From IMG/VR virus record IMGVR_UViG_3300049893_001613, positions 1-64,000 of that record: DNA of 64,000 nt; one strand, written 5' to 3'. How positions within the stretch are numbered: the first letter of the stretch is position 1; each line of letters begins with the position of its first letter. Below, in pieces: positions 1 through 64,000 of the stretch. The notes under the pieces are model-generated. The model saw only the letters and a program-made list of their open reading frames with translations. It did not search any database and had not been told where the DNA came from. Position numbers and translations under genes: made by a program. The DNA is from a virus.

Positions 1-1
1 G

Positions 2-1072
2 AATAATATAGTATCCGGTTTGATCAGGTTTCAAACGCATCAATCGTCCGTGAGTCTGTTGAAAGTCTGTTTCACTACCATCAAAAGATTCTTTGATAAT
101 AACGTTAACACCAATAAGGTTAGCCCCGCGGTTTAACTTCTTACAAACTGACATCGTATTTATCTCACCTGAGTTGAGGCGATCAAGTCCTGAAAAGTCA
201 TCAGCGTTTTTACCATGAAATGGATTTGGAAGCTTGTCACATTGTTTAGTTAAAGCACTGAAAATCAGTATCTTATTACCTTCTTTCTGATGAATTAACT
301 CCACCAGATTCTTTACCAAAGATACGGAAGATTCCAGATTATTCAAAATACTTTTGCGTTTTGACGCCATTATTTTAAATTTCCAGTCAGCAGCCTGCCA
401 GTCTTTCTGTCCTTCCGGACTAACACCAATCAAACTGTATTTCTTCTCGAGTGCTGTTTTGACAATTACAGCTTTCTGAAACTCTTTGTCAAAGTACTTA
501 TACTGATCGTTCTCAGAGACTAAGAACATTCCCCCATCCTTTTTCTTTTGTTGAATAGTCTTTGCCTTACTTAACGGATAGTGTATGAATATGAACTCAC
601 TTTTGTTCAACATACCCTTATCCTGTAATTGCTGAGTACTAACAGAAAAACAAACAGGTGCTATTTTCTCAATCAACTCTGACTTCTCATCTGTAATGAA
701 TCCGGTTAAACCGAGTAGATTATCAAAGGTATTATTGTAAAAGAATTTTGCATATTCATCTGCAATAAAATCAAGCTCATCTGCAATGACAAAATCAAAA
801 TGCTTACCTTCCCACTTATAAGCAGTCTGATAACATTCTGATTGTATTTTATCCCATGGGTAATCAAACTTCTCAAATTCTTTCTTCCAGTTCTCGTCAC
901 GTAACAATTCTGAATTAGTCAGTAACAGTACAGAAGATGGATTGACCTTTTTTAAAAGATCTATCGCAACCTTGCTCTTACCACCTCCTGTACCGAGTAC
1001 GACTGTATTCTTTCGTTCTGAATTAAGCCAGGATTCTTCAGCCTGAAGTTGTACTTCCGCTCTTAAATCCAT
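2..1072 (-). CDS. Superfamily 2 helicase (UvsW/Rad25-like), runs off the window edge
   Basis: Not in ORF track. ATG at 1072 overlaps the upstream stop (TAATG); reads MDLRAEVQ...VVLGTGGGKSKVA (Walker A) and ADELD (Walker B). Confidence 0.85.
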   Translation of the reverse strand, partial: MDLRAEVQLQAEESWLNSERKNTVVLGTGGGKSKVAIDLLKKVNPSSVLLLTNSELLRDENWKKEFEKFDYPWDKIQSECYQTAYKWEGKHFDFVIADELDFIADEYAKFFYNNTFDNLLGLTGFITDEKSELIEKIAPVCFSVSTQQLQDKGMLNKSEFIFIHYPLSKAKTIQQKKKDGGMFLVSENDQYKYFDKEFQKAVIVKTALEKKYSLIGVSPEGQKDWQAADWKFKIMASKRKSILNNLESSVSLVKNLVELIHQKEGNKILIFSALTKQCDKLPNPFHGKNADDFSGLDRLNSGEINTMSVCKKLNRGANLIGVNVIIKESFDGSETDFQQTHGRLMRLKPDQTGYYII

Positions 1073-1671
1073 TACTTCTTTTTCTTAGCTGCTTTCTTAG
1101 CAGTCTTCTTTGCGGTCTTACCCGGAGTTTTTGCCATTTTCTTAATTGGTTTAATTTTCATAGCAGTAGCAACGATTTCGTATTCGCCTTCTCCTACTAT
1201 ATATTTTGCTCCTTTTGGAATTACCATTTCAAACAGGAGTTCTTCCGGATGATGAACAGTTATATCACCATCCTTGTAAGCTTTATCTGTATACGCGTGC
1301 AAGCCTTCATTAACGTCAAGCTGATTTTCAGTCTGGTCACTATCTCCGGTGAGATAAATACCAAGCTCTTTAACTTTCATTAATTTGTTCTTAGGCCACG
1401 CTTTATGCTGGTATGGAGTTTCCAGTTTACCGCCTTCTTTAACCAGAAAACGTTTCCAGCAGGTTATGTCTTTTGTCGCTGTTTTTACTACTTTGTTTTT
1501 AAGATATTCAACTACTTCTTCAGCGTCAACTTCATACAGATTCTCCATCTCTTCTTCAAGAGCAGAGATTTGAGAATGAAGATCGTCTATCTTAGCGTCT
1601 ATCTTAGCATGCTTCTTGTTGTTCTTATTGACGATTTTACTTACGTCAATTTCATCAGTTGTTAAACACAT
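1072..1671 (-). CDS. Hypothetical phage protein with Lys/Ala-rich histone H1-like C-terminal tail
   Basis: 199-aa ORF coupled to pol and helicase; ends KTAKKTAKKAAKKKK. Confidence 0.75.
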   Translation of the reverse strand: MCLTTDEIDVSKIVNKNNKKHAKIDAKIDDLHSQISALEEEMENLYEVDAEEVVEYLKNKVVKTATKDITCWKRFLVKEGGKLETPYQHKAWPKNKLMKVKELGIYLTGDSDQTENQLDVNEGLHAYTDKAYKDGDITVHHPEELLFEMVIPKGAKYIVGEGEYEIVATAMKIKPIKKMAKTPGKTAKKTAKKAAKKKK

Positions 1672-3908
1672 TATTTCTTCCAGTGTTGGGCTATGCGCAT
1701 ATCAACTCCCATCTTCAATTCCTTGATCAGGTAATTGTTTGCTGCTCGCTCCATTAAGTTTTTAATTTTAGGAGCCAGGATTTCCGCCTGCTCGGTTGGT
1801 ACATCACAAACATATTCGTCATGTACAGTTAATAAGAATCTTACATCAACCTTGTATAATCTTCTCCACAAGTCTATCATTGCAATAGCTTCTTTCATTA
1901 AATCTGAGTTCGTGCCTTGGATTGGACTGTTACGCGCTGCAAATTCTATCTCTGCTAAGGCTGATTTATCAAGAGGCCATCCATAATGATTATGATTCAA
2001 GACAGCATCAAACCATCTTCTTGAACCAGTACGGTTGTTATGGACTACATAGCCTTTTGTAGTTGCTTCCCGGGCTTTACCATCCAGGAATTCAATTACT
2101 TTAGGGATCTCGGCTTTGATTGTATCAATCATTACTTGACCCTCATCGAGAGTGATTTTAGCTGTGGCTGCTACTTTACCCGATGCTATACCATAAGCAA
2201 CAGGAAACAAACCACCACTGTTCTTGAATTTATCTCTCTCTTTCTCCTTCTCAGGAGTAGATTTGTTCATCTCGTATGTTTCAGAGAGTTCTTTCCATTT
2301 AGGATCACCAGTCTTTGAATACCTGTATGCGTAGATATTTCTCCAGCACTTGGTACCCAGATATGAGTGAGAATCAGGAATGGACAGAATCTTCATCATG
2401 TTCAAGTCATTTGATAATGATGTCATTACCATACCTTCACAATTAGAATAATCCAGGGTGAACATAGTTCGTCCTTCATCAGCAATAAAGCAACCACGGT
2501 ACTCCTGGGGTTTAGGTACCTGTTGCATATTAGGATTCTTCTTTACTTTACCCTTAGATCCTGATGTGAACCGGCCCGTGCCGGCACCCGCCTGATCAAG
2601 CCTTGTGTACACCCTGCCATCAGGCTGTACATACTGCTCAATCCACTTCTCACCAAATGAAGTTACATTATGAATAAGCTTTTTATACTTATCAAAGTTC
2701 TCCAGTAACGGCATGAATTCAGAGCTGGGGTTATTCACAAACCAGTTGGTGCGTGCTTCTTTTCCAACCCCTGGTTTCATGGAGTGTGTCTTCTGATCCT
2801 TGGATTGTGGCATAGGACAACCCACTCTCTTTAATACTTCTAATACTTGTTTCTGGGAACCCCAGTTAATCATCCCAGTATCCGTTTCTTCCGGTTCTTG
2901 CATTATAGTAGAAAGTTTCTGTAGTTGCTCCAGCGTCAGCTGATAACTCTTCAGATGTGTCTTTCCCCTTTCCTGCAGATTCTCCAGCTGTAGCTGTAGT
3001 TTTCCCAGACGGATATTGTTTCTTTCTTCTCGTTTTACTTTGCTTTCCAGTTTCTTCTTCAGTACCGGGTTTATCTGACTTGCGTCTACTCCGTACTGGT
3101 CCTTTATCAGATTGTCGAGGCTTTGGCATATCTCTTGTGCTTTGGTTTCTCTGTCCTTTGCAATCTCACGCCACTTTTCCGTATCGTGTTTAATACCGGT
3201 TGTTTCGGCTTCGGCAATTGGGAGTATGATTCTCGAATTGATGGACTCGTTCTGGAAAAGTTGATTGTAAGTTGCTGCTTGTCGTCTCTGTTCGTAATAA
3301 ACAGATTTAAGTCGAATAGTGTCAGCTGCATTGTATAGAATATGATAGTCTTCAAAATAGGTACAGGTTGCAAACTCTGACCGTATGTCTTTATCCATCC
3401 ATATTGGGATGGCATGGTACCCTAGTCGTCTGTTAATCACAGACACCAGGTCAAACCTGAATCCTTCCTGACCAGCTAATAACCTTTTGTCATTAACCAT
3501 AGTACATACGTACCGGCCTGGGTTAAATCCAGTAACATGACCCCACATTGCTTCATGGTCCGCATTATGAGATACGAACAGGCAGTGTCTAAGTACGTCT
3601 GGTGTGAATATCTCAGAATTATCTACTGAAGTATTATCAATTACCAGAACTTCCTCTTCTCCCGGGTCATCATTAAGACAGAAAGCACTTAGAAGTAAAT
3701 TTTCTTTTTTAGGAAAATCACCACGGTTTTCTATGTCATATCCTATTACAAACCAGTTGGGATTGTACTCAGTATCCCATAAAGAGTTTTTCGTATTCTT
3801 GATCTGTAAGATCGTGGATAGACTTATCTCGCCCGGTCTCACCAGCTGTATCATTGGATTTTGATTCAGTTGGTGGTCGCTTCTCCTGCTTAGAAACCAT
3901 ACTTTCAT
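1671..3908 (-). CDS. polA: DNA polymerase family A with 3'-5' exonuclease domain
   Basis: Exo motifs GYDIE, HNADHE, YNAAD; GTGRFTS, NMQQVP; motif A LDYSNCE; motif B RDKFK...AYG; NSPIQG; motif C VHDE. Start uncertain. Confidence 0.95.
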   Translation of the reverse strand: MKVWFLSRRSDHQLNQNPMIQLVRPGEISLSTILQIKNTKNSLWDTEYNPNWFVIGYDIENRGDFPKKENLLLSAFCLNDDPGEEEVLVIDNTSVDNSEIFTPDVLRHCLFVSHNADHEAMWGHVTGFNPGRYVCTMVNDKRLLAGQEGFRFDLVSVINRRLGYHAIPIWMDKDIRSEFATCTYFEDYHILYNAADTIRLKSVYYEQRRQAATYNQLFQNESINSRIILPIAEAETTGIKHDTEKWREIAKDRETKAQEICQSLDNLIKDQYGVDASQINPVLKKKLESKVKREERNNIRLGKLQLQLENLQERGKTHLKSYQLTLEQLQKLSTIMQEPEETDTGMINWGSQKQVLEVLKRVGCPMPQSKDQKTHSMKPGVGKEARTNWFVNNPSSEFMPLLENFDKYKKLIHNVTSFGEKWIEQYVQPDGRVYTRLDQAGAGTGRFTSGSKGKVKKNPNMQQVPKPQEYRGCFIADEGRTMFTLDYSNCEGMVMTSLSNDLNMMKILSIPDSHSYLGTKCWRNIYAYRYSKTGDPKWKELSETYEMNKSTPEKEKERDKFKNSGGLFPVAYGIASGKVAATAKITLDEGQVMIDTIKAEIPKVIEFLDGKAREATTKGYVVHNNRTGSRRWFDAVLNHNHYGWPLDKSALAEIEFAARNSPIQGTNSDLMKEAIAMIDLWRRLYKVDVRFLLTVHDEYVCDVPTEQAEILAPKIKNLMERAANNYLIKELKMGVDMRIAQHWKK

Positions 3909-4001
3909 ATCTGGTGGCTAAAATTGCCATTTCGGTTTTAAATTTTGTTGAATTGAATTTGTCTTTATTCATAAAATTAAGTTAATACTTTTTAAAAAAT
4001 A

Positions 4002-4034
4002 AACCCAAATAGACAGGTCTTCTCTATTTGGGTT
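4002..4034 (-). terminator. Intrinsic terminator
   Basis: 12-bp inverted repeat AACCCAAATAGA/TCTATTTGGGTT followed on the minus strand by a U-rich run. Confidence 0.75.
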
Positions 4035-4044
4035 CGTTGGTGAC

Positions 4045-4611
4045 TTAAGCGTGCTCTAAAGTCTTCTCTGCAGTTGCAGTTTGTGTAACTGGTGCAAAGA
4101 AACTAGCAAGGTCAAGCTTAGGTGCAGCAACAGCAGGCTTACGCTTGATGTTAGTTACACGCAATACTTTTTCTTGCTCACGAGATTCTACGTAATCAAT
4201 GGTAACCTCTACCTTCTCACCTTTCATAGGTAAGTCAGCAGCACGGCCTTCACGTTGCCAGATGTTAGCCGTCAAGAACAGACCATTAGTCTCTTCAATA
4301 GGTACTTCTTGCTTGTCTGCGAAGACTTGCTTTAATTGTGGCAATTTGTCAGCAGCTACTGCTTTCAAATTTGCAATGTAGCGTGGATTTTGTCCATCAG
4401 CATCAGCTACGAGGTTGCCCTCTGTTACATTGCTTAGCACTTCGAGTTCATATTTGCCTGGGGCACTGATGATACTGTAAGCTGCCAAAAGAACGGTTTT
4501 AAACATGATCTTTTCCATTTGTATTTGTTTTAAAAGTTTGTAAAATTTTATCCTTCTCTCTGCATTTACACGGACTTGAGACCGTATGAGTGACCTTGAC
4601 TCATGTTGCAT
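4045..4611 (-). CDS. Hypothetical protein, possibly OB-fold/ssDNA-binding; start probably at MEKIMFK
   Basis: Beta-rich protein with flexible tail next to the polymerase; function inferred from position only. Confidence 0.55.
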   Translation of the reverse strand: MQHESRSLIRSQVRVNAERRIKFYKLLKQIQMEKIMFKTVLLAAYSIISAPGKYELEVLSNVTEGNLVADADGQNPRYIANLKAVAADKLPQLKQVFADKQEVPIEETNGLFLTANIWQREGRAADLPMKGEKVEVTIDYVESREQEKVLRVTNIKRKPAVAAPKLDLASFFAPVTQTATAEKTLEHA

Positions 4612-4644
4612 TAAAGGAGAGCTGCTTTCACAGCTCTTCTCATA

Positions 4645-5871
4645 TTAATCTTTTCGTTTTAAATCTAACGCTAAATCGCGCTGAGCTTTCATACTCATTG
4701 TTTCAGCAAATACAGCTGCAGCATTGTACTGACCACTGTTCTGTCCACCCATTATCTGAGGAGAGACATTACCCTGGTATTTACCAAATGCGTCAGCCCA
4801 GTATTGCTGGGTTTTAACATAAGCATCAAGCTTTTGTTCAAGAGCTCCGTTAGCCTGAATAGTAGTACGTTTCTTATATGCATCAGCATCAGCTAATGTC
4901 TTTATCTTACGTGCTTCTAATTCAGCAGCTTCCGCCTGTATCTTTTGCTGCAGCTTATCCTGCTCGGCTACCCGAACTTTAGTTTCAGCTGCAACAACCT
5001 GGCGTGTTTGCTCCTGCTTTTGCTGATACTCAATTTCAACCAGGGCTTGTTCACCCTTGGCTTTAGCTGTTAAACTTTGTTGCTGAGCAGTCATTAGTTC
5101 CTGTCTTGATACAGCTGATTTAGTAGCAGCATCAATAATCTGACCTAATTTCTTATCAACAACCGGTGCATAATCAGTATCAATGATTGATGCATCAGCT
5201 ACACTGATAGAATACTCCTGGATAGCTGAAGTTTTACGTTCAGGGGCTCCCTGTTTATTCCTCTTCACTGAAGTCAGATAGAGTCTTTTCTTCTCTTTCT
5301 CAATTGAGTCATAGACTATCTTCTCTTCAGTCTGGGATATGTAAACACCATTCCTTAACTGGTCTAAGAAGTCCTGAGACATCTGAGCTCTGCCTCCACC
5401 ATAATGCTTGTCAGAACTCATAGATTGAGCTGATGACTGAAGACATTCTTTAGTAAACGTAGCCAACCTCTTTGTTACTAATGACTGAGGAGTCCTGTGA
5501 GTATTATGTATCAATATCATATCCTTCTCATCTGAAGGTAATACGAATTGAGCTATACCCTTTACATCAGCGGTAGTTCCATCATTAAACATGATGTTAA
5601 TTGTACCCACCTGGATACCATTATCACGCATAGTTAAATCAGGTTCTTTCTCAGTGTACATTACAGAGATTTGATTGGGCCATTCTGTTTCCTTAGCAAA
5701 AAAGCCAGCATAGAATATACCCGGAGTGAATTCAACGAATTGTTTACCACCTGCCTGCTCGACTACCGTTCTGTTACCAGCATCATTCCAGGAGAATGGA
5801 TTCATAATTGAAAATAAGATGAGTGCAAAGATTGCAACTACACCAAGGACAATTAATTTAATGTTCTTCAT
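4645..5871 (-). CDS. SPFH/band 7 (prohibitin-like) membrane protein
   Basis: N-terminal TM helix, SPFH-like core, Ala/Glu/Gln coiled coil (AEAAELEARKIKTLADADAY), EQKLDAYV...WADA tail. Confidence 0.85.
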   Translation of the reverse strand: MKNIKLIVLGVVAIFALILFSIMNPFSWNDAGNRTVVEQAGGKQFVEFTPGIFYAGFFAKETEWPNQISVMYTEKEPDLTMRDNGIQVGTINIMFNDGTTADVKGIAQFVLPSDEKDMILIHNTHRTPQSLVTKRLATFTKECLQSSAQSMSSDKHYGGGRAQMSQDFLDQLRNGVYISQTEEKIVYDSIEKEKKRLYLTSVKRNKQGAPERKTSAIQEYSISVADASIIDTDYAPVVDKKLGQIIDAATKSAVSRQELMTAQQQSLTAKAKGEQALVEIEYQQKQEQTRQVVAAETKVRVAEQDKLQQKIQAEAAELEARKIKTLADADAYKKRTTIQANGALEQKLDAYVKTQQYWADAFGKYQGNVSPQIMGGQNSGQYNAAAVFAETMSMKAQRDLALDLKRKD

Positions 5872-5998
5872 GTTCAGTTTTTGTTTTGTTTAAAGTTTCA
5901 TTTTTTCTGTTGAAGTGGTCTTTTAACAGTACCACTGCAACGTAGGATACGATACCAAATACTGATATGAATCCTAACGCGAGTGCTAATCTAATCAT
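5858..5998 (-). CDS. Small membrane protein (46 aa) upstream of SPFH gene
   Basis: Not in track; MIRLALALGFISVFGIVSYVAVVLLKDH...; overlaps the SPFH start. Confidence 0.65.
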   Translation of the reverse strand: MIRLALALGFISVFGIVSYVAVVLLKDHFNRKNETLNKTKTEHEEH

Positions 5999-6007
5999 TG
6001 TGTTTTG

Positions 6008-6337
6008 TTATAAACGTTGTTTACCTACAGTTAAATGAAGATTGGACTTCATATGATTTAACTGAGACTGGTATGCCTGTAATACATAATTTACTCCATG
6101 TTGAGAGTTGTCTACACTCTTCTTCATTTCTTTAATACGTGCATCCTTCTTCCACACTTGTGGATCTCTGGGCTGTACAAGAACTAAAGGAACGACTGGC
6201 ACATTACGTGGAGTACCATCGACTCTCTCAGCATGAAAGTCGCGGTGTTTATCGGGTGTGGTGCCGAAAGCTCGGCCGTAGCGCAGATCCCCTTCATATG
6301 GAGAACCTGCAGGGGTTGGGTCATACAATCGTGACAT
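6008..6337 (-). CDS. Hypothetical protein
   Basis: 109-aa ORF in co-oriented run with A/T-rich leader. Confidence 0.65.
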   Translation of the reverse strand: MSRLYDPTPAGSPYEGDLRYGRAFGTTPDKHRDFHAERVDGTPRNVPVVPLVLVQPRDPQVWKKDARIKEMKKSVDNSQHGVNYVLQAYQSQLNHMKSNLHLTVGKQRL

Positions 6338-6363
6338 ATATATTACAGTTAAAAGTTGCTGAG

Positions 6364-6969
6364 TTATGTGGCTCGTTTAAGCCAGTTAGTTTTAAAAATT
6401 TTCTGCGTTGAATCACGCTCGATAAGCTTTGCATAGTATTGAATACGGGCTAGCTTTAATAAATTGATATTGAGTGTATCAAATGAAGGATCAATCCATT
6501 CACGAGTGTGTTTGTTGAGGGACATGTTATACGTTCGGTTCATCAGTTTAATGACTGAACGTCTGGACAAATGTATTCTTGTATCAAACAAGTAATCTGC
6601 CACTTCTTGATTTGTGAGTTTGTCAAAGCCTTCCCTTACCCATATAGTAAGGTAATAGTCTAAGACATAAAATTCGGTAATAACAGAATCTTTACCTGTA
6701 ACCGGTTGATTCCATTTTAAATTGTGCTTACGCACGTACTTCCAGCCTTGCCAGTCATTGTTATACTTGCTGGTTATTCCAGCATAAGTTTCAAGACCTT
6801 TATCATCTTTATGATTTACATAGTAACCTTCGTATTCACGTACACGGTTATAACTGGTACGAAAATCTGCATAGGTAATTGTCTCCATTACAGGAGTCAT
6901 TAACGGCATTTCCTGAGCACTTTGAATGCTAATAAACAGGGATAGAATAAGTAACCATAGTTTTTTCAT
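6364..6969 (-). CDS. Glycoside hydrolase family 108 lysozyme with signal peptide
   Basis: EGYYVNHKDDKGLETYAGIT matches the GH108 EGGY..D.GGET.YGI motif; C-terminal F..NWLKR; hydrophobic N-terminus. Confidence 0.85.
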   Translation of the reverse strand: MKKLWLLILSLFISIQSAQEMPLMTPVMETITYADFRTSYNRVREYEGYYVNHKDDKGLETYAGITSKYNNDWQGWKYVRKHNLKWNQPVTGKDSVITEFYVLDYYLTIWVREGFDKLTNQEVADYLFDTRIHLSRRSVIKLMNRTYNMSLNKHTREWIDPSFDTLNINLLKLARIQYYAKLIERDSTQKIFKTNWLKRAT

Positions 6970-7328
6970 GATTGTTTATTTGGTGGAACAAAATAATTGA
7001 TAAGCCAAACGTGTGATAGTCCCAGTGCGAATAGGGACGCTATAACCTCATTGTTCATTGGTGTGCTGCATGGTGATCAGACCATACATGAACCTAATAG
7101 CTGCAACAGCATACCCGTTCAAAGGCGAAATGAAGCTGTTATATCCACCGCTATGGTATCTCCACGGGATGGCTTACAATTTCTAAGCTATAATCTTCTG
7201 GTAGCTCTTCCAGGGTTGATAACATCATAAGATGTTGTTCTCTCTCATGCTCTAACCACAGTAGCATAAGTTGTTCTTCAGTTAATTCCTCGTCAGGCAT
7301 GTTAGAATTATTAAAGTTGAGAATAGAA

Positions 7329-7400
7329 ATCAGAAGACCCTTTTTTTTTGCGTTTTTAGATTACGAGTCTATTGCATTTAAGGTTGCTGTAGGTCTTCTT
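7329..7400 (-). ncRNA. Y-RNA-like hairpin unit D (distal)
   Basis: AGAAGACCU/GGGUCUUCU closing stem, ACAGCAA after the 5' arm, internal UAGA-CUCGUAA-UCUA hairpin. Confidence 0.7.
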
Positions 7401-7539
7401 ATCAGAGAACTGTTTTTTGCTTACGCGTCCTGGGCCACTAGACGATCCCCGTGTGTGTTGTTATAGCACGGGGAGGAGGATTCGAACACTCCGTTTCGCG
7501 ATCCTGAATCGATGCATAGTAATTGCTGTAAGTTCTCTT
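7401..7539 (-). ncRNA. Y-RNA-like unit C with circularly permuted tRNA domain (YrlA-like topology)
   Basis: AGAGAACU/AGUUCUCU stem, ACAGCAA; inside: T arm (UUCGAAU), closed acceptor stem UCCCCGUG/CACGGGGA, then D arm GUCUAGUGGCCCAGGAC. Confidence 0.8.
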
Positions 7540-7602
7540 ATCAGAGTCCACGTTCTTTTTCACCTAATTGAAGTAGTTTTTAAGATTGCTGTTGGGACTC
7601 TT
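7540..7602 (-). ncRNA. Y-RNA-like hairpin unit B
   Basis: AGAGUCC/GGACUCU stem, ACAGCAA, CUGAUAAG junctions on both sides. Confidence 0.7.
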
Positions 7603-7668
7603 ATCAGGTCGGGGATCTTGTTTTTCATATTTGGCTTGAAAAGTTGTAAGAGTTGCTGGCCCGTCCTT
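7603..7668 (-). ncRNA. Y-RNA-like hairpin unit A (proximal)
   Basis: AGGACGGG/CCCGACCU stem with one mismatch, CCAGCAA variant, internal UUUUCA/UGAAAA helix. Confidence 0.6.
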
Positions 7669-7670
7669 AT

Positions 7671-7704
7671 AAAAGAAGAGGGGACAAGTTGTAAACCCCC
7701 CTTC
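7671..7704 (-). terminator. Terminator-like hairpin between DUF2828 gene and RNA array
   Basis: GAAGGGGGG/CCCCUCUUC (G-U pair possible only on the minus strand) followed by UUUU. Confidence 0.6.
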
Positions 7705-7733
7705 TTCGTTACTGAAATCCTACGTTTGTTCAA

Positions 7734-9410
7734 TTAGATTTCAATAGTATTCATTATCTCCTGGTTCATAGCAGCTTCGAATAACTCCACATCTGTTTGT
7801 GGTACTTTATCCTGGCCTTGAACTCCAGTAAGAAATGCAATGGTTGAACCATCATATCCGCTAAAATAGTAGACATTCTTGGTTTCACCATATGTTTCGA
7901 ATTTCTCCCCGGTACCACGACCGTAGTAGTTACTCTGTAAATTCCATAAGATAATTTTGAAGTTACTTATGTAATCTTTAGAGAACCCGGCACTGCGTAA
8001 TGTACTGTAAGCTGTCTCCACATTAGTTTTACCTAATGATGTTGGATTAAACTCACTGTCACTGATACACAGTATACCAGTAGGGAATTGTTCTTCAGGT
8101 ACACCCGTTGATTTGATTCTTGCAAATAACCGGATAACTGATTGGAAATCTGTTCCTCCAATATAACTTGAGCGGTCATTAGTCCACTTTTCCCACGGTG
8201 TTGAACCTTTCCACTGATGCATTTTAGCATCACTGTTAAATTCAATCCATGATGAAGCAAAATAACCATCAGGTAACATTTCAGAAAAGAATAATGCGAG
8301 AGCTTTACCAATCTCATAACATGATTGCTTGGTACCAATAGCTGTTGAACTCATTGAAGCTGATGTATCACGCACAACAATTAATGATGTACCTGTTACT
8401 GCATTCTTCTTTGCTGTTTCTACCAGGCCCTTGAACTGTGCATTGATTGTATCAATCTGATACTTCTTGCTGGGTTTAGTAGCAAACAATTCATGTACAT
8501 AACCGGTGAATTTAGCAATAGGTTTAGAGGCTATCCACTCTTCATATTTCTTCTCTAATCCATTGTTAGCCAGGAACTTACCTGATACTAACTGACTTAA
8601 AGCACGTCCATGTACAGTAGAGAAATCAATCTCAAGTAATTTCTTCTTTGAGATTAACTGCTGCCATACGTGAGCTGTACCACTTGATTTCAACTGGCGG
8701 TATTGCTTGTAAGTCGAAGAGGTTTGTTTGTTTCCAAACAACTGAGAACATAACCACTTGGCAATAACATTATCAGCCTGGGCTTCTAACGTTCTGCATT
8801 TACTGTTAGCACGTAACTGTGGTAAATATTTACGTACTAAGTGAGTTGTTTTAGGATTCTCCAATCCAGCAAGTATTACCTTTGAGAATTCATCCCAGTG
8901 TAATTGTCTGCCTTCCCATCCATTGTACTGCAGATCATATGACAGCATTTGGATAACATCTTTCCATGATCCTACGGATATGAATAATTCAATGTTCTTC
9001 CAGAATGTCTGTGGGTGATTAACAGCCAGCCATACCATGCGGGTAATACCTTCATGTCTTAAGCCAGCACCACGTTGTACAGTAGTAGTCTTACTTCCAT
9101 TAAAGAATGACACGACCCTTGTGATAAGGCGTATAAACAATATGAAAGCAACAGTCATCCGGGGATTTATCGCCCATAATGTGGACGTGTCCGTAGCGAT
9201 ATCAGAATAATTCCTTGGTTGTTTGTACAATCCAAGTTTAGAGAACTGATCAACAAAAGCATTTCCGGTTGTACTGAACTTCTCGGCACCATTACCACTA
9301 AGGGTACGTGCTGCATTCTTTAGTCCTGCATTAACAAAAGCATTAGGGGTAACAACAGATGTCGCTGAGTTTCCATTTTCAAATAGAGATTTTTGTTTGC
9401 GGTCAAACAT
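7734..9410 (-). CDS. DUF2828-family protein (Ro60/TROVE-like helical domain plus C-terminal vWA)
   Basis: NGAEKFSTTGNAFVDQF, RGAGLR, GSWKD, vWA MIDAS DTSASMS, GGTDFQSV, ISDSEFN, IILWNL, FSGY; ~560 aa like Ro60/Rsr. Confidence 0.85.
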   Translation of the reverse strand: MFDRKQKSLFENGNSATSVVTPNAFVNAGLKNAARTLSGNGAEKFSTTGNAFVDQFSKLGLYKQPRNYSDIATDTSTLWAINPRMTVAFILFIRLITRVVSFFNGSKTTTVQRGAGLRHEGITRMVWLAVNHPQTFWKNIELFISVGSWKDVIQMLSYDLQYNGWEGRQLHWDEFSKVILAGLENPKTTHLVRKYLPQLRANSKCRTLEAQADNVIAKWLCSQLFGNKQTSSTYKQYRQLKSSGTAHVWQQLISKKKLLEIDFSTVHGRALSQLVSGKFLANNGLEKKYEEWIASKPIAKFTGYVHELFATKPSKKYQIDTINAQFKGLVETAKKNAVTGTSLIVVRDTSASMSSTAIGTKQSCYEIGKALALFFSEMLPDGYFASSWIEFNSDAKMHQWKGSTPWEKWTNDRSSYIGGTDFQSVIRLFARIKSTGVPEEQFPTGILCISDSEFNPTSLGKTNVETAYSTLRSAGFSKDYISNFKIILWNLQSNYYGRGTGEKFETYGETKNVYYFSGYDGSTIAFLTGVQGQDKVPQTDVELFEAAMNQEIMNTIEI

Positions 9411-9421
9411 CTTATTAGGGT

Positions 9422-9679
9422 TTAGTTTGTTATTTTTACTTCTTGATCATCGTATGTCAACTCATATGTAGAGTTGAGTGTTTTGAAGACAATCTTATTG
9501 CCTTCTTCTTTTACTATCTCGGTGACGTTAGATGTGTACAATCCTGCAATTATACATGACTCTCCTACTATAGGAGGATTAAGAACTAAGCCTTGTTTAG
9601 CATAGCCTTCATATATACCATTGGGATGTTTACCTTCAAACTTATCATCAGACAGCTTTCTTAGTGTTGCTGTTTTCAT
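9422..9679 (-). CDS. Hypothetical protein
   Basis: 85 aa; ends with the FKTLNSTYEL motif common in small phage proteins. Confidence 0.7.
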   Translation of the reverse strand: MKTATLRKLSDDKFEGKHPNGIYEGYAKQGLVLNPPIVGESCIIAGLYTSNVTEIVKEEGNKIVFKTLNSTYELTYDDQEVKITN

Positions 9680-9685
9680 AGAGTT

Positions 9686-9720
9686 TAAATAAGAAAGGGG
9701 AGCGATGACTCTCCCCTTTC
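9686..9720 (-). terminator. Intrinsic terminator
   Basis: GAAAGGGGAG/CTCCCCTTTC 10-bp stem, then UUAUUU on the minus strand. Confidence 0.65.
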
Positions 9721-9859
9721 AAGAAAGGAGGCGTAGGCATTACGTAGTCTACGTTCGCAAGCGAACACGGCTTGTTCATTGAAAAACAAGTAAAAGTGTT
9801 AAAGAGATGCAACAATAGCCGAACTGGGCCAGGCCCAATGACGACCACAACCAAATACT

Positions 9860-10156
9860 TCAGACATGTTTCCCTCGTGTTGGGCTACTATGTATGTGTG
9901 GTTGTTGTAAATGAACTTCATTCCGTGGCGCATTGAGTACAACGGCCGTTTGGTTGTTTTTTCCATTAATAGTTATTTTGAAAAACGTTTTTGGTGCCCA
10001 TTTCTGAGTCTCTAATTTCTTTTTGAGACCCATACATTTAGAATAGGGCTGATTCCACATATGTGTTTCCACATGGTGATAGAAATCTCTGTCACCATCA
10101 TACTCCCAGCGTTGTAAATCCCACTGGCTGCCTTGAGGATGTGACTGTTGTGTCAT
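9860..10156 (-). CDS. Hypothetical protein
   Basis: Tightly packed minus-strand ORF. Confidence 0.65.
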   Translation of the reverse strand: MTQQSHPQGSQWDLQRWEYDGDRDFYHHVETHMWNQPYSKCMGLKKKLETQKWAPKTFFKITINGKNNQTAVVLNAPRNEVHLQQPHIHSSPTRGKHV

Positions 10157-10158
10157 GA

Positions 10159-10422
10159 TTAGAATTCTGTTAACTGAGCATCGGGTATTACCTCCCAGTT
10201 AAGAACATCACGCCTGTCTTGAGGATAAGCAGCGATTAACTGTCTGTTACCAGAACCTGGAGGATCAGGACTAATGAACAGACCACGACCATTAGCATGG
10301 AGCATTACAATCCAACCTTCTTTAAGTTGTTTAGATCCTAATTGCTCAACATTATCCGGTATCTTTACTCGGACCTGAAGGGCTTTATCATTACCCTCTT
10401 TCATTACTTCTTCTAGTGTCAT
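10159..10422 (-). CDS. Hypothetical protein
   Basis: Start/stop overlap with neighbour (ATGA). Confidence 0.7.
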   Translation of the reverse strand: MTLEEVMKEGNDKALQVRVKIPDNVEQLGSKQLKEGWIVMLHANGRGLFISPDPPGSGNRQLIAAYPQDRRDVLNWEVIPDAQLTEF

Positions 10423-10664
10423 TGGTTTACTAATTCAAATTCAACATCTACAGTTTCTTCAATAGGATCTGGCTCCGGTAACTCTATAAAGAGTGATACG
10501 TGTGCATGTACAGTTGATGGAAAACCTTTTAGTATCCACCATTTGTCAATACCATTTAAAGCAAGACCAATGGATATAGAAGATACCGGTTCATAGATTT
10601 CATTCTTGATAACTTTGCAATTAGCCGTTGCACATGCAACAGTTTCAATACATAGTAATTTCAT
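10419..10664 (-). CDS. Hypothetical protein
   Basis: Tightly packed minus-strand ORF. Confidence 0.65.
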   Translation of the reverse strand: MKLLCIETVACATANCKVIKNEIYEPVSSISIGLALNGIDKWWILKGFPSTVHAHVSLFIELPEPDPIEETVDVEFELVNQ

Positions 10665-10671
10665 AGCTTTA

Positions 10672-11355
10672 TTAATTTATTTTACGTTTTTGTTCAAACC
10701 ATCTCCTTGTATCACTTGCAGTTAACCTAATTTCAATTGGGTATTGCATTCTATAATCATCCAATATATCAATAACTTCTTCTCTTGTATACATCTTCTC
10801 TTCAACCTTATGAAGTGTAATGTGATTAGAAGAGTTGAGTTTGATATAATTTATCCATCTAATATCCTGTCTTGTAACACCACCATTAGAACCTGATCTT
10901 GTTCCTTTAAATCCATTAGGTTGTGGATCACACTCAACCAACACCTTATCTCCATCTTTCAACTTACCATCTACAACCATTTGTAATTGTTCTGGTGAGA
11001 AGTGTTCTGGTAGTGCTAGGATTTTAGAATAACCATGACTAATTCCAAATACAATAGTTCTGAATACATGATTATAGTACCAACATTCTTCACCTTTTGT
11101 TACCTCTGTTTCTGAAATGATGATTGGTTTATAATAAGTAATTGGTAATATAGCCTTACTAATATTAAATTGTTCAATACTTGGAATATTAGGTGCTCCA
11201 GGAACAATATTAAACTTACCATTACCTTCTTGAGCAAGTATACCACCAATATTTTTAACCAATACCAACTTACCTTCTGCTACCATAACATCAGGATAAA
11301 TGTCATCAAGTTTTGATATTCTATGTTGTTTTGTATGTTCTACTTTGATTTGCAT
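10672..11355 (-). CDS. Hypothetical protein
   Basis: Long ORF; start set at MQIKV after an A-rich leader; C-terminal MYTREEV motif. Confidence 0.7.
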   Translation of the reverse strand: MQIKVEHTKQHRISKLDDIYPDVMVAEGKLVLVKNIGGILAQEGNGKFNIVPGAPNIPSIEQFNISKAILPITYYKPIIISETEVTKGEECWYYNHVFRTIVFGISHGYSKILALPEHFSPEQLQMVVDGKLKDGDKVLVECDPQPNGFKGTRSGSNGGVTRQDIRWINYIKLNSSNHITLHKVEEKMYTREEVIDILDDYRMQYPIEIRLTASDTRRWFEQKRKIN

Positions 11356-11740
11356 AACTTTGTTGTTTATAAGACAACCACTCTGCATTCAGGACTTTCC
11401 TGCTCAGCCTTGTGAACTGAGTTATGATGCATTTATTGTCGCTGGTTTGTACGAGGCACGTGAATACCCCCGTACAACATCCAGCCTAGGTACATTCTGT
11501 ACCACTATCACATTTACTGTCTTAAACATGAAAAAGCCACCCAACTTAGGTGATAGCAACCCATTTACAATAGATCGAGCGTCCTCGATCTCTTCCAGGT
11601 CACAGGAAGCATCCTTACGGATTGTAGGTGTGGCATCTCACCACTTTGCACTTATAAATCATACCCATCTAAATATGACCTTTAACCCTATGGTGTGTCT
11701 GGGCTAAGTGTGAATGTTCATAAACTTAGTTTAAGTAGTG

Positions 11741-11839
11741 TTATACTCTGTACAGGAATATGTATCCAATAAAGGATATAAACCATAATCCCAGTATTAT
11801 AATCAGAGTCCAAACCATAAATTTTTCAGGTTGTTTCAT
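11741..11839 (-). CDS. Small membrane peptide (32 aa)
   Basis: Not in track; MKQPEKFMVWTLIIILGLWFISFIGYIFLYRV. Confidence 0.5.
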   Translation of the reverse strand: MKQPEKFMVWTLIIILGLWFISFIGYIFLYRV

Positions 11840-11908
11840 AATGACATAAGCAACAGCCTATCTTCCACATGGGCTACATTGGTTGAATCGGCTGTTGCGT
11901 TAAGATTG

Positions 11909-12247
11909 TTAGTTATCTTGATTTAAAGAGTTAATAAAGCCTCTCATTGCAAGAGTGCGTTTGAGTTCTATTCCTCTTTCAGGCTCAGCTATCTGTTCAA
12001 TAAAGCCAAGGTATTCACCGGCTTTAAATGAGATAAACACCAGTTCCTCAGGTGTTTGTGCCTGCTTTGAGATTGCCTGAAACAGTTCTACCTGGTCTTT
12101 GGCAATAGGATTACCAGGTGTTAAACATTCAATTACGTATTCCATGAGCTCATCAGCCCTTTCTTTGGTGATGTTCAATGGTTCGAAATAATTCTCAGTC
12201 TTTTCCAAGGCTTCCTTGTTGACTGTAATCTGGAAAGGTGCGTCCAT
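11909..12247 (-). CDS. Hypothetical protein
   Basis: 112-aa ORF with A-rich leader. Confidence 0.7.
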   Translation of the reverse strand: MDAPFQITVNKEALEKTENYFEPLNITKERADELMEYVIECLTPGNPIAKDQVELFQAISKQAQTPEELVFISFKAGEYLGFIEQIAEPERGIELKRTLAMRGFINSLNQDN

Positions 12248-12446
12248 TTGTTAATGCGGTTGATTGAGTTGTTAGTTTATTGTTAATTTGAGTGTAAAGC
12301 GTGATTGGGTAATTGAGCTGTAATTTGGGTGTTATTTGATGAACAGCTTAATAGATTGATAAACTATTTGAGTATTGGAGAATAGTGTGATTGAAGGAGA
12401 ATAGCCAGTGTGTGGTCTGGCTATCTCCCTCTATCTGCAACTGACA

Positions 12447-12704
12447 TTAACCATTATCTTTTGCTCTTTCAGGATCAACATACTTGGCAAATACGTCCAT
12501 AGTTCTGACCTTGTTCAAAAGGTTTTCAACTCCGCCATTGTGTTTGATTACATCTTTCATGAGCATGATATGACAAGCTCCAAGTAATTGAGCATAGTTA
12601 TTCTCAGTTGGATCAGCATTATACAGGTTTATCTTCTCCTGTAATTGTTCAACAAGGAATTCCTCCGGGAATATTGTTGCAATACGCATCATTAATTCTT
12701 CCAT
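12447..12704 (-). CDS. Hypothetical protein
   Basis: 85-aa ORF followed by a hairpin at ~12393-12431. Confidence 0.7.
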   Translation of the reverse strand: MEELMMRIATIFPEEFLVEQLQEKINLYNADPTENNYAQLLGACHIMLMKDVIKHNGGVENLLNKVRTMDVFAKYVDPERAKDNG

Positions 12705-12763
12705 ATTGTTATAGTTTAGTTGAGACTATAGAATGGCTGGACTATTGGTTGAGAGCGAAAGGG

Positions 12764-12787
12764 AAGAGAAAGGGCTTTCGCCCTCTC
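12764..12787 (-). terminator. Intrinsic terminator
   Basis: GAGAGGGC-GAAA-GCCCUUUC then a pyrimidine run, right after the stop at 12789. Confidence 0.65.
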
Positions 12788-12788
12788 A

Positions 12789-13082
12789 CTAAGCTGTGTG
12801 CTCAATGGTTTTCTCTTCAGTAGCTGGTGTTGCAGGTTCGTTGGCGAACACAACAGTCACGTCATAGAAGCCGTTCAAACGGTTCTGCACTTCACCGAGT
12901 TTCACTCCAATCTCGCCTGTGGCAAGCATTTGCAGTTTAGCCTCGTTTTCAGCGTCTGTGCCGTTCTCGATTTCGAGCATTCCTACCTTCTCGCTTACTT
13001 TGAAGCCCTGTTTCCACACGGGTTCAGAACAGCGAATGTAGCGTTTTCCACCGCTACTAAGTTTTGACAATGAATAATCCAT
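12789..13082 (-). CDS. Hypothetical early protein
   Basis: 97 aa, biased codon usage, own terminator. Confidence 0.75.
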   Translation of the reverse strand: MDYSLSKLSSGGKRYIRCSEPVWKQGFKVSEKVGMLEIENGTDAENEAKLQMLATGEIGVKLGEVQNRLNGFYDVTVVFANEPATPATEEKTIEHTA

Positions 13083-13192
13083 AACATTTTAATTTAAGTA
13101 CAAAAATAAGAGAAAGTTATAATGAGCGTTATGAACGAGTATATAAGCGTGATGATAGAATATCAAACTTGGAAAGAATAGAAAGAGAGCTG

Positions 13193-13453
13193 TTAACTCT
13201 CTCCAATAACACTTGCAATGTCTTCAATAGTATGCTCAAACCCGAACACACGACCTGCAGAGTAGAAATCAAGATGAACACTGTTTTCCTGCTTTGTGAA
13301 TGCCATGCAGTAAGACCTGTAAGGACCTGAAGTAATAACAATTGTTTTCTTCATTCCAATACCTTTATCCTGATTCAACTTGATGGCTGATTGTACACGT
13401 TGTTCAAACACACCATCATAATCCTGTTCAACAATAACATTTGGTTGCTCCAT
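13193..13453 (-). CDS. Hypothetical early protein
   Basis: Start set at MEQPNV within the 13193..13543 ORF. Confidence 0.65.
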   Translation of the reverse strand: MEQPNVIVEQDYDGVFEQRVQSAIKLNQDKGIGMKKTIVITSGPYRSYCMAFTKQENSVHLDFYSAGRVFGFEHTIEDIASVIGES

Positions 13454-13546
13454 AACTTTGGGTTTAATGTCCAATACCAAGAGAGTGTTATAATGAACGA
13501 GAGAGCGAAGAGTTGTAATCTGCTCATGCAGACCACAACCCAATGA

Positions 13547-13648
13547 CTAATAGATGCTCATGTGCAAATCCATTGCTCGTGACACAATGAACAAACACAC
13601 GAAGACACCAATAACAATTGTCCAGGCGATAAAATTTTGCTTTCTCAT
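13547..13648 (-). CDS. Small membrane peptide (33 aa), first minus-strand gene
   Basis: Not in track; MRKQNFIAWTIVIGVFVCLFIVSRAMDLHMSIY after an A-rich leader. Confidence 0.55.
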   Translation of the reverse strand: MRKQNFIAWTIVIGVFVCLFIVSRAMDLHMSIY

Positions 13649-13792
13649 GTTTTTTGGGATTTAGGTTAAACATTGACGGGGGTGTTCGACTCCCACCAAA
13701 ACCAGGGGGAGGTTTTTGATAGCGGGTCCCACCCTCTATTCTCATGTCTATTTTTCTGATACCCAAAGCGTTACAATTTTTAACGATTTCTC

Positions 13793-13823
13793 TTGCATCA
13801 TTCAACCCTTTTTCTCACCTTTG
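13793..13823 (+). promoter_or_regulatory. Bacteroidota sigma-A-type promoter (-33/-7)
   Basis: TTGC...CACCTTTG, close to the TTTG/TAnnTTTG consensus, at the start of the plus-strand arm. Confidence 0.55.
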
Positions 13824-14120
13824 CACCTGACACTGCCTGACAAGCAGACGGGTTAGATGGAGCGAAGGAAATAGCTAAAAAACCCCAGAAGTCGGTTTGT
13901 ATGAAGTACCCCTCGAGGAGAAAAAGAGATTCACCGATAGTGTCGAAACTGGTCACTATATAAAAACAGGACCTGGCCGCTAGTTGATTCAATAGCAAAT
14001 AGGGAAGAGCCGGGTAGCTTAAATGCGTAAAGGGACAACCAGCCTGTTTGAAAGTACTGACTTATCCTTGCCCGTGATGTAAAAGTCATGCTTAGGGGTT
14101 CCCCTTATCTGATCGAAACT

Positions 14121-14297
14121 ATGAAAACGCTAGTAACTAAAGAAACCAAGCAGGAAAACATACAGTGTACAGCCTGCTTCTCCTGGTTCAAACCGGGACA
14201 AACAATACGATTTAAACGCCCTCACTACAGACTTAAGGTTTACAGAAGTTTAGATGGGTGCCAGTGCCCTAAGTGTGGCCATTTGATAAAACAATGA
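14121..14297 (+). CDS. Small zinc-ribbon protein
   Basis: CTAC and CPKC pairs; start set at MKTLV. Confidence 0.6.
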   Translation: MKTLVTKETKQENIQCTACFSWFKPGQTIRFKRPHYRLKVYRSLDGCQCPKCGHLIKQ

Positions 14298-14311
14298 GGA
14301 GGATATGAAGG

Positions 14312-14767
14312 ATGAAAACAAATATAGAAATCACTAAGTTCAGGTTTCCTGTATTTAAGTCTTACATATCCGTAGTAGTCTCAAACAACATTCCCAATGC
14401 CATTGATTTCATGGAGGATAAGATGCCCCATAAGATCCATGACCCGGATACAAAGAAGTTTACCCGGGCTTACATGTATGCCTATGAGGATGAACTGAAC
14501 AAAAGGAAGTACTTGCTATTCCTCAGACCTTCAGCCAAGCCTGGGGAGATAGCCCACGAAGTTAAACACCTGATTAACATCATGTTCAAGTGGCATGGAT
14601 ACCGGTTAAGCATCGATAACGATGAGCTGGAGTGCTACTACCTGGAAGATATCGTGGACCGCGTGCATTCTGCTATCCTCCGCTACAAGAAAAAATACAG
14701 TAAGCCCAAAAAAATAATCAGTAAAAAGCTTGACATTCCGGAAGAAACACCTATATTTGCACCATGA
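14312..14767 (+). CDS. Putative zincin-like metallopeptidase
   Basis: IAHEVKH (HExxH) with downstream NDELECY. Confidence 0.7.
   Translation: MKTNIEITKFRFPVFKSYISVVVSNNIPNAIDFMEDKMPHKIHDPDTKKFTRAYMYAYEDELNKRKYLLFLRPSAKPGEIAHEVKHLINIMFKWHGYRLSIDNDELECYYLEDIVDRVHSAILRYKKKYSKPKKIISKKLDIPEETPIFAP
14730..14759 (+). promoter_or_regulatory. Sigma-A-type promoter of tRNA block 1
   Basis: TTGA-N18-TATATTTG; predicted start near 14764. Confidence 0.75.
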
Positions 14768-14853
14768 TAACATTAACACTATCCCCCTTATCGCAGCAGC
14801 GCTATCTCAGTCATACTGGGAAAGAGGGGAGTACTGTGTTTAAAGATAATTAA
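14764..14853 (+). CDS. Leader peptide 1 (29 aa) of putative tRNA attenuator
   Basis: MITLTLSPLSQQRYLSHTGKEGSTVFKDN; codons 6-17 use only L,S,P,Q,R,Y,H, the amino acids of the nine downstream tRNAs. Confidence 0.8.
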   Translation: MITLTLSPLSQQRYLSHTGKEGSTVFKDN

Positions 14854-14889
14854 AGCCTTGTCAGGTTAATTTTTAAGTTAAACGTAAAG

Positions 14890-14915
14890 ACCCCTCCTAA
14901 ACCGAGGGGTTTTTT
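14890..14915 (+). terminator. Attenuator terminator 1
   Basis: ACCCCTC/GAGGGGT plus T run just before tRNA-Pro; 5' arm can pair alternatively with GAGGGG at 14824-14829. Confidence 0.85.
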
Positions 14916-14920
14916 ATTTT

Positions 14921-14993
14921 CTGGGTATATATCAATTGGTAGATTTCGTGCTTTGGGAGCATGAGGCTGGAGGTTCAAGTCCTTCTATCCAGA
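14921..14993 (+). tRNA. tRNA-Pro(TGG)
   Basis: Cloverleaf; loop TTTGGGA; T loop TTCAAGT. Confidence 0.9.
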
Positions 14994-14995
14994 CT

Positions 14996-15067
14996 GTCAA
15001 CATGGTGTAATGGTTAGCACCTAAGATTTTGGCTCTTAGAGTTAGGGTTCGAGTCCCTGTGTTGATA
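14996..15067 (+). tRNA. tRNA-Gln(TTG)
   Basis: Cloverleaf; loop TTTTGGC; TTCGAGT. Confidence 0.9.
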
Positions 15068-15069
15068 CT

Positions 15070-15143
15070 GTGTCTGTAGCTTAATGGCAGAGTCAAGGGT
15101 TGTGGTCCCTTTCGTGACGGTTCGACTCCGTTCAGACACCCCA
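15070..15143 (+). tRNA. tRNA-His(GTG)
   Basis: Cloverleaf; loop TTGTGGT; C73 plus encoded CCA. Confidence 0.9.
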
Positions 15144-15144
15144 T

Positions 15145-15216
15145 CTTCCTTTCGTTTAACTGGAAGGACGCAGCGCTACGAACGCTGTAATCCGGGTTCG
15201 AATCCTGGAGGGAAGA
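15145..15216 (+). tRNA. tRNA-Arg(ACG)
   Basis: Cloverleaf; loop CTACGAA. Confidence 0.92.
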
Positions 15217-15223
15217 CTTTAAT

Positions 15224-15299
15224 GCCCTTGTGGTCAAATTGGAAAAGGCGCCTGACTTAGGATCAGGAGATTTTGCAGGTTCGAAGCCTGCCAGGGGTA
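15224..15299 (+). tRNA. tRNA-Leu(TAG), short variable region
   Basis: Cloverleaf; loop CTTAGGA. Confidence 0.9.
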
Positions 15300-15303
15300 C
15301 AAT

Positions 15304-15376
15304 GCCGTCATGATGGAATGGAATACGTGTCAGACTTAAAATCTGAATTTTGCTGGTTCGAGTCCAGCTGGCGGTA
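15304..15376 (+). tRNA. tRNA-Leu(TAA), short variable region
   Basis: Cloverleaf; loop CTTAAAA. Confidence 0.9.
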
Positions 15377-15382
15377 CAATAC

Positions 15383-15467
15383 GGATGGAGTCCGGCATGG
15401 ACGAGGAAACGGTCTTGAAAACCGCTGGCCCTAACACGGTTCGTGAGTTCGATTCTCACTCCCTCCG
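15383..15467 (+). tRNA. tRNA-Ser(TGA)
   Basis: Loop CTTGAAA, long variable arm, G73. Confidence 0.9.
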
Positions 15468-15473
15468 CTAAAC

Positions 15474-15558
15474 AGAGAGTTAACCTACCAGGGTAGGCAA
15501 GCACTGCTAACGCTTTGGCTCGGGGTATCCGGGTGTGGGTCGCGACCACAGCTCTCTG
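15474..15558 (+). tRNA. tRNA-Ser(GCT), atypical T loop
   Basis: Acceptor AGAGAGT/GCTCTCT, loop CTGCTAA, long variable arm, G73; T loop GTCGCGA. Confidence 0.75.
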
Positions 15559-15563
15559 CATAT

Positions 15564-15635
15564 GCTTCAACACCCAGGGCAGGTGGGACGGTCTGTAAAA
15601 CCGAACCCCATGTAGTTCGAGTCTACTCTGAGGCA
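15564..15635 (+). tRNA. tRNA-Tyr(GTA), atypical
   Basis: CGGT-CTGTAAA-ACCG; GTAG-TTCGAGT-CTAC; short variable region. Confidence 0.75.
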
Positions 15636-15658
15636 CAAAAAATAAAGTTGTAAAAAGA

Positions 15659-15690
15659 TTTGGAAGTTTCAACTATCCTCCTCATCTTTG
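15659..15690 (+). promoter_or_regulatory. Sigma-A-type promoter of tRNA blocks 2/3
   Basis: TTTG-N20-CATCTTTG. Confidence 0.65.
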
Positions 15691-15697
15691 TATCCCT

Positions 15698-15775
15698 ATG
15701 AAGAAAGTATTAAAATCTGAAGAACAAGAGGCAGAAGAGCAATATGCTCCTGTCATCTATTTGGTTAGGATCTAA
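15698..15775 (+). CDS. Glu-rich leader peptide (25 aa) overlapping tRNA-Glu
   Basis: MKKVLKSEEQEAEEQYAPVIYLVRI; 5 Glu in 7 codons just before tRNA-Glu; stop lies inside the tRNA. Confidence 0.65.
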   Translation: MKKVLKSEEQEAEEQYAPVIYLVRI

Positions 15776-15818
15776 CACTTTCAATGTTAAAAAACGAGTT
15801 CGAATCTCGTCAGGAGTA
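15746..15818 (+). tRNA. tRNA-Glu(TTC)
   Basis: Cloverleaf; loop CTTTCAA; TTCGAAT. Confidence 0.9.
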
Positions 15819-15831
15819 CTAAAATTTAAAA

Positions 15832-15915
15832 ATGATGAAAAATTGGTTTAATATAGCGAATACGGTCATTACCATGAGAGATTGTGGCAAGGCTGTGTTA
15901 TATTGGGACCTGTAA
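15832..15915 (+). CDS. Leader peptide 3 (27 aa) of putative tRNA attenuator
   Basis: MMKNWFNIANTVITMRDCGKAVLYWDL after an A-rich leader; first 22 codons use exactly the 13 amino acids of the downstream tRNAs. Confidence 0.85.
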   Translation: MMKNWFNIANTVITMRDCGKAVLYWDL

Positions 15916-15941
15916 GATAGTTTGTATTATGTTTTCTGCAA

Positions 15942-15967
15942 AGGTCCCGTCACAAGCGGGACTTTTT
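15942..15967 (+). terminator. Attenuator terminator 3
   Basis: GTCCCG/CGGGAC plus TTTTT just before tRNA-Ala; AGGTCCC can pair alternatively with GGGACCT at 15905-15911. Confidence 0.85.
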
Positions 15968-15972
15968 CATTT

Positions 15973-16044
15973 GGGGCTAGAGACCAAGGCTGGCTGTTGT
16001 CCTTTGCAAGGATGACGTGGTGGGTTCGATTTCCACTTGCTCCA
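15973..16044 (+). tRNA. tRNA-Ala(TGC)
   Basis: GGGGCTA acceptor with G3:U70; loop TTTGCAA. Confidence 0.85.
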
Positions 16045-16048
16045 CTAT

Positions 16049-16121
16049 AGTTCTGAGGTCAAACGGTTAAGATGTATCACTGTCTATGATTACGGAGCGG
16101 GTTCAACTCCCGTCAGAACTG
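16049..16121 (+). tRNA. tRNA-Asp(GTC)
   Basis: Loop CTGTCTA; G73. Confidence 0.85.
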
Positions 16122-16130
16122 CAAACAAAA

Positions 16131-16203
16131 GGACTGGTAGCTCAGCGGCAGTAGCAAGCGGTTGTTAACCACTAGGTCGTAGGTTCGATCCCTACCTGGT
16201 CCT
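16131..16203 (+). tRNA. tRNA-Asn(GTT)
   Basis: Loop TTGTTAA; TTCGATC. Confidence 0.88.
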
Positions 16204-16208
16204 CACAT

Positions 16209-16330
16209 GGAGAATTCCCAGAGCACGGTGTGAAAAGCCGGAACGCTGGGGGATATAAATCCTTCCCTGTTAAGGGAAGTAACAGCAAGGGTTAAGAGAA
16301 ATCTTCTCCCGCTTTTTAAATTCTCCGCCA
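16209..16330 (+). ncRNA. Unclassified structured RNA with acceptor-like stem and GCCA end
   Basis: GGAGAATT/AATTCTCC-GCCA enclosing three hairpins; no T loop. Confidence 0.6.
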
Positions 16331-16401
16331 CACGTCCCGGGCTAGGGTAGCCAAGCGGTCTCCAAAACCGCAGGACAAGGTTCGATTCCTTGGGAGCGTG
16401 C
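16331..16401 (+). tRNA. tRNA-Trp(CCA)
   Basis: GCGGT-CTCCAAA-ACCGC; TTCGATT; irregular acceptor stem. Confidence 0.82.
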
Positions 16402-16405
16402 TTAT

Positions 16406-16478
16406 TCCGGTGAAGCTCATGTGGAAGAGCTACAGTTTTGTAAACTGAGGGCTGTCGGTTCGAACCCGTCCTCCGGAT
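16406..16478 (+). tRNA. tRNA-Thr(TGT)
   Basis: Loop TTTGTAA; TTCGAAC. Confidence 0.88.
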
Positions 16479-16514
16479 CATGTTAAGATTAAGACATAGG
16501 TCATTCTAAAATAA

Positions 16515-16585
16515 GCTCTTGTAGTTTAATGGAAAAACCTTTGTCTTCTAAACAAAAGATTCCGGTTCGAATCCGGGCAGGAGTT
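16515..16585 (+). tRNA. tRNA-Arg(TCT)
   Basis: TTTGT-CTTCTAA-ACAAA; TTCGAAT. Confidence 0.9.
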
Positions 16586-16588
16586 CAT

Positions 16589-16660
16589 CGACCCTTGGCG
16601 CAATGGTGGCGCAACTGGCTCATAACCAGCAGGACACTGGATCAGTACCAGTAGGGTCAA
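16589..16660 (+). tRNA. tRNA(CAT), Met/fMet/Ile2 identity unresolved
   Basis: Loop CTCATAA; C1xA72 mismatch; atypical T loop ATCAGTA. Confidence 0.8.
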
Positions 16661-16681
16661 CTAATTTAAAACCAATGTACA

Positions 16682-16795
16682 ATGGATGAGCAAGAATACG
16701 AATGGGCTAATGTTGAAAGGCCGGTAAAAGAAGAAGCTGAGGAACCAAAAACCTGCAGCTTAGAAGATGGTGAATGTTTAAGTTGTGGATCATGA
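16682..16795 (+). CDS. 37-aa acidic peptide ending CxxCGS
   Basis: MDEQEYEWANVERPVKEEAEEPKTCSLEDGECLSCGS; fills the gap between two tRNAs. Confidence 0.7.
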   Translation: MDEQEYEWANVERPVKEEAEEPKTCSLEDGECLSCGS

Positions 16796-16827
16796 TAACA
16801 GATAAGAAAGACTACGATAAGCTTAAT

Positions 16828-16899
16828 GCTGTCGTAGCTCCAATGTAGAGCTTCCGGCTTTTAACCGGAAGGTTGTGGGTTCAAGTCCCACCGGCAGTA
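16828..16899 (+). tRNA. tRNA-Lys(TTT)
   Basis: TCCGG-CTTTTAA-CCGGA. Confidence 0.92.
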
Positions 16900-16904
16900 C
16901 AGAT

Positions 16905-16978
16905 GTTGAAGTAATTCAAGTGGTACAGAACCCTCCCTGATAAGGAGGTATGTGGTGGTTCAAATCCATCCTTCAACA
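16905..16978 (+). tRNA. tRNA-Ile(GAT)
   Basis: CCTCC-CTGATAA-GGAGG. Confidence 0.92.
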
Positions 16979-16983
16979 CACAT

Positions 16984-17056
16984 CGGGGTGAGAATTGGTA
17001 TTCCATCGGGTCTCATAAGCCTGACTTCGTGGGTTCGTTTCCCACCGCCCCAACCA
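16984..17056 (+). tRNA. tRNA(CAT), initiator-like
   Basis: C1xA72, loop CTCATAA, encoded CCA. Confidence 0.82.
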
Positions 17057-17057
17057 T

Positions 17058-17130
17058 GGAGACATAACATAGATGGTCTATGTATCCGCCTGAAGAGCGG
17101 AAGATCCTGGATCGTTACCAGGTGGCTCCA
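17058..17130 (+). tRNA. tRNA-Phe(GAA)
   Basis: TCCGC-CTGAAGA-GCGGA; atypical T loop ATCGTTA. Confidence 0.82.
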
Positions 17131-17135
17131 CATAT

Positions 17136-17193
17136 CTCACCCTAAGAGGCTTTGCAGACTGGTACCGGAAAGCAGTAGTGTCGGGTGAGTCCA
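17136..17193 (+). ncRNA. 58-nt mini RNA with 7-bp acceptor stem and UCCA end
   Basis: CTCACCC/GGGTGAG-T-CCA; spaced like a tRNA gene; no D or T arm. Confidence 0.5.
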
Positions 17194-17194
17194 T

Positions 17195-17266
17195 GCTCCT
17201 TTAGTTCACCGGAAGAACGCTTGGTTTACATCCAAGATGCAGGTGGTTCAATTCCATCAGGGAGTA
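17195..17266 (+). tRNA. tRNA-Val(TAC)
   Basis: CTTGG-TTTACAT-CCAAG. Confidence 0.92.
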
Positions 17267-17307
17267 CAGGTAGTTTTGGAGGTTCTCGTGTAAAAAACCT
17301 TCTTCAT

Positions 17308-17383
17308 GCAGTAATAGCTCCCAATGTAGAGCGGTGGTCTTCCAAACCTCAGGCTGTGAGTTCAAGTCTCACTTACTGCACCA
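17308..17383 (+). tRNA. tRNA-Gly(TCC)
   Basis: Loop CTTCCAA; encoded CCA. Confidence 0.9.
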
Positions 17384-17384
17384 T

Positions 17385-17451
17385 GACCATGACGGCCGTA
17401 GAACTCTGTCTGCAAAACAGAGAAACGTGGGTTGAACTCCCACCTTGGTCT
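17385..17451 (+). tRNA. tRNA-Cys(GCA), reduced D arm
   Basis: TCTGT-CTGCAAA-ACAGA; U73; T loop TTGAACT. Confidence 0.75.
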
Positions 17452-17478
17452 CACTGCAAAAATAAATTTTGCATTTTA

Positions 17479-17511
17479 TTTGGAAGTAAACACAATTTAT
17501 GTTTACCTTTA
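17479..17511 (+). promoter_or_regulatory. Sigma-A-type promoter after the tRNA cluster
   Basis: TTTG...TACCTTTA; shares TTTGGAAGT with the 15659 promoter. Confidence 0.5.
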
Positions 17512-17526
17512 CGGGTAGATTAAATT

Positions 17527-17838
17527 ATGGATACTCAAGAGCAACTCCCACCCAATTCTTTCCAGAGCCAAATCTCGGCTCTGGACGGAATTATCCTTAC
17601 TTCAGGATCTACAGCATCCACATCAGTTAACACATGGCATACTCAAGGCATAACCTATTATGACACTACAGGTCAGGTACTGAGAGTAACTAACGGTTCC
17701 CCTCAGTGGATCGATTACACGCAGACAGACTGGGTAAAGCAAGCCAATTACGTGTTGCCTTATTATCAGGACGCTCCGTTAATGGAACCGGCCGACCGCG
17801 GTATTTTCGGTTTAATGCAATTAGTGAAGGATGAATGA
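17527..17838 (+). CDS. Hypothetical protein
   Basis: 103-aa ORF after promoter. Confidence 0.6.
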   Translation: MDTQEQLPPNSFQSQISALDGIILTSGSTASTSVNTWHTQGITYYDTTGQVLRVTNGSPQWIDYTQTDWVKQANYVLPYYQDAPLMEPADRGIFGLMQLVKDE

Positions 17839-17934
17839 GTGCATTAGTAGCCATAACAATAAGCTGGCTCATAGCTCTTGGACTCACAATTTTAAGATAC
17901 AGGATAAACATAGCAAAACATAAACAAACTACCA

Positions 17935-18972
17935 ATGGGAAAATGGTCTTTTCTGAAAGAATACGCAAAACAACAACTAAAATACAATCCGGACCTAACT
18001 ATCACCGACCTGGCAAAACGAGCTCAACAGGAGTTCCAGTCTCAACTGACTCAAAGAAACGTAGAACAGGTCCGTAAAATAATCTCTCGTGAAGTCTGTA
18101 AACAAGACTCACCTTTTGTGCCTGATTCAAGGTTTGATGAACTTGAAGATCTGGCAACAAGCTTGTCTTCCATGATCTACAAGCCCGAACCTATACAGGC
18201 AGTAAGACAAAACAAGTTTGACAAACCAGGTATGTACATTGTCTTGGGATGTGTACATGTTCCCGGCCATAATGTCAGGATGATCAATAGTATCACCAAG
18301 CTTATCGAGGATAAGAAGAATGAAATTCAGGGACTGATGTTAATAGGAGATTTCCTCGACATGAATACTCTGTCAGGTCATAACCGTGGTCAGTTCACTG
18401 CAGTACCAGGACTCACTCTTACACAGGAATACGAAGCCGGTAACAAAGTGCTTGATCAGCTCACAGCTCCACTGTCTCACCGTGTAGTAGATAAAGTCTA
18501 CATCTACGGTAATCATGAAGACAGATGGAACCGTCACATGAGTGACATGCAGAATGCCAAGACTCCCCTGCCCTCCCCCGCGGAGGCCCTTCGTCTGAAG
18601 GAAAGAGGTTTCCACACGTTTACAAACTGGACTTCTGATTACGTAAAACTGGGTAAGCATCTTGAGCTCATCCATGGTCAATACTATAACACCCACTGTG
18701 CTAAACAACACATAGATAAACTGCGTGGTTCAGTACTGTTTGCTCACACTCACCGCATCCAGATGTACGTTGAAGGCAAGACTGCCGGATTCAACATAGG
18801 ATGGTGTGGTGATGTTGACACTCCATTCTTCAACTACGCTGAGCGTGGTACCAAATCACAGTGGCAGAATGGATTTGCTGTTGTGCATGTAGATGAAGAC
18901 GGAGATTACTTCGTCAATCAAATATTCTTTCACAACAATAAATTCTACTTTAATGGAAAATGCTATTCTTAA
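17935..18972 (+). CDS. Calcineurin-like metallophosphoesterase with N-terminal helical domain
   Basis: GCVH (first Asp replaced by Cys), GDFLD, GNHE, HG, AHTH motifs. Confidence 0.9.
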   Translation: MGKWSFLKEYAKQQLKYNPDLTITDLAKRAQQEFQSQLTQRNVEQVRKIISREVCKQDSPFVPDSRFDELEDLATSLSSMIYKPEPIQAVRQNKFDKPGMYIVLGCVHVPGHNVRMINSITKLIEDKKNEIQGLMLIGDFLDMNTLSGHNRGQFTAVPGLTLTQEYEAGNKVLDQLTAPLSHRVVDKVYIYGNHEDRWNRHMSDMQNAKTPLPSPAEALRLKERGFHTFTNWTSDYVKLGKHLELIHGQYYNTHCAKQHIDKLRGSVLFAHTHRIQMYVEGKTAGFNIGWCGDVDTPFFNYAERGTKSQWQNGFAVVHVDEDGDYFVNQIFFHNNKFYFNGKCYS

Positions 18973-19195
18973 AATCTCTGTGTCCATCGCATTGGGCATA
19001 GCTCTCGCTACACTGACTTCAGATTATGTAGCCCAGCTTGTAACTCCTTTTGCGGCTTACATGGCACTTTACTTTATTCTCTCATTTAAACTCGTAGACA
19101 TATATGAAACTAAGCGATCCAAGAAAAACAAAGATAAAGGATCTGAAAACAAAAATTGCCAATGCTCAACTCCAGATACAGGAGTACGTGAGTAG
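18953..19195 (+). CDS. Small membrane protein
   Basis: Two hydrophobic segments from MENAILK. Confidence 0.5.
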   Translation: MENAILKISVSIALGIALATLTSDYVAQLVTPFAAYMALYFILSFKLVDIYETKRSKKNKDKGSENKNCQCSTPDTGVRE

Positions 19196-19457
19196 TGTCG
19201 ATGTAACAAAAGAAATGGAACTTCCTGAGGAAGAGCGTAAAGCTAATCAGGAGAAATTTCGTGATGAGCTTGCACTAAGGCGAGCTGACATCACCGCTAT
19301 GAAGGAAGAGCTCAAACAAACAAGACTTAACAAATACAGTTCTTCTTTCTTTGAGTTCACACCAAACAAAGGAATGAACCGTAGACAAGCGCGTGAATTC
19401 CGTAAATCAAGAAGACGTAATGGAAAACATAACAGTAATCAGAAGAGGAACGTTTGA
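19104..19457 (+). CDS. Hypothetical coiled-coil protein
   Basis: 117 aa; MNRRQAR basic tail. Confidence 0.65.
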   Translation: MKLSDPRKTKIKDLKTKIANAQLQIQEYVSSVDVTKEMELPEEERKANQEKFRDELALRRADITAMKEELKQTRLNKYSSSFFEFTPNKGMNRRQAREFRKSRRRNGKHNSNQKRNV

Positions 19458-19650
19458 AACTAATGGTGAGCGGCACACAAGTGTAACTCTGTCAGACGGT
19501 ACAACCCTGAGGATATCCAGTATGAACCCGGCTGATATACATGAGAAAGAAGTAGATCTGGAAATCAGTGAAGCCATCTCTCTCAAGACAGCACATTACA
19601 AAAACCTTGAACGCGAAATAGAAAACAAACGTAATCTTCCAAATGAATAA
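19393..19650 (+). CDS. Hypothetical protein
   Basis: Packed plus-strand ORF; start likely MENIT. Confidence 0.6.
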   Translation: MNSVNQEDVMENITVIRRGTFETNGERHTSVTLSDGTTLRISSMNPADIHEKEVDLEISEAISLKTAHYKNLEREIENKRNLPNE

Positions 19651-20110
19651 GAATTCCATATTCGAACTCCTTCTTCAACTACCGGTTGTAACAGAAGTCA
19701 GCATTACTTGTTTCAGCAAGAATCATATTCTCCTGCCGATGAAAGATGCTGTGCATAACTTACAACTCACTTACTACTGGTGGAAAGAAGCTGATACCGA
19801 ATTAAAGAAATACATTGATACTCCGGAGTTAATAGAAAACCCTGATGATCGCCAGTATATAAGCAGAGCTCCTACACTGATAGGAACTAAAGAACAACTG
19901 GATTACATCATTGATCATCTGAAGAATCTAAGTGACGACACACAAAAGTACCTGGAAGAATACCCCCTCCCTATGGGAGTAAAATACAAAGTTGAACAAG
20001 GTTACAATAACGTAATGGAAGCTATGTTCAATGCAGACATCTCAACTAAATATTATGAAGAATACAACAGACAGCAATCTGAATCAAGAAGCGGAACAAG
20101 TACAGTTTGA
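19643..20110 (+). CDS. Hypothetical protein
   Basis: 155-aa packed ORF. Confidence 0.7.
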   Translation: MNKNSIFELLLQLPVVTEVSITCFSKNHILLPMKDAVHNLQLTYYWWKEADTELKKYIDTPELIENPDDRQYISRAPTLIGTKEQLDYIIDHLKNLSDDTQKYLEEYPLPMGVKYKVEQGYNNVMEAMFNADISTKYYEEYNRQQSESRSGTSTV

Positions 20111-20672
20111 AGAAAACGATTCCGAGATAGCCGTTATGCTTAAATCAGTTATTAAAGCATATGAGGAAGCTTGGAACAGGAACAACGAGAAGAGTGAGAT
20201 CCGATTTTCCCTCACTATAACTACTCATAAAATATCTACACCAGAAGGTAATAAAGACTGTGCTTATCTCCGATTAGACAGATCTATCCGAGACAAAGGA
20301 TATAAAGAACAAGAGATAGAGAAAGACGGTGAAAAGGTTATTGATGATGGATGGACTAATCGTCTACTTCATCAGGAAGCTTACTTCTTCCGTAACATGC
20401 AAGAGCGTGTGGACCCGCGTGCCGTGTGGAAAGATCAGTTATACGTTAACTGCTTTGCACGTCTTATAGGTGCCGGTCTCGAGTATGCTGAATTACTACA
20501 ACGCTTAAAGCAAGTAGACAAAGCAAAAGAGATGGCTGGTATCAGTGATGAGGAAAAGCGCCTCAATGACCTTGGTCTTGTAAAAGCCGACTCAATGCCT
20601 GCAGAATTAAACGCAGAAGACAAGAAGTATAAAGAATGGCTTGCAGCTGAAAGAGCTAAAGAAGGATTATGA
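20031..20672 (+). CDS. Hypothetical protein
   Basis: 213-aa packed ORF. Confidence 0.7.
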   Translation: MQTSQLNIMKNTTDSNLNQEAEQVQFEENDSEIAVMLKSVIKAYEEAWNRNNEKSEIRFSLTITTHKISTPEGNKDCAYLRLDRSIRDKGYKEQEIEKDGEKVIDDGWTNRLLHQEAYFFRNMQERVDPRAVWKDQLYVNCFARLIGAGLEYAELLQRLKQVDKAKEMAGISDEEKRLNDLGLVKADSMPAELNAEDKKYKEWLAAERAKEGL

Positions 20673-20790
20673 TAGCTGTAATTGTAATTACAATAAGAGA
20701 CATTGTAGCTTTAACATTTATATCCTTGATTATTCTACTCTTTCTGGGTATATGGTTAAAAGAACAGATCACTAAAATTAAACACAAAAT

Positions 20791-21012
20791 ATGGAAACAG
20801 TAAGAGCAAAATTAAGTTGCACATCAGCAGTAAAAGGACCCTATGGAACCCAGGTTAGTTTCTGGGCACTATACAGTAACAATCCTGAAGATAATTCGTT
20901 TGCACAGGCAACACCATCAGCACAACTAAACATGATGGTGAATAACCCAAGCGCAGAAGAATTCTTTGAACCTGGTAAAACTTATTTCTTAGACTTTAAG
21001 AAAGTTGAGTAA
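20791..21012 (+). CDS. Conserved small phage protein
   Basis: VRAK...EDNSFAQATPS...FEPGKTYFLDF, a motif recurring in phages. Confidence 0.75.
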   Translation: METVRAKLSCTSAVKGPYGTQVSFWALYSNNPEDNSFAQATPSAQLNMMVNNPSAEEFFEPGKTYFLDFKKVE

Positions 21013-21341
21013 TGACTGAACAATTAATTCAACCTAAATCCCTGGGAGCGTACATAAGGTGCCTCTCAGGGCTCTTTATAACTAAAGACAACCCCAACGG
21101 TTTGTCTCCTAAGGAGCTTACGGTACTCGCGTGCTTGCTCGCCTTGGTTGGGGACGCATCTAAAGAACTTGATGCAGACGTGAGACTTGAAGCTTCAAAC
21201 CAACTGAACCAGAGCTATCAGGTAACTACAAACTATATCAATAAGTTTCGTAAGAAGGGAGCAGTAACAAAAGACAACCGGTTACATCCGGTGTTGTTTA
21301 AGAAGCGAATAGTAATAGAATATGGAGAAGACATTTTGTAA
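21012..21341 (+). CDS. Putative winged-helix DNA-binding protein
   Basis: LSPKELTVL...NYINKFRKKGAV pattern. Confidence 0.65.
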   Translation: MTEQLIQPKSLGAYIRCLSGLFITKDNPNGLSPKELTVLACLLALVGDASKELDADVRLEASNQLNQSYQVTTNYINKFRKKGAVTKDNRLHPVLFKKRIVIEYGEDIL

Positions 21342-21639
21342 TCTTGTAATACTAAAAGAAGTTGCAACTGAACTTGGTCTCGACTTTAAAACAGTCAAGA
21401 ACATGGTGGACTCCCAGAGCGAGTACACCAAGGTTGTAATGGAATCAGATAGTTTCGATTCTATCCGGTGGCCATATCTTGGAGTTTTCAAATCAAAGCC
21501 TAAAGAAGTTCAGATGATCAACCACTTAAAAGGTATGACACCTGAGCAGGCAGCAGAATTCAAGAAGCTTGTACGGACAGGTAAGATTAAACTAAATCAT
21601 TGGGAAGATAAACTAAAAAAACATGGATCTGGAACATAA
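21322..21639 (+). CDS. HU/IHF-like DNA-binding protein
   Basis: ILKEVATELGL...SIRWPYLGVFK resembles the HU fold signature. Confidence 0.65.
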   Translation: MEKTFCNLVILKEVATELGLDFKTVKNMVDSQSEYTKVVMESDSFDSIRWPYLGVFKSKPKEVQMINHLKGMTPEQAAEFKKLVRTGKIKLNHWEDKLKKHGSGT

Positions 21640-21937
21640 CTTTAACTTCAACGATCCTGTTGAAGTAACTACAATCTTCAGGATGCCTGAGATCAGTGGT
21701 AAACCAAAAGAATACAGCAGCAAGATTTGCTTTGGCTGGGAAGACATTAAACTGGTAGAAGAGCACGCGTATGCAGATGACTGGGAGACCTACAAGGGTC
21801 CTAAGTACTGGATAACCCTGCATCATGAACCACAAGGCCGGTTGGTACTTGGTAATTACATGAGTATGGCCGAGCACTGGAGACACTTCCGTAACCGCTA
21901 CCCTTTATTCAGAGACGCACCAACAGACGAAGACTAA
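21623..21937 (+). CDS. Hypothetical protein
   Basis: 104-aa packed ORF. Confidence 0.65.
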   Translation: MDLEHNFNFNDPVEVTTIFRMPEISGKPKEYSSKICFGWEDIKLVEEHAYADDWETYKGPKYWITLHHEPQGRLVLGNYMSMAEHWRHFRNRYPLFRDAPTDED

Positions 21938-21938
21938 T

Positions 21939-22562
21939 ATGGAATGGCTTAAACTAGACGAAAACGGAGAGATACAGTTTGTATCTGAAGAGTGCAAGCT
22001 TGTGCCTGAAGTACAGGCTCTCCTTACTCTCAACTACAATAAACAGCCCAGAGATCATGATGGCCGGAAGAAGTTTCGTGCCAAGAATGAACTTAAATAC
22101 CTGTATCTGGCTTACTCACTTAAATCCCCGTACAGGGACTACAGTGAAAAAGAACGTATAGAAGAAGCGAAGCTGGACTGCAACCTGGATGGTAGCTGGA
22201 CCCCCTCCCCTGAATTAATTGCTTTAATTGAAAAGTACAAAAGAGGCACCCCAGGTAAGATAAATCGTTTATTAACAACTGTGACAAAATTCATTGATAA
22301 ATTTGAAACGCATTTGAACACCGTTGACCTTAATGAACGCACTGCTACCGGTGGACTTATACATTCTCCCAAAGCTATCATTGACACTCTTGAACGTTTA
22401 CCACGACTGGCTGAAACTCTGCAAGAATTAGAGAACCAGGCTAAGCTTGGAATTATCAGCAAGGTAACGTCTAAAGGAGATCATGAAGTAGGATGGATGG
22501 CAATGCAGGGTACTGGTGGTAAACCTACACATGTCAGTACAACAAGCGAAGACGATGACTAA
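21939..22562 (+). CDS. Conserved protein upstream of TerL (candidate small terminase)
   Basis: Coupled to TerL; ELKYLY...SPY motif; function from position. Confidence 0.55.
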   Translation: MEWLKLDENGEIQFVSEECKLVPEVQALLTLNYNKQPRDHDGRKKFRAKNELKYLYLAYSLKSPYRDYSEKERIEEAKLDCNLDGSWTPSPELIALIEKYKRGTPGKINRLLTTVTKFIDKFETHLNTVDLNERTATGGLIHSPKAIIDTLERLPRLAETLQELENQAKLGIISKVTSKGDHEVGWMAMQGTGGKPTHVSTTSEDDD

Positions 22563-24697
22563 TGGAAATTATAAAGGACATACCACATAAATTAAGAGGA
22601 GCGTTTAACAAAGACCTCCTCTTAAATACATACTTTGAGCACACAGAACTATTCAGTCCTGCAGCTAAAGACTACCTCACCCAGGGTAAATACTGTGGTG
22701 AGGTTTTCAATTCTAAGAAGTACAACATCTACTGGAGCCGGGAACGTGAGCGATGCATTCACGGATTTGAAAATCCTCAGACTAAACTATGGATCCCGGG
22801 TAAGCTCTACTTCTTTCTTAATTACAAACAGATGAGAATCATCCACCCTGATGACGTGGGTAAAAAAAGAGGTAGACGTATCACCACGTTCCCAAGGTTC
22901 TGGCCTATTCACTACTTCTTTGCCATGGATTACATGACAGCCGTAGAAGAAGGTCTTAACATGGCTGTACTTAAACCCCGTGATACAGGTTTCTCAGAAT
23001 TACTCTCATCTTTTGGTACTCACGAGTATACCTTCCAGACAGAAAACCCTGTGTTCTTCTTTGTAGCGATTGAACGTTACCTGAACAAAGACGGAGTGCT
23101 CTCTAAAGCCTGGGACCAACTGGACTTCCTTAACCTCCACACTGAGCGTGCTTTCAAACACCTTCGTCAGTATAAAGACCAGGACTTACACAAACAGGCA
23201 AGTCACTTTGATCCTGAATTGGGTGGTAAGGTTAAAACCGGTGGTGAAATCCAGGGAGCCGTAGTTGATCACCCGCGTAAGCTCCGTGGTGCCCGTGGTT
23301 ATGTAAACTTTGAAGAAGGTGGTTCATTCCCTAACCTTGAGGATAGCTGGATGACTGCAAAAGACTTGGCTGAACAGGGGGGTGTGAAATTTGCACACAT
23401 GCTGGTGTGGGGAACCGGTGGTGAACAGGGCCCGGGTATTGCCGGCCTTGAAAAGATCTTCCTTAATCCTGACTTATTTGATTGTCTTGGATTCGAGAAC
23501 TGCTGGGAGACAGATATAACTCTTCCAAACGACCATGGTTTCTTCTTCCCGGCATGGGCCTGCAAGACCAAATTTATGGACAAGTGGGGTAACACTAACT
23601 TTGAAGCCGCTCGTCTGGCACTAGAGGAAGAACGCTACAAACTCTCAAAAGGATCCCAAGCCTTAAAAGACAAACGTGTATCTGAACAACCTTTCACTCC
23701 TTCAGAAGCTTTAATGCGTCTGCAGGATAACCCGTTCCCGGTAGAGAAACTTCAAAAGCAATTACGACTTATAGATTCTTCTCCGGAGATCAAAGGTATG
23801 ATCAAACATGGTGACCTTGAGATAGAAGACGGTAAAGTAAGATTCAAGCTTAAGCACGATGCTGAGCCCGTGGACAAGTATCCTCACAAGACAACTGATG
23901 TCCTGGAAGGAGCAATCTCTATATTCGAATCACCTCTTCGCGATGAGTTTGAGAAAGTACCTGACAATCTGTACTACATTGTAGCAGACTGTTTTGCTGT
24001 GGACACTGAACAGGCGACTGACTGGACTTCCCTTGGTGCCTTCTTTGTGTACAAGAGAAGTAATACCCTCTTCCCAACTGAAGACGACATCCTTGTAGCC
24101 TGGTATGCCGGCCGGCCTCCTCGCGTACAGGACTTCCACCGAAGAGTCTTCATGGCTGCCCGCTACTACAACGCTATTGTCCAGACCGAGATCAAAGGTG
24201 GAGGACAGGAATTACTGAACTACGCTAAAAACCATGGTTTCGTAGAATATTGCGGAGAAAGACCAACAGTCTTCAACCAGGATAAAGACTACAAGAAAGT
24301 ATCCGGACGGCAGTTCTTTGTGAGGATTGAAGAGAATACAAAACCAGAAAGAATTCAGAAGCTGGTAGACTGGCTGTTAAAGGAAAGAAACTTGAAGATA
24401 GAAGGGAATGAAACTCAATATGTTCTTAACCTTGAGCGTATATACGACCGGGCACTACTCGAGGAGTTGATTAAGTTCAATCCAAATGGTAACTTTGACC
24501 GGATCTCGTGTCTGCTGGTCCTTATGACGATCCAGCAGGAGGCGGAATTACAAACTATCGTTGAACAGGCTAAACAAAATAAAGATCATATTTTTTCCAG
24601 ACCGCTCTTTTCAGATAACCCTAATCACCGCAAGAACATGCTTTCTGCGAAGGAAATGATGAGAGTAGATGGTAGAAACAATGACTTAATTATCTAA
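22562..24697 (+). CDS. terL: Terminase large subunit
   Basis: LKPRDTGFS Walker A, FEEGG Walker B, WGTGG, nuclease region with GNFDRIS; crAss-like size. Confidence 0.93.
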   Translation: MEIIKDIPHKLRGAFNKDLLLNTYFEHTELFSPAAKDYLTQGKYCGEVFNSKKYNIYWSRERERCIHGFENPQTKLWIPGKLYFFLNYKQMRIIHPDDVGKKRGRRITTFPRFWPIHYFFAMDYMTAVEEGLNMAVLKPRDTGFSELLSSFGTHEYTFQTENPVFFFVAIERYLNKDGVLSKAWDQLDFLNLHTERAFKHLRQYKDQDLHKQASHFDPELGGKVKTGGEIQGAVVDHPRKLRGARGYVNFEEGGSFPNLEDSWMTAKDLAEQGGVKFAHMLVWGTGGEQGPGIAGLEKIFLNPDLFDCLGFENCWETDITLPNDHGFFFPAWACKTKFMDKWGNTNFEAARLALEEERYKLSKGSQALKDKRVSEQPFTPSEALMRLQDNPFPVEKLQKQLRLIDSSPEIKGMIKHGDLEIEDGKVRFKLKHDAEPVDKYPHKTTDVLEGAISIFESPLRDEFEKVPDNLYYIVADCFAVDTEQATDWTSLGAFFVYKRSNTLFPTEDDILVAWYAGRPPRVQDFHRRVFMAARYYNAIVQTEIKGGGQELLNYAKNHGFVEYCGERPTVFNQDKDYKKVSGRQFFVRIEENTKPERIQKLVDWLLKERNLKIEGNETQYVLNLERIYDRALLEELIKFNPNGNFDRISCLLVLMTIQQEAELQTIVEQAKQNKDHIFSRPLFSDNPNHRKNMLSAKEMMRVDGRNNDLII

Positions 24698-25038
24698 TGA
24701 CGAAGAAAGAGCGAGCCGATTACATGAAAAAGTATAGGCAGACAAAGATTAAGAGACAGAGAGAACACGAAAAAATAGTCAAACTAGCTAAGCGACAATA
24801 CGTTACAGACTATCTTTTAGCTCATCCTTGTGTGGATTGTGGAGAAAAGGATATTATTGTACTCGAATTTGACCATGTAAGAGGAGACAAAAAATATAAT
24901 GTGAGTAACCTAATAATGCAAAGTTACGGCTTGAACACGTTAATTACAGAAATTGAAAAGTGTGAAGTTAGATGTGCTAACTGCCATCGAAGAATTACTC
25001 ATAAACGAAGACTAACAAATGACATTAGTAAAAAGTAA
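24697..25038 (+). CDS. HNH endonuclease
   Basis: CVDCG...LEFDH...EIEKCEVRCANCH. Confidence 0.9.
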   Translation: MTKKERADYMKKYRQTKIKRQREHEKIVKLAKRQYVTDYLLAHPCVDCGEKDIIVLEFDHVRGDKKYNVSNLIMQSYGLNTLITEIEKCEVRCANCHRRITHKRRLTNDISKK

Positions 25039-27409
25039 AACAACCAGAGTACCGAAGCTTAGGGTATCTGAAAAAATAAAGAGAGCTAATGACTTTGAAC
25101 ACACTAAAAGTGTCATGGATCACTATATCTCGGCCTGTACGTTCGTTGATGAAATCGTCAATCCTACTGTCAGAGATGTACGTATCTTCTACGATGCATA
25201 CAATAACCGCCTTCCTGACGATTACTTCAGATATGTTACTAACCCTCTGAATTCTTCAAATCAGGAATATACCAACTGGCCGGCCCGCTTAAGAGCCTAC
25301 AGTATCATCCGTCCAAACGTAGACCTGTTAGAAGGAGAATACGAAAAGCGTCCCTTTGCTTTTACAGTAAAGGTTCATAACGCGGACGCAGTAAATACTT
25401 ACCAGGAACAGGAGTATCAACAGATCCTTCAAATCCTGCAACAACAGTTCATCAATGCTCTGAATGAGCAGGGTATGGACACCGGTGTACCAACTCAGGA
25501 AACAGAGATGCCTGAGGGAATCAAAAAGAAATTATCATCAAACTACAGAGACCAGCGTGCTGTAATGGCAGAAGCTGCTCTGGATATCATTATTGACCAG
25601 CAACAGCTGGAGGAAACATTCAAGCGCTTATTCCGTGACTGGCTTATTGCCGGTGAGTGCTTCACTTACAAAGGTGTACGTGGAGGAGGAGTAGTACACG
25701 AACGTGTATCACCTCTCGATATCGACTACGACAAATCACCTGATACAGAATACATCGAGGACGGACAGTGGGCTACAAGACGTATGTACATGACGCCAGC
25801 CGATGTAACCGATTTGTTCCACAAGGAACTTGACGAAGATGAGCTGGACCTTATCGAAGATGAGAACGGCCACATGACTCTTCGTGCTGTAGGTACCGGT
25901 ATGCAGGCCGCTATCCGGGACGACAAAGATCTTCGCAGATCTAAAGTTATTGTGTACCACGTAGTATGGAAATACCTTGTTAAGATTGGAATCCTGAGCT
26001 TCCCTAACCAGTTTGGTGAGATGGAAGAGATGGAAGTTCCGGAAACTTACAAACCAAATAAAGAAGCTGGAGAAAGTGTAGAATGGTACTGGGTTAATGA
26101 AGTGTGGGAAGGATATCGTATCTCTTCAAACATTTACATGGGAATCCAGCCGGTTCCAAGCCAGAGAAGTACCGTGAACAACTTATCCTCATGTAAGCTA
26201 CCTTACAATGGAAAACGCTTCTCAGATACGCACTCACAGAACGTATCAGTAGTGGAGATGGGAATGCCTTACGAGACATTGCACCGTATCCTCCACTTCA
26301 ACTTAGAAAAGACAATAGCAAAATCCAAAGGCAAGATTGCCCTGATAGACCAGAACGTAATCCCCAAGAAATATGGTTGGGATGAAGACAAGTTCTTCTA
26401 CTGGGCTGAAGCTACGGGTTTTGGTTTGATAGACCGAACACAACCTGGGGTTGACAAAAGCTTTAACCAGTACTCCGTATTGGACCTTGGTCTGTACCAG
26501 CACATTTCATCACTCATTGAGATTATGACTTATGTCAAACAGGAATGGGATGAATTACTTGGTATCACAAGACAGCGTAAGGGAGATGTTAAAGCGTCAG
26601 ACTCCGTAAGGGGTACCCAGGCGGCTATCAGCCAGTCTGCAGTTATTTCAGAAAAAGTATTCTCACGCTTTGAAGAATTCGTTCGTTCAGAACTTGAAGG
26701 ATTACTTGATGTATCCAAGCTCGCATGGATAGACGGCTTCCAGGCTATGCACCAGGGAGACGACATGAGATCTGCTATTCTGCAGATTGATCCGGCACAA
26801 TACATAGAAGCTGACTTTGGGGTTTATATCTCCCGTTCAGCCCGTGATCTGCAGAACCTGGAAATGGTTCGTCAGCAAGTACAGTCATTTGCTCAAAATG
26901 GGGCAGCTCCGTCAACTATCATTGATGTTGTACAGGCCCGTTCATTATCCAAGCTTAGAAACCTATTAAAGGAAGCTGAGCAAAAGTCTATGGAAGCTAA
27001 TCAGCAGATGCAGATGTCTGAAGCTGAAGCGCAGGAAAGGCTGGAAATGATTAAAGGTTCATTCCTTGAATTACAGGGTTACCTGAAAGAACGTCAGATC
27101 CATGTACAGTACGACCGTGAAGAAGATCTTGAGTTGCTGAAGCAATCAGGAGTTGATCAAAATCCGGATGAAACCGTAATTGATCCTTCAGGAGCTCAGA
27201 AAGTAATGCTGGATGATCAGAATAAGAAACGTGAAATAGCACTAAAGGAACGAAGTGAAGCAATAAAAGCAAGCCAAAAGAACCGGGAACTCGATTTGAA
27301 AGAAAAAGAGTTAACAGTACGCGAGCGTATAGCTGACAAAGCTAATGCGACTGCTATCAAGAATAAGGTTGTTGGTGAACGTAACAAAGCAAAATCAAAA
27401 TCTAAATAA
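25019..27409 (+). CDS. Portal protein
   Basis: ~800 aa after TerL; YSIIRPNVDLLEGE, WVNEVWEG, KLPYNG, LGITRQRKG as in crAss-like portals. Confidence 0.92.
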   Translation: MTLVKSKTTRVPKLRVSEKIKRANDFEHTKSVMDHYISACTFVDEIVNPTVRDVRIFYDAYNNRLPDDYFRYVTNPLNSSNQEYTNWPARLRAYSIIRPNVDLLEGEYEKRPFAFTVKVHNADAVNTYQEQEYQQILQILQQQFINALNEQGMDTGVPTQETEMPEGIKKKLSSNYRDQRAVMAEAALDIIIDQQQLEETFKRLFRDWLIAGECFTYKGVRGGGVVHERVSPLDIDYDKSPDTEYIEDGQWATRRMYMTPADVTDLFHKELDEDELDLIEDENGHMTLRAVGTGMQAAIRDDKDLRRSKVIVYHVVWKYLVKIGILSFPNQFGEMEEMEVPETYKPNKEAGESVEWYWVNEVWEGYRISSNIYMGIQPVPSQRSTVNNLSSCKLPYNGKRFSDTHSQNVSVVEMGMPYETLHRILHFNLEKTIAKSKGKIALIDQNVIPKKYGWDEDKFFYWAEATGFGLIDRTQPGVDKSFNQYSVLDLGLYQHISSLIEIMTYVKQEWDELLGITRQRKGDVKASDSVRGTQAAISQSAVISEKVFSRFEEFVRSELEGLLDVSKLAWIDGFQAMHQGDDMRSAILQIDPAQYIEADFGVYISRSARDLQNLEMVRQQVQSFAQNGAAPSTIIDVVQARSLSKLRNLLKEAEQKSMEANQQMQMSEAEAQERLEMIKGSFLELQGYLKERQIHVQYDREEDLELLKQSGVDQNPDETVIDPSGAQKVMLDDQNKKREIALKERSEAIKASQKNRELDLKEKELTVRERIADKANATAIKNKVVGERNKAKSKSK

Positions 27410-27411
27410 AA

Positions 27412-27624
27412 ATGAGTAGAGAGTCAACAACCGACTTCGCGTACATCGTTATGGGAGTAGCAACAGCTACTAGCATAGGTAGCTTCCTTTTCCAGGCAGT
27501 AGGTGCTGTAATCCTTGGTATCCTTGGAGCCTTGGGTGGATATCTGTTTAACAGGTTCCTCCGGCACAAGATAGAATCGTTTCTTAAAAAATCTAAAGAG
27601 AAAAACAATGAAAAAGCTGAATAG
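27412..27624 (+). CDS. Small membrane protein (holin-like)
   Basis: Two TM segments with a basic C-terminus. Confidence 0.55.
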   Translation: MSRESTTDFAYIVMGVATATSIGSFLFQAVGAVILGILGALGGYLFNRFLRHKIESFLKKSKEKNNEKAE

Positions 27625-27696
27625 ATTCTATGTTACCTGGTAACATTACCAATGTAAAAATCTATTCCTATATTTGACGCACTAAACAACTAAACT

Positions 27697-28824
27697 ATGG
27701 CTAAGAAAGACAAACCTCTGAGTTTCTCAGACTTTGAAGCTGACAACAGCTTGATCGACAACGAGGAAGAAGAAATTGTTCCTCCTGTTGACGAAGAGGA
27801 AGAAGAAGACCAGGATGAACCACCTGTAGAAAAAAAGGTACAGAAGAAACCGGTTAAGAAAGTGGCTGCAAAGGCACCTCCGGTTGAAGAAGAAGAGGAA
27901 GAAGAGGAAGAGGTTGTACCTCCAGCTCCTGAAGAGGAGGAAGAGGAAGATGATCAACCAGATCCTGAAGCATCTCTTAAATTCTTCGAAGAAGTAGACA
28001 AAATCACAGGGCAGGCTGTTGATGTGGATTACGGGGATATTGACCCTTTAACCCCTCAAGGTGTAGCTCTAAGAGAAAAAGCGGTACGCGAAGCAGCTCT
28101 TGATAGCTGGCTTGAAGAAATCGAAGAAAGATTTCCACAGGTATACAGAGCACTTGTACATGCTAATAACGGGGGAAACGTTGCAGAACTGTTCACCCAG
28201 ACGACTTCCAGGGATTACTCTAAAGTAGTTCTGAAAGAAGGAGATGACACAGTAGCTAAGGAAATCCTCAGGGACTATTACAAAAGCAAAGGTGTCAAAA
28301 ATGAAGACAAACTCCGTAAGTTAATAGAGACGGACGAGGATTCAGAAAACGGATTGATTGCCGAAGCCCAGTCAGCACTGGAAGAACTCCAGGCTGAACA
28401 GGAAGAACAAAAAGTAGCAATCATCGAGGAACAGCGTAAAAAAGCTGACGAACAGAAGAAAAAGGATCAGATCCTTATCACTGCAATCGATGATGTACTT
28501 GAATCCAGACAACTGCACAGCTTCAAGATCCCAGACAGGGTGGAAGCAAACCAGTTCCGGAAGTTCCTGATGGACAACGTGAGACGGACAGGGGAAGGTA
28601 AGTATGAACTTGCTACTCCGCTTGATCAGTCAAACCTGGAAACAATCTTACAATACCAGTACTTCCAGTTTAAAAAGGGAGACCTGAGTAAGATAATCCA
28701 GCAGAAGGCAGTAACCGAACAGGCTAAAAAGCTGAAGCTCAAACTAAGAAGTGAGCAGGACAAAACAAAGAAAAACACAGAAGAGGAAGGCCGTACAGGT
28801 AAACTCTCTCTAAGAGACTTTTAA
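27697..28824 (+). CDS. Acidic putative scaffolding protein
   Basis: Glu/Asp/Pro-rich N-terminus, between portal and MCP; TATATTTG at 27669-27676 upstream. Confidence 0.75.
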   Translation: MAKKDKPLSFSDFEADNSLIDNEEEEIVPPVDEEEEEDQDEPPVEKKVQKKPVKKVAAKAPPVEEEEEEEEEVVPPAPEEEEEEDDQPDPEASLKFFEEVDKITGQAVDVDYGDIDPLTPQGVALREKAVREAALDSWLEEIEERFPQVYRALVHANNGGNVAELFTQTTSRDYSKVVLKEGDDTVAKEILRDYYKSKGVKNEDKLRKLIETDEDSENGLIAEAQSALEELQAEQEEQKVAIIEEQRKKADEQKKKDQILITAIDDVLESRQLHSFKIPDRVEANQFRKFLMDNVRRTGEGKYELATPLDQSNLETILQYQYFQFKKGDLSKIIQQKAVTEQAKKLKLKLRSEQDKTKKNTEEEGRTGKLSLRDF

Positions 28825-28851
28825 TAAACAAAAAATAAATTCTAAAATACA

Positions 28852-30402
28852 ATGGCAGGTAATCGCGGTAACAAATTTAGATTTCAGGTACAACAGGACA
28901 TTTTTGACGCCAAGTCAATGATAGATGAAAACAACTTCTATGCACAACGTCATGGCGAGCCTGCTGAATTAACCATGAAATTAACCTGGCTATTAGGTGA
29001 CTCGACTAAGTCGTTCCCTCTAGCTATGGCAACAATGGGAGACATTGTCTCTGCAGATGGTGGTTTTAAGAAAACCAACAACAAAGTAAAGGAATTGGAT
29101 GACATCCAGTTCACATGGCCGGTAATGAGCCGGCTTAACAAGGCATCAGTAGTAGCTGCTACGCCTTCATCAACAGTTGATGTTGGTAAAGGATTAGTGC
29201 CGTTCACGTTGACATTCACTGACAACTGGATCAAGCGTAACTATATGATTGAATCTCCTCTTGGAATTCAAGCATACGTTCTTGGAGATCCTGTTAAAGT
29301 TGGAGAGCAGTTCCAGTACACTCTTGTACTTAACGCTGTATCTGACTCAACAGTATGTCCTGCGTCTGAACTACAGGCTGGTACACTATGGTGTGACCTT
29401 AACACCTTCAACGCTGAATCTGAATCTCGTGGTACAGAATTCAAGCGTGTAGCTCCTGGTAAATACAAGAACCAGATGGGTATCATCCGTATGTCACATC
29501 AGTGGGCTGGTAACTCAGCAAACCGTGTGATGTCGATCACCATCGAGCACGAAGGTAAATCAATGAAATTATGGATGGACTTCGAACAATATCAGTTCGA
29601 GCGTGCATGGCTTGAGGAAGTAGAACACATGTTCTGGTACTCTCGCTACAACCGTAGAAGCAATGGTGAAATCCCATTGAGAGATTTAATCACCGGAAAG
29701 GCAATTCCTACTGGTGCAGGATTACTAGAGCAGATTAACAACTACTCTACCTACACTCGTCTGACTTATTCTTTCCTACAGAATGTGATAGCAAACGCAT
29801 TATTTGGTCAATCTGACACTGATGGTATGAGCATTACGCTTTACACCGGACGTGGAGGTATGCGTGAATTTGACCGTGCAATGAAGGAATCAGGAACAAT
29901 CCAGAACTTACTGGCTCAAGGTGGTGGTAACATCGCTGACAAGTTTGTGAAAGGTGATGGAAACTATGACCTTGTGTCAACCGGATTCTTCAACGCGATG
30001 TACCATATTGATGGTTACTACATCAAAGTAAAACACAATCCAATCTTCGACTACGGTCGTAGAGCGGTGAAGTCACCTTTACACCCTGAAACTGGATTCC
30101 CTCTGGAGTCTTACAGAATGGTGTTCATCGATGACGGTATGTTTGACGGAGAACCTAACCTTCAGTTTGTTGCTGAAAAAGGACGTAGAATGTTACACGG
30201 TGTTGTAACAGGTCTTACTCCAGTACCGAAACAGTACAAAATCATCCAAGGTATCCAAAACCTGTCCAGTGGTGACTTAGCACTCTTGTCTTCTGACATA
30301 GACGCGGCTTCTTACCATAGGCTGGCAACTGGTGGAGTAAACCTGAGACGTGGTAACACATCTCTGCACCTTGAGATTTCACCTTCGGTAGCTGGATTTT
30401 AA
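28852..30402 (+). CDS. Major capsid protein
   Basis: 516 aa, biased codons, GAGLLEQI and TGRGGMREF motifs, HPETGFPLESYR; followed by terminator. Confidence 0.9.
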   Translation: MAGNRGNKFRFQVQQDIFDAKSMIDENNFYAQRHGEPAELTMKLTWLLGDSTKSFPLAMATMGDIVSADGGFKKTNNKVKELDDIQFTWPVMSRLNKASVVAATPSSTVDVGKGLVPFTLTFTDNWIKRNYMIESPLGIQAYVLGDPVKVGEQFQYTLVLNAVSDSTVCPASELQAGTLWCDLNTFNAESESRGTEFKRVAPGKYKNQMGIIRMSHQWAGNSANRVMSITIEHEGKSMKLWMDFEQYQFERAWLEEVEHMFWYSRYNRRSNGEIPLRDLITGKAIPTGAGLLEQINNYSTYTRLTYSFLQNVIANALFGQSDTDGMSITLYTGRGGMREFDRAMKESGTIQNLLAQGGGNIADKFVKGDGNYDLVSTGFFNAMYHIDGYYIKVKHNPIFDYGRRAVKSPLHPETGFPLESYRMVFIDDGMFDGEPNLQFVAEKGRRMLHGVVTGLTPVPKQYKIIQGIQNLSSGDLALLSSDIDAASYHRLATGGVNLRRGNTSLHLEISPSVAGF

Positions 30403-30441
30403 TTAGGGGCTTTTAGTTTCATAGTTTAGTTTAGTTGGATT

Positions 30442-30470
30442 GGCTTGGGGAAACCCGAGCCTTTCTTTTT
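30442..30470 (+). terminator. Intrinsic terminator after MCP
   Basis: GGCTTGGG-GAAA-CCCGAGCC-TTTCTTTTT. Confidence 0.85.
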
Positions 30471-30504
30471 GTAAACATTTATTTAGCTTAATAATAACTA
30501 TCTA

Positions 30505-30536
30505 TTGACTTTACAATTAAATTTGTGGTATATTTG
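30505..30536 (+). promoter_or_regulatory. Sigma-A-type promoter
   Basis: TTGA-N20-TATATTTG. Confidence 0.7.
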
Positions 30537-30569
30537 TACCTCAAATTTACTCAATACTAAACTCGAACT

Positions 30570-31562
30570 ATGAGCAAAATTATCGAAATCCACAGGTACT
30601 TTAATCTAGTGGAAATGCAACAAAGCGATCCTGAGGTAAAAGCCTGGCTAGGTCAGTCGTACCGCGGAATTGGACCTTATTTCAAGGACAAAGCAACCGC
30701 AACCGGACTAAGCTTTGAAGAACAAAGATTCCTCCTTCCTGAGCTACTTGGGATTGAGCACACAGACAAAGACTTCCGCAGGACCGTAAATAAGTTCTTT
30801 GATGAACTGGTTACTTCGGTGCCTAAAGAAGGGTTGAAACTACAGATCGGTTTAGAAGATGATAGCCGGCCGCTGGCAAGCGATAACATGCCAATCAACA
30901 TTATGGATTACATCCGGTTCCGTCACTTACGTGGCCACAGGGATGTAGCTATGAATGAGTCAGAAGCTGCTAAAACCTTTGGTAAGCGTTTCTACATTGT
31001 TGACCCTGAAGCTGTATCAAGCAGCGCTACAAGCCTGAACACCCTGGAAGACAAAACCATCGTGGTGTACATGAAGTTCAAGGACGACCGTATCAAAACG
31101 GACCAGATCCTCACTATGCTTGGTGTGAACATCAAGAATATGAGACCTGAGGAGAAAGTACTTAAACTGAAGGAATTGTCTCAGAAGAACAACAAATTGA
31201 ACGACTACGAACAGAAAGAAGCTTTCGAACGCTTCCTGGCTGTAGCTGAAGACAAGGATCTCGAGTACAAATACCTGATCCAGGAAATGATAGGTACCCA
31301 ATACCTGAAGCGTGTAGGAAATAACATCCTTTACACAGAATCTGGTAAGAAAGTAGGGGATAATCTGGATGACGCTGTTCTTTACTTCAAGAACCCTAAA
31401 AACTCACGTGAGCTCAATCTGATGAAGGCTGAGTACAACACGAAGGTTAAGAAAGGGGATGCCTACCTGCCTAAAGCAGATCCGGAAGAAGTGTCTGAAC
31501 CAGCCATGGATGAAGTCCAGGAAGTATCAAAACCAAACGCAACTAAAAAGAAAACTGAATAA
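30570..31562 (+). CDS. Conserved crAss-like protein downstream of MCP
   Basis: Synteny; PINIMDYIRF and DAVLYFKNPKN motifs. Confidence 0.7.
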   Translation: MSKIIEIHRYFNLVEMQQSDPEVKAWLGQSYRGIGPYFKDKATATGLSFEEQRFLLPELLGIEHTDKDFRRTVNKFFDELVTSVPKEGLKLQIGLEDDSRPLASDNMPINIMDYIRFRHLRGHRDVAMNESEAAKTFGKRFYIVDPEAVSSSATSLNTLEDKTIVVYMKFKDDRIKTDQILTMLGVNIKNMRPEEKVLKLKELSQKNNKLNDYEQKEAFERFLAVAEDKDLEYKYLIQEMIGTQYLKRVGNNILYTESGKKVGDNLDDAVLYFKNPKNSRELNLMKAEYNTKVKKGDAYLPKADPEEVSEPAMDEVQEVSKPNATKKKTE

Positions 31563-31586
31563 GAGAAGCCAATCGACAACTAAACT

Positions 31587-31865
31587 ATGAAACTAGACAA
31601 TTATTTTGCTACCTTTAGGAACGTATTGCTCCAGGAGGTTCAACAAGATAAAACTGAAGGGGGTATATACATACCCTCTTCTGATTTTATAAAGCAAGAA
31701 GATAAACTCTATCTGGTGATAAAAGCCGGCAAAGACTGTATTGAAGTTAAACCTGGGGATAAAGTTCGGTTAATGGCCGGTATCCGTATGGAAAACATCA
31801 CACTGGACAAGCAGGAATACCATCAGGTCATGGAACCACAGATTATAGGATATTTCCGCGATTAA
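31587..31865 (+). CDS. groES: GroES-like co-chaperonin
   Basis: KTEGGIYIP mobile loop, VKPGDKV, 92 aa. Confidence 0.85.
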   Translation: MKLDNYFATFRNVLLQEVQQDKTEGGIYIPSSDFIKQEDKLYLVIKAGKDCIEVKPGDKVRLMAGIRMENITLDKQEYHQVMEPQIIGYFRD

Positions 31866-31868
31866 GAA

Positions 31869-32960
31869 ATGACAGTATTCGAAATGCACTTACAGGTCAA
31901 CCAGCGTTTGCAGGAAGTGGCCAGCTACAAGAGGGATAAATTCTTCCCTCAGGAAATAGACGTTGCCCTTAACAAAGCTGTTGACCGATTCCTACAACAG
32001 GGGATCAACATGGATTTCGAAGATGCTCAGATAAACCTGGCACACGTAAGCGGACTGATTAAGAAAAACAAGGCCCTGGATATCTACAAGCCCTCTACAA
32101 CCGATCCACTCTATGAGGAACAGCTGAATAACGTTTATTCAGTTATTCCTCCGGATCTGTACTGGCTGATAAACTCCCGTGTAGAAATCATCAGGGATCC
32201 TTACAACTGTGATACAGCACCGACCCTGGCAACTACTAACCTTCCTGAATGGAAAGCAGTAGTACCTTTCCCGGCCGCTAACGGATCGGCTCCTTACTTT
32301 CCAGCAATTACTGTAACCAGTACTATACTTGGAACATTGTACACCGCTCCAGCAGCTATTTCAGCTGGTTTCCAGAGTGCAAACAGCCAGTATATCCTGA
32401 TCTATGATATCCTGGAAGAACTGTATCCTCACGCCACTTTAAAGGTGTATTGGGAACGTTACAGAGATACTTACTATCCAAATAGCTTTATTTTCGTAAG
32501 TTCCTCAAATGCCGGTACAATCCGGATCCAGGGCACAGGGTTAACGACTTCATCTGTAGCTATGACTCAAACTACGTATACAACGTACAACAGAGCTTTA
32601 ATCAGTGCAATGCCAAGTAAAGAAGTCAAGTTGGCTTCTGTAAAAACTCAGGAAGAAGATACTCTGTATTCTTCACTGCAGCAAAACAGCTTCTACAATA
32701 CTCGACAAGCTGAAGTCATAATGGACCAGACTTTCGATTATTTCGTATTTTACAGAGACGAAAGCTTCATAATAACTAGAGCGTACATGGACTACATTAG
32801 GAAGCCTCGTACAATTAGTTTACTTTTGAAGCAAGATTGTGAGTTGGCTCCAAGCGTACACCATAAAATAGTGGACCTGGCGGTAGAAATACTGAGACTT
32901 GATACAAAAGATCAGGCATACCCGCAAACAGTCCAAGATACTCAATTAAGAACCTTTTAA
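31869..32960 (+). CDS. Structural ring/head-tail connector protein
   Basis: EIDVALNKA...YIRKP...CEL..VHHKIVDLAV, crAss-like connector pattern. Confidence 0.7.
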   Translation: MTVFEMHLQVNQRLQEVASYKRDKFFPQEIDVALNKAVDRFLQQGINMDFEDAQINLAHVSGLIKKNKALDIYKPSTTDPLYEEQLNNVYSVIPPDLYWLINSRVEIIRDPYNCDTAPTLATTNLPEWKAVVPFPAANGSAPYFPAITVTSTILGTLYTAPAAISAGFQSANSQYILIYDILEELYPHATLKVYWERYRDTYYPNSFIFVSSSNAGTIRIQGTGLTTSSVAMTQTTYTTYNRALISAMPSKEVKLASVKTQEEDTLYSSLQQNSFYNTRQAEVIMDQTFDYFVFYRDESFIITRAYMDYIRKPRTISLLLKQDCELAPSVHHKIVDLAVEILRLDTKDQAYPQTVQDTQLRTF

Positions 32961-32976
32961 CTCGTAATAAACCAAC

Positions 32977-34188
32977 ATGAGCCGTTATTCAAAAAACCTT
33001 TCAGGTGTAAGTACAAAAGTCATGGTAGGAACAGCAACCTACACAGATGACACAACCTTTGCTGCATTCGTTGCGAACGCACCAGATGGTGAAATGGGTG
33101 TCTTCTTAGACACCGGAGCAGTAAGAACTGCTGCATTAACCTCAGCTGTAAACAAATTCTTCATTGCCCAGAAGCGTGACGGATTCGTAAACAAAACTCC
33201 TATCTTAGACTTCAACGACATCGTTCGTAAAGTTCAGGTAGACTACGTAGCACCTGTGAAGCAAATATCCTACATTGGATACATTGGCTCAGGATCATTA
33301 GATCTTGGATTCAACTTCGCTTCTGCTACATCAACAAACACATTAACTTACGGTATCACTTGCCGTGAGACAACTCCGGGTAACCAACCATTCCCGGTAC
33401 AAGAAGGATACGCTACAGTAAACAGCTCAACAGCTGACGAATATACTGTACTTGCGTCTATCGTATCTCAGCTGAATGGTGACTTTGATTATCAAAGAAC
33501 AATGCCAGATCGTTTCGTAAAAGCAGAAATCGTTTCTAACGGTGCTCTTACTGAACTAACTGCAAACCCAACCTTAACCAACGGTTCAGTTACAGTAACA
33601 TTTTCTGCTAACCAAACTATTGCAACAGGTACATTACTTTCCTTTCAAGGAATAATTTACAAAGTAGCAGTGGGAGTTACAGCAGGTACAAGTTTAACGC
33701 TTGACCGCCCTTACCAGGGAGCTACTGAAACTATTGACGTGTCAGCTACTGTTGACCTTGCAGCTTCTATGGCATACACTTCAGGAACCAACAAATTTGG
33801 TGTTAAGTTAACCGCACTTGAGTACGAAACTCACTTCAAAGTAATTGGAGCTGCAGGTAACTCACTTGATACAGTAACTTTGTCAACAGCATGGAAACTT
33901 GGCTCAGGAGCTGGTACTCAAATTGCAGAACTTGAAGCAACAGAAGGCGCAATCTTCGATGGTGTTGGTGGAACATTAAACGCTCCATTCAAAGCAGACT
34001 ACGGTCAGCCTGAATTGATTGCAAGTACTTCAGGTACATATCATCAGATCTTCTTAGATCTTGCAGTGAAGAACGTTCCAAGCGCTGACCCTGTTCACGC
34101 AGAACAAAAACAAATGCAAAGAATTCTAATTGCTGCACCAAGCTCAGGTACACTTGAATCTACTTTAGGTACAGTATTCGGGGTATAA
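32977..34188 (+). CDS. Abundant structural protein (auxiliary capsid-like)
   Basis: MCP-like codon bias, Thr/Ala-rich, followed by a strong terminator. Confidence 0.65.
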   Translation: MSRYSKNLSGVSTKVMVGTATYTDDTTFAAFVANAPDGEMGVFLDTGAVRTAALTSAVNKFFIAQKRDGFVNKTPILDFNDIVRKVQVDYVAPVKQISYIGYIGSGSLDLGFNFASATSTNTLTYGITCRETTPGNQPFPVQEGYATVNSSTADEYTVLASIVSQLNGDFDYQRTMPDRFVKAEIVSNGALTELTANPTLTNGSVTVTFSANQTIATGTLLSFQGIIYKVAVGVTAGTSLTLDRPYQGATETIDVSATVDLAASMAYTSGTNKFGVKLTALEYETHFKVIGAAGNSLDTVTLSTAWKLGSGAGTQIAELEATEGAIFDGVGGTLNAPFKADYGQPELIASTSGTYHQIFLDLAVKNVPSADPVHAEQKQMQRILIAAPSSGTLESTLGTVFGV

Positions 34189-34206
34189 TTTTATTCTGAC
34201 ATAATA

Positions 34207-34251
34207 AAACCCTTGTAGTAGAGCACAATGCTATTACAAGGGTTTATTTTT
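34207..34251 (+). terminator. Intrinsic terminator
   Basis: AAACCCTTGTAGTAG/CTATTACAAGGGTTT plus T run. Confidence 0.8.
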
Positions 34252-34264
34252 AAATGACACTGAA

Positions 34265-34975
34265 ATGGCACTTACTGCAGATTTAGTTAGACAAACAATT
34301 ACCGCCCCGGGAACAACTAGTATCTGGGACGATGAAACAATATACAATACTGGAGGTAATCCTGCTCGTAACGAAGTAGCTCTTTACCTAACAGCTTATA
34401 AAGTTGATGAGGATCTAGTTGAGACTGCATTAGATGTCACAGCGTTTGATCCTGAAGTAGTTACAAGCTTCACAACAACCAATGACATTGACGGCTGGCA
34501 CAAGTACTATTTTGTAATAGTAGACAACTGGGACGCCCTTGTTACTTACAACAAATACGATGTAGTTTGGGATACAACTGAAAACGCGTTCTTCCAATAC
34601 ATCAATGATACTCCGGCCGATACTAACCCGGTTTCTGACGCTAATTACTGGGAGTCTGTAGCAGATCCATGTGCTTTGATCGCGAACGTAGGCACCGCTA
34701 CAGAATCCGGTAATCTTATTTACCAGGTGATTAACAAGATCGTATCTTTTCAGACTTCTATCTGTTACATTAAAGCAGCTTCAAAACACGCTAAACAAAA
34801 CTGTGCAGGAGCTGATTGCGGTTGTGGTTCTAAAATAGGGAGAATCTTTCATAAACTGAGAGATCTCTTCAACAGCTTACCTCTTAATGAATCTCAGGGC
34901 CAGTTCCTGGAAGGGGAAAGAAACGCAAGGTTAGCCGAGAAATGGTGTGACGATTGCGAACATTTACAAGAATAA
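34265..34975 (+). CDS. Tail hub-like structural protein
   Basis: Synteny; Cys-rich helical C-terminus. Confidence 0.55.
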   Translation: MALTADLVRQTITAPGTTSIWDDETIYNTGGNPARNEVALYLTAYKVDEDLVETALDVTAFDPEVVTSFTTTNDIDGWHKYYFVIVDNWDALVTYNKYDVVWDTTENAFFQYINDTPADTNPVSDANYWESVADPCALIANVGTATESGNLIYQVINKIVSFQTSICYIKAASKHAKQNCAGADCGCGSKIGRIFHKLRDLFNSLPLNESQGQFLEGERNARLAEKWCDDCEHLQE

Positions 34976-34988
34976 CCTTTAAGTAAAC

Positions 34989-36593
34989 ATGATTGATGTA
35001 AGAAAAGACAGTATCATCTACCAATCACAAGTTTACTACACGGACCTGATTAACGAGCTCGTAGAAAAAAGGAAAGTTGGTAAAGCGAATGAGAAGAGTT
35101 GGGAGAAAGCAGATACCATTTCTGGTTATCTCGATGCTCTTAACTACATAGATGTATTAGAAGATGACGATGACATCACGAATGTAAATTACATTCTTGA
35201 GTGTCTTATTATTCTTTGTGAGCTTAACCAATATCCGGTATCAGCTCCAATAGAATTCCAAGCTCCTCCAGCAGTATTAGTTGGTGTACAGGGAGAACCT
35301 GGTACAAGCGTTACTGGTCCTCAGGGCCCAGCAGGTCTCGCCACAGACTTCCAGGTAAGTTTAGTAACAACACCTACTGTAGTTGATTCTTTTGACCTTG
35401 TAGATGCCAAAGGAGCTCGCTGGGATTACGTTATCCTTAGTGATGATGGTTATCAGCGTGCAGGTAGTGTAATAGGTACCTGGCTTGATGACGGTTCAGA
35501 CCTGGCTTGGTTTGACACCTCCACAGGTGACATTGCAGGAGATACAGACCCTCTGTCATTCTCCGTAGAATTCCTAATTGATGAAATAAGATTAGTAGCT
35601 ACTCCAGCTTCAGGAACATGGACAGTAATAGGTACCCGATACTTCATACCAAATAACGGTAATGGTTCAGGTCCTATAGGAGATGTTCTTGCAAATGGTA
35701 AAGTATACATTGGTAATGCTTCCAACGTAGCAACTGCACAAACAATCTCAGGTGATATTACAATCACTAATGTTGGAGTTGCTACCATTGCTAACAGTGC
35801 TGTCACAAATGTGAAAGTAGATGCAGCTGCAGGAATAGAATTAACCAAGCTTGAAGCTCTCGTAGGAGGATATGTTACAGTAACAGACATCTCAGGATTT
35901 ATCTCTGAAAGTATTGTTACTACAGCAGAATTAGAATCACTATCTGGAATAGCCGGTAATGTACAAGACGAACTTGATTTAAAGATTACAGATCCTACTA
36001 CAACAGTAGGTGATATCATTATCCGCGATGCTGGTAATAACCTTACCAGATTAGGAATAGGTACTGCGGGACAGGTTCTTACAGTTGCTGGAGGTGCCCC
36101 TTCATGGGCAGCAGTTCCAGGTGGTATAACCGGGTTGACAACTCACTACTTACCAAAAGCTACTTCCGCTACTACAATAGGAAACAGCTTACTTGTTGAA
36201 ACAGGTTCAGCAATTTCTACTACTGGTACACTTGAAGCTCAGTCTGGTATGCGTACAGCATCTACCGGACCTTACTTAAGAACAAAAGTAATCGATATAG
36301 ATGAGTGGGATATGGATAGTATCCTATATAACCCTCACTCAGTCTCTCATGGGTTGGATTATACTAAGATCCGCTCCATCTCAGTAATCGTAAGAGCTGA
36401 TTCAAACGTACCAAACGTACCTCATTATGACCTAACCTATGCTGACACAAGCGGTGTGGCCCAAGGTAGATTTACGTATGGAAGTACTTCAGTATTCTTA
36501 TACCGTACTACAGGAGGTACTTTTGATAGTACAGACTTTAATGATAATACCTCTTACAACAGAGGTTGGATAACAATAGTTTACGAGGCATAA
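34989..36593 (+). CDS. Tail fibre/hub protein
   Basis: Short collagen-like GxY stretch; fibre repeats IGNASNVATAQTISGDITI and RLGIGTAGQVL. Confidence 0.75.
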   Translation: MIDVRKDSIIYQSQVYYTDLINELVEKRKVGKANEKSWEKADTISGYLDALNYIDVLEDDDDITNVNYILECLIILCELNQYPVSAPIEFQAPPAVLVGVQGEPGTSVTGPQGPAGLATDFQVSLVTTPTVVDSFDLVDAKGARWDYVILSDDGYQRAGSVIGTWLDDGSDLAWFDTSTGDIAGDTDPLSFSVEFLIDEIRLVATPASGTWTVIGTRYFIPNNGNGSGPIGDVLANGKVYIGNASNVATAQTISGDITITNVGVATIANSAVTNVKVDAAAGIELTKLEALVGGYVTVTDISGFISESIVTTAELESLSGIAGNVQDELDLKITDPTTTVGDIIIRDAGNNLTRLGIGTAGQVLTVAGGAPSWAAVPGGITGLTTHYLPKATSATTIGNSLLVETGSAISTTGTLEAQSGMRTASTGPYLRTKVIDIDEWDMDSILYNPHSVSHGLDYTKIRSISVIVRADSNVPNVPHYDLTYADTSGVAQGRFTYGSTSVFLYRTTGGTFDSTDFNDNTSYNRGWITIVYEA

Positions 36594-38986
36594 TGGCAAA
36601 CGATATAGTAATTAGAGGTGGTATAAAAGTAGTCAGTAACCTTGCCTTAGGTACAGGAGATGATTTACTTACAAGAAACTCAACTACAAAAGAAGTTGGG
36701 TACGTACCTGCTATCGATGATAGTAACTTCTTAACCACTGCTTTACCAAGTACATATGTAATTGTAGGTAATGCTTCAAATATAGCTACAGCAGTCCAGA
36801 TGACCGGTGATGTTACAATCACTGACTTAGGAGTAACTTCTATTGCAGCTAATGTTATTACAAACAACAACATTAACTCAGCGGCTGCGATTCAATATTC
36901 AAAACTGAATCTCACAGCTGGTATTCTTAACAGTGATATATCAAACGCTGCAGCTATTACAAGAACAAAGCTTGCAGACGGTAACCCTGATGTGTTGTTA
37001 ATCAACAACAGTTTAGGTGAGATATCAGAAGCTACTGCTATTACACCTAATATGGTGTTAGTATCTGATCCAGACGGTATTCCAGTGGCAAGTGGGGTGT
37101 CTTCAACTGTAATAGAATTTCTTGATATTAGTTCGTCACTACAAACTACTTTGGATGACAAACTTCAATTTGATTCAGCAATAACTCCCGCAGAAGGAGA
37201 TATTATAGTATACAGTTCAGGAGCATGGACCGCATTAAACGTTGGAGCAGAAGGTGAAGTTCTTGCTATTACATCCGGTGTACCAGCTTGGACTACAGGT
37301 ACTTCAAATGGTCTTCCTTCTGGAGGAACTGCAGCCCAGATCTTAACTAAGATAGATGGAGTAGACTACAATACTCAATGGGTGGATTTAACTCTGTCTC
37401 TGATAACAGATGTAACAGCCAGCGCTGCAGAAGTAAATCTTCTTGATGGGGCTACTTTCACAGCAGCTGAATTAAATTTCATTACCGGAGCTTCATCAAA
37501 TCTACAAGCTCAGTTAAATAACAAACTAGCAGCTACGTTGCCACACAACGCTATGTTTGTTGGTAATACTTCAAATGTGCCAGCAGCATTATCTGGAGGT
37601 ACAAACGGACAGGTACTACAGATTGTTGGTGGAACTCCTGTGTGGCAGACAATTACTGGTACTGGTACTGTAACATCTATCGATGTATCCGGTGGTACAA
37701 CAGGTCTTTCCTTTACTGGTGGCCCTATATCTACTTCTGGTACTATAACACTAAGCGGTACATTAGATGCTGATAATGGTGGTACAGGACAGTCATCTTA
37801 CACAATTGGTGACATCTTATATGCAAGTACAACAACCGCATTAAGTAAACTTGGAATTGGAACCGCAGGTCAAGTACTACAAATGTCCGGTGGTCTTCCT
37901 ACATGGCAGACAATCACTACAATTACTGACGGTGACAAAGGAGATGTTACAATTTCTGGAACCGGTACCGTGTATACAGTAGATGTTGATATTGCTAAGG
38001 CATGGACCGGAGCACAATCATGGAGAGATAACAACTGGAGCTTACTGGATAACTCAGATACTTCTAAGATCTTAAACTTCCAGTTATCTTCAATCACAAC
38101 GGCTACAACCCGTACACTAACAATTCCAGACCAGAATGGTACTATTGCAGTACTTACTGACCTGAGACAAAACATTGTCTACACTTCAAAAACAGCTCAT
38201 GGATTTGTAGTAGAAGACGCAGTAAAAGTAGGAACTACAGCAACAGATTGGAGTTTAGTTGATGGTACTGTAGATACTCAGGAAGACTTCCGTGGTATAG
38301 TTGTAGAAGTAATAGATGCTGACAACTTTGTAGTAGCCCTACCAGGATCCCGGGTAACTGGCTTATCCGGATTAACCCCTGGAGCTACTTACTACGCTCA
38401 GTCTGATGGTAGTTTAAACACTTCTGTAACACTTGTAAAAGTGTTATATGCAGATACTGCTACAACCGGTTACATGTTCGCTGGCGGGGGTTCGGGGGCT
38501 GGAGGCCACACAATCCAGTGGGACGATTATAGCTTCGCAGCAAGAACAAATTTAAACTTTGTAGGAAATTATGTAGAAGTTACGGATGATGCTGGTAATG
38601 ATCAAACAGATGTAGAAATTATAGCCAGAGGTCAAGTAGGTGCTAACTTTGATGGTCAGGGTTCAGTAGTTCTTGTTAATAGCAGAACTTACTTTAGAAC
38701 ACCAAGAGCTGGTTCAATTTCAGCCTGGTCAATTGTCGCTGAAGGAACGTCTCCTACATGTACAATAGATATTTGGAAAGTAGCTACGGGTACAACGCTA
38801 CCTACAGTAGCAAATACAATAATGGGTACTAAACCAGCCCTTGCAACAGGTAACGCACTTCGTTCAACAACCTTCACAGGTTGGAGCACAACAACATTTG
38901 CAGCTAATGATATCTGGTGTATAAACATCGATGCCTGTTCAGCAGCAACCAAAATAAGCTTTTATTTAGAAGTAACATTTGATTAA
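36593..38986 (+). CDS. Long tail fibre protein
   Basis: Gly/Thr-rich fibre repeats (GTVTSIDVSGGTTG, GGTGQSSY..GDILYA); start set at MANDIV. Confidence 0.8.
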   Translation: MANDIVIRGGIKVVSNLALGTGDDLLTRNSTTKEVGYVPAIDDSNFLTTALPSTYVIVGNASNIATAVQMTGDVTITDLGVTSIAANVITNNNINSAAAIQYSKLNLTAGILNSDISNAAAITRTKLADGNPDVLLINNSLGEISEATAITPNMVLVSDPDGIPVASGVSSTVIEFLDISSSLQTTLDDKLQFDSAITPAEGDIIVYSSGAWTALNVGAEGEVLAITSGVPAWTTGTSNGLPSGGTAAQILTKIDGVDYNTQWVDLTLSLITDVTASAAEVNLLDGATFTAAELNFITGASSNLQAQLNNKLAATLPHNAMFVGNTSNVPAALSGGTNGQVLQIVGGTPVWQTITGTGTVTSIDVSGGTTGLSFTGGPISTSGTITLSGTLDADNGGTGQSSYTIGDILYASTTTALSKLGIGTAGQVLQMSGGLPTWQTITTITDGDKGDVTISGTGTVYTVDVDIAKAWTGAQSWRDNNWSLLDNSDTSKILNFQLSSITTATTRTLTIPDQNGTIAVLTDLRQNIVYTSKTAHGFVVEDAVKVGTTATDWSLVDGTVDTQEDFRGIVVEVIDADNFVVALPGSRVTGLSGLTPGATYYAQSDGSLNTSVTLVKVLYADTATTGYMFAGGGSGAGGHTIQWDDYSFAARTNLNFVGNYVEVTDDAGNDQTDVEIIARGQVGANFDGQGSVVLVNSRTYFRTPRAGSISAWSIVAEGTSPTCTIDIWKVATGTTLPTVANTIMGTKPALATGNALRSTTFTGWSTTTFAANDIWCINIDACSAATKISFYLEVTFD

Positions 38987-38991
38987 CAACT

Positions 38992-39138
38992 ATGAAACCA
39001 CTATTTTGCCCAGTTTGTCACAAACCGGTTGAAGTACCTGAGTTCGTGAAAGAAAACCAACATTCTATTAAAACAGAAAAAGGAGTTAAAGTAGAGTGTC
39101 CTCATTGTAAACGAGGAAAAGTAAAGTATGCACCATGA
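38992..39138 (+). CDS. 48-aa zinc-ribbon protein
   Basis: Not in track; CPVC...CPHC; ATGA-coupled to the next gene. Confidence 0.65.
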   Translation: MKPLFCPVCHKPVEVPEFVKENQHSIKTEKGVKVECPHCKRGKVKYAP

Positions 39139-39719
39139 TAGTACAATTCGAAATATTAGATACTGAAGCTAACAGAATACTGGCAGTATTACCTTCTATT
39201 GGGTTTGTTTATGATGCTGCTTCTGCAGTATCAGAAACTCAACAGAAGTGGGATTTCTTCGTGCAAAAAACACTTGATGGTTGGGATAGCGAGGTATTCA
39301 ATTACGAAAGGTCTTTAGCTATTGCTGATGAGCCTAATGACACAGCAGCAGAACAAGCAACCAGATACGTGATGGTGAAAGATACTATTAGACACGATCA
39401 TGAAAAAGACTGGGTTGCTAATGAAGAATTAAAGATAGGACAAGTAAGACTTTCAGCTGGTAAACGGTATATAGTAGTACAAGATCACACAACACAAGTT
39501 GGGTGGGAGCCTGCTAATGTACCAGCTTTGTTTGTTGAGAAACCACTTCCAAATGATGGTGAATTATATCCTGACTGGATACAACCAACAGGAGCACACG
39601 ATGCATATAAGATAGGGGACAAAGTACACTATGTACCAACAGATAAGAACTACGAGAGTTTAATAAATGCAAACGTATGGAGTCCGGAGGTTTACCCTGC
39701 TGGATGGAAAGAAATTTAA
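39135..39719 (+). CDS. Protein with two CBM5/12-like carbohydrate-binding modules
   Basis: Y.VVQDHTTQ.GWEPANVPALF and WIQPTGAHDAYKIGDKV...WSPEVYPAGW. Confidence 0.75.
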   Translation: MIVQFEILDTEANRILAVLPSIGFVYDAASAVSETQQKWDFFVQKTLDGWDSEVFNYERSLAIADEPNDTAAEQATRYVMVKDTIRHDHEKDWVANEELKIGQVRLSAGKRYIVVQDHTTQVGWEPANVPALFVEKPLPNDGELYPDWIQPTGAHDAYKIGDKVHYVPTDKNYESLINANVWSPEVYPAGWKEI

Positions 39720-39722
39720 ACT

Positions 39723-40901
39723 ATGGCAGCAAGATATTGGGTAGGTGGAGGATCATCAGCAAACTGGAATGCAACTGGTAATACAAACTGGTCTGCAACT
39801 TCAGGAGGTGCTGGAAATGCGTCTGTACCAGGCGCTAGTGATGATGTTTACTTTGATGGGGCTGGTGCTAGTGGAAATACAGCTAGCACGGTGAGCGTTG
39901 GACTTACAATAAACACGCTAACATTTACAGCAGGTTATACAGTGAATGTCACTTGTAATGGGTCAATTCAAATTCAAGGAACCGTATTTACAGACAACTC
40001 AGCACACGGGTGGTCTGGCACTGGAAATATTCAATTTCTTGGTAGTATAACTGTAACTAGTAATGGAAAAATAATGCCATTACCGATTTTCTTGTCTACT
40101 CCAACTGGTACCCACACTATAACATTAGTTGGAGATTGGACATTAACTGGAAATTTTGCCATTGGTTCATTAGGAACTAAAATACTAAATAAAACTACCA
40201 CTGAAGTTTTGTACTTAGGTAACGGTCTAAACGGAACAGGGGGAGCAAGTGGTACGTTAGATATAGTACTAACGGGCGGGACTTGGAACGGAAGTGGTGC
40301 AATACTAGGGTGTAATTTAACATTACAAGGAAACATAACAGCATCTTCAACAATAGGTTTTGGCGGAGGTAAAACATTACTTTATTCTTCTGGAACTATT
40401 ACTACTACAGGTTCTACTATGACCCTGACTAGTTGTACTATAAACACACCAGGAATTACCTGGAATACATTACAAGTAGCTTCTCCAAACCAAACCTTTA
40501 CTCTATCCGCTTTATTACAAGCGACTAGATTTCAAAATAATGGAGATGGAGCCGCAGGTGTTATCTTTACTGGAACCTATGGGTTTACTGTTGCTACTTT
40601 TTCCTGGACTGTTCCTTCAGCAGCGACTATAAGTTTTAAAGAGAGTCTGACATACACAGTAACAACGTCTCTATCTTGTTTTTCAAGCAGAGTAGGAAGT
40701 ATTATAGTTTTTACGTCTGCTCATGCTTCAACCAAAGCAATTATAACTCTACAGAACGGAGCGTCATGTAATTGTCTTGCATCTTTTACAAGAATAGACG
40801 CGAGTGGAGGCAGGCCGATAAGAACATTTTTTGGAACAATAACAGATTGTGTTAACATCGAAAGATGTGATGATTTATTCACAGTAGCATCAGCAGCGTA
40901 A
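39723..40901 (+). CDS. Beta-solenoid virion/adhesin-like protein, paralog 1
   Basis: RYWVGG...NWSATSGGAG.ASVP..SDDVYFD start; Thr/Gly-rich beta repeats. Confidence 0.7.
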   Translation: MAARYWVGGGSSANWNATGNTNWSATSGGAGNASVPGASDDVYFDGAGASGNTASTVSVGLTINTLTFTAGYTVNVTCNGSIQIQGTVFTDNSAHGWSGTGNIQFLGSITVTSNGKIMPLPIFLSTPTGTHTITLVGDWTLTGNFAIGSLGTKILNKTTTEVLYLGNGLNGTGGASGTLDIVLTGGTWNGSGAILGCNLTLQGNITASSTIGFGGGKTLLYSSGTITTTGSTMTLTSCTINTPGITWNTLQVASPNQTFTLSALLQATRFQNNGDGAAGVIFTGTYGFTVATFSWTVPSAATISFKESLTYTVTTSLSCFSSRVGSIIVFTSAHASTKAIITLQNGASCNCLASFTRIDASGGRPIRTFFGTITDCVNIERCDDLFTVASAA

Positions 40902-40904
40902 GAT

Positions 40905-42044
40905 ATGGCCATAAATAGATTTACAAACGCAGCAGGAGGTAACACTTGGGGAACAGCGGGTAACTGGTCACAAGGAACTGTACCTACAGCTAATGATGGT
41001 CATGTAACTACATTTGACGCCACATCCCCCAACTGTACTGTAAACGCAAGCAACAGAGTTTGTAATAATATTGATTTCACTGGTTATACTAACACTATAA
41101 CTATGACATTTATAATTACTGTATCTGGTAATATTACTTTCAGTTCAGGAATGATTGTAGCTGGTAGTGCTGTAATGCAAGTAAATGCTACATCAACAAT
41201 GTCTGGTACTGGATGGACTAACGGTTTTACTGTTTCAGCAACTTGTACAATTACATTATCATCAAATGTTACGATAACGGGAACATTTACAGTTAATTTA
41301 AACGTAACAGCAACGGTAAACTGGACAACATCAGAGATACTAAGAATAGGTGGATTAACTCAATCTGGGTTAAATGCTGTACTTGGAGGCACAGCAGAAG
41401 TTAGATTAACAGGAGGAACATGGGTATGCTCTACATCTGGCGGTGTAATTGGTAGTAGAACTTTTGGTTTTGATGGCGCTGTTACAATTAACGGAACTTG
41501 TAATTTACCAAACGGATTTACTGGTACATTAAAATGGTATAGTGGCACATTACTTGTTTCAGGTTCAACAGTTCAAATTTCAGATTCTTGTACTATAGAT
41601 TTTGCTGGCGGTATTCTCGGTGGAGTAACTTTTTCGGGAAGCTCTAAAACATTTACCATTAATTCATTACTTACTTGTGCCACAATAACTTTTGGAGGCA
41701 CAACATCAAACATTATTGCAGGTACAGCAGGGTTTACTTGTGATACATTAAATTGTACTCAAGTAACAACACATACTGTTACACTAAAAGAGGCTATAAC
41801 CTATACCATAACAACTGCATTTAATTGCTATACATCAAGAGTTGGAGCAAGTGTTTTATTCACCTCTGCTCACGCATCAACAAAAGCAATTTTAACTTTA
41901 GTAAATCCATCATCATGCAATGTGCTGGCAAATTTTACCCGTATAGACGCAAGTGGGGGTAGGACTATTAACACCTTCAACGGAACATTGACCGATTGTA
42001 CGAACGTAAGGAGTTTTCATGACAGACAAACAGCCAACATATGA
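40905..42044 (+). CDS. Beta-solenoid virion/adhesin-like protein, paralog 2
   Basis: C-terminal FTSAHASTKA...FTRIDASGGR shared with paralog 1. Confidence 0.7.
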   Translation: MAINRFTNAAGGNTWGTAGNWSQGTVPTANDGHVTTFDATSPNCTVNASNRVCNNIDFTGYTNTITMTFIITVSGNITFSSGMIVAGSAVMQVNATSTMSGTGWTNGFTVSATCTITLSSNVTITGTFTVNLNVTATVNWTTSEILRIGGLTQSGLNAVLGGTAEVRLTGGTWVCSTSGGVIGSRTFGFDGAVTINGTCNLPNGFTGTLKWYSGTLLVSGSTVQISDSCTIDFAGGILGGVTFSGSSKTFTINSLLTCATITFGGTTSNIIAGTAGFTCDTLNCTQVTTHTVTLKEAITYTITTAFNCYTSRVGASVLFTSAHASTKAILTLVNPSSCNVLANFTRIDASGGRTINTFNGTLTDCTNVRSFHDRQTANI

Positions 42045-42406
42045 TACTTTGGTTAATTTACATACTACTTGACGCTGGGTTTAACTGGTGGTTAATTGAA
42101 AAGAAGAAGACGGAACCAGATTACCTCTGGTTAACAATTGGCCGGTGGTTCTTCATGATCCTTACCGGTATCAGTGTACCCATTGAGGATGAAGCAGGAT
42201 TAGGTCTTTGGGTATTATATACTTCTACAAGCTTCTGGATTTTCTTTGACCTGTTAATTAACTGGTTCCGGAAAAAACCAGTCTTCTATCGCGGAGAAAA
42301 CAGTAAGATTGACCAGTTTGGTAACAAGTTCCCAATTCCTTACTTTATACTCAAACTGGCAGCTTTGGGAGGGATGGCTGTAGCAATAATAAATTTACTC
42401 AAATAA
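42041..42406 (+). CDS. Multi-pass membrane protein
   Basis: Four hydrophobic segments. Confidence 0.7.
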   Translation: MILWLIYILLDAGFNWWLIEKKKTEPDYLWLTIGRWFFMILTGISVPIEDEAGLGLWVLYTSTSFWIFFDLLINWFRKKPVFYRGENSKIDQFGNKFPIPYFILKLAALGGMAVAIINLLK

Positions 42407-42456
42407 TTGCAAGATTCGGTAATAAGCTCTATATTGCGGGCTAATTTCAATAAACT

Positions 42457-42720
42457 ATGGAAAACACTATTAAATTAAGACCTCTACAGTTAGAACAACT
42501 AAGTAAGATCAGAGCTCAAAGAACACAACTGACAAAGACCCTCCAGGAAGCCGACCAGAGAGAAAAGGACTTATTGGCCTTATTCTTTGAAGAAGCTGGA
42601 ATTAAAGGAAATATAGGTGGTGTAGCCTTAAACGGTGACACCCTGAGTTTTACAGTACAGGTTCCGGAAGCAAAGCCAGTAAAAAAGTTAAAAGAGAAGA
42701 AAATTAAAGAGGTTGTCTAA
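42457..42720 (+). CDS. Hypothetical coiled-coil protein
   Basis: 87-aa ORF. Confidence 0.65.
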   Translation: MENTIKLRPLQLEQLSKIRAQRTQLTKTLQEADQREKDLLALFFEEAGIKGNIGGVALNGDTLSFTVQVPEAKPVKKLKEKKIKEVV

Positions 42721-43262
42721 TGTTCACGTTTACAAGAACCAACAATACTGTAAAAGTAGGAATAGACGTGGCGGGAAGTACAGATGATGTGATCTTCCTG
42801 TCACCAGCTTCCCTTGTTGGTACTCGTAACGGACAGATTTACATTAACCAGGGGAAAGAAGAACCTTTTTATCCAGTAGCAGGAGCTTTCATTGTATCAC
42901 CTTTGAGTGTGAATGGGAGACCGGCTGATGATGCGGTTACTGTAGCAGAATGGTTAATAGACACTTACTTCTACGGACCAGATTACCCAATTAGTGGGGG
43001 ATCTAGTTGGCCAGTAGACTACGCGACAAGTGGGTTACAAACCTCTCAATTAAGTGAAATACAAAGTATTGACACCAGATTAGAGACTCTGAACGATAAG
43101 ACAGCAAGTAATCTGGTAACTGAAGCCCACGACTCAAAAGAGTTCGTATACTATGGAAATGGTGATATTGATTATATCAGCTATAAACTAGGGGTAACAG
43201 AGGTAGCCCGAATAACATTTAATTATACAGGTGATGACCTGACTTCAATGGTAAAAACATAA
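42720..43262 (+). CDS. Putative structural protein
   Basis: 180 aa in tail module. Confidence 0.55.
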   Translation: MFTFTRTNNTVKVGIDVAGSTDDVIFLSPASLVGTRNGQIYINQGKEEPFYPVAGAFIVSPLSVNGRPADDAVTVAEWLIDTYFYGPDYPISGGSSWPVDYATSGLQTSQLSEIQSIDTRLETLNDKTASNLVTEAHDSKEFVYYGNGDIDYISYKLGVTEVARITFNYTGDDLTSMVKT

Positions 43263-43266
43263 TACT

Positions 43267-43527
43267 ATGTGGACAAGATTTAAAGCATGGATAAAAGACT
43301 TATTTGCGTCTAAAAAGACTGCCAGGTACGTAGTTGTAGCTTGTAAAAGTATGCCTAGTTTACTGGGTATGAGAACTATTGGTAAACCAGCTGTTAATAA
43401 ACCATCAATCTTTATAGGATCTAAAAATCAATATAGAACAATAAAACCAATTCAGATAATCTCACAGAATGGAGATTTAGAAATCTATACTGAACATCTT
43501 TTTTTAACAGTACAAAAAATCAAATAA
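43267..43527 (+). CDS. Hypothetical protein
   Basis: 86-aa ORF. Confidence 0.55.
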   Translation: MWTRFKAWIKDLFASKKTARYVVVACKSMPSLLGMRTIGKPAVNKPSIFIGSKNQYRTIKPIQIISQNGDLEIYTEHLFLTVQKIK

Positions 43528-43531
43528 TACA

Positions 43532-43972
43532 ATGAGTAAAGGTAATACTTTCGAGAATGATCTTCTCCAACTAATTTTCAACAATGTTGACATCGCTGAT
43601 ATAGGTGATGCTGGTGGTCTGCAAAATTCAGCGACTGCAGGTAGTTTATACGTAGCGCTACATACAGGTGATCCTGGTGAAGCTGGTACAGCTGCAACTT
43701 CAGAAGCTGCTTATGGCTCCTATGCCAGGGTAGCTGTTGCCAGATCTGGCGCAGGCTGGACCGTTGCAACAAACACAGCAACTAACTTTGCCTTGATTCA
43801 GTTTCCTGAATGTAGTTCAGGATCAGAAACTATCACACACGTTTCTATAACAACAGCTTCAAGTGGTGCCAGTAAGATCTTATACAGTGGAGCACTTACA
43901 GCTCCACGTGCTATCAGTGCTGGTATCCAACCACAGTTCGCTGCTTCAGCACTTACTGTAACAGAAGACTAA
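43532..43972 (+). CDS. Virion structural protein (tail-associated)
   Basis: MSKGNTFENDLL...LYVALHTGDPGEAG...YARVAVAR...LTVTED, a widespread phage family. Confidence 0.75.
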   Translation: MSKGNTFENDLLQLIFNNVDIADIGDAGGLQNSATAGSLYVALHTGDPGEAGTAATSEAAYGSYARVAVARSGAGWTVATNTATNFALIQFPECSSGSETITHVSITTASSGASKILYSGALTAPRAISAGIQPQFAASALTVTED

Positions 43973-43988
43973 ACTAACTAAATAAACT

Positions 43989-44180
43989 ATGTATAAATGC
44001 TCAAAATGTCATTTAGCAGTTATTGTCTTACCCGGCCAGGAGCCGATAAGAGCATGTAACTGTACTAAAGAAGATGGGACAAAAGCGACAATAATTGTAG
44101 ATATAAACTCTACTTTAGAAGGAACAAGCACAGCTGGAGTAGGAACTACCATCAGACAACCTAAAGTAACACTTGGATAA
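43989..44180 (+). CDS. Small Cys-rich protein
   Basis: CSKC...CNC. Confidence 0.6.
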   Translation: MYKCSKCHLAVIVLPGQEPIRACNCTKEDGTKATIIVDINSTLEGTSTAGVGTTIRQPKVTLG

Positions 44181-45043
44181 TGGCTGGATTTAAAACCATA
44201 GGTGAAGTAGTAGATACGGAATTAAACGGGAGTGTAAGAGATTACATCTGGCGTAAGACTCCGTCACAAGCTACTACTTCCGGTATCTGGTTTGACCTGT
44301 CAATGTCACCTGGGATGCCTGTACCTAAGTACTGGTTTGATGCAGCTCCTTTAACAGCCCGCGTAATAACACAAGCTGCTGATGGAGGTTTCTATCACGG
44401 CCCTAATGTCAGTCCTTCTGAGAAGTACTTACGTAAGATAACTACTCAAGCTAGCGCTGCAACAGCTTTGCCAATGAATGCTATCCTGTGCGATTATCTG
44501 CTTTATTATCCTACCATAGATGATGGTACAACAGATGAACAGGTGATGGATAACACTACCACGTTATCTAGGTATACAGACGGACAAGGAGTTAGAATAA
44601 TAGCTGTGACTACAGGAGCTAGAACAGGTGGACAAACTTTTACTGTTAAATATACGAACTCAGCCGGAGTTTCTGGTAGGATTTCACAAGTTGTTACACA
44701 AAATACAGCAACTACTTTGGGTAGTATAACAACAAGTAACACAACAGCCACTGGAGGAGCTGATCCGTTCATTCCTCTTCAGGATGGTGATAGTGGTGTA
44801 AGATACATCGAATCAGTAACAATGACAGGTGTAGACACCGGTATCTTTAGTTTGATACTTGTTAAACCATTAGTACAGACTTGCTTCAGAGCATTAGATG
44901 TACAATACGAAAAAGACTTATTAATACCAACAACAGATTTGGTAAAAATACAAGACAACGCCTTTTTAAACTTTTTAGTACTACCTTTAGGAACATTGGC
45001 TGCTACTGTTTTAAGAGGAGATTTAAAAGTAATATGGAATTAA
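44180..45043 (+). CDS. Putative tail-associated protein
   Basis: RYTDGQGV, PLQDGDSG; paralogous to the next gene. Confidence 0.65.
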   Translation: MAGFKTIGEVVDTELNGSVRDYIWRKTPSQATTSGIWFDLSMSPGMPVPKYWFDAAPLTARVITQAADGGFYHGPNVSPSEKYLRKITTQASAATALPMNAILCDYLLYYPTIDDGTTDEQVMDNTTTLSRYTDGQGVRIIAVTTGARTGGQTFTVKYTNSAGVSGRISQVVTQNTATTLGSITTSNTTATGGADPFIPLQDGDSGVRYIESVTMTGVDTGIFSLILVKPLVQTCFRALDVQYEKDLLIPTTDLVKIQDNAFLNFLVLPLGTLAATVLRGDLKVIWN

Positions 45044-45055
45044 AATAAAAACACA

Positions 45056-46231
45056 ATGCCAGGATTTGCAAGTAATGATCAGATAATAGAAGCCCTTAGT
45101 TTAGGGCAAAAGTTCGATGCCACATTTGGTAAGAACTTTAACCCGACAGCCGCAGCAGTAGCCAACGAATGGCATACTCTTTTTAGAGGCGCTGGTAACC
45201 CACCAGCAGATGCTATTTTCAATGCGGGCACTAACTTAACGTTTCAACCTGTAGAAGACGACACAGCTTCAGCTGGAGCACTTCAACATGGCGGAGACGT
45301 TCAACCAACATATTACAAGTACTTATTAAGTGGTCACGCTGTTACAGCGGCAGCTACCGTAGTACCAGCCACACTAGCCTTGTTAGATGTTATTGGTTTT
45401 TACAGAGTAACATCTGTGACAACTACTACAGCGCAAGCCACAACAAACACAATATCTACTAGAACGGCTACATTTACTGCTGATGCCAGTACAGATGTGA
45501 TAACATACACATCAACAACAAGTATTCCCAGTAATTTATTAACGGGGACAAGATGTAGAACGTCCACCACAACAACACTACCGGGAGGATTAGCTGCCGC
45601 TACAGATTATTATCTGATTCGGGTTAGCGATACTACTGCTAAATTAGCAACCTCTTATGCCAACGCAATTGCAGGAACAGCTATTAACATCACAGATGCT
45701 GGTACAGGTACACACACCTTAAACTGGCTTTTGCCAAGATACACTAATGGAGCAGGGGTTCAAGCTATTATTTTTAACTCGAACGCTACTGCTTTGGGTG
45801 GAGCAACTCCTAACATGAGTTTAGGTTATACTAACTCAGCTCAAGCAACATCAAGAGCAACACCAACGGTATTGCCTATTGGAAAAACAGCAGCATCAAA
45901 TTCGCATATAATTTATACGGGGGCTACTGGTACAGGGAAGTACAATTACATGATGCCTTTACAGGCCGGTGATTCTGGTATTGCTGAGATAAACACTATT
46001 CAAAATTCAGTATCTTATGTCTCTGGTGAATACACAGTGGCTCTTGTAAAAGAGTTAGCTAGATTCCCTCTTAGCACACTTGGCTTAGCTTCAGAAAGAA
46101 ACTTTATCTTTGAGTATCCGTCTATGCCTAGAATCTATGATGGAGCGGCTTTGTACTTTGCATTAGGTTCTGGTGTTGCTACACCCGCATCATCAGCAAT
46201 AAGTGGAATGCTAACAACAGTTTGGAGATAA
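45056..46231 (+). CDS. Putative tail-associated protein with inserted domain
   Basis: RYTNGAGV, PLQAGDSG; insert LPGGLAAATDYY...KLATS.ANA.AGT.INIT.AGTGTHT. Confidence 0.65.
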   Translation: MPGFASNDQIIEALSLGQKFDATFGKNFNPTAAAVANEWHTLFRGAGNPPADAIFNAGTNLTFQPVEDDTASAGALQHGGDVQPTYYKYLLSGHAVTAAATVVPATLALLDVIGFYRVTSVTTTTAQATTNTISTRTATFTADASTDVITYTSTTSIPSNLLTGTRCRTSTTTTLPGGLAAATDYYLIRVSDTTAKLATSYANAIAGTAINITDAGTGTHTLNWLLPRYTNGAGVQAIIFNSNATALGGATPNMSLGYTNSAQATSRATPTVLPIGKTAASNSHIIYTGATGTGKYNYMMPLQAGDSGIAEINTIQNSVSYVSGEYTVALVKELARFPLSTLGLASERNFIFEYPSMPRIYDGAALYFALGSGVATPASSAISGMLTTVWR

Positions 46232-47103
46232 TGCTACTCACTAACTATCTTACGATTTATCAACTTTTAGGTCATCAACATAGTGGCCAGACAGCACCTA
46301 TGGTGTATAGGAAACCAGAGGTGATGCGGAACTTCTTTTCAGGGGATAGTTATGATGCAACAGTAGTAGCTCAAAGAAAAAGAGATAGTTTCTCTACAGG
46401 CACAAATCCTCCTTACTCTTACGTGCTAGGGGCAAAAGGCGGGCTGCTAAGTTCAACAACTACTATAAATGGAGAGGGGGAACTCACACCAGGCTCTCTC
46501 GCTATGGGTAGAGCTATTGCTTCAAGCTTAACAGGAAGCGGAGAAATAACAACACCTAATTTATCGCTTGTTGTTTCTATGGCATCTGCTATAACAGCTC
46601 TGGGGATTATCTCCGGAGCTTCAATGGTAGGTTCTATTTCGATGGCAGCTACTATAGCAGGGTCAGGAAGTATAACTTCTTCACTCAGCTTGATTTCAAG
46701 TATTGTAGCTGATCTGATTGGAAGTGGAACTGTGACCGGTAACTTAAAAGGCACTGCAAGCATGGAAGCTGATATCTTTGTAAACCAGTCAGAAGCCACA
46801 ACACAAGAACTGGCAGCTGCAGTATGGAATGCGTTAGCAGCTCAGTTTAATGCTCCAGGTACGATGGGAGAAGCTATGGGGGCCGCAGGATCTGCAGGAG
46901 ATCCCTGGATTACTAACTTACCAGGTGGTTATGGGGCTGGTTCAGCAGGTTACATTTTAGGTAACTTATTAGCAAGTATTCCTGATTCTGTGTGGGATGA
47001 ATTAAAAACAGCTCATACTACTACTGATAGCTATGGTAAAATAGTACAGGATACAGAAACACAAATAAAGAAATTGAAGACATTACTACTAGCTTTGTCA
47101 TAA
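46222..47103 (+). CDS. Putative tail-associated protein
   Basis: Ala/Ser/Gly repeats; LAAAVWNA...PGTMG. Confidence 0.65.
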   Translation: MEIMLLTNYLTIYQLLGHQHSGQTAPMVYRKPEVMRNFFSGDSYDATVVAQRKRDSFSTGTNPPYSYVLGAKGGLLSSTTTINGEGELTPGSLAMGRAIASSLTGSGEITTPNLSLVVSMASAITALGIISGASMVGSISMAATIAGSGSITSSLSLISSIVADLIGSGTVTGNLKGTASMEADIFVNQSEATTQELAAAVWNALAAQFNAPGTMGEAMGAAGSAGDPWITNLPGGYGAGSAGYILGNLLASIPDSVWDELKTAHTTTDSYGKIVQDTETQIKKLKTLLLALS

Positions 47104-47104
47104 C

Positions 47105-47764
47105 ATGAACATCTCATTAAACCAAATAGCTGATCTTTTAGCTGACCGTGTCGGCCAGCCCTTTAACAACCCTCTCAAAGAGGAGTTAAAAGTAATCATT
47201 AATTACAAGCGTGCTGACTGGATACAAAAAGTAATCGACAAGCATCCTGAACAAAGAAGATTTTTCCTGCGTGACTTTTCAGTGGAACTGGAACGGGTGG
47301 ACAAAGCGGAATGTCCAGTAGAGGTGGACTGTACAGTACTGAGGACAGTAGATACAGTTCCACTCCCCGTCAGAACCAGTTATGGTTTGTTTGACTACGT
47401 GGGAGATCCGGATAAATCAGATGCTTACTCATATACTACTCCAGACCAGTTAACCTGGGTATTGAAGTATGGATCTAAGTACACCAAGGACAGACCTAAG
47501 TATTTCTATGTAAACGAATACGTATACGTCTACAATGAAGATAGCCTCGAGTTCCTGAACATACGTGGTATCTGGCCTGATCAGCGTCTGTTAAACAGAT
47601 TCTTATGTGACGATAAACCATGTTACACTGATGATGACCAATACGATATTCCTGAAGACATCTTAAATACCATGATGGCTGATATTCTGAGAAATGAGCT
47701 GAAACTACTCATAGCTCCGGAGACAGGTGAAGTAACTGTAGATAAACCAGAAACTAAACAATAA
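47105..47764 (+). CDS. Tail ring protein
   Basis: crAss-like synteny; YFYVNEYVYV...IRGIW.D...DDQYDIP. Confidence 0.65.
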   Translation: MNISLNQIADLLADRVGQPFNNPLKEELKVIINYKRADWIQKVIDKHPEQRRFFLRDFSVELERVDKAECPVEVDCTVLRTVDTVPLPVRTSYGLFDYVGDPDKSDAYSYTTPDQLTWVLKYGSKYTKDRPKYFYVNEYVYVYNEDSLEFLNIRGIWPDQRLLNRFLCDDKPCYTDDDQYDIPEDILNTMMADILRNELKLLIAPETGEVTVDKPETKQ

Positions 47765-48339
47765 TGGAAGCCGAACTAACTAAACAAGGAAAGAAGATTG
47801 TGACTCCCAAAGCTCATTCTACCAGGGAGATGTACAACTACTATAAGTTAAAGAATCCTCAGTCCAAGGAACCATACTGGATGTTCAAAGAAGTAATTGC
47901 ACGCTTTAATAAGAAAGCATCAGACGCAGTCATCTTTGGTCAGGTACTAAACTTTGGAAACAGAATAGGAAACCTACTGATTAAAAAGATCAGAAGAAAC
48001 TACGAGAAACCTGAGGTGGATTGGGGAGAGAGTAAAAGAATGAAAGCCGAGATTATTAAGGCTGGATTAGAACCAAGGAAAGCTGGGGAAACTACTGGGC
48101 ACGCGTGGCTCGTATATTTTTCAGATCCTTGGTACCTGCGATGGGCTTGGAGCAAGAAGCGTATCTGTAAGGTGAAAAACCAAACAGTTTACAAGTTTGT
48201 TCCAACCGGTAACAGAAGTAAAACAGCTGGTGACAACTCACCATCTAAATTAGGTAACCGTGGTAAACTGGTACTGGCTAACAAGCTAAATCCAAGCTTA
48301 CACATGGTGTACGAAAATCACATGAGTAAACAAGATTAA
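47764..48339 (+). CDS. crAss-type IHF-like protein
   Basis: FKEVIARFN...GNLLIKK...VDWGES...Y.RW.W, next to ring genes. Confidence 0.7.
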   Translation: MEAELTKQGKKIVTPKAHSTREMYNYYKLKNPQSKEPYWMFKEVIARFNKKASDAVIFGQVLNFGNRIGNLLIKKIRRNYEKPEVDWGESKRMKAEIIKAGLEPRKAGETTGHAWLVYFSDPWYLRWAWSKKRICKVKNQTVYKFVPTGNRSKTAGDNSPSKLGNRGKLVLANKLNPSLHMVYENHMSKQD

Positions 48340-48340
48340 T

Positions 48341-48889
48341 ATGTCAAGCGCAAACAACAAGTGGTTGATAGTAAAACCAGGAGTGGTACTCACACCAACA
48401 ATTGAACCGGTGATTGTAGCACTCGATGCTTACTTTGAAAAGCATAAACTAAAAGCATATGTAACCTCAGGATTAAGAGACGCTAATGCTCAGCTAGCAG
48501 TAGTACGTCAGTACCTTACAAAGAAAGGTCTTGACAAGACTTATCCTGCAGCAATGAAATGTAAAGCTGAAGACAAATTACCAAATGGTGATTATGTATG
48601 GCAGATGGCCTGGTCTAACCTCCTCAATGTAGGAGTGATTATCAACCCTCCTTACCGTGCTATCTGTCTGATGAACTACATCAACAAAGCTGGAAAGAAC
48701 CGGAAAGACTCTTACATTAATCAAACTCCACACGCTGCAGGTAAAGCATTCAACGTAGGAGGAGGATCTAATGGAATCATGGATGAACTGGCTGTTCTTA
48801 CTGAAGCTTTAAAGGATAAGAAAATACCAGGATTGAAATCATTCCTGGCTGAAAGAGAAAACAACGCATTACACATAGACTGTCAATAA
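48341..48889 (+). CDS. Putative M15-like peptidase (endolysin candidate)
   Basis: VTSGLRD, PHAAGKAFN, LHIDCQ resemble the M15 SxxR / HxxGxAxD / HxD layout. Confidence 0.6.
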   Translation: MSSANNKWLIVKPGVVLTPTIEPVIVALDAYFEKHKLKAYVTSGLRDANAQLAVVRQYLTKKGLDKTYPAAMKCKAEDKLPNGDYVWQMAWSNLLNVGVIINPPYRAICLMNYINKAGKNRKDSYINQTPHAAGKAFNVGGGSNGIMDELAVLTEALKDKKIPGLKSFLAERENNALHIDCQ

Positions 48890-48890
48890 C

Positions 48891-49748
48891 ATGCCAAACT
48901 TAGCACTAGTATCTGCAAAAGAAATTATGCCACGGGTAATCAGGGCCCTTGGTTATAAACTTCCATCAGTGTATCATGATGATATACTCGAGTGGATACC
49001 TGAAGCTATGGGTTATTTACAAGTAACCAGATCCCTGGAGAAAGTATCCACTGGTGACATTAACTGCCCTGATGAGTTGTACGTTACCAACCACTGTGTT
49101 AAACTACCATGTGGGTTCGTTGCTGCAGAAGCAATAGAAGACATGAATGGAAGGAGACTTCCTGAAGGTGGAGACGTAACGGATATCAAAGCACAGAGCT
49201 CTATCCGCCATCTTGGAGTTGGCGCCAGCGGTGAACCGCGTGTTACGGCATTCCAGGTTAATCCTTACCAGCATCAGACAAGTGATGGTTTACCAGCAGA
49301 TGAGCCGTCAGCTTCTTTCCCTTTCTTAGGTGAAGATGTTGAACCATCGGCTAATGGAGGAGCTCGTACTTCTCACTACTACAAGATCGTGGGCAACTAT
49401 ATTCAGACAAGCTTTGAAGAAGGTTATATACGCCTCCACTACTGGTCTGTACCGGTGTGCCCAGATGGTTACCCGATGATCCCGGACAATGAAAACTACA
49501 AGCAAGCCATAGAATGGCATATCATCAGAAGACTTATTGGAAGTGGTTTCCAGCATCCTGTATTTGATTACAAGTTTGCAGACGCTCAGTTCGAACTATA
49601 TGCTTCACGTGGTATGGCTGAGGTATCCTTCTGGAGTCCTGATCAGGCGGCTAAGCTACAAAGATCATTTGTAAGACTTATTCCTCCTTATCACTTCCAG
49701 GAAGACTTCTTTGTTAACAGCGAACAATCAGAAAGACTATACAAGTAA
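48891..49748 (+). CDS. Tail tubular/ring protein
   Basis: YIQTSFEEG...DGYPMIPD...AIEWHI typical of crAss ring proteins. Confidence 0.75.
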   Translation: MPNLALVSAKEIMPRVIRALGYKLPSVYHDDILEWIPEAMGYLQVTRSLEKVSTGDINCPDELYVTNHCVKLPCGFVAAEAIEDMNGRRLPEGGDVTDIKAQSSIRHLGVGASGEPRVTAFQVNPYQHQTSDGLPADEPSASFPFLGEDVEPSANGGARTSHYYKIVGNYIQTSFEEGYIRLHYWSVPVCPDGYPMIPDNENYKQAIEWHIIRRLIGSGFQHPVFDYKFADAQFELYASRGMAEVSFWSPDQAAKLQRSFVRLIPPYHFQEDFFVNSEQSERLYK

Positions 49749-50107
49749 TGCAAGAGTTTCTAACCACATATGCCCCAATCCTGGGATACGTACTTTGTAT
49801 AGTATCACTGTTTCAGCTCGCTCTTATCTTCTTCTTTGAAAGGAAGAACATAATGACTGACCTGCGTGGTAAAGACAGGATCTGGCAGTTCCTTGAACTC
49901 TCCGGTATTGTCTGGTTAGTACTGTTTCCTTGTACTATTGTCAGCTCCTTGTTTGGACTGCATGTGCCAACAGAAGCCTGGGTAACCCTGGATGCTGTCT
50001 ACTTCATGAACCTTGGAGGTAAGATGGGTCATAAGTGGATTGATGCAAAAACTCCACAACAGAATAAGAACATCAAAAAAGAAGAAAGTACAGATGAAGG
50101 ACTTTAA
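49748..50107 (+). CDS. Holin-like membrane protein
   Basis: Two to three TM segments, charged C-terminus. Confidence 0.55.
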   Translation: MQEFLTTYAPILGYVLCIVSLFQLALIFFFERKNIMTDLRGKDRIWQFLELSGIVWLVLFPCTIVSSLFGLHVPTEAWVTLDAVYFMNLGGKMGHKWIDAKTPQQNKNIKKEESTDEGL

Positions 50108-50441
50108 ACAACAGATTGTGGCCCTCCTCCTGGTCCTTATTATTGGGGGTGTCGCTGGTGCATATTACATGTCTATTAAAACAGATGATAAGCTCAAAGA
50201 ACAGGAGGCCAAACATAAACAAGAATTAAAGAACAGGGTGGAACTTGCTCTTAAGATAATTGAGGAGAGAGACAGTGTAATAACTGCTCTCAACTCAGTT
50301 ACACACAAAGATTCTTTACGTATCATCAGCATGGAAAAGCGTATTGAAGCTGATGGTGTGAGAATCAAAAAGTTAATAACAGATATCAATAAATTAAGTC
50401 CGGATGAAAAGGTTGATTGGCTTATTAATCGTTATAAGTAG
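50094..50441 (+). CDS. Spanin-like protein (N-terminal TM plus coiled coil)
   Basis: MKDFKQQIVALLLVLIIGGVAG then coiled coil; overlaps next gene. Confidence 0.5.
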   Translation: MKDFKQQIVALLLVLIIGGVAGAYYMSIKTDDKLKEQEAKHKQELKNRVELALKIIEERDSVITALNSVTHKDSLRIISMEKRIEADGVRIKKLITDINKLSPDEKVDWLINRYK

Positions 50442-50769
50442 TCTTACAGCAACAGCTCAGAGACCAGTACCTGATTCTATCCTTACTAAAATCATTGAGG
50501 ATCTTATCAGGTACGATCATGCTAAGTATGCTCTAAATGTTAAAGATTCTATAATCACTGTCTACAAACACAAAGACAGTGTCAATCAGGTAAAGATTGA
50601 GCAATACAAACTGAATGCCGCCCAGTATGAACAGGTAGTAACAAATCTGAAACAAATCAGTGAGATTGACGAAAAGACAATCAATCGTCTCGAACGTCAA
50701 TTAAAGATGGTAAGAATCAGAGAGAAAATAATCATTGTAATCGGCATAGCCGCAATAATTTTGATCTAA
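50404..50769 (+). CDS. Spanin-like protein (signal peptide, coiled coil, C-terminal TM)
   Basis: MKRLIGLLIVISSLTATA; ends IIIVIGIAAIILI. Confidence 0.5.
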   Translation: MKRLIGLLIVISSLTATAQRPVPDSILTKIIEDLIRYDHAKYALNVKDSIITVYKHKDSVNQVKIEQYKLNAAQYEQVVTNLKQISEIDEKTINRLERQLKMVRIREKIIIVIGIAAIILI

Positions 50770-53700
50770 TGAAATTCGATAAAGGATTATACACAGACAG
50801 CCTGGAAGTCAACCAGCCTCAGGGAACTTACAGATTCGCTAAGAATATAGTGGACTCTAACTTACTTGGGATTATTGAAAACGAAGACGGATTCAGAGAA
50901 TTAACTGATGTACTTCCTTATACCCTTATTGGTGTAATACCAATTGAAGATGGTGCTGTAGTATTCACTACTGATGACACTGATTCAGAAATAGGTACTA
51001 TTACCCGTTCTGGTGGTACTCTGACTTATCAAACCATATACACAGATCAAGCTCTTAACTTCTCGACTTCTGCTCCTATTAAAGGGGAGTACAGAAAAGA
51101 ACTTACCGGAGACAGAGTAGTAACCTGGATTGACGATAATAACCCTCCACGTATTCTTAATATTGATGAAGCTGCTCAGGTTGACAACGTAAATGATTTA
51201 GAAGTATTTGGAGCTATTGCCAACCCGGAATTAACTACACCTGTAACTAATGATTCAGGAGGTGCTTTAAAAGTAGGTACGTACATCCCAATCACCCGTT
51301 ACAAAACTGTAGACGGATCAGTTACAAACTGGTTTGTTCATGACCACGTTTTTTCTATAAGTAATGACCCTAAAAGTGGTACATTCGCTAGCTACGCTGG
51401 TTCTATCCCGGACACTATTACAAACAAATCCATCTCTTTTATTCTTGAAGGTTGTGATACAACATTTGGGACAATTGAAGTGGGGTACGTCTATTCCAGT
51501 AACAATGTAGTTACGATCTATTCAGTGACAACTGCAACAGTTGACACTAACGTTCCTATTACTCTAACTGGTAATGAGACAGCTACATCTGTAAGTTTAG
51601 ATGCTTTCCTGACGCCAAGCGCTATTTACACAAATGCCAAAGCTATTACACAGATGGCTGGTAGATTATACTTAGGAAACTTGACCAGTTCATCGTTACC
51701 GGTAAGTGATTTGCAGGTAGCAGCAATGGATATAAAAATTGATTATACACGTTCACTTGTAGACGTTATCCAGAACACAAACAACCACAGAGATAACCTA
51801 CCACCAACTTTTACCCCTGGTGAAGTGTACGCATTTTACCTTGGAGTTGAATTACGTGAAGGTGGATGGTTATACTACCATATTCCCGGAAGACCCGCTG
51901 TTTCAAACGAAACTCAACAGATAACAGATGAGGGAATGACTTATAAACGCTTCCAAATAGATGACACCACAGATGCAGTAGGCGCATACTCAACAATGGG
52001 GTTCTGGGAAAATTCGAATGAAACTTACCCAGATGAAGCTGCTTATGTTGGAGCTATTGCCGGGGATCTAAGAGGGCAGAATGTACGTCACCACAGATTT
52101 CCAACTACTGCAAAGTTAATGACTTTCTATACTGGTGATGCAACAGTAGGTCTTTCTAAATTACCACAGCTTGGTATCAGTGTTTCTAATGTAGATATCC
52201 CGGATTCAGTAAAACCGTTTATCAGTCGCTGGAAGATCTTTTTTGCCAAGAAGAATCCTAACGATTCATTATTTATGGGCCCAGACCTATTACACTTAGC
52301 TGCTTACACTAACGAAGATTCAACTGTAAAGTGGTCAAGTGGTGGTAACTGGGAAGTTTGGAACGGTAATGGAAGTGGTTACACTAAACAGTACACACTA
52401 CGTACTGATTCAATGAGAATTCATAGCCCAGATTTATTCATTAGTAATTCTGGTATATCGCCTACATACGCACGCTTTAATTACAGTCTAAGAAGAAGTA
52501 ATGTTAACGAAATCTGGGATGGTTTTGGAACAAATGGTGGAACGCTTACAGTAGATGCTTATGCCAGCTCCTCAAATGATTGGGGGACTGTGACAAGTGC
52601 TGTTATAGATTACACCAACACAACTTACACCAGTCGTATTTCTAGTACTAATTTTAAGAAACGCCTGGATAACTTCGCGTACTTGCCTGAGAATGCAAAC
52701 AGTGGTAAATGGTACACAAGTTTTAATGAGAGATCTTTCATTGCTGATATAAACAATAGTAATGGATTTTCTACTTTAGATAAACTTAGAAGAGTCTACA
52801 CTAACGTATTAACTGGAGTCACACCAAGTGGTGGATTCTTTACTGGTACAGATGCCACACCAGCAAACAATGGTAATGGCAGAGAAGAAACAATGTACGT
52901 GGAGTACTACAGATACTTGACTGATGTACATTCTTCTTTTTTGAAACAAGATCTATGCCCTGTAGAAGGATACGCAGACAAAGATGAAACCACATTAACA
53001 GGATCAGGAGGAGATAGCTACATCTGCTTTATCAGTTACATGACTGCAGCGTTACGTAACTCCCCGACAGGAGGCCCTTCAAGTGGAGCCGCGTCATTAC
53101 ACTTAAGTGAGTGTCTACGTATATGGAGAGGTTACATTGGGTATTCTAAGTACAACTTAAACTATCGTTACCAGGACACTGGAGATATTTACACCTACTT
53201 CCACGCTAAAACAGATGTACGGGAATTATTTACCCCGACTATTACAACTGATTTACGTCCTTCATCAACACAAAACTATATACCATTAATCAGTACTAAT
53301 GCAAGCAATAACAAGATAAGCTACAGTACTGATTTTAACATCGATAACATTTTTGCTGCGGGTGTAATTTATGCGTCTGACTTACCAGCATTTTCTACTG
53401 GAGGTGAAGTACAGCCAAATACTATTATTTACTCAGCGGCTCAGAATGAAGAATCGTTAGAATTCAGCTGGAGAACTTTCCGTTCTGAAGATAAGTACGT
53501 TCTTAACAAAAATAAAGGGGATATCAAAAATCTGCAAGGATTTAGAAATCGTGAGTTGCTGATACATACAACAGATGCTTTATTCAGGACCAGAACAGAT
53601 GCCCAGGCAGCTACTGACAGTGAATCAATCTATCTGAAGTCAGCAAACATCTTTGATTTACCACCAGAAGAATTAATACCAACTCCAGAAGGGTATGCAG

Positions 53701-54620
53701 GAACTCAGCACAAGTTTGGTTGTATCCTTACAAAGATGGGGTACTTCTTCCCTGATGACAAACGTGGTAAGGTGTTTCTGTATGATGGTCAGTTACAGGA
53801 AATCTCATCTAATGGAATGCGTATATTCTTCAGAGATTTCATGAATCTTAAAGAAGATCCGTTTGGGCCTGATGACAACCCGTTCACTAATATAGGTTAC
53901 ACAGCTGGGTATGATGAACGTAATAACAGAATCCTTTTAACTAAAAAGAGTTCAAATGACCAGTCCTGGACAATAAGTTACAACCCTATTAAAAAGGTTT
54001 GGGTATCTTATCATACGTACACACCATCATACTACTTCTCAACTAATGAGAACAGCTTGTATGCATACACATCGAATAGGTTCTTCCTGGTTAACGGAGA
54101 TCCTACAAATACACATAAAGGACAGTACTTTACAAACTTGTCTACAGTGTCTTCATTTATCGATGTAGTATACACTACTGGAGATAAGGATGTAGTGTTT
54201 ACCGGAACTAACTGGATAACTGAATCCTACCCATTAACTGTAGTATCCGGGCAACCAAGTTCTACTTTGAACTACGCTAATACTTTCACTCATCTGACAG
54301 CAAGATCTACAGACCACTGTTCAGGTAGAATACAGTTATTAGTTGCAGATGACTTTAATGACCTGTACTCTGATAAAATCAGGAACAAAAACAGGACATG
54401 GTACTACAACAATATCCGTGATGTTAAAATCACAGACGGTTTTGTAAAAGGGTTTTATGACGATTTCGAGATAGATACTACAAAGCTTAATACAAACATG
54501 GAGTGGTACGACCAGCGTAAATTCACTGATAAATTCGTAATTTGCCGCTACGAATACGATAATACCGTAAATAACAGGCTTCTATTTAGTTCAGCAGACA
54601 TCGAAGCCAGACCAATATAA
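50769..54620 (+). CDS. Tail stabilisation/muzzle protein (P22 gp10-like)
   Basis: 1283 aa; KGLYTD...YRFAKN start, WIDDNNPPR.LNI, RLYLGNL, VRHHRFP, WTISYN....WVSYH. Confidence 0.85.
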   Translation: MKFDKGLYTDSLEVNQPQGTYRFAKNIVDSNLLGIIENEDGFRELTDVLPYTLIGVIPIEDGAVVFTTDDTDSEIGTITRSGGTLTYQTIYTDQALNFSTSAPIKGEYRKELTGDRVVTWIDDNNPPRILNIDEAAQVDNVNDLEVFGAIANPELTTPVTNDSGGALKVGTYIPITRYKTVDGSVTNWFVHDHVFSISNDPKSGTFASYAGSIPDTITNKSISFILEGCDTTFGTIEVGYVYSSNNVVTIYSVTTATVDTNVPITLTGNETATSVSLDAFLTPSAIYTNAKAITQMAGRLYLGNLTSSSLPVSDLQVAAMDIKIDYTRSLVDVIQNTNNHRDNLPPTFTPGEVYAFYLGVELREGGWLYYHIPGRPAVSNETQQITDEGMTYKRFQIDDTTDAVGAYSTMGFWENSNETYPDEAAYVGAIAGDLRGQNVRHHRFPTTAKLMTFYTGDATVGLSKLPQLGISVSNVDIPDSVKPFISRWKIFFAKKNPNDSLFMGPDLLHLAAYTNEDSTVKWSSGGNWEVWNGNGSGYTKQYTLRTDSMRIHSPDLFISNSGISPTYARFNYSLRRSNVNEIWDGFGTNGGTLTVDAYASSSNDWGTVTSAVIDYTNTTYTSRISSTNFKKRLDNFAYLPENANSGKWYTSFNERSFIADINNSNGFSTLDKLRRVYTNVLTGVTPSGGFFTGTDATPANNGNGREETMYVEYYRYLTDVHSSFLKQDLCPVEGYADKDETTLTGSGGDSYICFISYMTAALRNSPTGGPSSGAASLHLSECLRIWRGYIGYSKYNLNYRYQDTGDIYTYFHAKTDVRELFTPTITTDLRPSSTQNYIPLISTNASNNKISYSTDFNIDNIFAAGVIYASDLPAFSTGGEVQPNTIIYSAAQNEESLEFSWRTFRSEDKYVLNKNKGDIKNLQGFRNRELLIHTTDALFRTRTDAQAATDSESIYLKSANIFDLPPEELIPTPEGYAGTQHKFGCILTKMGYFFPDDKRGKVFLYDGQLQEISSNGMRIFFRDFMNLKEDPFGPDDNPFTNIGYTAGYDERNNRILLTKKSSNDQSWTISYNPIKKVWVSYHTYTPSYYFSTNENSLYAYTSNRFFLVNGDPTNTHKGQYFTNLSTVSSFIDVVYTTGDKDVVFTGTNWITESYPLTVVSGQPSSTLNYANTFTHLTARSTDHCSGRIQLLVADDFNDLYSDKIRNKNRTWYYNNIRDVKITDGFVKGFYDDFEIDTTKLNTNMEWYDQRKFTDKFVICRYEYDNTVNNRLLFSSADIEARPI

Positions 54621-54621
54621 C

Positions 54622-56328
54622 ATGAAGAAGAAAAAGAAAAAATTAGTTGTAGGAGGAAACCTGGCACAATACGGGCAACCGGTAGCTCAGGGTATTGGTA
54701 TGCTTGGTAGTATGTCTGGAAATCCAGTCTTTAGCAGTGCTTCAATGGGACTACTGGCGGGGGCTAAATTCGGTCCTATGGGTATGATCGCTGGCGCTGG
54801 TATAGGAGCCCTAAAAGGTTCTCAGGCTAAGCATGAAGCTGAACTAGAAGCAAAAAGAATAAAAGAAGCTCAAGAAGAGATGTACAGGTTTGACAGTGCT
54901 AACCAGGCAATTATAAATTCTGGCGGTGGTTTAAAACACGGAGGTAAACTTCTGGCAAAATCCTTGAATCCTATAAAAGGTGGTGGGTTAGTTCCTATTT
55001 CTGAAGACGCAGTAGAAGTTAAAGGTAACAACCCGAATGTTACTGATGGTGTGGAATTAGAATCAGCACATGTTGACCATGGTGAAGTAATCAGTTCACT
55101 ACCCGACCTTGGCAAATTTGTATTCTCTAAAGAACTTGGTTACGCTAAAAAAGCTAAAGCTCTGGAGAAAATGAAAGACGACCGTCCAAGATTTAAAGCA
55201 GTCAATCAGAAAGTGGACCAGGAACTACTGGCCCTGGCAAATGAACAAGAGAGTATGAAAACAGGTAAAAATAAAACATCACTGGCTGAAGGAGGTTACA
55301 TCCTTAGAAAGAAACTGGATCCAGATCGCAAACAACCAGCAAAAGGAGCTAAGCCTATAGAAATTAAAGGCCCTACACCTCTTGGTGATGAATCAAAGTA
55401 CTTCCTTAATAAACCTAAGAAGAAACTGGTGTGGGGTGGAGAGACTGATCCTTTTGATTTTCAAAAGACAGCTGAACAAGCGTCAATGAACAGAATCCCG
55501 GGTGTTAACGCCCAAGCAGATCCATTTGCTATAGATAAAAATGAATTACTTGGTCTTACCGCTAAATGGGATCAGCAGGAAGCTGCTGACTACAAGGGTG
55601 AAACTATTACCCCTGAAATGCCGACTGAAAAAGCTCAAACCATGCCAAAGAAATTTAATTGGGGGAAAGCGCTTCAAAACGGTGTAACCGGTTTAGCCAC
55701 ATTCGGTCCTAACTTGTTTACCAATAACGCTATTAAAAAGCTCAAAGGACCTCCGCAGAGCGCGATGGAGAGAGCTGTAACCCTTAAGAAGGTAAATCCT
55801 AATGCCCAGCTTGCAAGCGCTAGAAACGCCTTTAATGACGCCAACGAGGTTGTACGAAAAGGTGTAGGTAACTTCAGTAACTTAGCATCAGGAACAGGAT
55901 CTTTACTTGCAAAAAGACTGGAAGCTGAAAATCAGATCTTTGGGCGAGTTAATGACCAGAACATTGGTATTCAGAACCAGGAAGCCGGCTTGAATGTAGG
56001 TGTAAATCTGCGTAACACAGAGCGGTTAAACAGATTTAGTGAAAACAAGACAGAATTTGAAAACAAAAAGATCCAACTGAAATCTGAAAACGTAGCCAAT
56101 GTAGCTAAAAAAAGCTTACAGATAGGTCAGGAGAAAGAACGAATGGCGCTGGATAAATTAAAAGCCAAAATTATAGCCGGCCAGTATGGTGATTCAGGAG
56201 TTCTTGCTCGGTTAGGGGAGAAATTCAAAATGGAAGATCCGGAAGCTTACGAAGAACTGAAGTCACAAGGATTCTTTAGACTTGGTGGTCTTATGAGTAA
56301 TAAGCTCTCTAAAAAGAAAAAGAAGTAA
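54622..56328 (+). CDS. Ejected cargo protein
   Basis: Gly-rich hydrophobic N-terminal segment, repeated xxGG motifs, VDHGEVI...VFS; follows muzzle. Confidence 0.65.
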   Translation: MKKKKKKLVVGGNLAQYGQPVAQGIGMLGSMSGNPVFSSASMGLLAGAKFGPMGMIAGAGIGALKGSQAKHEAELEAKRIKEAQEEMYRFDSANQAIINSGGGLKHGGKLLAKSLNPIKGGGLVPISEDAVEVKGNNPNVTDGVELESAHVDHGEVISSLPDLGKFVFSKELGYAKKAKALEKMKDDRPRFKAVNQKVDQELLALANEQESMKTGKNKTSLAEGGYILRKKLDPDRKQPAKGAKPIEIKGPTPLGDESKYFLNKPKKKLVWGGETDPFDFQKTAEQASMNRIPGVNAQADPFAIDKNELLGLTAKWDQQEAADYKGETITPEMPTEKAQTMPKKFNWGKALQNGVTGLATFGPNLFTNNAIKKLKGPPQSAMERAVTLKKVNPNAQLASARNAFNDANEVVRKGVGNFSNLASGTGSLLAKRLEAENQIFGRVNDQNIGIQNQEAGLNVGVNLRNTERLNRFSENKTEFENKKIQLKSENVANVAKKSLQIGQEKERMALDKLKAKIIAGQYGDSGVLARLGEKFKMEDPEAYEELKSQGFFRLGGLMSNKLSKKKKK

Positions 56329-56407
56329 AAACTTTGTTTTAAGAAGGAAACTTCTTACCTTTCGACCTAAAATGTGGTTAAACACGTTTTAGGTTTAGAA
56401 GGTTAAA

Positions 56408-56773
56408 ATGGAGAATCCTCGCGTAGAAACAGAAAGTAACACCCAATACATTTATCTGTTATTGGACCCACGTAATAACCAACCTGTTTATGTTGGTAAA
56501 GCAAAGTGTGTTATTAGCAGATTAGGTTTACACCTTTGTGTAAAAGCAAAGCACAACCCGGCTTTTTATGCCTTTATTGAGGAATTAAAGCGATCCTTGC
56601 TTATTCCTAAAATTCAAATTTTAGAAACAACTGATGATGATCACGCTACAGAAAGAGAAACTTTCTGGATTGGTCATTATTTTTCATTGTACCCAAATTT
56701 ATACAACCGATCTCTCAGACCAAAAAGTATGCTTAAAACTAAGCAATACGTCAAAACTTTAAAAAGAAATTAA
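56408..56773 (+). CDS. GIY-YIG endonuclease
   Basis: YIYLLLDPR...YVGK...R...H...ERETFWI...LYN. Confidence 0.85.
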   Translation: MENPRVETESNTQYIYLLLDPRNNQPVYVGKAKCVISRLGLHLCVKAKHNPAFYAFIEELKRSLLIPKIQILETTDDDHATERETFWIGHYFSLYPNLYNRSLRPKSMLKTKQYVKTLKRN

Positions 56774-56775
56774 CA

Positions 56776-58776
56776 ATGGGTTTATATTCAGATCTCTCCT
56801 TAAATTCAGGAGAATACATTCCACAGTACGCTGGGGCTCCTCTGGCCGAAATGCAGAAAACAGCTGATACTCTTGCCGGACGCCACTACCAAAACATTGC
56901 TCAAGCCAATCAGCTTGAGATCATGGCCAACCAGCTTAAGTCTAAACTCCTACCAGGAGCGAAAGGATACGTTGACCAACATATCAACTCTATCAATGAA
57001 GCATTAGCAGAAATGGCTAAAAGTGGTGGTGAAAACGCTACAGCTCGGGTACAAGCCCTGGCCAGAACTTTACAGGGAGACCAAGGTATTCTCAATGGTC
57101 TTCAGAGAGCTCAGGAATACGCTAAACAGACTGAGGCTATCGATGCCTTAAAACTAAAAGGGGAGATACCTTTATTTGATGAAGCAAGGCGTAAACAGCT
57201 GGAAGCAGCCAGTGCAACCGATGAGCTGTACAACTCACCATATTCTATGGAAGTTGAACCATACAAGAGCCCAACTCCAGAAATGGATGAAGTATGGAAT
57301 GTAATTAAACCCGATTCATATGAAGGTGCTATTCATGCTGCAATGAACACTACAGCTAAAAACCTTCTTGGTAAGAACATAGAAGGGATGGACCCTGACC
57401 TGCCTTTATTCTTTGAAAGTATCACAACTTCAGGAATCAGTGGCCAGAAAATTAAAGACATGCTCGACAACGCGTGGAGCACTTACCAGAATTCAGAATC
57501 CTTTAAACAACAAACCGGTAAACTGGTAGGCAAATCTCCAGCCCAGGTTAAACAGGAATTCTATAAGCGTGGTTTAATGGGTGTGTACAGTAACCTTCAA
57601 AGAACCTACAATGCAACTCCAGCAGCTGCTTTAAACGGAGGAAGTGGTAGCACCGCAGAACCCGCAGCTATCAATGTTCCAATGGATGCTACTGTAAGAA
57701 CTAACTTCGATAAGAATACATCCGTAATTCCAGGAGTAGTTGACAAAGCGCTACTAAATTCAGAACGTAAGGTAATTGAAGGTCAGCTGAACTCCATGGC
57801 TATGACGGATAAAATAGCACCACTAGACGCAAAAGCTTTAAAAGAAAAAGCTAAACTGGAAAAACGGTTAGGTGAGATTAATGCTGAAGAAAAAAGAACA
57901 CAAGCTGACGTAGACGCAGAACAACTAGCTACGTTTAAAACAGCTGTAGAAGTATTAGGCACTCAACCAATAAGCTCTTCTATTTATCTTGGTAAACCCG
58001 GACCACAGAAAACAACTGAAAGCATGACTGATGCTGAATGGAAAGCATTTATGCAAACTCCTGAAGGGCAGACAGCTTTAAATCAATACAATCAACAGTA
58101 CCAGTCATTACGTTACAATAATGCTTTTGCTACTGTACCACTTACAAGTGATGCTTCTCAGACGAATGAACAGTTTCTGCAGAAGACAGCTCACTTCAGA
58201 AAGATTATGCCGGTTGACGGATCTGAAGAACCGACAACAATAATGAATGAAAACAACGAACCAGCTAGTGACGAACTAGCCGTAGTAAATGAAGCTATCT
58301 CAACTGGACAGTTTGAATACATTGGTATGGCTACTCCAAGAAACTTGTTCGCTAAGAAAGCTAATGACAAGTCATTTACCCGAGCTATCCGTGTTCGTAT
58401 AAAAGATCCTAACAAAGCGGGAGCAACTAAAGATTACTTCTTAAGCCAGCCTGCTGGTATGACAACTCCAATCGACACAAACGAGAACGTGCTCTGGGAA
58501 AGAGCTACTTCTAAGCCTGGAGCTTTTGTTCCGGCTGGTGGAGGATATGAAATACAAACAATGCCTACTGTACAACAACGCGAGAAGTTGTATCCAAAGT
58601 ACGGAACTTCAGTAGAAGTTGACGGACAGTACAAAACAATTGATCAGGCAAAATTCGTAAACAACCCTGAAACAGTATTACTGAAAACCAAAGACGGTAA
58701 AGTAATACCTTTTGCTAATTACTCGATGGCTGCTAAATATCTTGCAGACCAAGGAGTAGAACTTAACATAGAATAA
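56776..58776 (+). CDS. Ejected cargo protein
   Basis: YIPQY...PL N-terminus, helical; precedes giant gene. Confidence 0.65.
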   Translation: MGLYSDLSLNSGEYIPQYAGAPLAEMQKTADTLAGRHYQNIAQANQLEIMANQLKSKLLPGAKGYVDQHINSINEALAEMAKSGGENATARVQALARTLQGDQGILNGLQRAQEYAKQTEAIDALKLKGEIPLFDEARRKQLEAASATDELYNSPYSMEVEPYKSPTPEMDEVWNVIKPDSYEGAIHAAMNTTAKNLLGKNIEGMDPDLPLFFESITTSGISGQKIKDMLDNAWSTYQNSESFKQQTGKLVGKSPAQVKQEFYKRGLMGVYSNLQRTYNATPAAALNGGSGSTAEPAAINVPMDATVRTNFDKNTSVIPGVVDKALLNSERKVIEGQLNSMAMTDKIAPLDAKALKEKAKLEKRLGEINAEEKRTQADVDAEQLATFKTAVEVLGTQPISSSIYLGKPGPQKTTESMTDAEWKAFMQTPEGQTALNQYNQQYQSLRYNNAFATVPLTSDASQTNEQFLQKTAHFRKIMPVDGSEEPTTIMNENNEPASDELAVVNEAISTGQFEYIGMATPRNLFAKKANDKSFTRAIRVRIKDPNKAGATKDYFLSQPAGMTTPIDTNENVLWERATSKPGAFVPAGGGYEIQTMPTVQQREKLYPKYGTSVEVDGQYKTIDQAKFVNNPETVLLKTKDGKVIPFANYSMAAKYLADQGVELNIE

Positions 58777-58779
58777 TCA

Positions 58780-61700
58780 ATGGCTAAAAAAACACCATTA
58801 ACAGACTTAGGATTTGATCAACTAGGTAAAGTAAAACCACTTGCTCCTCTGGGTACAACTCCAGACCCACTTGGTTTTGACACCCAGGTTAACTCACCTT
58901 CTCCTTATGAAGGTCCAACCCCTAGTGAACAATACACTCCAGGATACATAGCTGAAACAAGCTTAAAAGATCATATTGCTGCTAATCAAGATGGTTGGGA
59001 TCAGTTCGCTAACTTCTTTGAACAAACTGGTGTAGGTGCCTTAGCCGGTACTATAGAAACAGCTTCATACATGGCTGACTTCGAACAACACTGGAATTGG
59101 TTAAAAGGTGAAGAAACAGAGTACAAAAACTGGTTAGGTGAAGGGATGAAGAAAATTGTTGAAGAGAACAAAGAACTCTTCCCAATCTATCTTTCTGAAA
59201 AGAATGAAGGGTTTGAACCTTCATCAGCAGAGTGGTGGGCTCATCATGGTGGTTCCGGATTAGGAACTGTACTGGGTCTGTTGGTTCCTGGTTTAGGAGT
59301 AGCAAAACTTGGTAAGCTTGCTGGTATGGGTAAAACAGGACAAGCTATCTCAGCTACTGTAGCATCACGTACAGCCGAGTCTACAATGGAGGCTAATCAA
59401 GTCTTCGAGGAAAGCTACAAAACATTACTTGACAGAGGAATAGATACAGAGACAGCTAAGCAATTAGCTGGAAAAGCTGCTACAACCACTTGGAATACTA
59501 ACTGGTTATTTGCTCTTCAGGATTTTGCTCAATTCAATACTATCCTTAAAGGAGCAAAAGTTTCTGCTAAAGGAGCAAAAGGATTAGGTATTAAACAATT
59601 CCTTGGACAATCCGCCTGGGAAGGTGCTGAAGAAGCAGGACAATACACTGTACAACAAGAAGCTAAACGTCTCGCTCTCGAGTCAGACGCGGACTACTTT
59701 GGAGCTGGTTTCAATAAGAGATTAGCAGATTATGTAGATGATGATGAATTCTTAACATCAACATTACTTGGTGCTGCAGGTGGAGGTTTATTCCATGTAG
59801 CTGGTAAAGCAGCTGAAGCGGTTACAGAAGTGCAACAAGGTGACTACATTCCAAGGATTAAAGAAAAGATATTTAATACTGTAAAGCGTGGACTACAAAA
59901 AGTACGCGCTAATACAGTTGATGACACAGGTACATCTCAGACCATCTCTAACGTAGAGCTGGCCAACATGTACGTGGACCGGTTAAACAAAGGTAAGTTA
60001 AACAACTATACTGAAGAGTTAGAAGAACTGAAGAAAAAAACTGAAACAGACTCTGATGTAAAAAGAACAATAGATGAGCACATCGAGGACGTGGAGTTCT
60101 TGAAAACTGAAGAAGCTCGTTTGAAGAATTCTCCTATACCCGCAGAGTTTCACAAACATATTCTGACTACAACTCTTGAACAAAGACAGAAGTCAAGATT
60201 ACAGAAGCAACTGTCTAACGAATTACAGGCTCTTGAACAAGATCTGTTAAGAGAAGACCAGTTAACTCCTGAACTACAACAGCTTAAAAAGCTGCAGATA
60301 AGTGCTGCTGGTTACGCAAAGCTGGCCCAGACTAATCCTAAATTTGTACCGGTTGCTGAGCAAATGACTAAAGCATTTGAACAGGCTAAGCAGGATTTCA
60401 AAGCAGGTAACGTACTTGGTGCTATTGCTGATCTTGATAAAGTATTATTAACTAACCGCGATGCTGCACTCTTCGAAAAAGCATTCCAGTTAATTTCTAC
60501 TCAAGAACAACAAAAGGATCTCAAGGATGAGCTTGCTAAAGTAACAACTCCTGAGGGCCTTGCACAGATAGCTAAGGAACGTGCTGAAAAGAAAATCAAT
60601 GCTGAATCTCAAGCTGTACTTAATAACCCAAAAGCAACTAAAGAAGAAATTCTTCAAGCTGCAGCAAACACTACTGATGAAGCATTAAAAGTTGAGTTAG
60701 CTAAGAAACATCAGGCTCTTGTAGATGCTGATAAGGCAGCTAACGAAGCCAAGACTAAAGCTCTTGTAGATGAGGGAGCTCCTGAAGCACCTGAAGAGAG
60801 ACTTCCTGATGAAATACCATTTGACTTCGATCCAAACTTCGAAGTAGTTCCTGAAGTAGAGGACGCTCCACTTCCGGATGAAATTCCTTTTGCTGGTGGA
60901 TTAAGTCCTGAACAAGCCCAGAAATGGGGAGGACTAAGCCCAGAACAGGTGACTACAATGCTGAGTCAACTTAATACTGAACAACAGGAAGCAAAACCTG
61001 TACCTACTGATCAGCAGGGAGAGAAAGATATTAAAGCAAGTGAGGCTAGACGTGATCAGTCAACAGTTGGTACCATCTCTATGGACCATCTTGGAGATGA
61101 AGCCCAAACACCGCAGAAGTACCACCATGTTAATGGACAGGTTGGTACTGCAGAAGACGTGTTTGCAGTCGAACCAATGACTGGACAATTACTTGTTAAC
61201 ACTCCGGTTATTCAACCAGGAATGACTGTAACATTGAAAGTAGAAAACGAATTCCCATGGACACAACGTGCTGGGTTTGTTCCTAACAGTGTTGATAACT
61301 ACACTATCAATGTGTACATGGAAGGTGTATCTCAGCCATTAACACAACTTCGTAACGTTGATAATAAGAAATTAAATGAACCAGCTAAAGTTGAAGAACA
61401 AGATAATAACAGAGCTCTACGTAACAGAATTATTGCTGCGGGAGGAACTCTGCAAACAACCATTACTGGTAAGAACCTTGGCTCTATTCGCGTCTCTGAT
61501 CGTAAGAATTCAGTTGAAATATTTCAGTCTGATTTCGTAGAAACTCCTGAAGGTTGGTCATTCCAGAACACCGGGCATAACCCAGCATTTGGATTTATAG
61601 ACTTCAACGGTTTAATTGAAGTGCCTAACCTGCGTAGTATGGCTGGAATGTCGTCAGCTACGGCAGACCGTATTGAAGCAGCTGTACTCGAGCTGTCAAA

Positions 61701-63999
61701 GAACACAGCTCAATTGTCCAAGATGAGAGGTAAGATTATTACCTTCCGTACAGGACCAGATGGTACTATGAGAATCATAGGGCTCGAGCCAAACAAGCTT
61801 AATGAAAACGAAGTTAACTGGTTAATACAGAATCTACCAGGATTGATCAGTTCTAAGAACTACACTGATCTTGACAGTGTTGTATACATGCCTAAGCACG
61901 CCCCTGGAGTGTACTCAGCTAATAAAGGACTTCCTGATGTGCTTACATTAGATCGTAGAAGAATACACCTGGTTAATACAACAAAAACTAAGGCTGATGT
62001 TCTATTACCACTAACTGGTGAAGCGGGTAAGAAGATCTGGGTTATACTGGATTCCCCACAACTTAAACCAATGTTATCCGGACAACCTTTTGGATTCAGA
62101 ATCATGACTCCTGATGGTAACAAAACTGCAGTGATGCTTAATCACCCAGCAGGTCCAAAGATTGCTGAGCAGTTCAAGAAATTACTGAGCAATCAGTTCA
62201 AAAACATTAACAAGAAAAACTTAAACTCAGAGATAGTTTATACGGACCCTACAGATCCAAATGCGACACCGTCTAATTCATACTACGAGTACCTGGTTAA
62301 GACGGGTTCTCTATATACTAATCTACCGGGCTCTAAAACACTTGGAAACGGTAAAGATTCTTCTTATTCATTTAACCAGGTAAGTCTATACTTAGATCCT
62401 AACCCGGCTGATGAAGTAGCAAAAGTAGACCACTCAGGTGAGACTACTATTATACATGATGTTAAGCCAGCTCCAATACCTACTCCAACAGAAACTCCTA
62501 CCCCTAAAAAAAGAGGAAGTGCTTTGGATGAAATTTATGGAGAAGGTAAATTACGTGCTGTAGTAGGTAATCATAAATTTGAAACAATCACTGAAAAAGA
62601 ATTACAGTGGTTTAAAGAGACTTATGGTGAGGAATTCCTTACTATTGCTAAAAACATTGACAAGATCGTTACTGAAGGTGGAGTAGAAGCATTTGGTATG
62701 TACTACAATGCCATGGTAACCCTTGCTGAGAAAGGTGAGACCGGTTCATTAGCTCACGAAGCTATGCACTTAGTACTTGATCCTATGACAGGTGTTGTAA
62801 GTGCAAAAGAAAGAGAAGACATTCTTAATGCTGCAGCTAAAGCTTACGGTATTGAAAGAAGTTATGACACTCTACAACCTAAGTTACGTGTTACAGATTC
62901 TTATGCTGGTCCTATTGCTCCGCTGGCAACAGAAGAAGCTGGTGAAACAAAAGCCCCTAAGGACTACATTGACTACTTTAAAAAGCGTTATAACTTAGCT
63001 AAAACTAAGTATGGTGGTCCAAGAACAGCTAAACAAAAAGAAAAGCACAAGGATAGACTTGACACATTCGCTTCAAGACTTAGAAGTGGTTATGTAAACA
63101 GAAAGTTTATTAACCAGCGAGCTGAAGCGCCAAAGTTTGCCGAGATTGATAAAGCTGGGGAAATTATTCCTATTACTCTTAGATTCCTTGAAAACATCAA
63201 GAAGAATAAGAACCACAGTACTTCTCTCGAAAGACCATTTAGCTTCAAAGACGCAACTCCAAAAGAAAATGAAGTTCTGAAAGAATTCTATGATGCTTTA
63301 AAAGCTGAAATTGAATTAAAATTCAAAAGCGAAAACAAACCTGTACCTAAGAATATCTCTAATGACAGGTTGGTTGATAAACTTGACGAGTGGTTACAAA
63401 AGAATTACAGTATACAAGCATATCCTGTACCAACTACACATCAACCTTACGGTTTGTACTCAATAATTAGTGGGCATCCTAAAGTAGAAGGTGGAGAAGT
63501 ATTCATTTCTGATGGATTACACTTCCCCCAACTTAATACTGGTCACGCTAAACAGCTAACCGACAAAACCTATTCTAACACATTAGGGTGGTACATTAAT
63601 GCAAAGATCAATGATTCTACTTTCCTGTATGAATTCCAATCAGATATTCTACCTGAAATAGCAGAAGGGAACTTTACATTTGTAAGAAGAGTGCAAACTC
63701 CAGAGGACCAGGAAACCGGTGAGATCGAATTCATATCATCTCTTCCAAGCAAATTATCTTACGACCATTTGAAGTTTACCAGAACAGCATCAGAAGCTGA
63801 AGTAAAAAACAAAATAGCTGATGTTGTAGAAGACTACGTAGATACTTGGATGGAAAGTACTGCTGATGATCTATTACATGCAGAAAAACACATGCGTGGT
63901 GATAGTAGTGCTTCACGCCAGCCTACACCCGATGCAGAAATAGACAGATTAATTGAAAACGCTAACAAACCATCTCTTGCTTTAACAGCTGCTTACATT
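58780..63999 (+). CDS. Giant virion cargo protein with zincin motif (virion RNA polymerase locus), runs off the window edge
   Basis: Not in track. Starts MAKKTPL at 58780; in-frame AHEAMH at 62752-62769; EGAEEAGQY motif. RNAP catalytic motifs not seen in this window. Confidence 0.75.
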   Translation, partial: MAKKTPLTDLGFDQLGKVKPLAPLGTTPDPLGFDTQVNSPSPYEGPTPSEQYTPGYIAETSLKDHIAANQDGWDQFANFFEQTGVGALAGTIETASYMADFEQHWNWLKGEETEYKNWLGEGMKKIVEENKELFPIYLSEKNEGFEPSSAEWWAHHGGSGLGTVLGLLVPGLGVAKLGKLAGMGKTGQAISATVASRTAESTMEANQVFEESYKTLLDRGIDTETAKQLAGKAATTTWNTNWLFALQDFAQFNTILKGAKVSAKGAKGLGIKQFLGQSAWEGAEEAGQYTVQQEAKRLALESDADYFGAGFNKRLADYVDDDEFLTSTLLGAAGGGLFHVAGKAAEAVTEVQQGDYIPRIKEKIFNTVKRGLQKVRANTVDDTGTSQTISNVELANMYVDRLNKGKLNNYTEELEELKKKTETDSDVKRTIDEHIEDVEFLKTEEARLKNSPIPAEFHKHILTTTLEQRQKSRLQKQLSNELQALEQDLLREDQLTPELQQLKKLQISAAGYAKLAQTNPKFVPVAEQMTKAFEQAKQDFKAGNVLGAIADLDKVLLTNRDAALFEKAFQLISTQEQQKDLKDELAKVTTPEGLAQIAKERAEKKINAESQAVLNNPKATKEEILQAAANTTDEALKVELAKKHQALVDADKAANEAKTKALVDEGAPEAPEERLPDEIPFDFDPNFEVVPEVEDAPLPDEIPFAGGLSPEQAQKWGGLSPEQVTTMLSQLNTEQQEAKPVPTDQQGEKDIKASEARRDQSTVGTISMDHLGDEAQTPQKYHHVNGQVGTAEDVFAVEPMTGQLLVNTPVIQPGMTVTLKVENEFPWTQRAGFVPNSVDNYTINVYMEGVSQPLTQLRNVDNKKLNEPAKVEEQDNNRALRNRIIAAGGTLQTTITGKNLGSIRVSDRKNSVEIFQSDFVETPEGWSFQNTGHNPAFGFIDFNGLIEVPNLRSMAGMSSATADRIEAAVLELSKNTAQLSKMRGKIITFRTGPDGTMRIIGLEPNKLNENEVNWLIQNLPGLISSKNYTDLDSVVYMPKHAPGVYSANKGLPDVLTLDRRRIHLVNTTKTKADVLLPLTGEAGKKIWVILDSPQLKPMLSGQPFGFRIMTPDGNKTAVMLNHPAGPKIAEQFKKLLSNQFKNINKKNLNSEIVYTDPTDPNATPSNSYYEYLVKTGSLYTNLPGSKTLGNGKDSSYSFNQVSLYLDPNPADEVAKVDHSGETTIIHDVKPAPIPTPTETPTPKKRGSALDEIYGEGKLRAVVGNHKFETITEKELQWFKETYGEEFLTIAKNIDKIVTEGGVEAFGMYYNAMVTLAEKGETGSLAHEAMHLVLDPMTGVVSAKEREDILNAAAKAYGIERSYDTLQPKLRVTDSYAGPIAPLATEEAGETKAPKDYIDYFKKRYNLAKTKYGGPRTAKQKEKHKDRLDTFASRLRSGYVNRKFINQRAEAPKFAEIDKAGEIIPITLRFLENIKKNKNHSTSLERPFSFKDATPKENEVLKEFYDALKAEIELKFKSENKPVPKNISNDRLVDKLDEWLQKNYSIQAYPVPTTHQPYGLYSIISGHPKVEGGEVFISDGLHFPQLNTGHAKQLTDKTYSNTLGWYINAKINDSTFLYEFQSDILPEIAEGNFTFVRRVQTPEDQETGEIEFISSLPSKLSYDHLKFTRTASEAEVKNKIADVVEDYVDTWMESTADDLLHAEKHMRGDSSASRQPTPDAEIDRLIENANKPSLALTAAYI

Positions 64000-64000
64000 G

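What the first reader, a model, noticed from the sequence alone, without database searches (positions are those of the whole stretch)
7424..7500. Circularly permuted tRNA inside array unit C
Seen on the minus strand in this order: CGCG, AAAC, T arm GGAGUG-UUCGAAU-CCUCC, acceptor helix UCCCCGUG/CACGGGGA closed by a 13-nt loop, UC, D arm GUCU-AGUGGCCC-AGGAC, and CGCG (its first C shared with the D arm). The 3' half precedes the 5' half and the anticodon stem continues into the carrier stem. Established: this is the YrlA layout. It is the best evidence that the array is Y-RNA-like, here paired with DUF2828 rather than a canonical Rsr.
Basis: partly seen in the sequence, partly recalled or inferred. 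Interest (0 to 1): 0.78.

Follow-up and report, generated by a model that had tools for sequence, protein, structure and literature searches.

The report
Sealed tRNA-Glu mimic in phage Y-like RNA
The "inside-out tRNA" is real: it is a glutamate-tRNA look-alike with no anticodon and a closed amino-acid end, carried by the third of four small RNAs encoded just after a phage gene for a Ro60-shaped protein, and the pair probably forms a largely undescribed relative of the Ro60/Y-RNA particle.

Summary
Observation confirmed. On the minus strand, 7500-7424 reads: short stem strand, 4-nt variable loop, T arm, 8-bp acceptor helix closed by a 13-nt loop, UC, D arm, short stem strand.

- **tRNA-Glu likeness:** the 19 nt from U8 to C25 are identical to 83 of 83 bacterial tRNA-Glu genes sampled. 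U8, A14, G15:C48, G18G19 and the T loop are all present.
- **Carrier:** the module sits inside unit C (7538-7404). This is one of four tandem "handle" RNAs: a covarying 7-9-bp stem, ACAGCAA, and GAUA linkers between units.
- **Partner gene:** the array directly follows a DUF2828/DUF7788 gene whose predicted structure matches Ro60 over its full length.
- **Relatives:** 32 distinct permuted modules lie in the same kind of carrier next to homologous genes. Their helices covary, and the tertiary 15:48 pair does too.

The layout is that of YrlA. Membership of YrlA fails on three counts: no Rfam hit, no GNCGAA motif, and no Pfam TROVE match.

The Bas63 homologue gp130 has the same RNAs and is reported to counter the Ppl defence. 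RNA expression, protein binding and function were not tested here.

This scan has found the same family many times before on other DNA. I found no published description of the RNA family.

The parts
7734..9410 (-). Gene for a 558-aa DUF2828/DUF7788 protein with a predicted Ro60-like ring plus vWA domain (MIDAS D348-x-S350-x-S352)
   Evidence: Pfam DUF7788 E 1.8e-10 and DUF2828 27.8 bits. PHROG 850 'RNA-binding protein'. AF2 model pLDDT 85, pTM 0.87. Foldseek top 12 hits are all Ro60/TROVE, full length, E 1e-6 to 1e-4. MIDAS residues invariant in 33 homologues.
9352..9415 (-). Handle-like RNA element spanning the gene's own start codon (AGAUGUU ... GACAUCU-G, with ACCGCAA in place of ACAGCAA). 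Candidate operator for autoregulation.
   Evidence: Third-best hit of handle model R2 in the whole window (28.3 bits, E 0.0012). The same position is hit in 5 relatives (L041 48.2 bits, L016 43.7, L015, L072, L011). Seen by script in 14 of 36 distinct gene starts.
7671..7707 (-). Terminator-like hairpin (9 bp with one bulged A, about 14-nt loop, UUUU) between the stop codon and the array
   Evidence: Read directly. Not called by the consensus scan because its loop exceeds 8 nt.
7607..7666 (-). Unit A: degenerate handle RNA (GGACGGG/CCCGACC with an A.A mismatch, CCAGCAA)
   Evidence: Read directly. Not found by R2.
7543..7601 (-). Unit B: plain handle RNA (AGAGUCC/GGACUCU, AACAGCAA)
   Evidence: R2 56.7 bits, E 6e-10. 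Parser. Sub-threshold RF01414 hit, 24.0 bits.
7404..7538 (-). Unit C: handle RNA (8-bp stem AGAGAACU/AGUUCUCU, UACAGCAA) that carries the tRNA-like cargo
   Evidence: Parser. Sequence. The stem is part of the minimum-free-energy fold.
7424..7500 (-). Circularly permuted tRNA-Glu-like module. Order: short stem strand, AAAC variable loop, T arm, sealed 8-bp acceptor helix, U8 C9, D arm, short stem strand.
7332..7399 (-). Unit D: plain handle RNA (AGAAGACCU/GGGUCUUCU, ACAGCAA)
   Evidence: R2 39.9 bits, E 3e-6. Sub-threshold RF01414 hit, 23.0 bits.

Best explanation
The segment is the tRNA-mimicking cargo domain of a Y-RNA-like small RNA.

**What is there.** Four RNAs are encoded head to tail right after a gene for a Ro60-shaped protein (DUF2828/DUF7788). 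They share a 'handle': a 7-9-bp closing stem that starts AG and ends CU, then ACAGCAA just inside the 5' arm. Four-nucleotide GAUA linkers separate the units.

**Proposed mechanism.**
1. The array is transcribed on the gene's strand.
2. It is cut in the GAUA linkers into RNAs of about 60 to 135 nt.
3. The handle is held by the ring protein, as the conserved stem of Y RNAs is held by Ro60.
4. Unit C additionally displays a complete tRNA-Glu body (D/T elbow, 4-nt variable loop). It has no anticodon arm and its acceptor end is sealed.
5. As proposed for the tRNA-like domain of YrlA, this body most likely docks a host factor that recognises tRNA shape. Candidates are a modification enzyme, RNase P, a nuclease or a defence protein. 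The body would either tether that factor to the ring or divert it from real tRNAs.
6. In a phage with 20 tRNA genes of its own, the likely purpose is RNA surveillance or counter-defence during infection.

**Shown here (by computation):** the sequence anatomy, conservation and covariation of all helices and of the 15:48 tertiary pair, strict co-location and co-orientation with the gene, and the Ro60-like predicted fold.

**Inferred:** transcription, processing, protein binding, the identity of the docked factor, and the biological role.
For: **Anatomy**
- Sequence anatomy at 7500-7424.
- The relatives-only model R1 has its top window hit here.

**Relatives**
- 32 distinct permuted modules lie inside handle units next to homologous genes. 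None overlaps an ARAGORN tRNA.
- There are 4-6 pair types at most helix positions (G53:C61 is invariant), and closing loops of 3-84 nt.
- The Levitt pair covaries: G15:C48 in 17, A15:U48 in 6, none mixed, 2 G:A exceptions (Fisher p 1e-5). U8, A14 and A21 are present in 25/25, although the parser did not demand them.
- With a donor anticodon arm inserted, ARAGORN re-joined modules as tRNA. It when the halves are mismatched.

**tRNA-Glu identity**
- U8-C25 is identical to 83/83 tRNA-Glu genes.

**Handle**
- Stem covariation: 97% of cells paired against 66% in shuffles; score 0.82 against 0.24; 0 of 500 shuffles reach it.
- Handle model R2 finds units B and D and the gene's start region in the window.
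- R2 gives 86 hits in 38 of 52 homologous loci, and all 86 are on the gene's strand. These include Listeria phage LMSP-25 and Bacillus phage Tsamsa.

**Protein**
- Ro60-like fold and a conserved MIDAS motif.

**Published context**
- The YrlA design is published (PMC4201824) and relatives' units score 29-42 bits on RF02553.
- The distant homologue Bas63 gp130 (tblastn E 2e-8) is followed by handle RNAs and a permuted module (R1 38.9 bits, E 4e-11).
- gp130 is reported as Ro60-like and as a counter of the Ppl defence (bioRxiv 10.1101/2024.10.10.617714).
Against: - There is no expression or binding data. No RNA run was listed.
- The window's T stem has a bulged U.
- The nearest-neighbour minimum-energy fold of unit C replaces the T arm by a GAUUC/GAAUC helix (-37.1 against -32.2 kcal/mol).
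- R1 also scores junctions of ordinary tandem tRNAs at 14-24 bits, so the model score alone discriminates poorly.
- The helix covariation counts come from a parser that required pairing, so only the diversity of pair types and the 15:48 test are free of that bias.
- This phage encodes no RtcB, no Rnl2-type ligase and no CCA-adding enzyme. A self-contained phage RNA-repair module is therefore not supported.
- 14 of 52 homologous loci show no handle within the 1.5-kb flanks.
Confidence: 0.7

Rival explanations
1. The handle RNAs, including the tRNA-Glu mimic, act on their own without being bound by the DUF2828 protein. They could be decoys or sponges for host tRNA-targeting defence enzymes, or processing signals. 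The gene linkage would then reflect only co-expression.
For: No binding data exist. The cargo types are diverse tRNA bodies (Glu-like, generic GCUC type, Leu-like), as expected of decoys. 14 of 52 homologous loci lack handles nearby.
Against: All 86 handles lie on the gene's strand and directly abut it in very different phage lineages. A handle copy lies over the gene's own start codon in the window and in 5 relatives, which is best explained by the protein recognising the handle. The protein has a Ro60 fold, and the known partners of Ro60 are stem-closed small RNAs (PMC4201824).
Confidence: 0.15
2. The segment is the junction of two decayed tandem tRNA genes: the T arm and 3' end of one, and the 5' end and D arm of the next.
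For: Chen et al. warn that dimeric tRNAs mimic YrlA in searches. R1 scores real junctions in the 14.9-17.4-kb tRNA array at up to 24 bits.
Against: The two acceptor strands pair 8 of 8 with each other, against 1-5 of 7 at the 19 real junctions. No remnant of the missing halves exists; the flanks are the handle. 31 further modules in relatives keep the same closed helix with different sequences and loops as short as 3-4 nt.
Confidence: 0.03
3. It is a functional circularly permuted tRNA gene (as in Cyanidioschyzon), or a tRNA with a novel intron, that is processed into a decoding tRNA-Glu.
For: The 3' half precedes the 5' half. The body carries tRNA-Glu features, including the 4-nt variable loop.
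Against: There is no anticodon loop. The 3-bp stem opens into 30-nt and 13-nt strands that end in the handle. The acceptor helix does not match tRNA-Glu: its C-rich strand is on the 3' side. The phage already has a normal tRNA-Glu at 15746-15819. ARAGORN and RF00005 find nothing here.
Confidence: 0.03
4. It is a tRNA fragment kept as a phage attachment (attP) remnant of integration into a host tRNA-Glu gene.
For: Phage attP sites often carry the T arm and 3' acceptor strand of a host tRNA. The D-arm string is identical to bacterial tRNA-Glu genes.
Against: attP does not explain the following 5' strand and D arm in permuted order. It also does not explain the mutual complementarity, the bulged T stem, the handle context, or the 31 parallel cases beside DUF2828 genes.
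Confidence: 0.02

Closest known systems
YrlA, the tRNA-like Y RNA of bacteria and mycobacteriophages (Rfam RF02553; Chen et al. 2014, PMC4201824)
   Same: Same architecture: a terminal stem enclosing variable region, T arm, closed acceptor stem-loop and D arm, with the tRNA tertiary nucleotides including a covarying 15:48 pair. Encoded next to the gene of a Ro60-fold protein, often in several copies. Relatives' units score 29-42 bits on the YrlA model.
   Different: The window element gives no RF02553 hit at E<=10 (gathering score 69). The Ro60-binding motif GNCGAA(N)G is absent and is replaced by stem + ACAGCAA. The partner protein is DUF2828/DUF7788 (11-15% identical to Ro60 in the structure alignments), not a Pfam TROVE protein. 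The units form a tight GAUA-linked tandem array. The cargo is specifically tRNA-Glu-like.
Thermus phage phiLo Ro60 with Yrl1/Yrl2 (PMC12135203; PDB 9KOP, 9L5Y)
   Same: A phage-encoded Ro60-fold ring with small partner RNAs encoded beside its gene. 9KOP and 9L5Y are among the best structural matches of the window protein (TM 0.54/0.62 and 0.47/0.54).
   Different: phiLo Yrls are described as having a CGAA-containing bulge and a stem-bulge-stem shape, with no tRNA-like module and no ACAGCAA handle reported. phiLo Ro60 was identified by its authors as a Ro60 homologue through a UniProt search.
Bas63 (Escherichia phage JohannRWettstein) gp130, a counter of the Ppl defence (PhageMaP preprint, 10.1101/2024.10.10.617714)
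   Same: A distant homologue of the window protein (E 2e-8). It is directly followed by handle RNAs and one permuted tRNA module. The authors noted the Ro60-like fold and guessed that some neighbouring 'tRNA genes' might be Y RNAs.
   Different: The RNAs themselves were not identified or described there. In the record, the permuted module lies under a small hypothetical ORF on the opposite strand. It is a different phage lineage (Felixounavirus) with about 25% protein identity.
Class I RNAs of Dictyostelium (Rfam RF01414; Kjellin et al. 2021, PMC7919456)
   Same: The plain units share every conserved feature listed for Class I RNAs: (A)AG start, a 6-7-bp terminal stem conserved in structure but not in sequence, UUACAGCAA right after the 5' arm, an A-rich variable interior, a CUG end, and a length of 55-68 nt. 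RF01414 scores 24.0 and 23.0 bits in the window and up to 39.3 bits in a relative.
   Different: All scores are below the gathering score of 41.5. Class I RNAs are dispersed eukaryotic genes with a DUSE promoter, and their only named binder is the RRM protein Rnp1A. No tRNA-like cargo is known for them. I could not test whether dictyostelids encode a DUF2828 protein.

Membership tests
YrlA (Rfam RF02553) | Order: closing stem, variable region, T arm, closed acceptor stem-loop, D arm, closing stem | tested here: met
   Sequence. Layout as described in PMC4201824 and in the RF02553 consensus line.
YrlA (Rfam RF02553) | tRNA tertiary-interaction nucleotides, including a covarying 15:48 pair | tested here: met
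   The window element has U8, A14, G15:C48, G18G19, A21 and UUCGAAU. Across 25 modules: G15:C48 in 17, A15:U48 in 6, none mixed, 2 G:A exceptions.
YrlA (Rfam RF02553) | Score at or above the curated gathering score (69 bits) | tested here: not met
   No RF02553 hit on 7200-7800 at E<=10. Relatives score 29.1-42.0 bits.
YrlA (Rfam RF02553) | Conserved GNCGAAN0-1G motif in the Ro60-binding module | tested here: not met
   A regular-expression scan of 7700-7320 (minus strand) finds none.
YrlA (Rfam RF02553) | Encoded beside a TROVE-domain Ro60 orthologue | tested here: inconclusive
   Pfam gives DUF7788 and DUF2828 and no TROVE match at E<=0.01. The predicted fold nevertheless matches Ro60 over about 560 columns.
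YrlA (Rfam RF02553) | Bound by the ring protein; modified by TruB/DusA; cleaved by RNase P | not testable with these tools
   Needs immunoprecipitation, modification mapping and cleavage assays.
Ro60 / TROVE proteins | HEAT-repeat ring followed by a vWA domain with a MIDAS motif | tested here: met
   AF2 model pTM 0.87. Top 12 Foldseek hits are Ro60/Rsr/phage Ro60. D348, S350 and S352 are invariant. This rests on a predicted structure only.
Ro60 / TROVE proteins | Sequence-level membership (Pfam TROVE) | tested here: not met
   Only PF25043 and PF11443 match. Identity to Ro60 chains is 11-15% in the structure alignments.
Phage 'handle' RNAs beside DUF2828 genes (seen repeatedly by this scan; no publication found) | A 7-9-bp covarying closing stem, ACAGCAA just inside the 5' arm, G after the 3' arm, on the strand of an adjacent DUF2828 gene | tested here: met
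   Unit C has an 8-bp stem plus UACAGCAA. Units B and D score 56.7 and 39.9 bits on R2. Stem covariation. 86 of 86 hits are on the gene strand.
Dictyostelium Class I RNA (Rfam RF01414) | Short terminal stem, 11-nt motif CCUUACAGCAA next to the 5' arm, conserved AAG start and CUG(U) end, 42-65 nt | tested here: met
   Units B and D (59 and 68 nt). Features as listed in PMC7919456. Unit C (135 nt, with cargo) exceeds the size range.
Dictyostelium Class I RNA (Rfam RF01414) | Score at or above the gathering score (41.5 bits) | tested here: not met
   24.0 and 23.0 bits in the window. Best relative 39.3 bits. Others 32-37 bits.
Dictyostelium Class I RNA (Rfam RF01414) | DUSE promoter about 60 nt upstream; dictyostelid genome | tested here: not met
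   The units are contiguous in a phage array with 4-nt linkers, so there is no room for individual promoters.
Canonical tRNA (RF00005 / ARAGORN) | Contiguous cloverleaf with an anticodon arm | tested here: not met
   No hit at 7404-7538 from Rfam at gathering or at E<=10, nor from ARAGORN.
Circularly permuted tRNA genes (Cyanidioschyzon type) | Both halves together contain a complete anticodon arm and give a mature decoding tRNA | tested here: not met
   No anticodon loop. The 3-bp stem opens into the handle strands.

The most novel reading that the evidence does not exclude
The handle (AAG, short covarying stem, UUACAGCAA, A-rich interior, CUG) is the same protein-binding module as in the Class I RNAs of Dictyostelium. 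Those RNAs are published as unique to dictyostelids and lack a known mechanism. On this reading, Class I RNAs would be the cellular counterparts of phage partner RNAs of DUF2828-type Ro60-like proteins. The phage versions would show what the module is for: presenting cargo, such as a sealed tRNA-Glu body, on a Ro60-like ring.
Probability: 0.2. Interest if true: 0.85.

Novelty: new variant of a known kind. Interest (0 to 1): 0.62.

Why it matters
Ro60/Y-RNA particles are conserved from bacteria to humans, yet how the tRNA-like part of bacterial Y RNAs is used is still unclear.

This locus shows the same design built on a different protein-binding handle, for a very divergent Ro60-fold protein that is common in large phages. 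The cargo can be assigned to one tRNA species, tRNA-Glu. That makes two things directly testable:
- which tRNA-shape reader is recruited or decoyed;
- whether the RNAs are needed for counter-defence. The tractable homologue Bas63 gp130 is already linked to escape from the Ppl system.

The handle copy over the gene's start codon suggests that the protein represses its own translation.

If the resemblance to Dictyostelium Class I RNAs reflects common ancestry, it would give those abundant RNAs, unexplained since 2004, a candidate partner and mechanism.

Tried and rejected
- **Rfam at gathering threshold on the window:** only the 17 ordinary tRNAs.
- **blastn of the array against 50,697 phage records:** no match.
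- **RNA evidence:** no RNA holder was listed by the look-up of sequencing runs.
- **The look-up of encoding contigs:** I could not fetch the 72-88% identical relatives to compare orthologous copies of unit C.
- **Metagenome scan:** gave 10 loci, none closer than the IMG/VR ones. It did add further permuted modules.
- **Does Dictyostelium encode a DUF2828 protein?** Not resolved.
  - The ESM Atlas returned only viral clusters.
  - A search for longer homologues found none.
  - The supplements of a Dictyostelium proteome paper do not contain the term.
  - Avesson et al. 2011, which lists the four Class I-binding proteins, is not held.
- **Phage-encoded RNA-repair partners** (RtcB, Rnl2-type ligase, CCA-adding enzyme): absent from this 96-kb record.
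- **Thermodynamic folding:** keeps the handle, acceptor and D hairpins but not the T arm. This is not decisive either way.
- **Sigma-70 and terminator consensus scans:** no more sites than in shuffles.
- **Small ORFs overlapping the array on either strand:** no PHROG match.
- **Rejected readings:** decayed tandem tRNAs, a functional permuted tRNA or intron, and an attP remnant (see rivals).

Full report
**Observation.**
Read on the minus strand, the segment contains the following, in order:
- CGCG 7500-7497;
- AAAC 7496-7493;
- a T arm at 7492-7475, with a 5-bp stem that needs one bulged U, the loop UUCGAAU and the G53:C61 closing pair;
- UCCCCGUG at 7474-7467 pairing with CACGGGGA at 7453-7446, across a 13-nt loop;
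- UC at 7445-7444;
- a D arm at 7443-7427 (GUCU / AGUGGCCCA / GGAC);
- GCG at 7426-7424.

There are two corrections. Only three pairs of the anticodon-like stem can form without breaking the D stem. That stem is also separated from the carrier stem by about 30 nt on the 5' side and 13 nt on the 3' side, so it does not simply continue into it.

ARAGORN and the Rfam tRNA model find nothing here, as expected for a permuted arrangement.

**Is it more than chance?**
I built a covariance model (R1) from 13 permuted modules of related phages, with no window sequence in it. Its best hit in the 64-kb window, on both strands, is 7504-7419 (25.1 bits, E 6.5e-6, every modelled pair standard).

The model also scores junctions between ordinary neighbouring tRNAs at 14-24 bits, the artefact Chen et al. 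warned about. I therefore tested the discriminating feature directly.
- At the 19 real tandem junctions of this window's tRNA array, the 3' acceptor strand of one tRNA pairs with the 5' strand of the next at only 1-5 of 7 positions. In the element it pairs at 7 of 7, plus an eighth pair.
- The 19 nt from U8 to C25 are identical to sequences in at least 120 bacterial loci from many phyla. In the 80 loci I examined, all 83 matches lie inside tRNA-Glu genes (42 CUC, 41 UUC).
- The 4-nt variable loop also fits tRNA-Glu. One sampled tRNA-Glu gene can be read with the same AAAC before its T stem. From memory, E. coli tRNA-Glu has a 4-nt loop as well.
- The acceptor helix, by contrast, is not that of tRNA-Glu. 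The phage's own tRNA-Glu (15746-15819) is quite different.

**Context.**
The element is the interior of unit C (7538-7404). Unit C is the third of four head-to-tail units that begin 27 nt after a terminator-like hairpin downstream of the 9410-7734 gene. Units B, C and D share these features:
- a closing stem that starts AG and ends CU (7, 8 and 9 bp, different sequences);
- (N)ACAGCAA directly after the 5' arm;
- an A-rich 3' interior;
- 4-nt GAUA linkers between the units.

Unit A is a degenerate copy.

A second model (R2), built from 24 plain units of relatives, finds unit B (56.7 bits) and unit D (39.9 bits). Its third-best hit in the window is a handle-like element lying exactly over the gene's start codon (9415-9352; 28.3 bits, E 0.0012).

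**The protein.**
- Pfam reports DUF7788 and, just under threshold, DUF2828, with no TROVE match. PHROGs calls the family 'RNA-binding protein'.
- An AlphaFold2 model built from 33 homologues (pLDDT 85, pTM 0.87) has Ro60 structures as its twelve best PDB matches, aligned over about 490-590 columns at 11-15% identity. These are Xenopus and human Ro60, Deinococcus Rsr and Thermus phage phiLo Ro60.
- The MIDAS residues of the vWA domain are invariant.

The protein is Ro60-like in predicted fold, not in sequence family.

**Relatives.**
A profile search of IMG/VR returned 72 loci with homologues of 35-72% identity.
- Across these and four GenBank phages, a script found 32 distinct permuted modules. 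All lie inside handle units and none overlaps an ARAGORN tRNA.
- The T, acceptor and D helices show four to six different standard pair types at most positions. G53:C61 is invariant and the D stem is less varied. The acceptor helix is closed by loops of 3 to 84 nt, often tetraloops.
- The parser demanded pairing, so the percentage of paired positions is circular. The diversity of pair types is not.
- The tertiary Levitt pair is a truly independent test. It is G15:C48 in 17 modules and A15:U48 in 6, never mixed, with 2 G:A exceptions (Fisher p about 1e-5, uncorrected for relatedness). U8, A14 and A21 are present in 25 of 25.
- When each module's halves are re-joined around a donor anticodon arm, ARAGORN of 32 as tRNA. 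It of 155 when the halves are mismatched (the window's bulged U was omitted in that construct).
- Cargo types differ. Seven modules, including the window's, are tRNA-Glu-like (UC GUCU...GGAC or GGAU). Most have the generic UA GCUC...GAGC D arm, and a few have D loops that look tRNA-Leu-like (my reading; not tested).
- A Glu-like module in L203 keeps the T and D arms of those in L024/L073, but with a completely different, still complementary, acceptor helix.

**The handle.**
- On the alignment of 24 plain units, 97% of cells in the 7-bp stem form standard pairs, against 66% in shuffles. All seven pairs show double changes. The covariation score is 0.82 against 0.24, reached by 0 of 500 shuffles. 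It falls to about 0.1 when the partner columns are slid.
- R2 finds 86 units in 38 of 52 homologous loci, and all 86 are on the strand of the gene.
- These include units just upstream of the DUF2828 genes of Listeria phage LMSP-25 and Bacillus phage Tsamsa. Both lineages are unrelated to this phage, which earlier notes of this scan call crAss-like (not checked here).
- Five relatives also have a handle over the start codon.

**Comparison with known families.**
The layout is that of YrlA (PMC4201824). The RF02553 consensus shows the same outer stem, 3-bp inner stem, T arm, closed acceptor hairpin, UA and D arm. Relatives' units hit that model at 29-42 bits.

The window element itself gives no RF02553 hit at E<=10. 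The curated threshold is 69 bits. The Ro60-binding motif GNCGAA(N)G is absent from the array. I therefore do not file it as a YrlA family member. It works like one, but on a different handle.

The plain units resemble the Class I RNAs of Dictyostelium in every feature that Kjellin et al. list (AAG start, short covarying stem, UUACAGCAA, CUG end, about 60 nt). RF01414 scores reach 24 bits in the window and 39.3 bits in a relative, always below the 41.5-bit threshold. [quoted passage not shown] I could not determine whether dictyostelids encode a DUF2828 protein.

**Function.**
Nothing here shows expression or binding. No RNA run was listed.

The nearest experimental evidence comes from a preprint on coliphage Bas63. 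It reports that gp130 has a Ro60-like structure, sits directly upstream of the tRNA genes and counters the Ppl defence system. It also guesses that some of those 'tRNA genes' may be Y RNAs.
- I confirmed that gp130 (locus tag bas63_0130) is a distant homologue of the window protein (tblastn E 2e-8).
- The tRNA region after it contains handle units (best 33.4 bits) and one clean permuted module (R1 38.9 bits, E 4e-11). That module lies under a small ORF annotated on the opposite strand.

The window phage has no RtcB, no Rnl2-type ligase and no CCA-adding enzyme, so any enzymatic partner must come from the host.

My best reading is a Y-RNA-like particle. The ring protein holds the handle, and unit C presents a sealed tRNA-Glu body to a host factor that reads tRNA shape, probably in the service of counter-defence or RNA surveillance. 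The start-codon handle suggests that the protein also represses its own translation.

**Standing of the finding.**
This scan has reported the same protein-RNA family many times on other DNA, including the Class I resemblance and a handle copy in a 5' UTR. In the searchable literature I found only two near-anticipations:
- the Bas63 speculation;
- a remark that some jumbo phages carry a ROT/TROVE protein.

'DUF2828' occurs in five unrelated papers. The RNA family itself appears undescribed.

- the assignment of the window's cargo to tRNA-Glu;
- the 15:48 tertiary covariation within this clade;
- the quantitative exclusion of the tandem-tRNA artefact;
- the direct link of the family to the experimentally characterised Bas63 gp130 locus.

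Noticed in passing
window 9352-9415 (minus strand): A handle-like element (AGAUGUU ... GACAUCU-G, with ACCGCAA) encloses the AUG of the DUF2828 gene. In 14 of 36 distinct relatives the 3' arm (..CAUCU-G) recurs 50-74 nt downstream. It is always in the same reading frame, with fixed third-codon positions while the encoded residue varies. This suggests translational autoregulation by the protein.
   Followed up: partly
window 7332-7399 and 7543-7601; L002:4734-4791: The plain units match the Rfam model of Dictyostelium Class I RNA over its full length (23-24 bits here, 39.3 bits in Leptolyngbya phage Lbo-JY46; gathering score 41.5). They share the published AAG start, UUACAGCAA motif and CUG end.
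   Followed up: partly
L209:5610-5717 (MZ501086.1, about 82785-82892): In coliphage Bas63 a handle plus permuted tRNA module lies under the annotated hypothetical ORF bas63_0137 on the opposite strand. That ORF is probably a mis-annotation of an RNA gene.
   Followed up: partly
L003:727-849 (Bacillus phage Tsamsa): A handle unit with a permuted tRNA module sits between the annotated tRNA-Glu and tRNA-Ile, upstream of the phage's DUF2828 gene. The same array holds two 'tRNA-OTHER' pseudogene annotations that I did not examine.
   Followed up: no
window 7507-7511 with 7479-7483 (minus strand): GAUUC upstream of the module can pair with GAAUC of the T loop/stem. This gives the minimum-energy fold (-37.1 against -32.2 kcal/mol for the tRNA-like fold). 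It may be a chance helix or an alternative conformation.
   Followed up: no
L041:4314-4656; L065:3691-4047 and 4040-4255: Relatives carry a tmRNA-like gene, and in L065 a group I intron hit, within about 1 kb downstream of the handle array.
   Followed up: no
The handle model R2 gives no hit there at E<=10, so it is probably not a handle unit.
   Followed up: partly
G000 (whole 96-kb record): The phage has 20 tRNA genes and the Ro60-like system, but no RtcB, no Rnl2-type RNA ligase and no CCA-adding enzyme by Pfam search.
   Followed up: yes

What the first reader, a model, noticed from the sequence alone, without database searches (positions are those of the whole stretch)
14730..17451. Phage tRNA cluster gated by codon-matched leader peptides: a tRNA-depletion sensor covering all 20 amino acids
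Seen in sequence: 24 tRNAs fall into three blocks, each directly preceded by a 25-29-codon ORF. Block 1 (Pro, Gln, His, Arg-ACG, Leu x2, Ser x2, Tyr) follows a leader whose core LSPLSQQRYLSH uses those 7 amino acids only. Block 2 (Glu) follows a leader with EEQEAEE. Block 3 (Ala, Asp, Asn, Trp, Thr, Arg-TCT, CAT x2, Lys, Ile, Phe, Val, Gly, Cys) follows a leader starting MMKNWFNIANTVITMRDCGKAV, which uses those 13 amino acids only. Arg is split by codon box: CGC in leader 1 with tRNA-ACG, AGA in leader 3 with tRNA-TCT. Established: trp/his/ilv-type ribosome attenuation, and host anti-phage anticodon nucleases (PrrC, PARIS AriB, retron PtuAB) that deplete tRNAs. Inference: stalling on any codon whose tRNA is cleaved or uncharged turns on the block holding the replacement, an inducible counter-defence. 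I do not know of this being described for phage tRNA arrays.
Basis: partly seen in the sequence, partly recalled or inferred. Interest (0 to 1): 0.97.

Follow-up and report, generated by a model that had tools for sequence, protein, structure and literature searches.

The report
Codon-matched attenuators gating phage tRNA genes
This crAss-like phage puts its two large blocks of tRNA genes behind tiny test genes, each written only in the codons those tRNAs read and joined to a switchable transcription stop, so it probably makes each tRNA block only when ribosomes read those codons slowly; I found no paper describing this control for tRNA genes.

Summary
The region holds 24 tRNA genes for all 20 amino acids. 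Leader 1 has a 12-codon run using only the 7 amino acids of block 1, with a cognate codon for all 9 of its tRNAs. Leader 3 has a 21-codon run covering all 13 anticodons of block 3. Arg is CGN in leader 1 and AGR in leader 3.

Composition-preserving shuffles reach these runs in 2/20,000 and 7/20,000 trials. The true amino-acid set ranks in the top 1-3 of 77,520 possible sets.

Relatives with the same tRNA order keep all three leaders, with leader-1 peptides rearranged but still in-set. A relative lacking tRNA-Val has the only leader 3 without Val codons. Cultured Cellulophaga phage phi38:1 divides its tRNAs differently, and its three leaders follow that division.

Leaders 1 and 3 have the full 1:2 / 2:3 / 3:4 attenuator layout ending in a terminator that abuts the first tRNA. 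Leader 2 (Glu) has no terminator; its Glu codons pair with the 5' acceptor strand of tRNA-Glu.

Translation, stall-dependent read-through and any anti-defence role are untested. Seven literature searches found no published account. This scan has noted the same design on other phage DNA before.

The parts
14730..14759 (+). Promoter-like site P1: TTG(ACA) at 14730-14735 and a Bacteroidota-type -7 box TATATTTG at 14752-14759, 4 nt before the leader-1 ATG. This implies a leaderless or nearly leaderless transcript.
   Evidence: One search gives an 11/12 match in the sigma-70-type scan. One search finds a TAnnTTTG-type box 4-6 nt before the ATG in 6 of 7 leader-1 homologues. That TAnnTTTG is the Bacteroidota -7 element is from my own knowledge, not tested here.
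14764..14853 (+). Leader 1 ORF (29 codons). The control run is codons 6-17 (14779-14814, LSPLSQQRYLSH). It uses only P, Q, H, R, L, S and Y and holds a cognate codon for each of the 9 tRNAs of block 1.
   Evidence: Seven distinct homologues all cover 9 of 9 tRNAs, and their Arg codons are always CGN.
14776..14830 (+). Leader 1 switch. Region 1 (CCCCUU, 14784-14789) lies inside the control codons and pairs with region 2 (AGAGGGGA, 14823-14830). Region 2 can instead pair with the 5' arm of the terminator.
   Evidence: folds with and without the ribosome-covered part; region 2 is the best upstream partner of the terminator arm, -11.6 kcal/mol, reached by 1.2% of shuffles; same place in all 7 homologues.
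14886..14920 (+). Intrinsic terminator T1: a GC-rich stem, a 7-nt loop and a U-tract, ending 1 nt before tRNA-Pro.
   Evidence: conserved in 6 of 6 further homologues.
14921..15636 (+). tRNA block 1: Pro(tgg), Gln(ttg), His(gtg), Arg(acg), Leu(tag), Leu(taa), Ser(tga), Ser(gct), Tyr(gta), with spacers of 1-6 nt.
15659..15690 (+). Promoter-like site P2: TTTG at 15659-15662 and a degenerate -7 box CATCTTTG at 15683-15690, 7 nt before the leader-2 ATG.
   Evidence: A box ending in TTTG lies 4-7 nt before the ATG in 11 of 11 homologues; 10 of them have TAnnTTTG.
15698..15775 (+). Leader 2 ORF (25 codons). Its Glu-rich stretch EEQEAEE lies at 15719-15739, and the ORF runs 30 nt into tRNA-Glu. There is no terminator.
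   Evidence: There are 4-5 Glu codons in the last 10 codons before the tRNA in 11 of 11 homologues. ATG-to-tRNA distances differ by multiples of 3 in 10 of 11, and a relative has a 3-nt deletion at 15718.
15732..15752 (+). Hairpin between the last Glu codons and the 5' acceptor strand of tRNA-Glu ('anti-acceptor').
   Evidence: 83% of cells paired, 2 pairs with compensatory changes, reached by 7 of 500 shuffles. Slid controls pair at 55% or less.
15746..15819 (+). tRNA-Glu(ttc).
15832..15915 (+). Leader 3 ORF (27 codons). The control run is codons 2-22 (15835-15897) and uses only A, D, N, W, T, R, M, K, I, F, V, G and C. Every one of the 13 anticodons of block 3 has a cognate codon (AGA for Arg; ATT, ATA and ATG are all present). 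The last 5 codons are out of set.
   Evidence: 9 of 10 distinct homologues cover 13 of 13 anticodons.
15845..15912 (+). Leader 3 switch. A long 1:2 hairpin is formed by the two halves of the ORF. Region 2 (UUGGGACCUG, 15903-15912) lies in the last codons and is complementary to the 5' arm of the terminator.
   Evidence: 92.9% of cells paired, 0 of 500 shuffles reach this; antiterminator -14.6 against terminator -13.7 kcal/mol. Region 2 and the terminator arms change together between the window and its relatives.
15941..15971 (+). Intrinsic terminator T3, ending at the first base of tRNA-Ala.
15972..17450 (+). tRNA block 3: Ala, Asp, Asn, Trp, Thr, Arg(tct), CAT (initiator-like), Lys, Ile(gat), CAT, Phe, Val, Gly, Cys. 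Window-specific inserts interrupt it at 16205-16331 and 16662-16827.
   Evidence: relatives have 5-6 nt and 49-76 nt at these two places.

Best explanation
The array is two transcription units, each under ribosome-mediated (leader-peptide) attenuation.

Layout. Host-type promoters sit 4-7 nt before the start codons of leader 1 and leader 2, so each transcript begins at or next to an AUG. Leader 1 lists one or more codons for each of the nine tRNAs of block 1. Leader 3, which lies just after tRNA-Glu, lists a cognate codon for every anticodon of block 3.

Decoding fast. If all listed codons are read quickly, the ribosome runs on over region 2. The terminator hairpin then forms and transcription stops 1-2 nt before the first tRNA.

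Decoding slow. If any listed codon is read slowly, because the cognate charged tRNA is scarce, the stalled ribosome holds region 1. Region 2 is then free to pair with the 5' arm of the terminator, and the polymerase reads through into the tRNA block. The result is closed-loop control of phage tRNA supply, resolved by codon.

Leader 2. It is Glu-rich, runs into tRNA-Glu and has no terminator. Its Glu codons pair with the 5' acceptor strand of the tRNA, so it may couple Glu decoding to folding or processing of tRNA-Glu. That part is a weaker inference.

Shown from sequence and comparison: the codon matching, the conservation, the co-variation with block content and the three alternative pairings. 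Inferred: translation of the leaders, the direction of the switch, which polymerase transcribes the array, and the physiological trigger.
For: 1. Codon matching is far beyond chance: shuffles give 2/20,000 and 7/20,000 and 0-2/4,000 in each relative. The true set is in the top 1-3 of 77,520.

2. The match holds at tRNA level. All 7 leader-1 variants hold codons for both Leu and both Ser isoacceptors and use only CGN for Arg. Every leader-3 variant uses AGR for Arg, and 9 of 10 hold ATT, ATA and ATG.

3. Relatives were found through a neighbouring protein, not through the leaders. They have the same tRNA order and all three leaders. Leader-1 peptides differ in residue order but not in composition.

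4. The leaders co-vary with block content. The one array without tRNA-Val has the only leader 3 without Val codons. Cultured Cellulophaga phage phi38:1 partitions its tRNAs differently, and its leaders B and C are the unique best fit among 38,760 sets.

5. Terminators abut the first tRNA of blocks 1 and 3. The best upstream partner of each terminator 5' arm lies at a constant place just after the control run. Region 2 and both terminator arms change together across lineages (leader 3: window against relatives; leader 1: L022 against the rest).

6. With the ribosome-covered part masked, the lowest-energy fold switches from terminator to antiterminator in 5 of 7 leader-1 RNAs and in 4 of 10 leader-3 RNAs at one or more stall positions.

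7. The leader-3 1:2 hairpin and terminator are 92.9% paired with compensatory changes; 0 of 500 shuffles reach this.

8. Out-of-set residues occur only in the ORF tails that encode region 2. Stalling there would not favour read-through.

9. Length differences in the leaders are multiples of three.
Against: There is no expression, Ribo-seq or Term-seq data; no RNA run holds this sequence.

In the window's leader 1 and in most leader-3 RNAs the terminator stays the thermodynamic optimum even with region 1 masked. Read-through would therefore have to be kinetic.

Leader 2 has no terminator.

One relative (L042) has no leader 1 at all, so the device is dispensable. One leader 3 (G006) carries an out-of-set Ser codon.

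crAss-like phages can use their own RNA polymerases (my knowledge). Whether those obey such terminators is unknown.

Leaderless translation is assumed from promoter spacing only.

All covariation rests on about 10 related sequences and few independent events.
Confidence: 0.8

Rival explanations
1. The switch is the same, but its purpose is specifically counter-defence. Host anticodon nucleases cut tRNAs, ribosomes stall on the matching leader codon, and the phage turns on the block that holds a replacement tRNA.
For: The architecture would respond to the loss of any single tRNA species. It is resolved down to isoacceptor, with separate codons for both Leu, both Ser and both Arg tRNAs. Published work proposes that phage tRNAs replace tRNAs cut by host nucleases (PMC10264068; the PARIS preprint listed).
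Against: Nothing here links the array to a defence system. The host is unknown, and no nuclease-resistance features of the tRNAs were tested. The leaders cover all amino acids rather than the few tRNAs that known nucleases target (my knowledge). Amino-acid starvation, or simple demand from late-gene translation, would trip the same switch.
Confidence: 0.25
2. The leaders are translated and codon-matched, but they act after transcription. Ribosome position would control folding, RNase P or RNase E processing, or stability of the polycistronic tRNA precursor. The hairpins with U-tracts would be constitutive partial terminators or processing signals.
For: Leader 2 has no terminator, yet it is conserved and pairs with the acceptor strand of tRNA-Glu. 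In several RNAs the terminator remains the most stable fold when region 1 is masked.
Against: The 5' arm of each terminator has a conserved, co-varying upstream partner. That is expected for an antiterminator and is not needed for a processing signal. The hairpin plus U-tract lies 1-2 nt from the first tRNA in all relatives.
Confidence: 0.1
3. The small ORFs serve only to load ribosomes on an otherwise untranslated transcript, for instance to shield it from Rho or to couple transcription. The terminators would insulate the array from neighbouring genes, and the composition match would have no sensing role.
For: tRNA operons are untranslated and could be exposed to Rho (my knowledge). The leaders sit directly at the transcript start.
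Against: This gives no reason for a leader to hold exactly the codons of its own block, to separate CGN from AGR, or to follow a different partition in phi38:1. It gives no reason for region 2 either.
Confidence: 0.04
4. The match is chance, or comes from selective reading: many small ORFs exist in six frames and the reader picked 'cores'.
For: It also ignored the other spacers in block 3, one of which holds a Glu-rich ORF in front of tRNA-Lys.
Against: together with conservation in relatives that were found independently of the leaders.
Confidence: 0.01

Closest known systems
Multivalent leader-peptide attenuators of enterobacterial amino-acid operons (ilvGMEDA leader: Ile/Leu/Val; thr leader: Thr/Ile; also trpL, hisL, pheL, leuL)
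   Same: A short ORF rich in regulatory codons, a 1:2 / 2:3 / 3:4 set of alternative hairpins, an intrinsic terminator before the regulated genes, and ribosome stalling as the signal. The comparison with these operons rests on my knowledge; the features themselves were tested here.
   Different: The regulated genes are tRNAs, not biosynthetic enzymes. The valency is 7 and 13 amino acids (9 and 14 tRNA species) instead of 1-3. Each codon appears once or a few times rather than in long runs. The transcripts look leaderless. The host is probably Bacteroidota and the element is viral. The weak Rfam hit to His_leader (25 bits against a cut-off of 49) is not membership.
T-box riboswitches
   Same: Both control transcription read-through according to the supply of a particular charged tRNA.
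   Different: T-boxes bind uncharged tRNA directly through a specifier codon and need no translation. They control aminoacyl-tRNA synthetase and amino-acid genes. No T-box match was found in the region at E up to 1.
Anabaena sp. PCC 7120 trn operon (26-tRNA array on a megaplasmid)
   Same: A long accessory tRNA array that is silent by default and switched on when translation is impaired (PMC8421152; PMC10272220).
   Different: There the control is a protein repressor, TrcR, acting at the promoter. Neither 'leader peptide' nor 'attenuat' occurs in PMC8421152. That array is bacterial, not viral.
Phage tRNA arrays in general (T4, T5, mycobacteriophage cluster C1)
   Same: Clustered tRNA genes in a lytic phage, thought to supply or replace host tRNAs (PMC10264068).
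   Different: I found no report that such arrays are gated by codon-matched leader ORFs.
Cellulophaga phage phi38:1 (NC_021796.1), a cultured phage of Cellulophaga baltica
   Same: It has the same design: three units of leader, terminator and tRNA block.
   Different: It is an unrelated phage (72.5 kb, Pervagoviridae) with a different partition of tRNAs. Glu shares a block and a leader with Pro, Gln, His, Leu and Arg(acg). The leaders are unannotated or hidden inside gp066 and gp070.

Membership tests
Ribosome-mediated (leader-peptide) transcription attenuator | A short ORF with start and stop codons at the 5' end of the transcript, upstream of the regulated genes | tested here: met
   The ORFs are kept in all relatives except leader 1 of L042.
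Ribosome-mediated (leader-peptide) transcription attenuator | The ORF is enriched in codons that report on the regulated function | tested here: met
   Here the codons are those read by the downstream tRNAs.
Ribosome-mediated (leader-peptide) transcription attenuator | An intrinsic terminator between the leader ORF and the regulated genes | tested here: met
   Leaders 1 and 3. Leader 2 does not meet this: it has no terminator.
Ribosome-mediated (leader-peptide) transcription attenuator | An antiterminator (2:3) that competes for the 5' arm of the terminator | tested here: met
   the partner lies at a constant position in 17 of 17 leader RNAs, with shuffle fractions of 0-0.07, and it changes together with the terminator. 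It becomes the lowest-energy fold under masking in only some of the RNAs.
Ribosome-mediated (leader-peptide) transcription attenuator | An anti-antiterminator (1:2) that overlaps the control codons | tested here: met
Ribosome-mediated (leader-peptide) transcription attenuator | The leader is translated, and stalling raises read-through | not testable with these tools
   No RNA holder was listed for this sequence. This needs Ribo-seq, Term-seq or reporter assays.
Rfam His_leader (RF00514) | A score at or above the gathering cut-off of 49 bits | tested here: not met
   25.1 bits, E = 0.56, at 14767-14917.
T-box riboswitch | A match to the T-box covariance model (specifier loop and T-box sequence) | tested here: not met
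   No T-box match at E up to 1 in 13500-18500.
Phage tRNA gene array | Several tRNA genes clustered head to tail in a phage genome | tested here: met
   24 tRNAs. The genome has a crAss-like terminase, portal and major head protein.

The most novel reading that the evidence does not exclude
Codon-matched leader attenuators would be a general, so far undescribed way in which phages of several unrelated lineages read the host's decoding capacity codon by codon. Each replacement tRNA block would be switched on only when one of its tRNAs is missing, including after attack by host anticodon nucleases. A second, terminator-free version (leader 2) would let ribosome position on Glu codons decide whether tRNA-Glu can fold and be processed.
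Probability: 0.3. Interest if true: 0.95.

Novelty: new variant of a known kind. Interest (0 to 1): 0.86.

Why it matters
Why phages carry tRNAs has been argued for decades: codon compensation, replacement of degraded host tRNAs, or escape from anticodon nucleases. How tRNA arrays are regulated has hardly been asked.

If this device works as read, it shows that the phage itself measures decoding speed, codon by codon, and makes tRNAs on demand. That favours supply-and-demand or depletion models over a constitutive supplement.

It would also extend leader-peptide attenuation in three ways. The targets would be RNA genes. The valency would rise to 13 amino acids. The setting would be Bacteroidota-type, Shine-Dalgarno-poor and possibly leaderless.

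The leaders also give an independent read-out of which codons each phage tRNA is meant to serve, for example ATA, or CGN against AGR.

Because the cultured phage phi38:1 has the same design, the idea can be tested at the bench.

Tried and rejected
The closest relatives, with 87% and 72% identity in the neighbouring protein and held on Logan contigs, could not be fetched.
- No RNA holder was listed. Read laying on four DNA runs gave only contig pieces and a truncated list of variants. The only usable item was a 3-nt in-frame deletion in leader 2 of the 85-kb relative.
- Near and distant DNA searches of the deposited phage collection found no syntenic array. A tblastn search with the leader-3 peptide found nothing.
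- Loci found through the metallophosphoesterase neighbour have no array beside that gene.
- The strict pattern TTTG-N17-23-TAnnTTTG is not enriched in the window (5 found, 2.8 expected). The promoter reading therefore rests on conservation at the leaders only.
- My first terminator finder failed on several RNAs and was replaced.
- A first leader-2 alignment used wrong coordinates and was redone.
- Column-wise counting of the leader-3 antiterminator was not possible, because MAFFT shifts the window's terminator arm. Per-sequence duplex tests were used instead.
- A tRNA-Ala-like stretch after terminator A of phi38:1 was not confirmed by ARAGORN or Rfam. Ala and Asn in that leader are therefore unmatched.
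- I first read the leader-1 homologue of G002 in the wrong frame, from a gapped alignment. This was corrected by ORF extraction.

Full report
**What is there**

The window is the first 64 kb of a complete 96,443-bp viral record. Its terminase, portal and major head protein are of the crAss-like type. The terminase is about 30% identical to those of gut crAss-like phages and of Flavobacterium and Cellulophaga phages.

ARAGORN at default settings finds 20 tRNAs. Rfam confirms 19 of them above its cut-off. It gives sub-threshold matches for Cys, Ala and the second CAT tRNA. It does not report Tyr, which therefore rests on ARAGORN alone.

The three small ORFs are real: 14764-14853, 15698-15775 and 15832-15915.

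- Block 3 is interrupted in the window by spacers of 127 nt and 166 nt.
- The second spacer holds a Glu-rich 37-aa ORF in front of tRNA-Lys.
- Leader 2 overlaps tRNA-Glu by 30 nt and has no terminator.

**Is the match more than chance?**

I scored the longest run of block amino acids in any ATG-ORF of each upstream region.
- Dinucleotide-preserving shuffles reach the observed 12-codon run of leader 1 in 2 of 20,000 trials, and the 21-codon run of leader 3 in 7 of 20,000. None reaches the run with all set members present.
- Among all 77,520 amino-acid sets of the same size, the true set is one of three (leader 1) or the only one (leader 3) that gives so long a run.

The match also holds at the level of individual tRNAs.
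- The leader-1 run has codons for both Leu isoacceptors (CTN and TTR), for both Ser isoacceptors (TCN and AGY), and CGC for Arg(acg).
- Leader 3 has AGA for Arg(tct), together with ATT, ATA and ATG.

**Relatives**

No deposited phage has a syntenic array. I therefore searched with the 151-aa protein encoded just upstream. I aligned its homologues and found loci in IMG/VR. Their complete records hold arrays of about 22-24 tRNAs elsewhere in the genome.

These arrays were found without any reference to the leaders. They have the same tRNA order and the same gaps of about 108 nt and about 160 nt around tRNA-Glu. All three leaders are present. A scan with a leader-3 motif added more arrays from viral and metagenome contigs.

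Leader 1. Seven distinct versions differ in length and in residue order: LSPLSQQRYLSH, QYLRPSQQHSLPSYL, LSLHSSRPYQQLSLL, LRPLQHSYSLL and others. Each run uses only P, Q, H, R, L, S and Y. Each covers all nine tRNAs, and Arg is always CGN. Shuffles reach these runs 0-1 times in 4,000.

Leader 3. Nine of ten distinct versions cover all 13 anticodons, and Arg is always AGR.

Leader 2. It keeps an E.EE motif three to six codons before tRNA-Glu in 11 of 11 versions. Length differences are in multiples of three.

**Co-variation with block content**

Two cases test the prediction that a leader follows the content of its own block.

1. G006, a 123,893-bp relative, lacks tRNA-Val(tac) and the first CAT tRNA. 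Its leader 3 is the only one without a Val codon. This is a single event, with odds of roughly 1 in 8 by chance.

2. The stronger case is the cultured Cellulophaga phage phi38:1 (NC_021796.1). It is an unrelated 72.5-kb phage whose roughly 22 tRNAs are split differently:
- Leader with run KTIMNIATDIRTKGVK, then a terminator, then Lys, Ile, Gly, Met, Asp, Thr, Val, Arg(tct), Ile(tat).
- Leader with run YNNFSWYSNCSFSSYN, then a terminator, then Tyr, Ser, Ser, Asn, Trp, Phe, Cys.
- Leader with run LLHQEPLEQLRLP (Arg = CGA), then a terminator, then Pro, Glu, Gln, His, Leu, Arg(acg).

For the second and third leaders, the true set is the unique best of 38,760 sets. Each leader fits its own block far better than any other block of either phage.

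**Mechanism**

Each of leaders 1 and 3 is followed by a GC-rich hairpin and a U-tract that ends 1-2 nt before the first tRNA.

In all 17 distinct leader RNAs, the best upstream partner of the terminator's 5' arm lies at one constant place. In leader 1 it comes just after the control run. In leader 3 it lies in the last codons. The duplex energies are similar to those of the terminators themselves, and shuffles reach them in 0-7% of trials.

This region 2 changes together with the terminator:

| Leader | Lineage | Region 2 | Terminator 5' arm |
|---|---|---|---|
| 3 | window | UUGGGACCUG | AAGGUCCCGU |
| 3 | relatives | GUUGGAGCCA | AAAGGCUCCAA |
| 1 | most lineages | GAGGGG | CCCCUC |
| 1 | L022 | GGGGCU | AGCCUC |

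Region 2 is itself paired with region 1, which lies inside the control codons.
- In leader 3 this is a 32-pair hairpin formed by the two halves of the ORF. Together with the terminator it is 92.9% paired, with compensatory changes. No shuffle of 500 reaches this, and slid controls pair at 51.5% or less.
- Folding with the ribosome-covered 5' part masked turns the lowest-energy structure from terminator to antiterminator in 5 of 7 leader-1 RNAs, and in 4 of 10 leader-3 RNAs at one or more stall positions. Masking up to the stop codon restores the terminator.
- Out-of-set residues occur only in the ORF tails that encode region 2.

This is the anatomy of a trp/ilv-type attenuator. In the window's own leader 1, and in most leader-3 RNAs, the terminator remains the thermodynamic optimum. 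The switch would therefore have to be kinetic.

**Promoters**

A box of the form TAnnTTTG, with TTTG(G) about 20 nt upstream, lies 4-7 nt before the ATG in 6 of 7 leader-1 versions. In leader 2, 10 of 11 versions have TAnnTTTG and the window has the degenerate CATCTTTG.

From my own knowledge this is the Bacteroidota housekeeping-promoter form. It would make the transcripts leaderless or nearly so. A strict genome-wide pattern is not enriched in the window, so this reading rests on conservation only.

Leader 3 has no room for a promoter of its own. It would be transcribed from P2 through tRNA-Glu.

**Leader 2**

Leader 2 has no terminator. Its last Glu codons pair with the 5' acceptor strand of tRNA-Glu. 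When the acceptor stem changes (C to U at stem position 2 or 5), the Glu codon changes synonymously (GAG to GAA) so that pairing is kept. There are two compensatory pairs, reached by 7 of 500 shuffles. The tRNA's own acceptor stem serves as a control and is 100% paired.

A ribosome paused on the early Glu codons would free the tRNA to fold. This is a suggestion only.

**Comparison with what is known**

The design works like the multivalent leader attenuators of ilvGMEDA and thr. It meets every sequence-level defining feature of that class for leaders 1 and 3. It is not a member of any curated RNA family: the His_leader match scores 25 bits against a cut-off of 49, and there is no T-box match.

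The nearest functional analogue in print is the Anabaena trn array. That array is induced by translational stress, but through the protein repressor TrcR (PMC8421152, PMC10272220).

Seven full-text searches found no account of leader-peptide control of tRNA genes. The phi38:1 transcriptome paper does not discuss phage tRNA leaders.

This scan has noted the same design on other phage DNA many times, and once on this same window. Those are unchecked AI notes. I used them only as leads, and I tested the Cellulophaga lead myself.

**Verdict**

- The attenuator reading is well supported by sequence statistics, conservation, co-variation and RNA structure for two of the three leaders.
- Translation, the direction of the switch and the trigger remain inferred.
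- The counter-defence purpose is only one possibility. Plain feedback on decoding capacity explains the anatomy equally well.
- It is a new variant of a known kind of regulation, acting on a new class of target. A cultured model, phi38:1, is available for testing.

Noticed in passing
window 16662-16827 (ORF 16682-16795, +): The spacer between the first CAT tRNA and tRNA-Lys is 166 nt here but 49-76 nt in relatives. It holds a 37-aa ATG-ORF rich in Glu and Cys, with a KEEAEE stretch that resembles leader 2. The 85-kb relative in run X3 covers it. It does not fit the leader-to-block rule, and its role is unknown.
   Followed up: partly
window 16205-16331: A 127-nt insert lies between tRNA-Asn and tRNA-Trp, where relatives have 5-6 nt. 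It contains a perfect 7-bp hairpin (CTTCCCT/AGGGAAG). No RNA family matches it.
   Followed up: no
window 16589-16661: The first CAT tRNA has a C1xA72 mismatch and A73, which are marks of a bacterial initiator tRNA (my reading of the sequence). G003-type relatives carry a long-arm tRNA-like gene with anticodon TAT at this position. G006 has nothing there.
   Followed up: partly
window 14312-14767 (+): The 151-aa protein just upstream has an invariant HEVKH (HExxH) motif and belongs to phrog_1365, of unknown function. It may be a small metallopeptidase. In the 120-kb relatives it lies about 7 kb from the array, so the array and its leaders move as a unit.
   Followed up: partly
window 14767-14917: There is a weak Rfam match to His_leader (25.1 bits, E = 0.56, below the cut-off of 49). 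It is driven by the ORF-plus-terminator layout and is not membership.
   Followed up: yes
L042:1406-1476 region (metagenome contig Ga0068871_100075547): This relative has no leader 1 and no terminator. A protein-coding frame runs up to tRNA-Pro, while leaders 2 and 3 are intact.
   Followed up: partly
L033:5060-5170 (G003-type relatives): An insertion of about 120 nt lies between tRNA-Glu and leader 3. It encodes a 40-aa ORF that is absent from the other arrays.
   Followed up: no
L049 (NC_021796.1 35283-35360, 36744-36833, 37987-38076): The three tRNA leaders of Cellulophaga phage phi38:1 are unannotated or mis-annotated. One lies inside gp066, one is an internal start within gp070, and one lies opposite the antisense 'gp067'. 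Several of its tRNAs (Met, Ile-tat, Tyr, Ser-tga, Trp, Cys, Pro, Glu) are missing from the record, and some are covered by 'hypothetical protein' calls.
   Followed up: partly
G000:C1:82062-82150 (-), outside the window: A lone 89-nt tRNA-Ser(aga) lies far from the array, on the opposite strand.
   Followed up: no

What the first reader, a model, noticed from the sequence alone, without database searches (positions are those of the whole stretch)
14764..14920. Attenuator 1 has classical 1-2-3-4 geometry and may be leaderless
Seen: segment 1 TCCCCCTT (14782-14789, in the Ser-Pro-Leu codons) can pair with segment 2 AAGAGGGGA (14822-14830). Segment 2 GAGGGG can instead pair with segment 3 CCCCTC (14891-14896). 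Segments 3:4 (GAGGGGT, 14904-14910) plus a T run form a terminator just before tRNA-Pro. Sensing codons CTA TCC CCC TTA TCG CAG CAG CGC TAT CTC AGT CAT all lie upstream of segment 2 and sample both Leu boxes and both Ser boxes. The ATG is 4 nt after TATATTTG and also overlaps the stop of the peptidase gene. Inference: a stall frees segment 2 and gives read-through; initiation is leaderless or coupled.
Basis: partly seen in the sequence, partly recalled or inferred. Interest (0 to 1): 0.85.

Follow-up and report, generated by a model that had tools for sequence, protein, structure and literature searches.

The report
Leaderless codon-matched attenuator before phage tRNAs
A crAss-like phage puts a tiny test gene, spelled in the codons of its first nine tRNA genes, plus a switchable transcription stop in front of those genes. 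It therefore probably makes these tRNAs only when ribosomes read those codons slowly, a control I found in no paper for tRNA genes.

Summary
A Bacteroidota-type promoter (TTGACA-N16-TATATTTG, 14730-14759) puts the predicted transcription start on the A of ATG 14764. A 29-codon ORF follows, then an 11-bp terminator whose T-run ends one base before tRNA-Pro (14921).

Two diverged relatives (L015; L051, identical to L044) keep the same plan: the same 4-nt spacing to the ATG, a 23-25-codon ORF, a terminator of different sequence, and the same nine tRNAs.

The peptide order differs between phages. In all three, however, the codons where a stalled ribosome would leave segment 2 free cover all nine tRNA classes (38 of 44 codons, against 4 of 30 in the tails; p = 2e-10).

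Folding with ribosome masks gives helix 1:2 plus a free terminator when no ribosome is present (in L015 only as the first fold to form), and 2:3 anti-termination on a stall, in all three. Shuffled leaders rarely match this (about 3% each).

L051 has no overlapping upstream gene, so leaderless initiation is favoured over coupling.

No RNA data exist, so function is inferred. The mechanism is of the trp-attenuator kind, but the target (tRNA genes) and the nine-tRNA checklist are unreported in the papers I could search. This scan has noted the same kind of element in other phage genomes.

The parts
14312..14767 (+). Upstream 151-aa ORF with a conserved HExxH motif. Its last codons contain the promoter, and its TGA stop overlaps the leader ATG (ATGA).
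   Evidence: No Pfam family; only PHROG 1365, of unknown function. The homologue in L015 has the same overlap; L051 has no such gene upstream.
14730..14735 (+). -33/-35-like promoter element TTGACA.
   Evidence: Promoter scan gives 11 of 12 matches to the consensus. TTGAC is conserved at identical spacing in L015 and L051.
14752..14759 (+). Bacteroidota sigma-A -7 box TATATTTG (consensus TAnnTTTG).
   Evidence: Identical in all three phages, each followed by 4 nt and then ATG. The G sits at -5 in Flavobacterium promoters (PMC6847099; PMC9723704).
14764..14853 (+). Leader ORF of 29 codons plus TAA (MITLTLSPLSQQRYLSHTGKEGSTVFKDN). The predicted +1 is the A of its ATG, so the mRNA would be leaderless.
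   Evidence: ORFs of 25 and 23 codons start at the same place in L015 and L051.
14767..14814 (+). Sensing zone, codons 2-17. Thirteen of the 16 codons belong to the nine codon classes read by the block-1 tRNAs, and all nine classes are present.
   Evidence: A mask at codons 2-16 gives the 2:3 anti-terminator; at codon 17 only part of it forms.
14776..14789 (+). Segment 1, the 5' strand of helix 1:2. Its C-run is built from the TCC CCC codons.
   Evidence: MFE folds. The CCCC:GGGG core is invariant in the three-phage consensus fold.
14824..14837 (+). Segment 2, the 3' strand of helix 1:2. Its GAGGGG (14824-14829) copies terminator arm 4 and can pair with segment 3.
   Evidence: In L015 segment 2 is GGGGCCTTT, a 9-nt copy of that phage's own terminator 3' arm.
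14838..14883 (+). Spacer hairpin between segments 2 and 3. It contains the leader stop codon (14851-14853).
   Evidence: A spacer hairpin enclosing the stop codon is also present in L015 and L051.
14886..14896 (+). Segment 3, the terminator 5' arm (AAAGACCCCTC).
14904..14920 (+). Segment 4, the terminator 3' arm (14904-14914), and the T-run TTTTTTATTTT (14910-14920).
   Evidence: Hairpin energy is -14.9 kcal/mol. Compensatory changes occur in 4 of 8 terminator pairs across the three phages.
14921..15636 (+). Controlled tRNA block 1: Pro-UGG, Gln-UUG, His-GUG, Arg-ACG, Leu-UAG, Leu-UAA, Ser-UGA, Ser-GCU, Tyr-GUA.
   Evidence: ARAGORN. Same nine tRNAs in the same order in L015 and L051.

Best explanation
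This is a ribosome-mediated (leader-peptide) transcription attenuator that gates the first nine tRNA genes of a crAss-like phage.

Proposed mechanism:
1. Host RNA polymerase starts at a Bacteroidota-type promoter, so the transcript begins with the AUG of a 29-codon ORF (a leaderless mRNA).
2. Codons 2-17 form a checklist with at least one codon for each of the nine downstream tRNAs.
3. If the ribosome runs through to the stop codon, segment 1 pairs with segment 2 behind it. In the relatives the ribosome at the stop instead covers segment 2 directly.
4. The ribosome then sits inside the spacer hairpin, segment 3 stays free, the 3:4 terminator forms, and transcription ends one base before tRNA-Pro.
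5. If the ribosome stalls in the checklist for want of any of the nine charged tRNAs, segment 1 is covered. Segment 2 then pairs with segment 3, helped by the spacer hairpin. The terminator cannot form, and the polymerase reads into the tRNA block.
6. The result is negative feedback: tRNAs are made on demand.

Shown from sequence: the parts, their conservation, the link between composition and geometry, and the predicted alternative folds. Inferred: the transcription start site, translation of the ORF, the sign of the control and the physiological trigger.
For: 1. Layout. Promoter, then 157 nt, then a terminator abutting tRNA-Pro, with no room for another promoter. Block 1 can therefore only be transcribed through the terminator.

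2. Conservation. L015 (upstream protein 61% identical) and L051=L044 keep every part, while the leader DNA has diverged and the leader peptides cannot be aligned along their length. The parts kept are TTGAC-N17-TATATTTG-N4-ATG, a 25- or 23-codon ORF, the G-run segment 2 (3' end 67 nt from the ATG in the window and L015, 61 nt in L051), a spacer hairpin enclosing the stop, a terminator and the same nine tRNAs.

3. Composition follows geometry. In the zone defined only by 'the footprint does not reach segment 2', 38 of 44 codons fall in the nine classes, against 4 of 30 in the tails (Fisher p = 2.4e-10). All nine classes are covered in each phage. The peptides are LSPLSQQRYLSH, HLRPQSSHQNSYLS and HLRPSLQQQYLSL: the order changes but the set is kept.

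4. Rarity. Only 5 such places occur in 64 kb read in six frames. Among tRNA blocks of 39 other phage loci, only this lineage scores 11 of 12 codons with 8 classes.

5. Switch. Mask folds behave as the model demands in all three. Helix 1:2 is what folds before segment 3 exists. Equally good anti-terminators arise in 12, 10 and 12 of 400 shuffles, and the two-state switch in 1 of 400 (window) and 0 of 400 (L051).

6. Segment 2 co-varies with the terminator arm: GAGGGG in the window and GGGGCCTTT in L015 each copy their own arm 4.

7. Leaderless start. +1 falls on the A of ATG by the -12..-5 rule. L051 has no overlapping upstream ORF. The same promoter-N4-ATG heads conserved 71-aa and 54-aa protein genes in other IMG/VR phages. 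Leaderless leader peptides have been proposed in Deinococcus (PMC4007540).
Against: - No RNA or ribosome data: no RNA run holds the locus, so the start site, translation and termination are all predicted.
- Each tRNA is represented by only one to three codons, unlike the codon runs of the his or phe leaders.
- In L015 the 2:3 pairing is 2 kcal/mol more stable than 1:2 even without a ribosome, so the off state there depends on folding order.
- The 1:2 core (CCCC:GGGG) never varies, so it carries no covariation.
- Single-helix duplex energies are weak against dinucleotide shuffles: for 2:3, p = 0.06 in the window and 0.15 in L051.
- The three leaders are homologous, so the statistics are not fully independent.
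- Leaderless mRNAs are a minority in Bacteroidota: 5.5% in F. psychrophilum, and in F. johnsoniae 87% of predicted transcripts have leaders longer than 10 nt.
- Several checklist codons (CCC, CTC, TCC) are C-ending and match the phage's U34 anticodons only by wobble. They may report host tRNAs more than phage tRNAs.
- The host is unknown.
Confidence: 0.72

Rival explanations
1. The leader ORF is translated and does report tRNA supply, but the output is not the 2:3 versus 3:4 choice. Stalling might instead change Rho access, RNase processing or the stability of the precursor, with the hairpin acting as a fixed, leaky terminator or a processing signal.
For: The composition evidence argues only for translation-based sensing, not for a particular output. 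In L015 the 2:3 pairing is favoured even without a ribosome. The single-helix statistics are weak.
Against: Segment 2 copies the terminator arm in two phages with different arms. The switch test gives 1 of 400 and 0 of 400 shuffles. The stop codon sits 30-33 nt before the terminator in all three, too far for direct melting but inside the spacer hairpin.
Confidence: 0.1
2. This is a plain promoter followed by a leaky terminator. The ORF and its composition are a by-product and nothing is sensed. tRNA output is set by constitutive partial read-through or by a phage anti-termination factor.
For: A promoter, a hairpin and a T-run are common features. No expression data exist. The leader uses codons that are rare in the phage's own genes, as untranslated sequence might.
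Against: The nine-class checklist is retained in three phages despite a scrambled peptide order and diverged DNA. The composition boundary coincides with segment 2 (p = 2.4e-10). The ATG sits exactly at the predicted +1 in all three. The ORF is open for 23-29 codons in all three.
Confidence: 0.08
3. An RNA-only or factor-dependent switch: a protein, a tRNA (T-box-like) or a small molecule binds the leader RNA and decides termination. The ORF is irrelevant.
For: Alternative pairings exist irrespective of translation. Weak sub-threshold Rfam hits show only a generic attenuator shape.
Against: No T-box or riboswitch family matches even at E up to 1-5. One RNA could hardly read nine tRNAs. This reading does not explain why codon composition tracks the downstream tRNA set in the reading frame of the +1 ATG.
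Confidence: 0.06
4. The ORF encodes a functional micro-protein, and the terminator simply ends its mRNA.
For: An ORF of 23-29 codons is kept in three phages.
Against: The peptides share composition but not sequence, and their tails are unrelated: TGKEGSTVFKDN, KISGAFLFT and LETGRGVIN. The tRNAs would then lack any promoter of their own.
Confidence: 0.03

Closest known systems
Leader-peptide transcription attenuators of enterobacterial amino-acid operons (trpL, hisL, pheL, leuL; multivalent thrL and ilvGMEDA leaders; Rfam RF00513, RF00514, RF01859)
   Same: A short translated ORF whose regulatory codons lie in and before segment 1. Mutually exclusive helices 1:2, 2:3 and 3:4. An intrinsic terminator with a T-run. 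A stall gives read-through. The multivalent thr and ilv leaders also sense more than one amino acid (textbook knowledge; the trp model is summarised in PMC4007540).
   Different: The controlled genes are tRNAs, not biosynthetic enzymes. Nine tRNA species are sampled, mostly once to three times each, instead of a run of one codon. The stop codon lies 3' of segment 2, inside a long spacer hairpin. The start is leaderless, from a Bacteroidota promoter. The element is on a phage. Rfam scores are far below the thresholds.
Leaderless leader peptides predicted in Deinococcus deserti upstream of aminoacyl-tRNA synthetase and amino-acid genes (PMC4007540)
   Same: The transcription start coincides with the AUG of a very short ORF enriched in the relevant amino acid, proposed to act in attenuation of translation-related genes.
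   Different: Those sense a single amino acid and control protein genes of a bacterium. Here a nine-tRNA checklist controls tRNA genes of a phage.
Inducible long tRNA array (trn operon) of Anabaena PCC 7120 (PMC8421152; repressor TrcR, PMC10272220)
   Same: A supernumerary, horizontally spread tRNA array is kept silent and switched on when translation is impaired.
   Different: Control there is by a ribbon-helix-helix protein repressor at the promoter. Neither paper mentions a leader peptide, attenuation or a terminator (0 occurrences each).
T-box riboswitches
   Same: Transcription anti-termination that responds to tRNA charging, used for genes of the translation apparatus (established knowledge).
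   Different: A T-box binds one specific uncharged tRNA directly and needs no translation. No T-box match was found here, and nine tRNAs are involved.
tRNA gene regions of phages T4 and T5
   Same: Phage tRNA clusters interspersed with promoters, terminators, small ORFs and homing-endonuclease genes (T5 annotation).
   Different: The small T5 ORFs next to tRNAs show no codon-matched leader with a terminator in my check. I found no paper describing leader-peptide control of phage tRNA genes. The 1980s T5 literature is not in the searchable library.

Membership tests
Ribosome-mediated (leader-peptide) transcription attenuator, as a mechanism class | A short ORF starts close to the 5' end of the transcript and lies upstream of the controlled genes. 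| tested here: met
   A 29-codon ORF runs 14764-14853, with ORFs of 25 and 23 codons in L015 and L051 at the same place. Translation itself was not observed.
Ribosome-mediated (leader-peptide) transcription attenuator, as a mechanism class | Regulatory codons are enriched for the amino acids or tRNAs relevant to the controlled genes. | tested here: met
   38 of 44 zone codons fall in the nine block-1 classes, against 4 of 30 in the tails. All nine classes are covered in each of the three phages. Such stretches occur at 5 places in 64 kb read in six frames.
Ribosome-mediated (leader-peptide) transcription attenuator, as a mechanism class | An intrinsic terminator lies between the leader ORF and the controlled genes. 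| tested here: met
   An 11-bp stem of -14.9 kcal/mol plus a T-run ends at 14920, and the tRNA starts at 14921. Equivalent terminators are present in L015 and L051.
Ribosome-mediated (leader-peptide) transcription attenuator, as a mechanism class | Mutually exclusive 1:2, 2:3 and 3:4 pairings, with the choice set by ribosome position. | tested here: met
   Mask folding in three phages and the shuffle control. This is a prediction only. In L015 the off state is kinetic, not the thermodynamic minimum.
Ribosome-mediated (leader-peptide) transcription attenuator, as a mechanism class | Read-through rises when the cognate charged tRNA is limiting. | not testable with these tools
   No RNA holder was listed for this locus. 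This needs reporter or in vitro assays.
Rfam leader families His_leader RF00514, Phe_leader RF01859, Trp_leader RF00513 | The covariance-model score reaches the family's gathering threshold. | tested here: not met
   Window against His_leader: 25.1 bits (threshold 49, E 0.51). L015 against Phe_leader: 23.4 bits (threshold 55, E 4.6). L051 against Trp_leader: 20.9 bits (threshold 41, E 3.1). The element is not a member of any of these families. The hits lie exactly on the three leaders, but their E-values allow chance.
Leaderless mRNA from a Bacteroidota sigma-A promoter | A -7 box TAnnTTTG (no G at the two n positions) with its G at -5, so that +1 falls on the start codon. | tested here: met
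   TATATTTG, then 4 nt, then ATG in the window, L015 and L051. The position rule comes from PMC6847099 and PMC9723704.
Leaderless mRNA from a Bacteroidota sigma-A promoter | An experimentally mapped 5' end at the start codon. | not testable with these tools
   No RNA data.
T-box riboswitch | Specifier loop, T-box sequence and conserved stem I architecture (Rfam RF00230). | tested here: not met
   No match at E up to 1 in the window and up to 5 in the relatives.

The most novel reading that the evidence does not exclude
The phage carries a tRNA-supply homeostat. Leaderless checklist ORFs read, in real time, whether any of the tRNA species of a block is short, whether from a codon-usage mismatch, from host shut-off or from host anticodon nucleases. 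Only then do they open transcription of the phage's replacement tRNAs. Attenuator 1 senses nine tRNAs at once. It deliberately uses their hardest, C-ending wobble codons (CCC, CGC, CTC, TCC) as a stringent test of the minimal U34/I34 tRNA set.
Probability: 0.5. Interest if true: 0.9.

Novelty: new variant of a known kind. Interest (0 to 1): 0.8.

Why it matters
Phage tRNA genes are usually discussed as constitutive helpers for codon usage or as decoys against tRNA-cleaving defences. How their expression is controlled is largely unknown.

A translated checklist wired to a terminator would mean that a phage measures the decoding capacity of the infected cell and tops up only what is missing. That would extend Yanofsky-type attenuation from amino-acid supply to tRNA supply, and from one amino acid to nine.

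It also makes the idea directly testable. The element is about 190 nt long and self-contained, and its promoter also fits the E. coli sigma-70 consensus.

The conserved TAnnTTTG-N4-ATG geometry adds a clear case of leaderless initiation in Bacteroidota phages.

Tried and rejected
Searches for relatives that gave little or nothing:
- Megablast and blastn of the locus against 50,697 phage records found only tRNA-Pro similarity.
- An exact search for the terminator in IMG/VR found no hit.
- The upstream protein alone found no relative in IMG/VR.
- Relatives found through the 345-aa downstream gene (L002-L004) and distant HExxH homologues (L009-L014) have no tRNA array at this position, so they are uninformative.
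- GTDB genomes gave no relative.
The Logan contigs of the two closest protein relatives (P0002 at 87% and P0003 at 72% identity) could therefore not be read.

Expression data:
- No RNA holder was listed.
- The laid runs were contigs only. X2 and X3 contigs cover the leader with 1 and 6 differences, but the positions of those differences were not listed.

Family and survey checks:
- No Rfam family reached its threshold.
- In a survey of tRNA blocks in 39 other phage loci, the next-best ORFs were L/S-rich (L016, L024), lay in high-GC DNA and had no terminator. I judged them chance.
- T5 small ORFs show no comparable leader.

Method limits:
- Single-helix duplex energies against shuffles were individually weak. 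One automatic run mis-assigned the L015 terminator, so I used the values for L015.
- The MAFFT/RNAalifold alignment is out of register for 2:3. I therefore did not run the count of structure pairs on it and report per-sequence helices instead.
- The full TTG-N19-TAnnTTTG consensus is not enriched in the window (3 matches against 1.3 expected). The promoter call rests on its conservation in the relatives, not on its frequency.

Full report
**Context.** The window is the first 64 kb of a 96,443-bp IMG/VR virus record. It carries a crAss-type major capsid gene (Pfam Crass_capsid, E 2.6e-60). At 14921-17450 lies an array of 24 tRNA genes covering all 20 amino acids. The array begins with nine closely spaced tRNAs: Pro-UGG, Gln-UUG, His-GUG, Arg-ACG, Leu-UAG, Leu-UAA, Ser-UGA, Ser-GCU and Tyr-GUA (14921-15636). 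The finding concerns the 157 nt in front of them.

**Observation.**
- A promoter-like site, TTGACA-16-TATATT, lies at 14730-14757 with 11 of 12 consensus matches.
- The same DNA reads as a Bacteroidota sigma-A promoter, with TATATTTG (TAnnTTTG) at 14752-14759.
- ATG 14764 follows after 4 nt and overlaps the TGA stop of ORF 14312-14767.
- The ORF has 29 codons (MITLTLSPLSQQRYLSHTGKEGSTVFKDN).
- The MFE fold contains helix 1:2 (14776-14789 with 14824-14837), a spacer hairpin (14838-14883) and an 11-bp terminator (14886-14896 with 14904-14914, -14.9 kcal/mol). Its T-run ends at 14920, one base before tRNA-Pro.
- There is no room for another promoter, so block 1 can only be transcribed through this terminator.

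**Relatives.** The closest phage records hold nothing similar, but two diverged relatives were found.
- L015 is a 6.7-kb metagenome contig whose upstream HExxH protein is 61% identical.
- L051 and L044 are two IMG/VR records that are identical over 4.5 kb. They were reached through a tRNA-Leu pattern and count as one sequence.

Both relatives have the same nine tRNAs in the same order. Both have TTGAC-N17-TATATTTG-N4-ATG with identical spacing, an ORF of 25 or 23 codons, and a terminator of different sequence directly before tRNA-Pro. The terminators are AGGCTCC/GGGGCCT in L015 and CCCCGC/GCGGGG in L051. The promoter is almost invariant, whereas the leader DNA between the ATG and the terminator has diverged far more.

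**Composition.** The three peptides are not alignable along their length, and their tails are unrelated. The cores are LSPLSQQRYLSH (window), HLRPQSSHQNSYLS (L015) and HLRPSLQQQYLSL (L051).

I defined a sensing zone purely by geometry: the codons at which a 30-nt ribosome footprint does not reach segment 2.
- In that zone, 38 of 44 codons belong to the nine codon classes read by the block-1 tRNAs, against 4 of 30 in the tails (Fisher p = 2.4e-10).
- The binomial test against the phage proteome frequency of 0.30 gives p = 1e-14.
- Each zone covers all nine classes, including both Leu boxes, both Ser boxes and CGN rather than AGR for Arg.
- In six frames of the 64-kb window, only five places reach 13 of 16 codons with all nine classes, and one of them is the leader. 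In L015 the leader is the only such place.
- In a survey of tRNA blocks in 39 unrelated phage loci, only this lineage scored 11 of 12 codons with 8 classes. The next-best hits were Leu/Ser-rich ORFs in high-GC DNA without terminators.

A set that is kept while the order scrambles is what selection on codons gives. Selection on a peptide would keep the order.

**Switch.** I folded the nascent RNA up to the base before segment 4.
- Without a ribosome, the window and L051 form 1:2 and leave segment 3 single-stranded.
- With the A site at codons 2-16 (window), 2-15 (L015) or 2-13 (L051), segment 2 pairs with segment 3 across the spacer hairpin.
- With the ribosome further on, segment 2 is masked. 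At the stop codon, 1:2 re-forms in the window, while in L015 and L051 the footprint covers segment 2.
- In all three, 1:2 is what folds before segment 3 has been made.
- In L015 the 2:3 pairing is 2 kcal/mol better than 1:2 even without a ribosome, so its off state would depend on folding order. That is a weakness.

Against 400 dinucleotide shuffles of each leader, as much anti-terminator pairing arose in 12, 10 and 12 cases. The complete two-state behaviour arose in 1 (window) and 0 (L051).

Segment 2 copies its own terminator 3' arm: GAGGGG in the window and the 9-mer GGGGCCTTT in L015. This is covariation between two elements that are otherwise unrelated.

Taken one helix at a time, the energies are only marginally better than shuffles: for 2:3, p = 0.06, 0.006 and 0.15. 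The CCCC:GGGG core of 1:2 never varies. The structural case therefore rests on the joint behaviour and its conservation.

In all three phages the stop codon lies inside the spacer hairpin, 30-33 nt before the terminator. A terminating ribosome cannot melt the terminator from there, but it would dismantle the scaffold that brings segments 2 and 3 together. This last point is inference.

**Leaderless or coupled.** In Flavobacterium the -7 box occupies -12 to -5, with 4-5 nt between it and the start site (PMC6847099; PMC9723704). That puts +1 on the A of the ATG in all three phages.
- The window and L015 also have the ATGA overlap with the upstream gene, so coupling is possible there.
- In L051 the frame ending at that TGA is open for only 8 codons, and the upstream gene stops at the -33 element. 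Leaderless initiation is therefore the conserved option.
- A pattern search for the same promoter-N4-ATGA found it at the first codon of conserved 71-aa and 54-aa protein genes in six other IMG/VR contigs. This geometry does head real genes, although the pattern itself required the ATG.
- Leaderless mRNAs are a minority in Bacteroidota, about 5.5%.
- Leaderless leader peptides have been proposed in Deinococcus (PMC4007540).

**Further points.**
- Six of the 13 matched codons in the window's zone (CTA, TCC, CCC, TCG, CGC, CTC) each make up 10% or less of their synonymous family in the phage's own genes. CGC, CCC and CTC recur in all three leaders. The phage has one U34 or I34 tRNA per four-codon box, so these may be the hardest codons for its own tRNAs. 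Alternatively they may report host tRNAs, or simply build the C-run of segment 1. I cannot tell which.
- The other leaders of the array are also conserved in L051: the Glu-rich ORF running into tRNA-Glu, and the MKKNWFN... ORF with a terminator. The Glu leader there again has TACATTTG-N4-ATG.

**Comparison with known systems.** The mechanism is that of the trp, his, phe, thr and ilv leader-peptide attenuators. The element is not a member of any Rfam leader family. The three leaders give only sub-threshold hits, to three different leader families: His 25 bits, Phe 23 bits and Trp 21 bits.

The closest functional analogue in print is the Anabaena trn array, which is induced under translational stress (PMC8421152). 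It is controlled by the protein repressor TrcR (PMC10272220), and neither paper mentions a leader peptide or attenuation.

Five literature searches found no account of leader-peptide control of tRNA genes. Older subscription-journal papers on T5 could not be searched. My own check of the T5 region found no equivalent element.

Notes from this scan report the same kind of element in several other phage genomes and for two other leaders of this genome. I treated those notes as leads only.

**Verdict.** I put the confidence that this is a ribosome-mediated attenuator of tRNA block 1 at about 0.7. All functional steps remain to be shown.

Noticed in passing
window 15670-15691; L051:1484-1516; L061-L097: The motif ATTTGGAAGTTTCAA-N14-TTTG is the promoter in front of the Glu-rich leader. 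It occurs in 39 IMG/VR phage contigs of very different sizes, sometimes twice per contig, in front of protein genes and tRNAs. It looks like a widely shared extended promoter of Bacteroidota phages.
   Followed up: partly
L055-L058, L060 (ATG after the TATATTTG-cacc motif); L059: A conserved 71-aa protein family (starting M[ST][NK]L[FR]PPD...) and a 54-aa protein begin exactly 4 nt after TTGAC-N17-TATATTTG. They are candidate leaderless protein genes with the same geometry as the tRNA leader.
   Followed up: partly
L051:2047-2441, 2606-2998, 3437-3796: In the relative, the tRNA array is interrupted by protein-coding inserts that the window lacks: an ORF with an HNH-like CxxC...CxxCH motif between Asn and Trp, a 130-aa ORF between Thr and Arg-UCU, and a 119-aa ORF between Met and Phe. 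They are probably mobile insertions.
   Followed up: no
window 14740-14767; alignment A1: The C-terminal tail of the HExxH protein (…PIFAP, and …NAILS in distant relatives) is conserved. In the window and L015 this is apparently because it is encoded by the embedded promoter. L051 keeps the remnant frame …LVIFAP* without the gene.
   Followed up: partly
window 14767-14917; L015:4494-4584; L051:637-722: Each of the three leaders gives a sub-threshold Rfam hit to a different enterobacterial leader-peptide family: His_leader 25 bits, Phe_leader 23 bits and Trp_leader 21 bits. The E-values (0.5-4.6) allow chance, but the coincidence of place is notable.
   Followed up: partly
L098 (phage T5, record 35617-35892, T5.072; 34627-34755, T5.070): T5.072 lies upstream of promoter P14a and of tRNAs Tyr-Glu-Trp-Phe. 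It contains the stretch WEGWEGEIEWLYFY, of which 10 of 14 residues are W, E, Y or F. T5.070, before tRNA-Cys, has 6 Cys in 42 residues. Neither shows terminator or attenuator geometry, so these may be chance or a zinc ribbon.
   Followed up: no
window 14779-14814: The leader favours codons that are rare in the phage's own genes: CCC is 6% of Pro codons, CGC 9% of Arg, CTC 8% and CTA 10% of Leu, TCC 8% and TCG 3% of Ser. CGC, CCC and CTC recur in all three phages.
   Followed up: partly
L015:5349-5433: After tRNA-Tyr, L015 has a second TTGACA-N17-TACATTTG promoter followed 6 nt later by ATG AAT ATG AAT TCA AAC CAG ATA GAA TGT AGA ACC GTA ACC GAA.... This leader appears to mix Glu with block-3 amino acids. 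The contig ends there.
   Followed up: no
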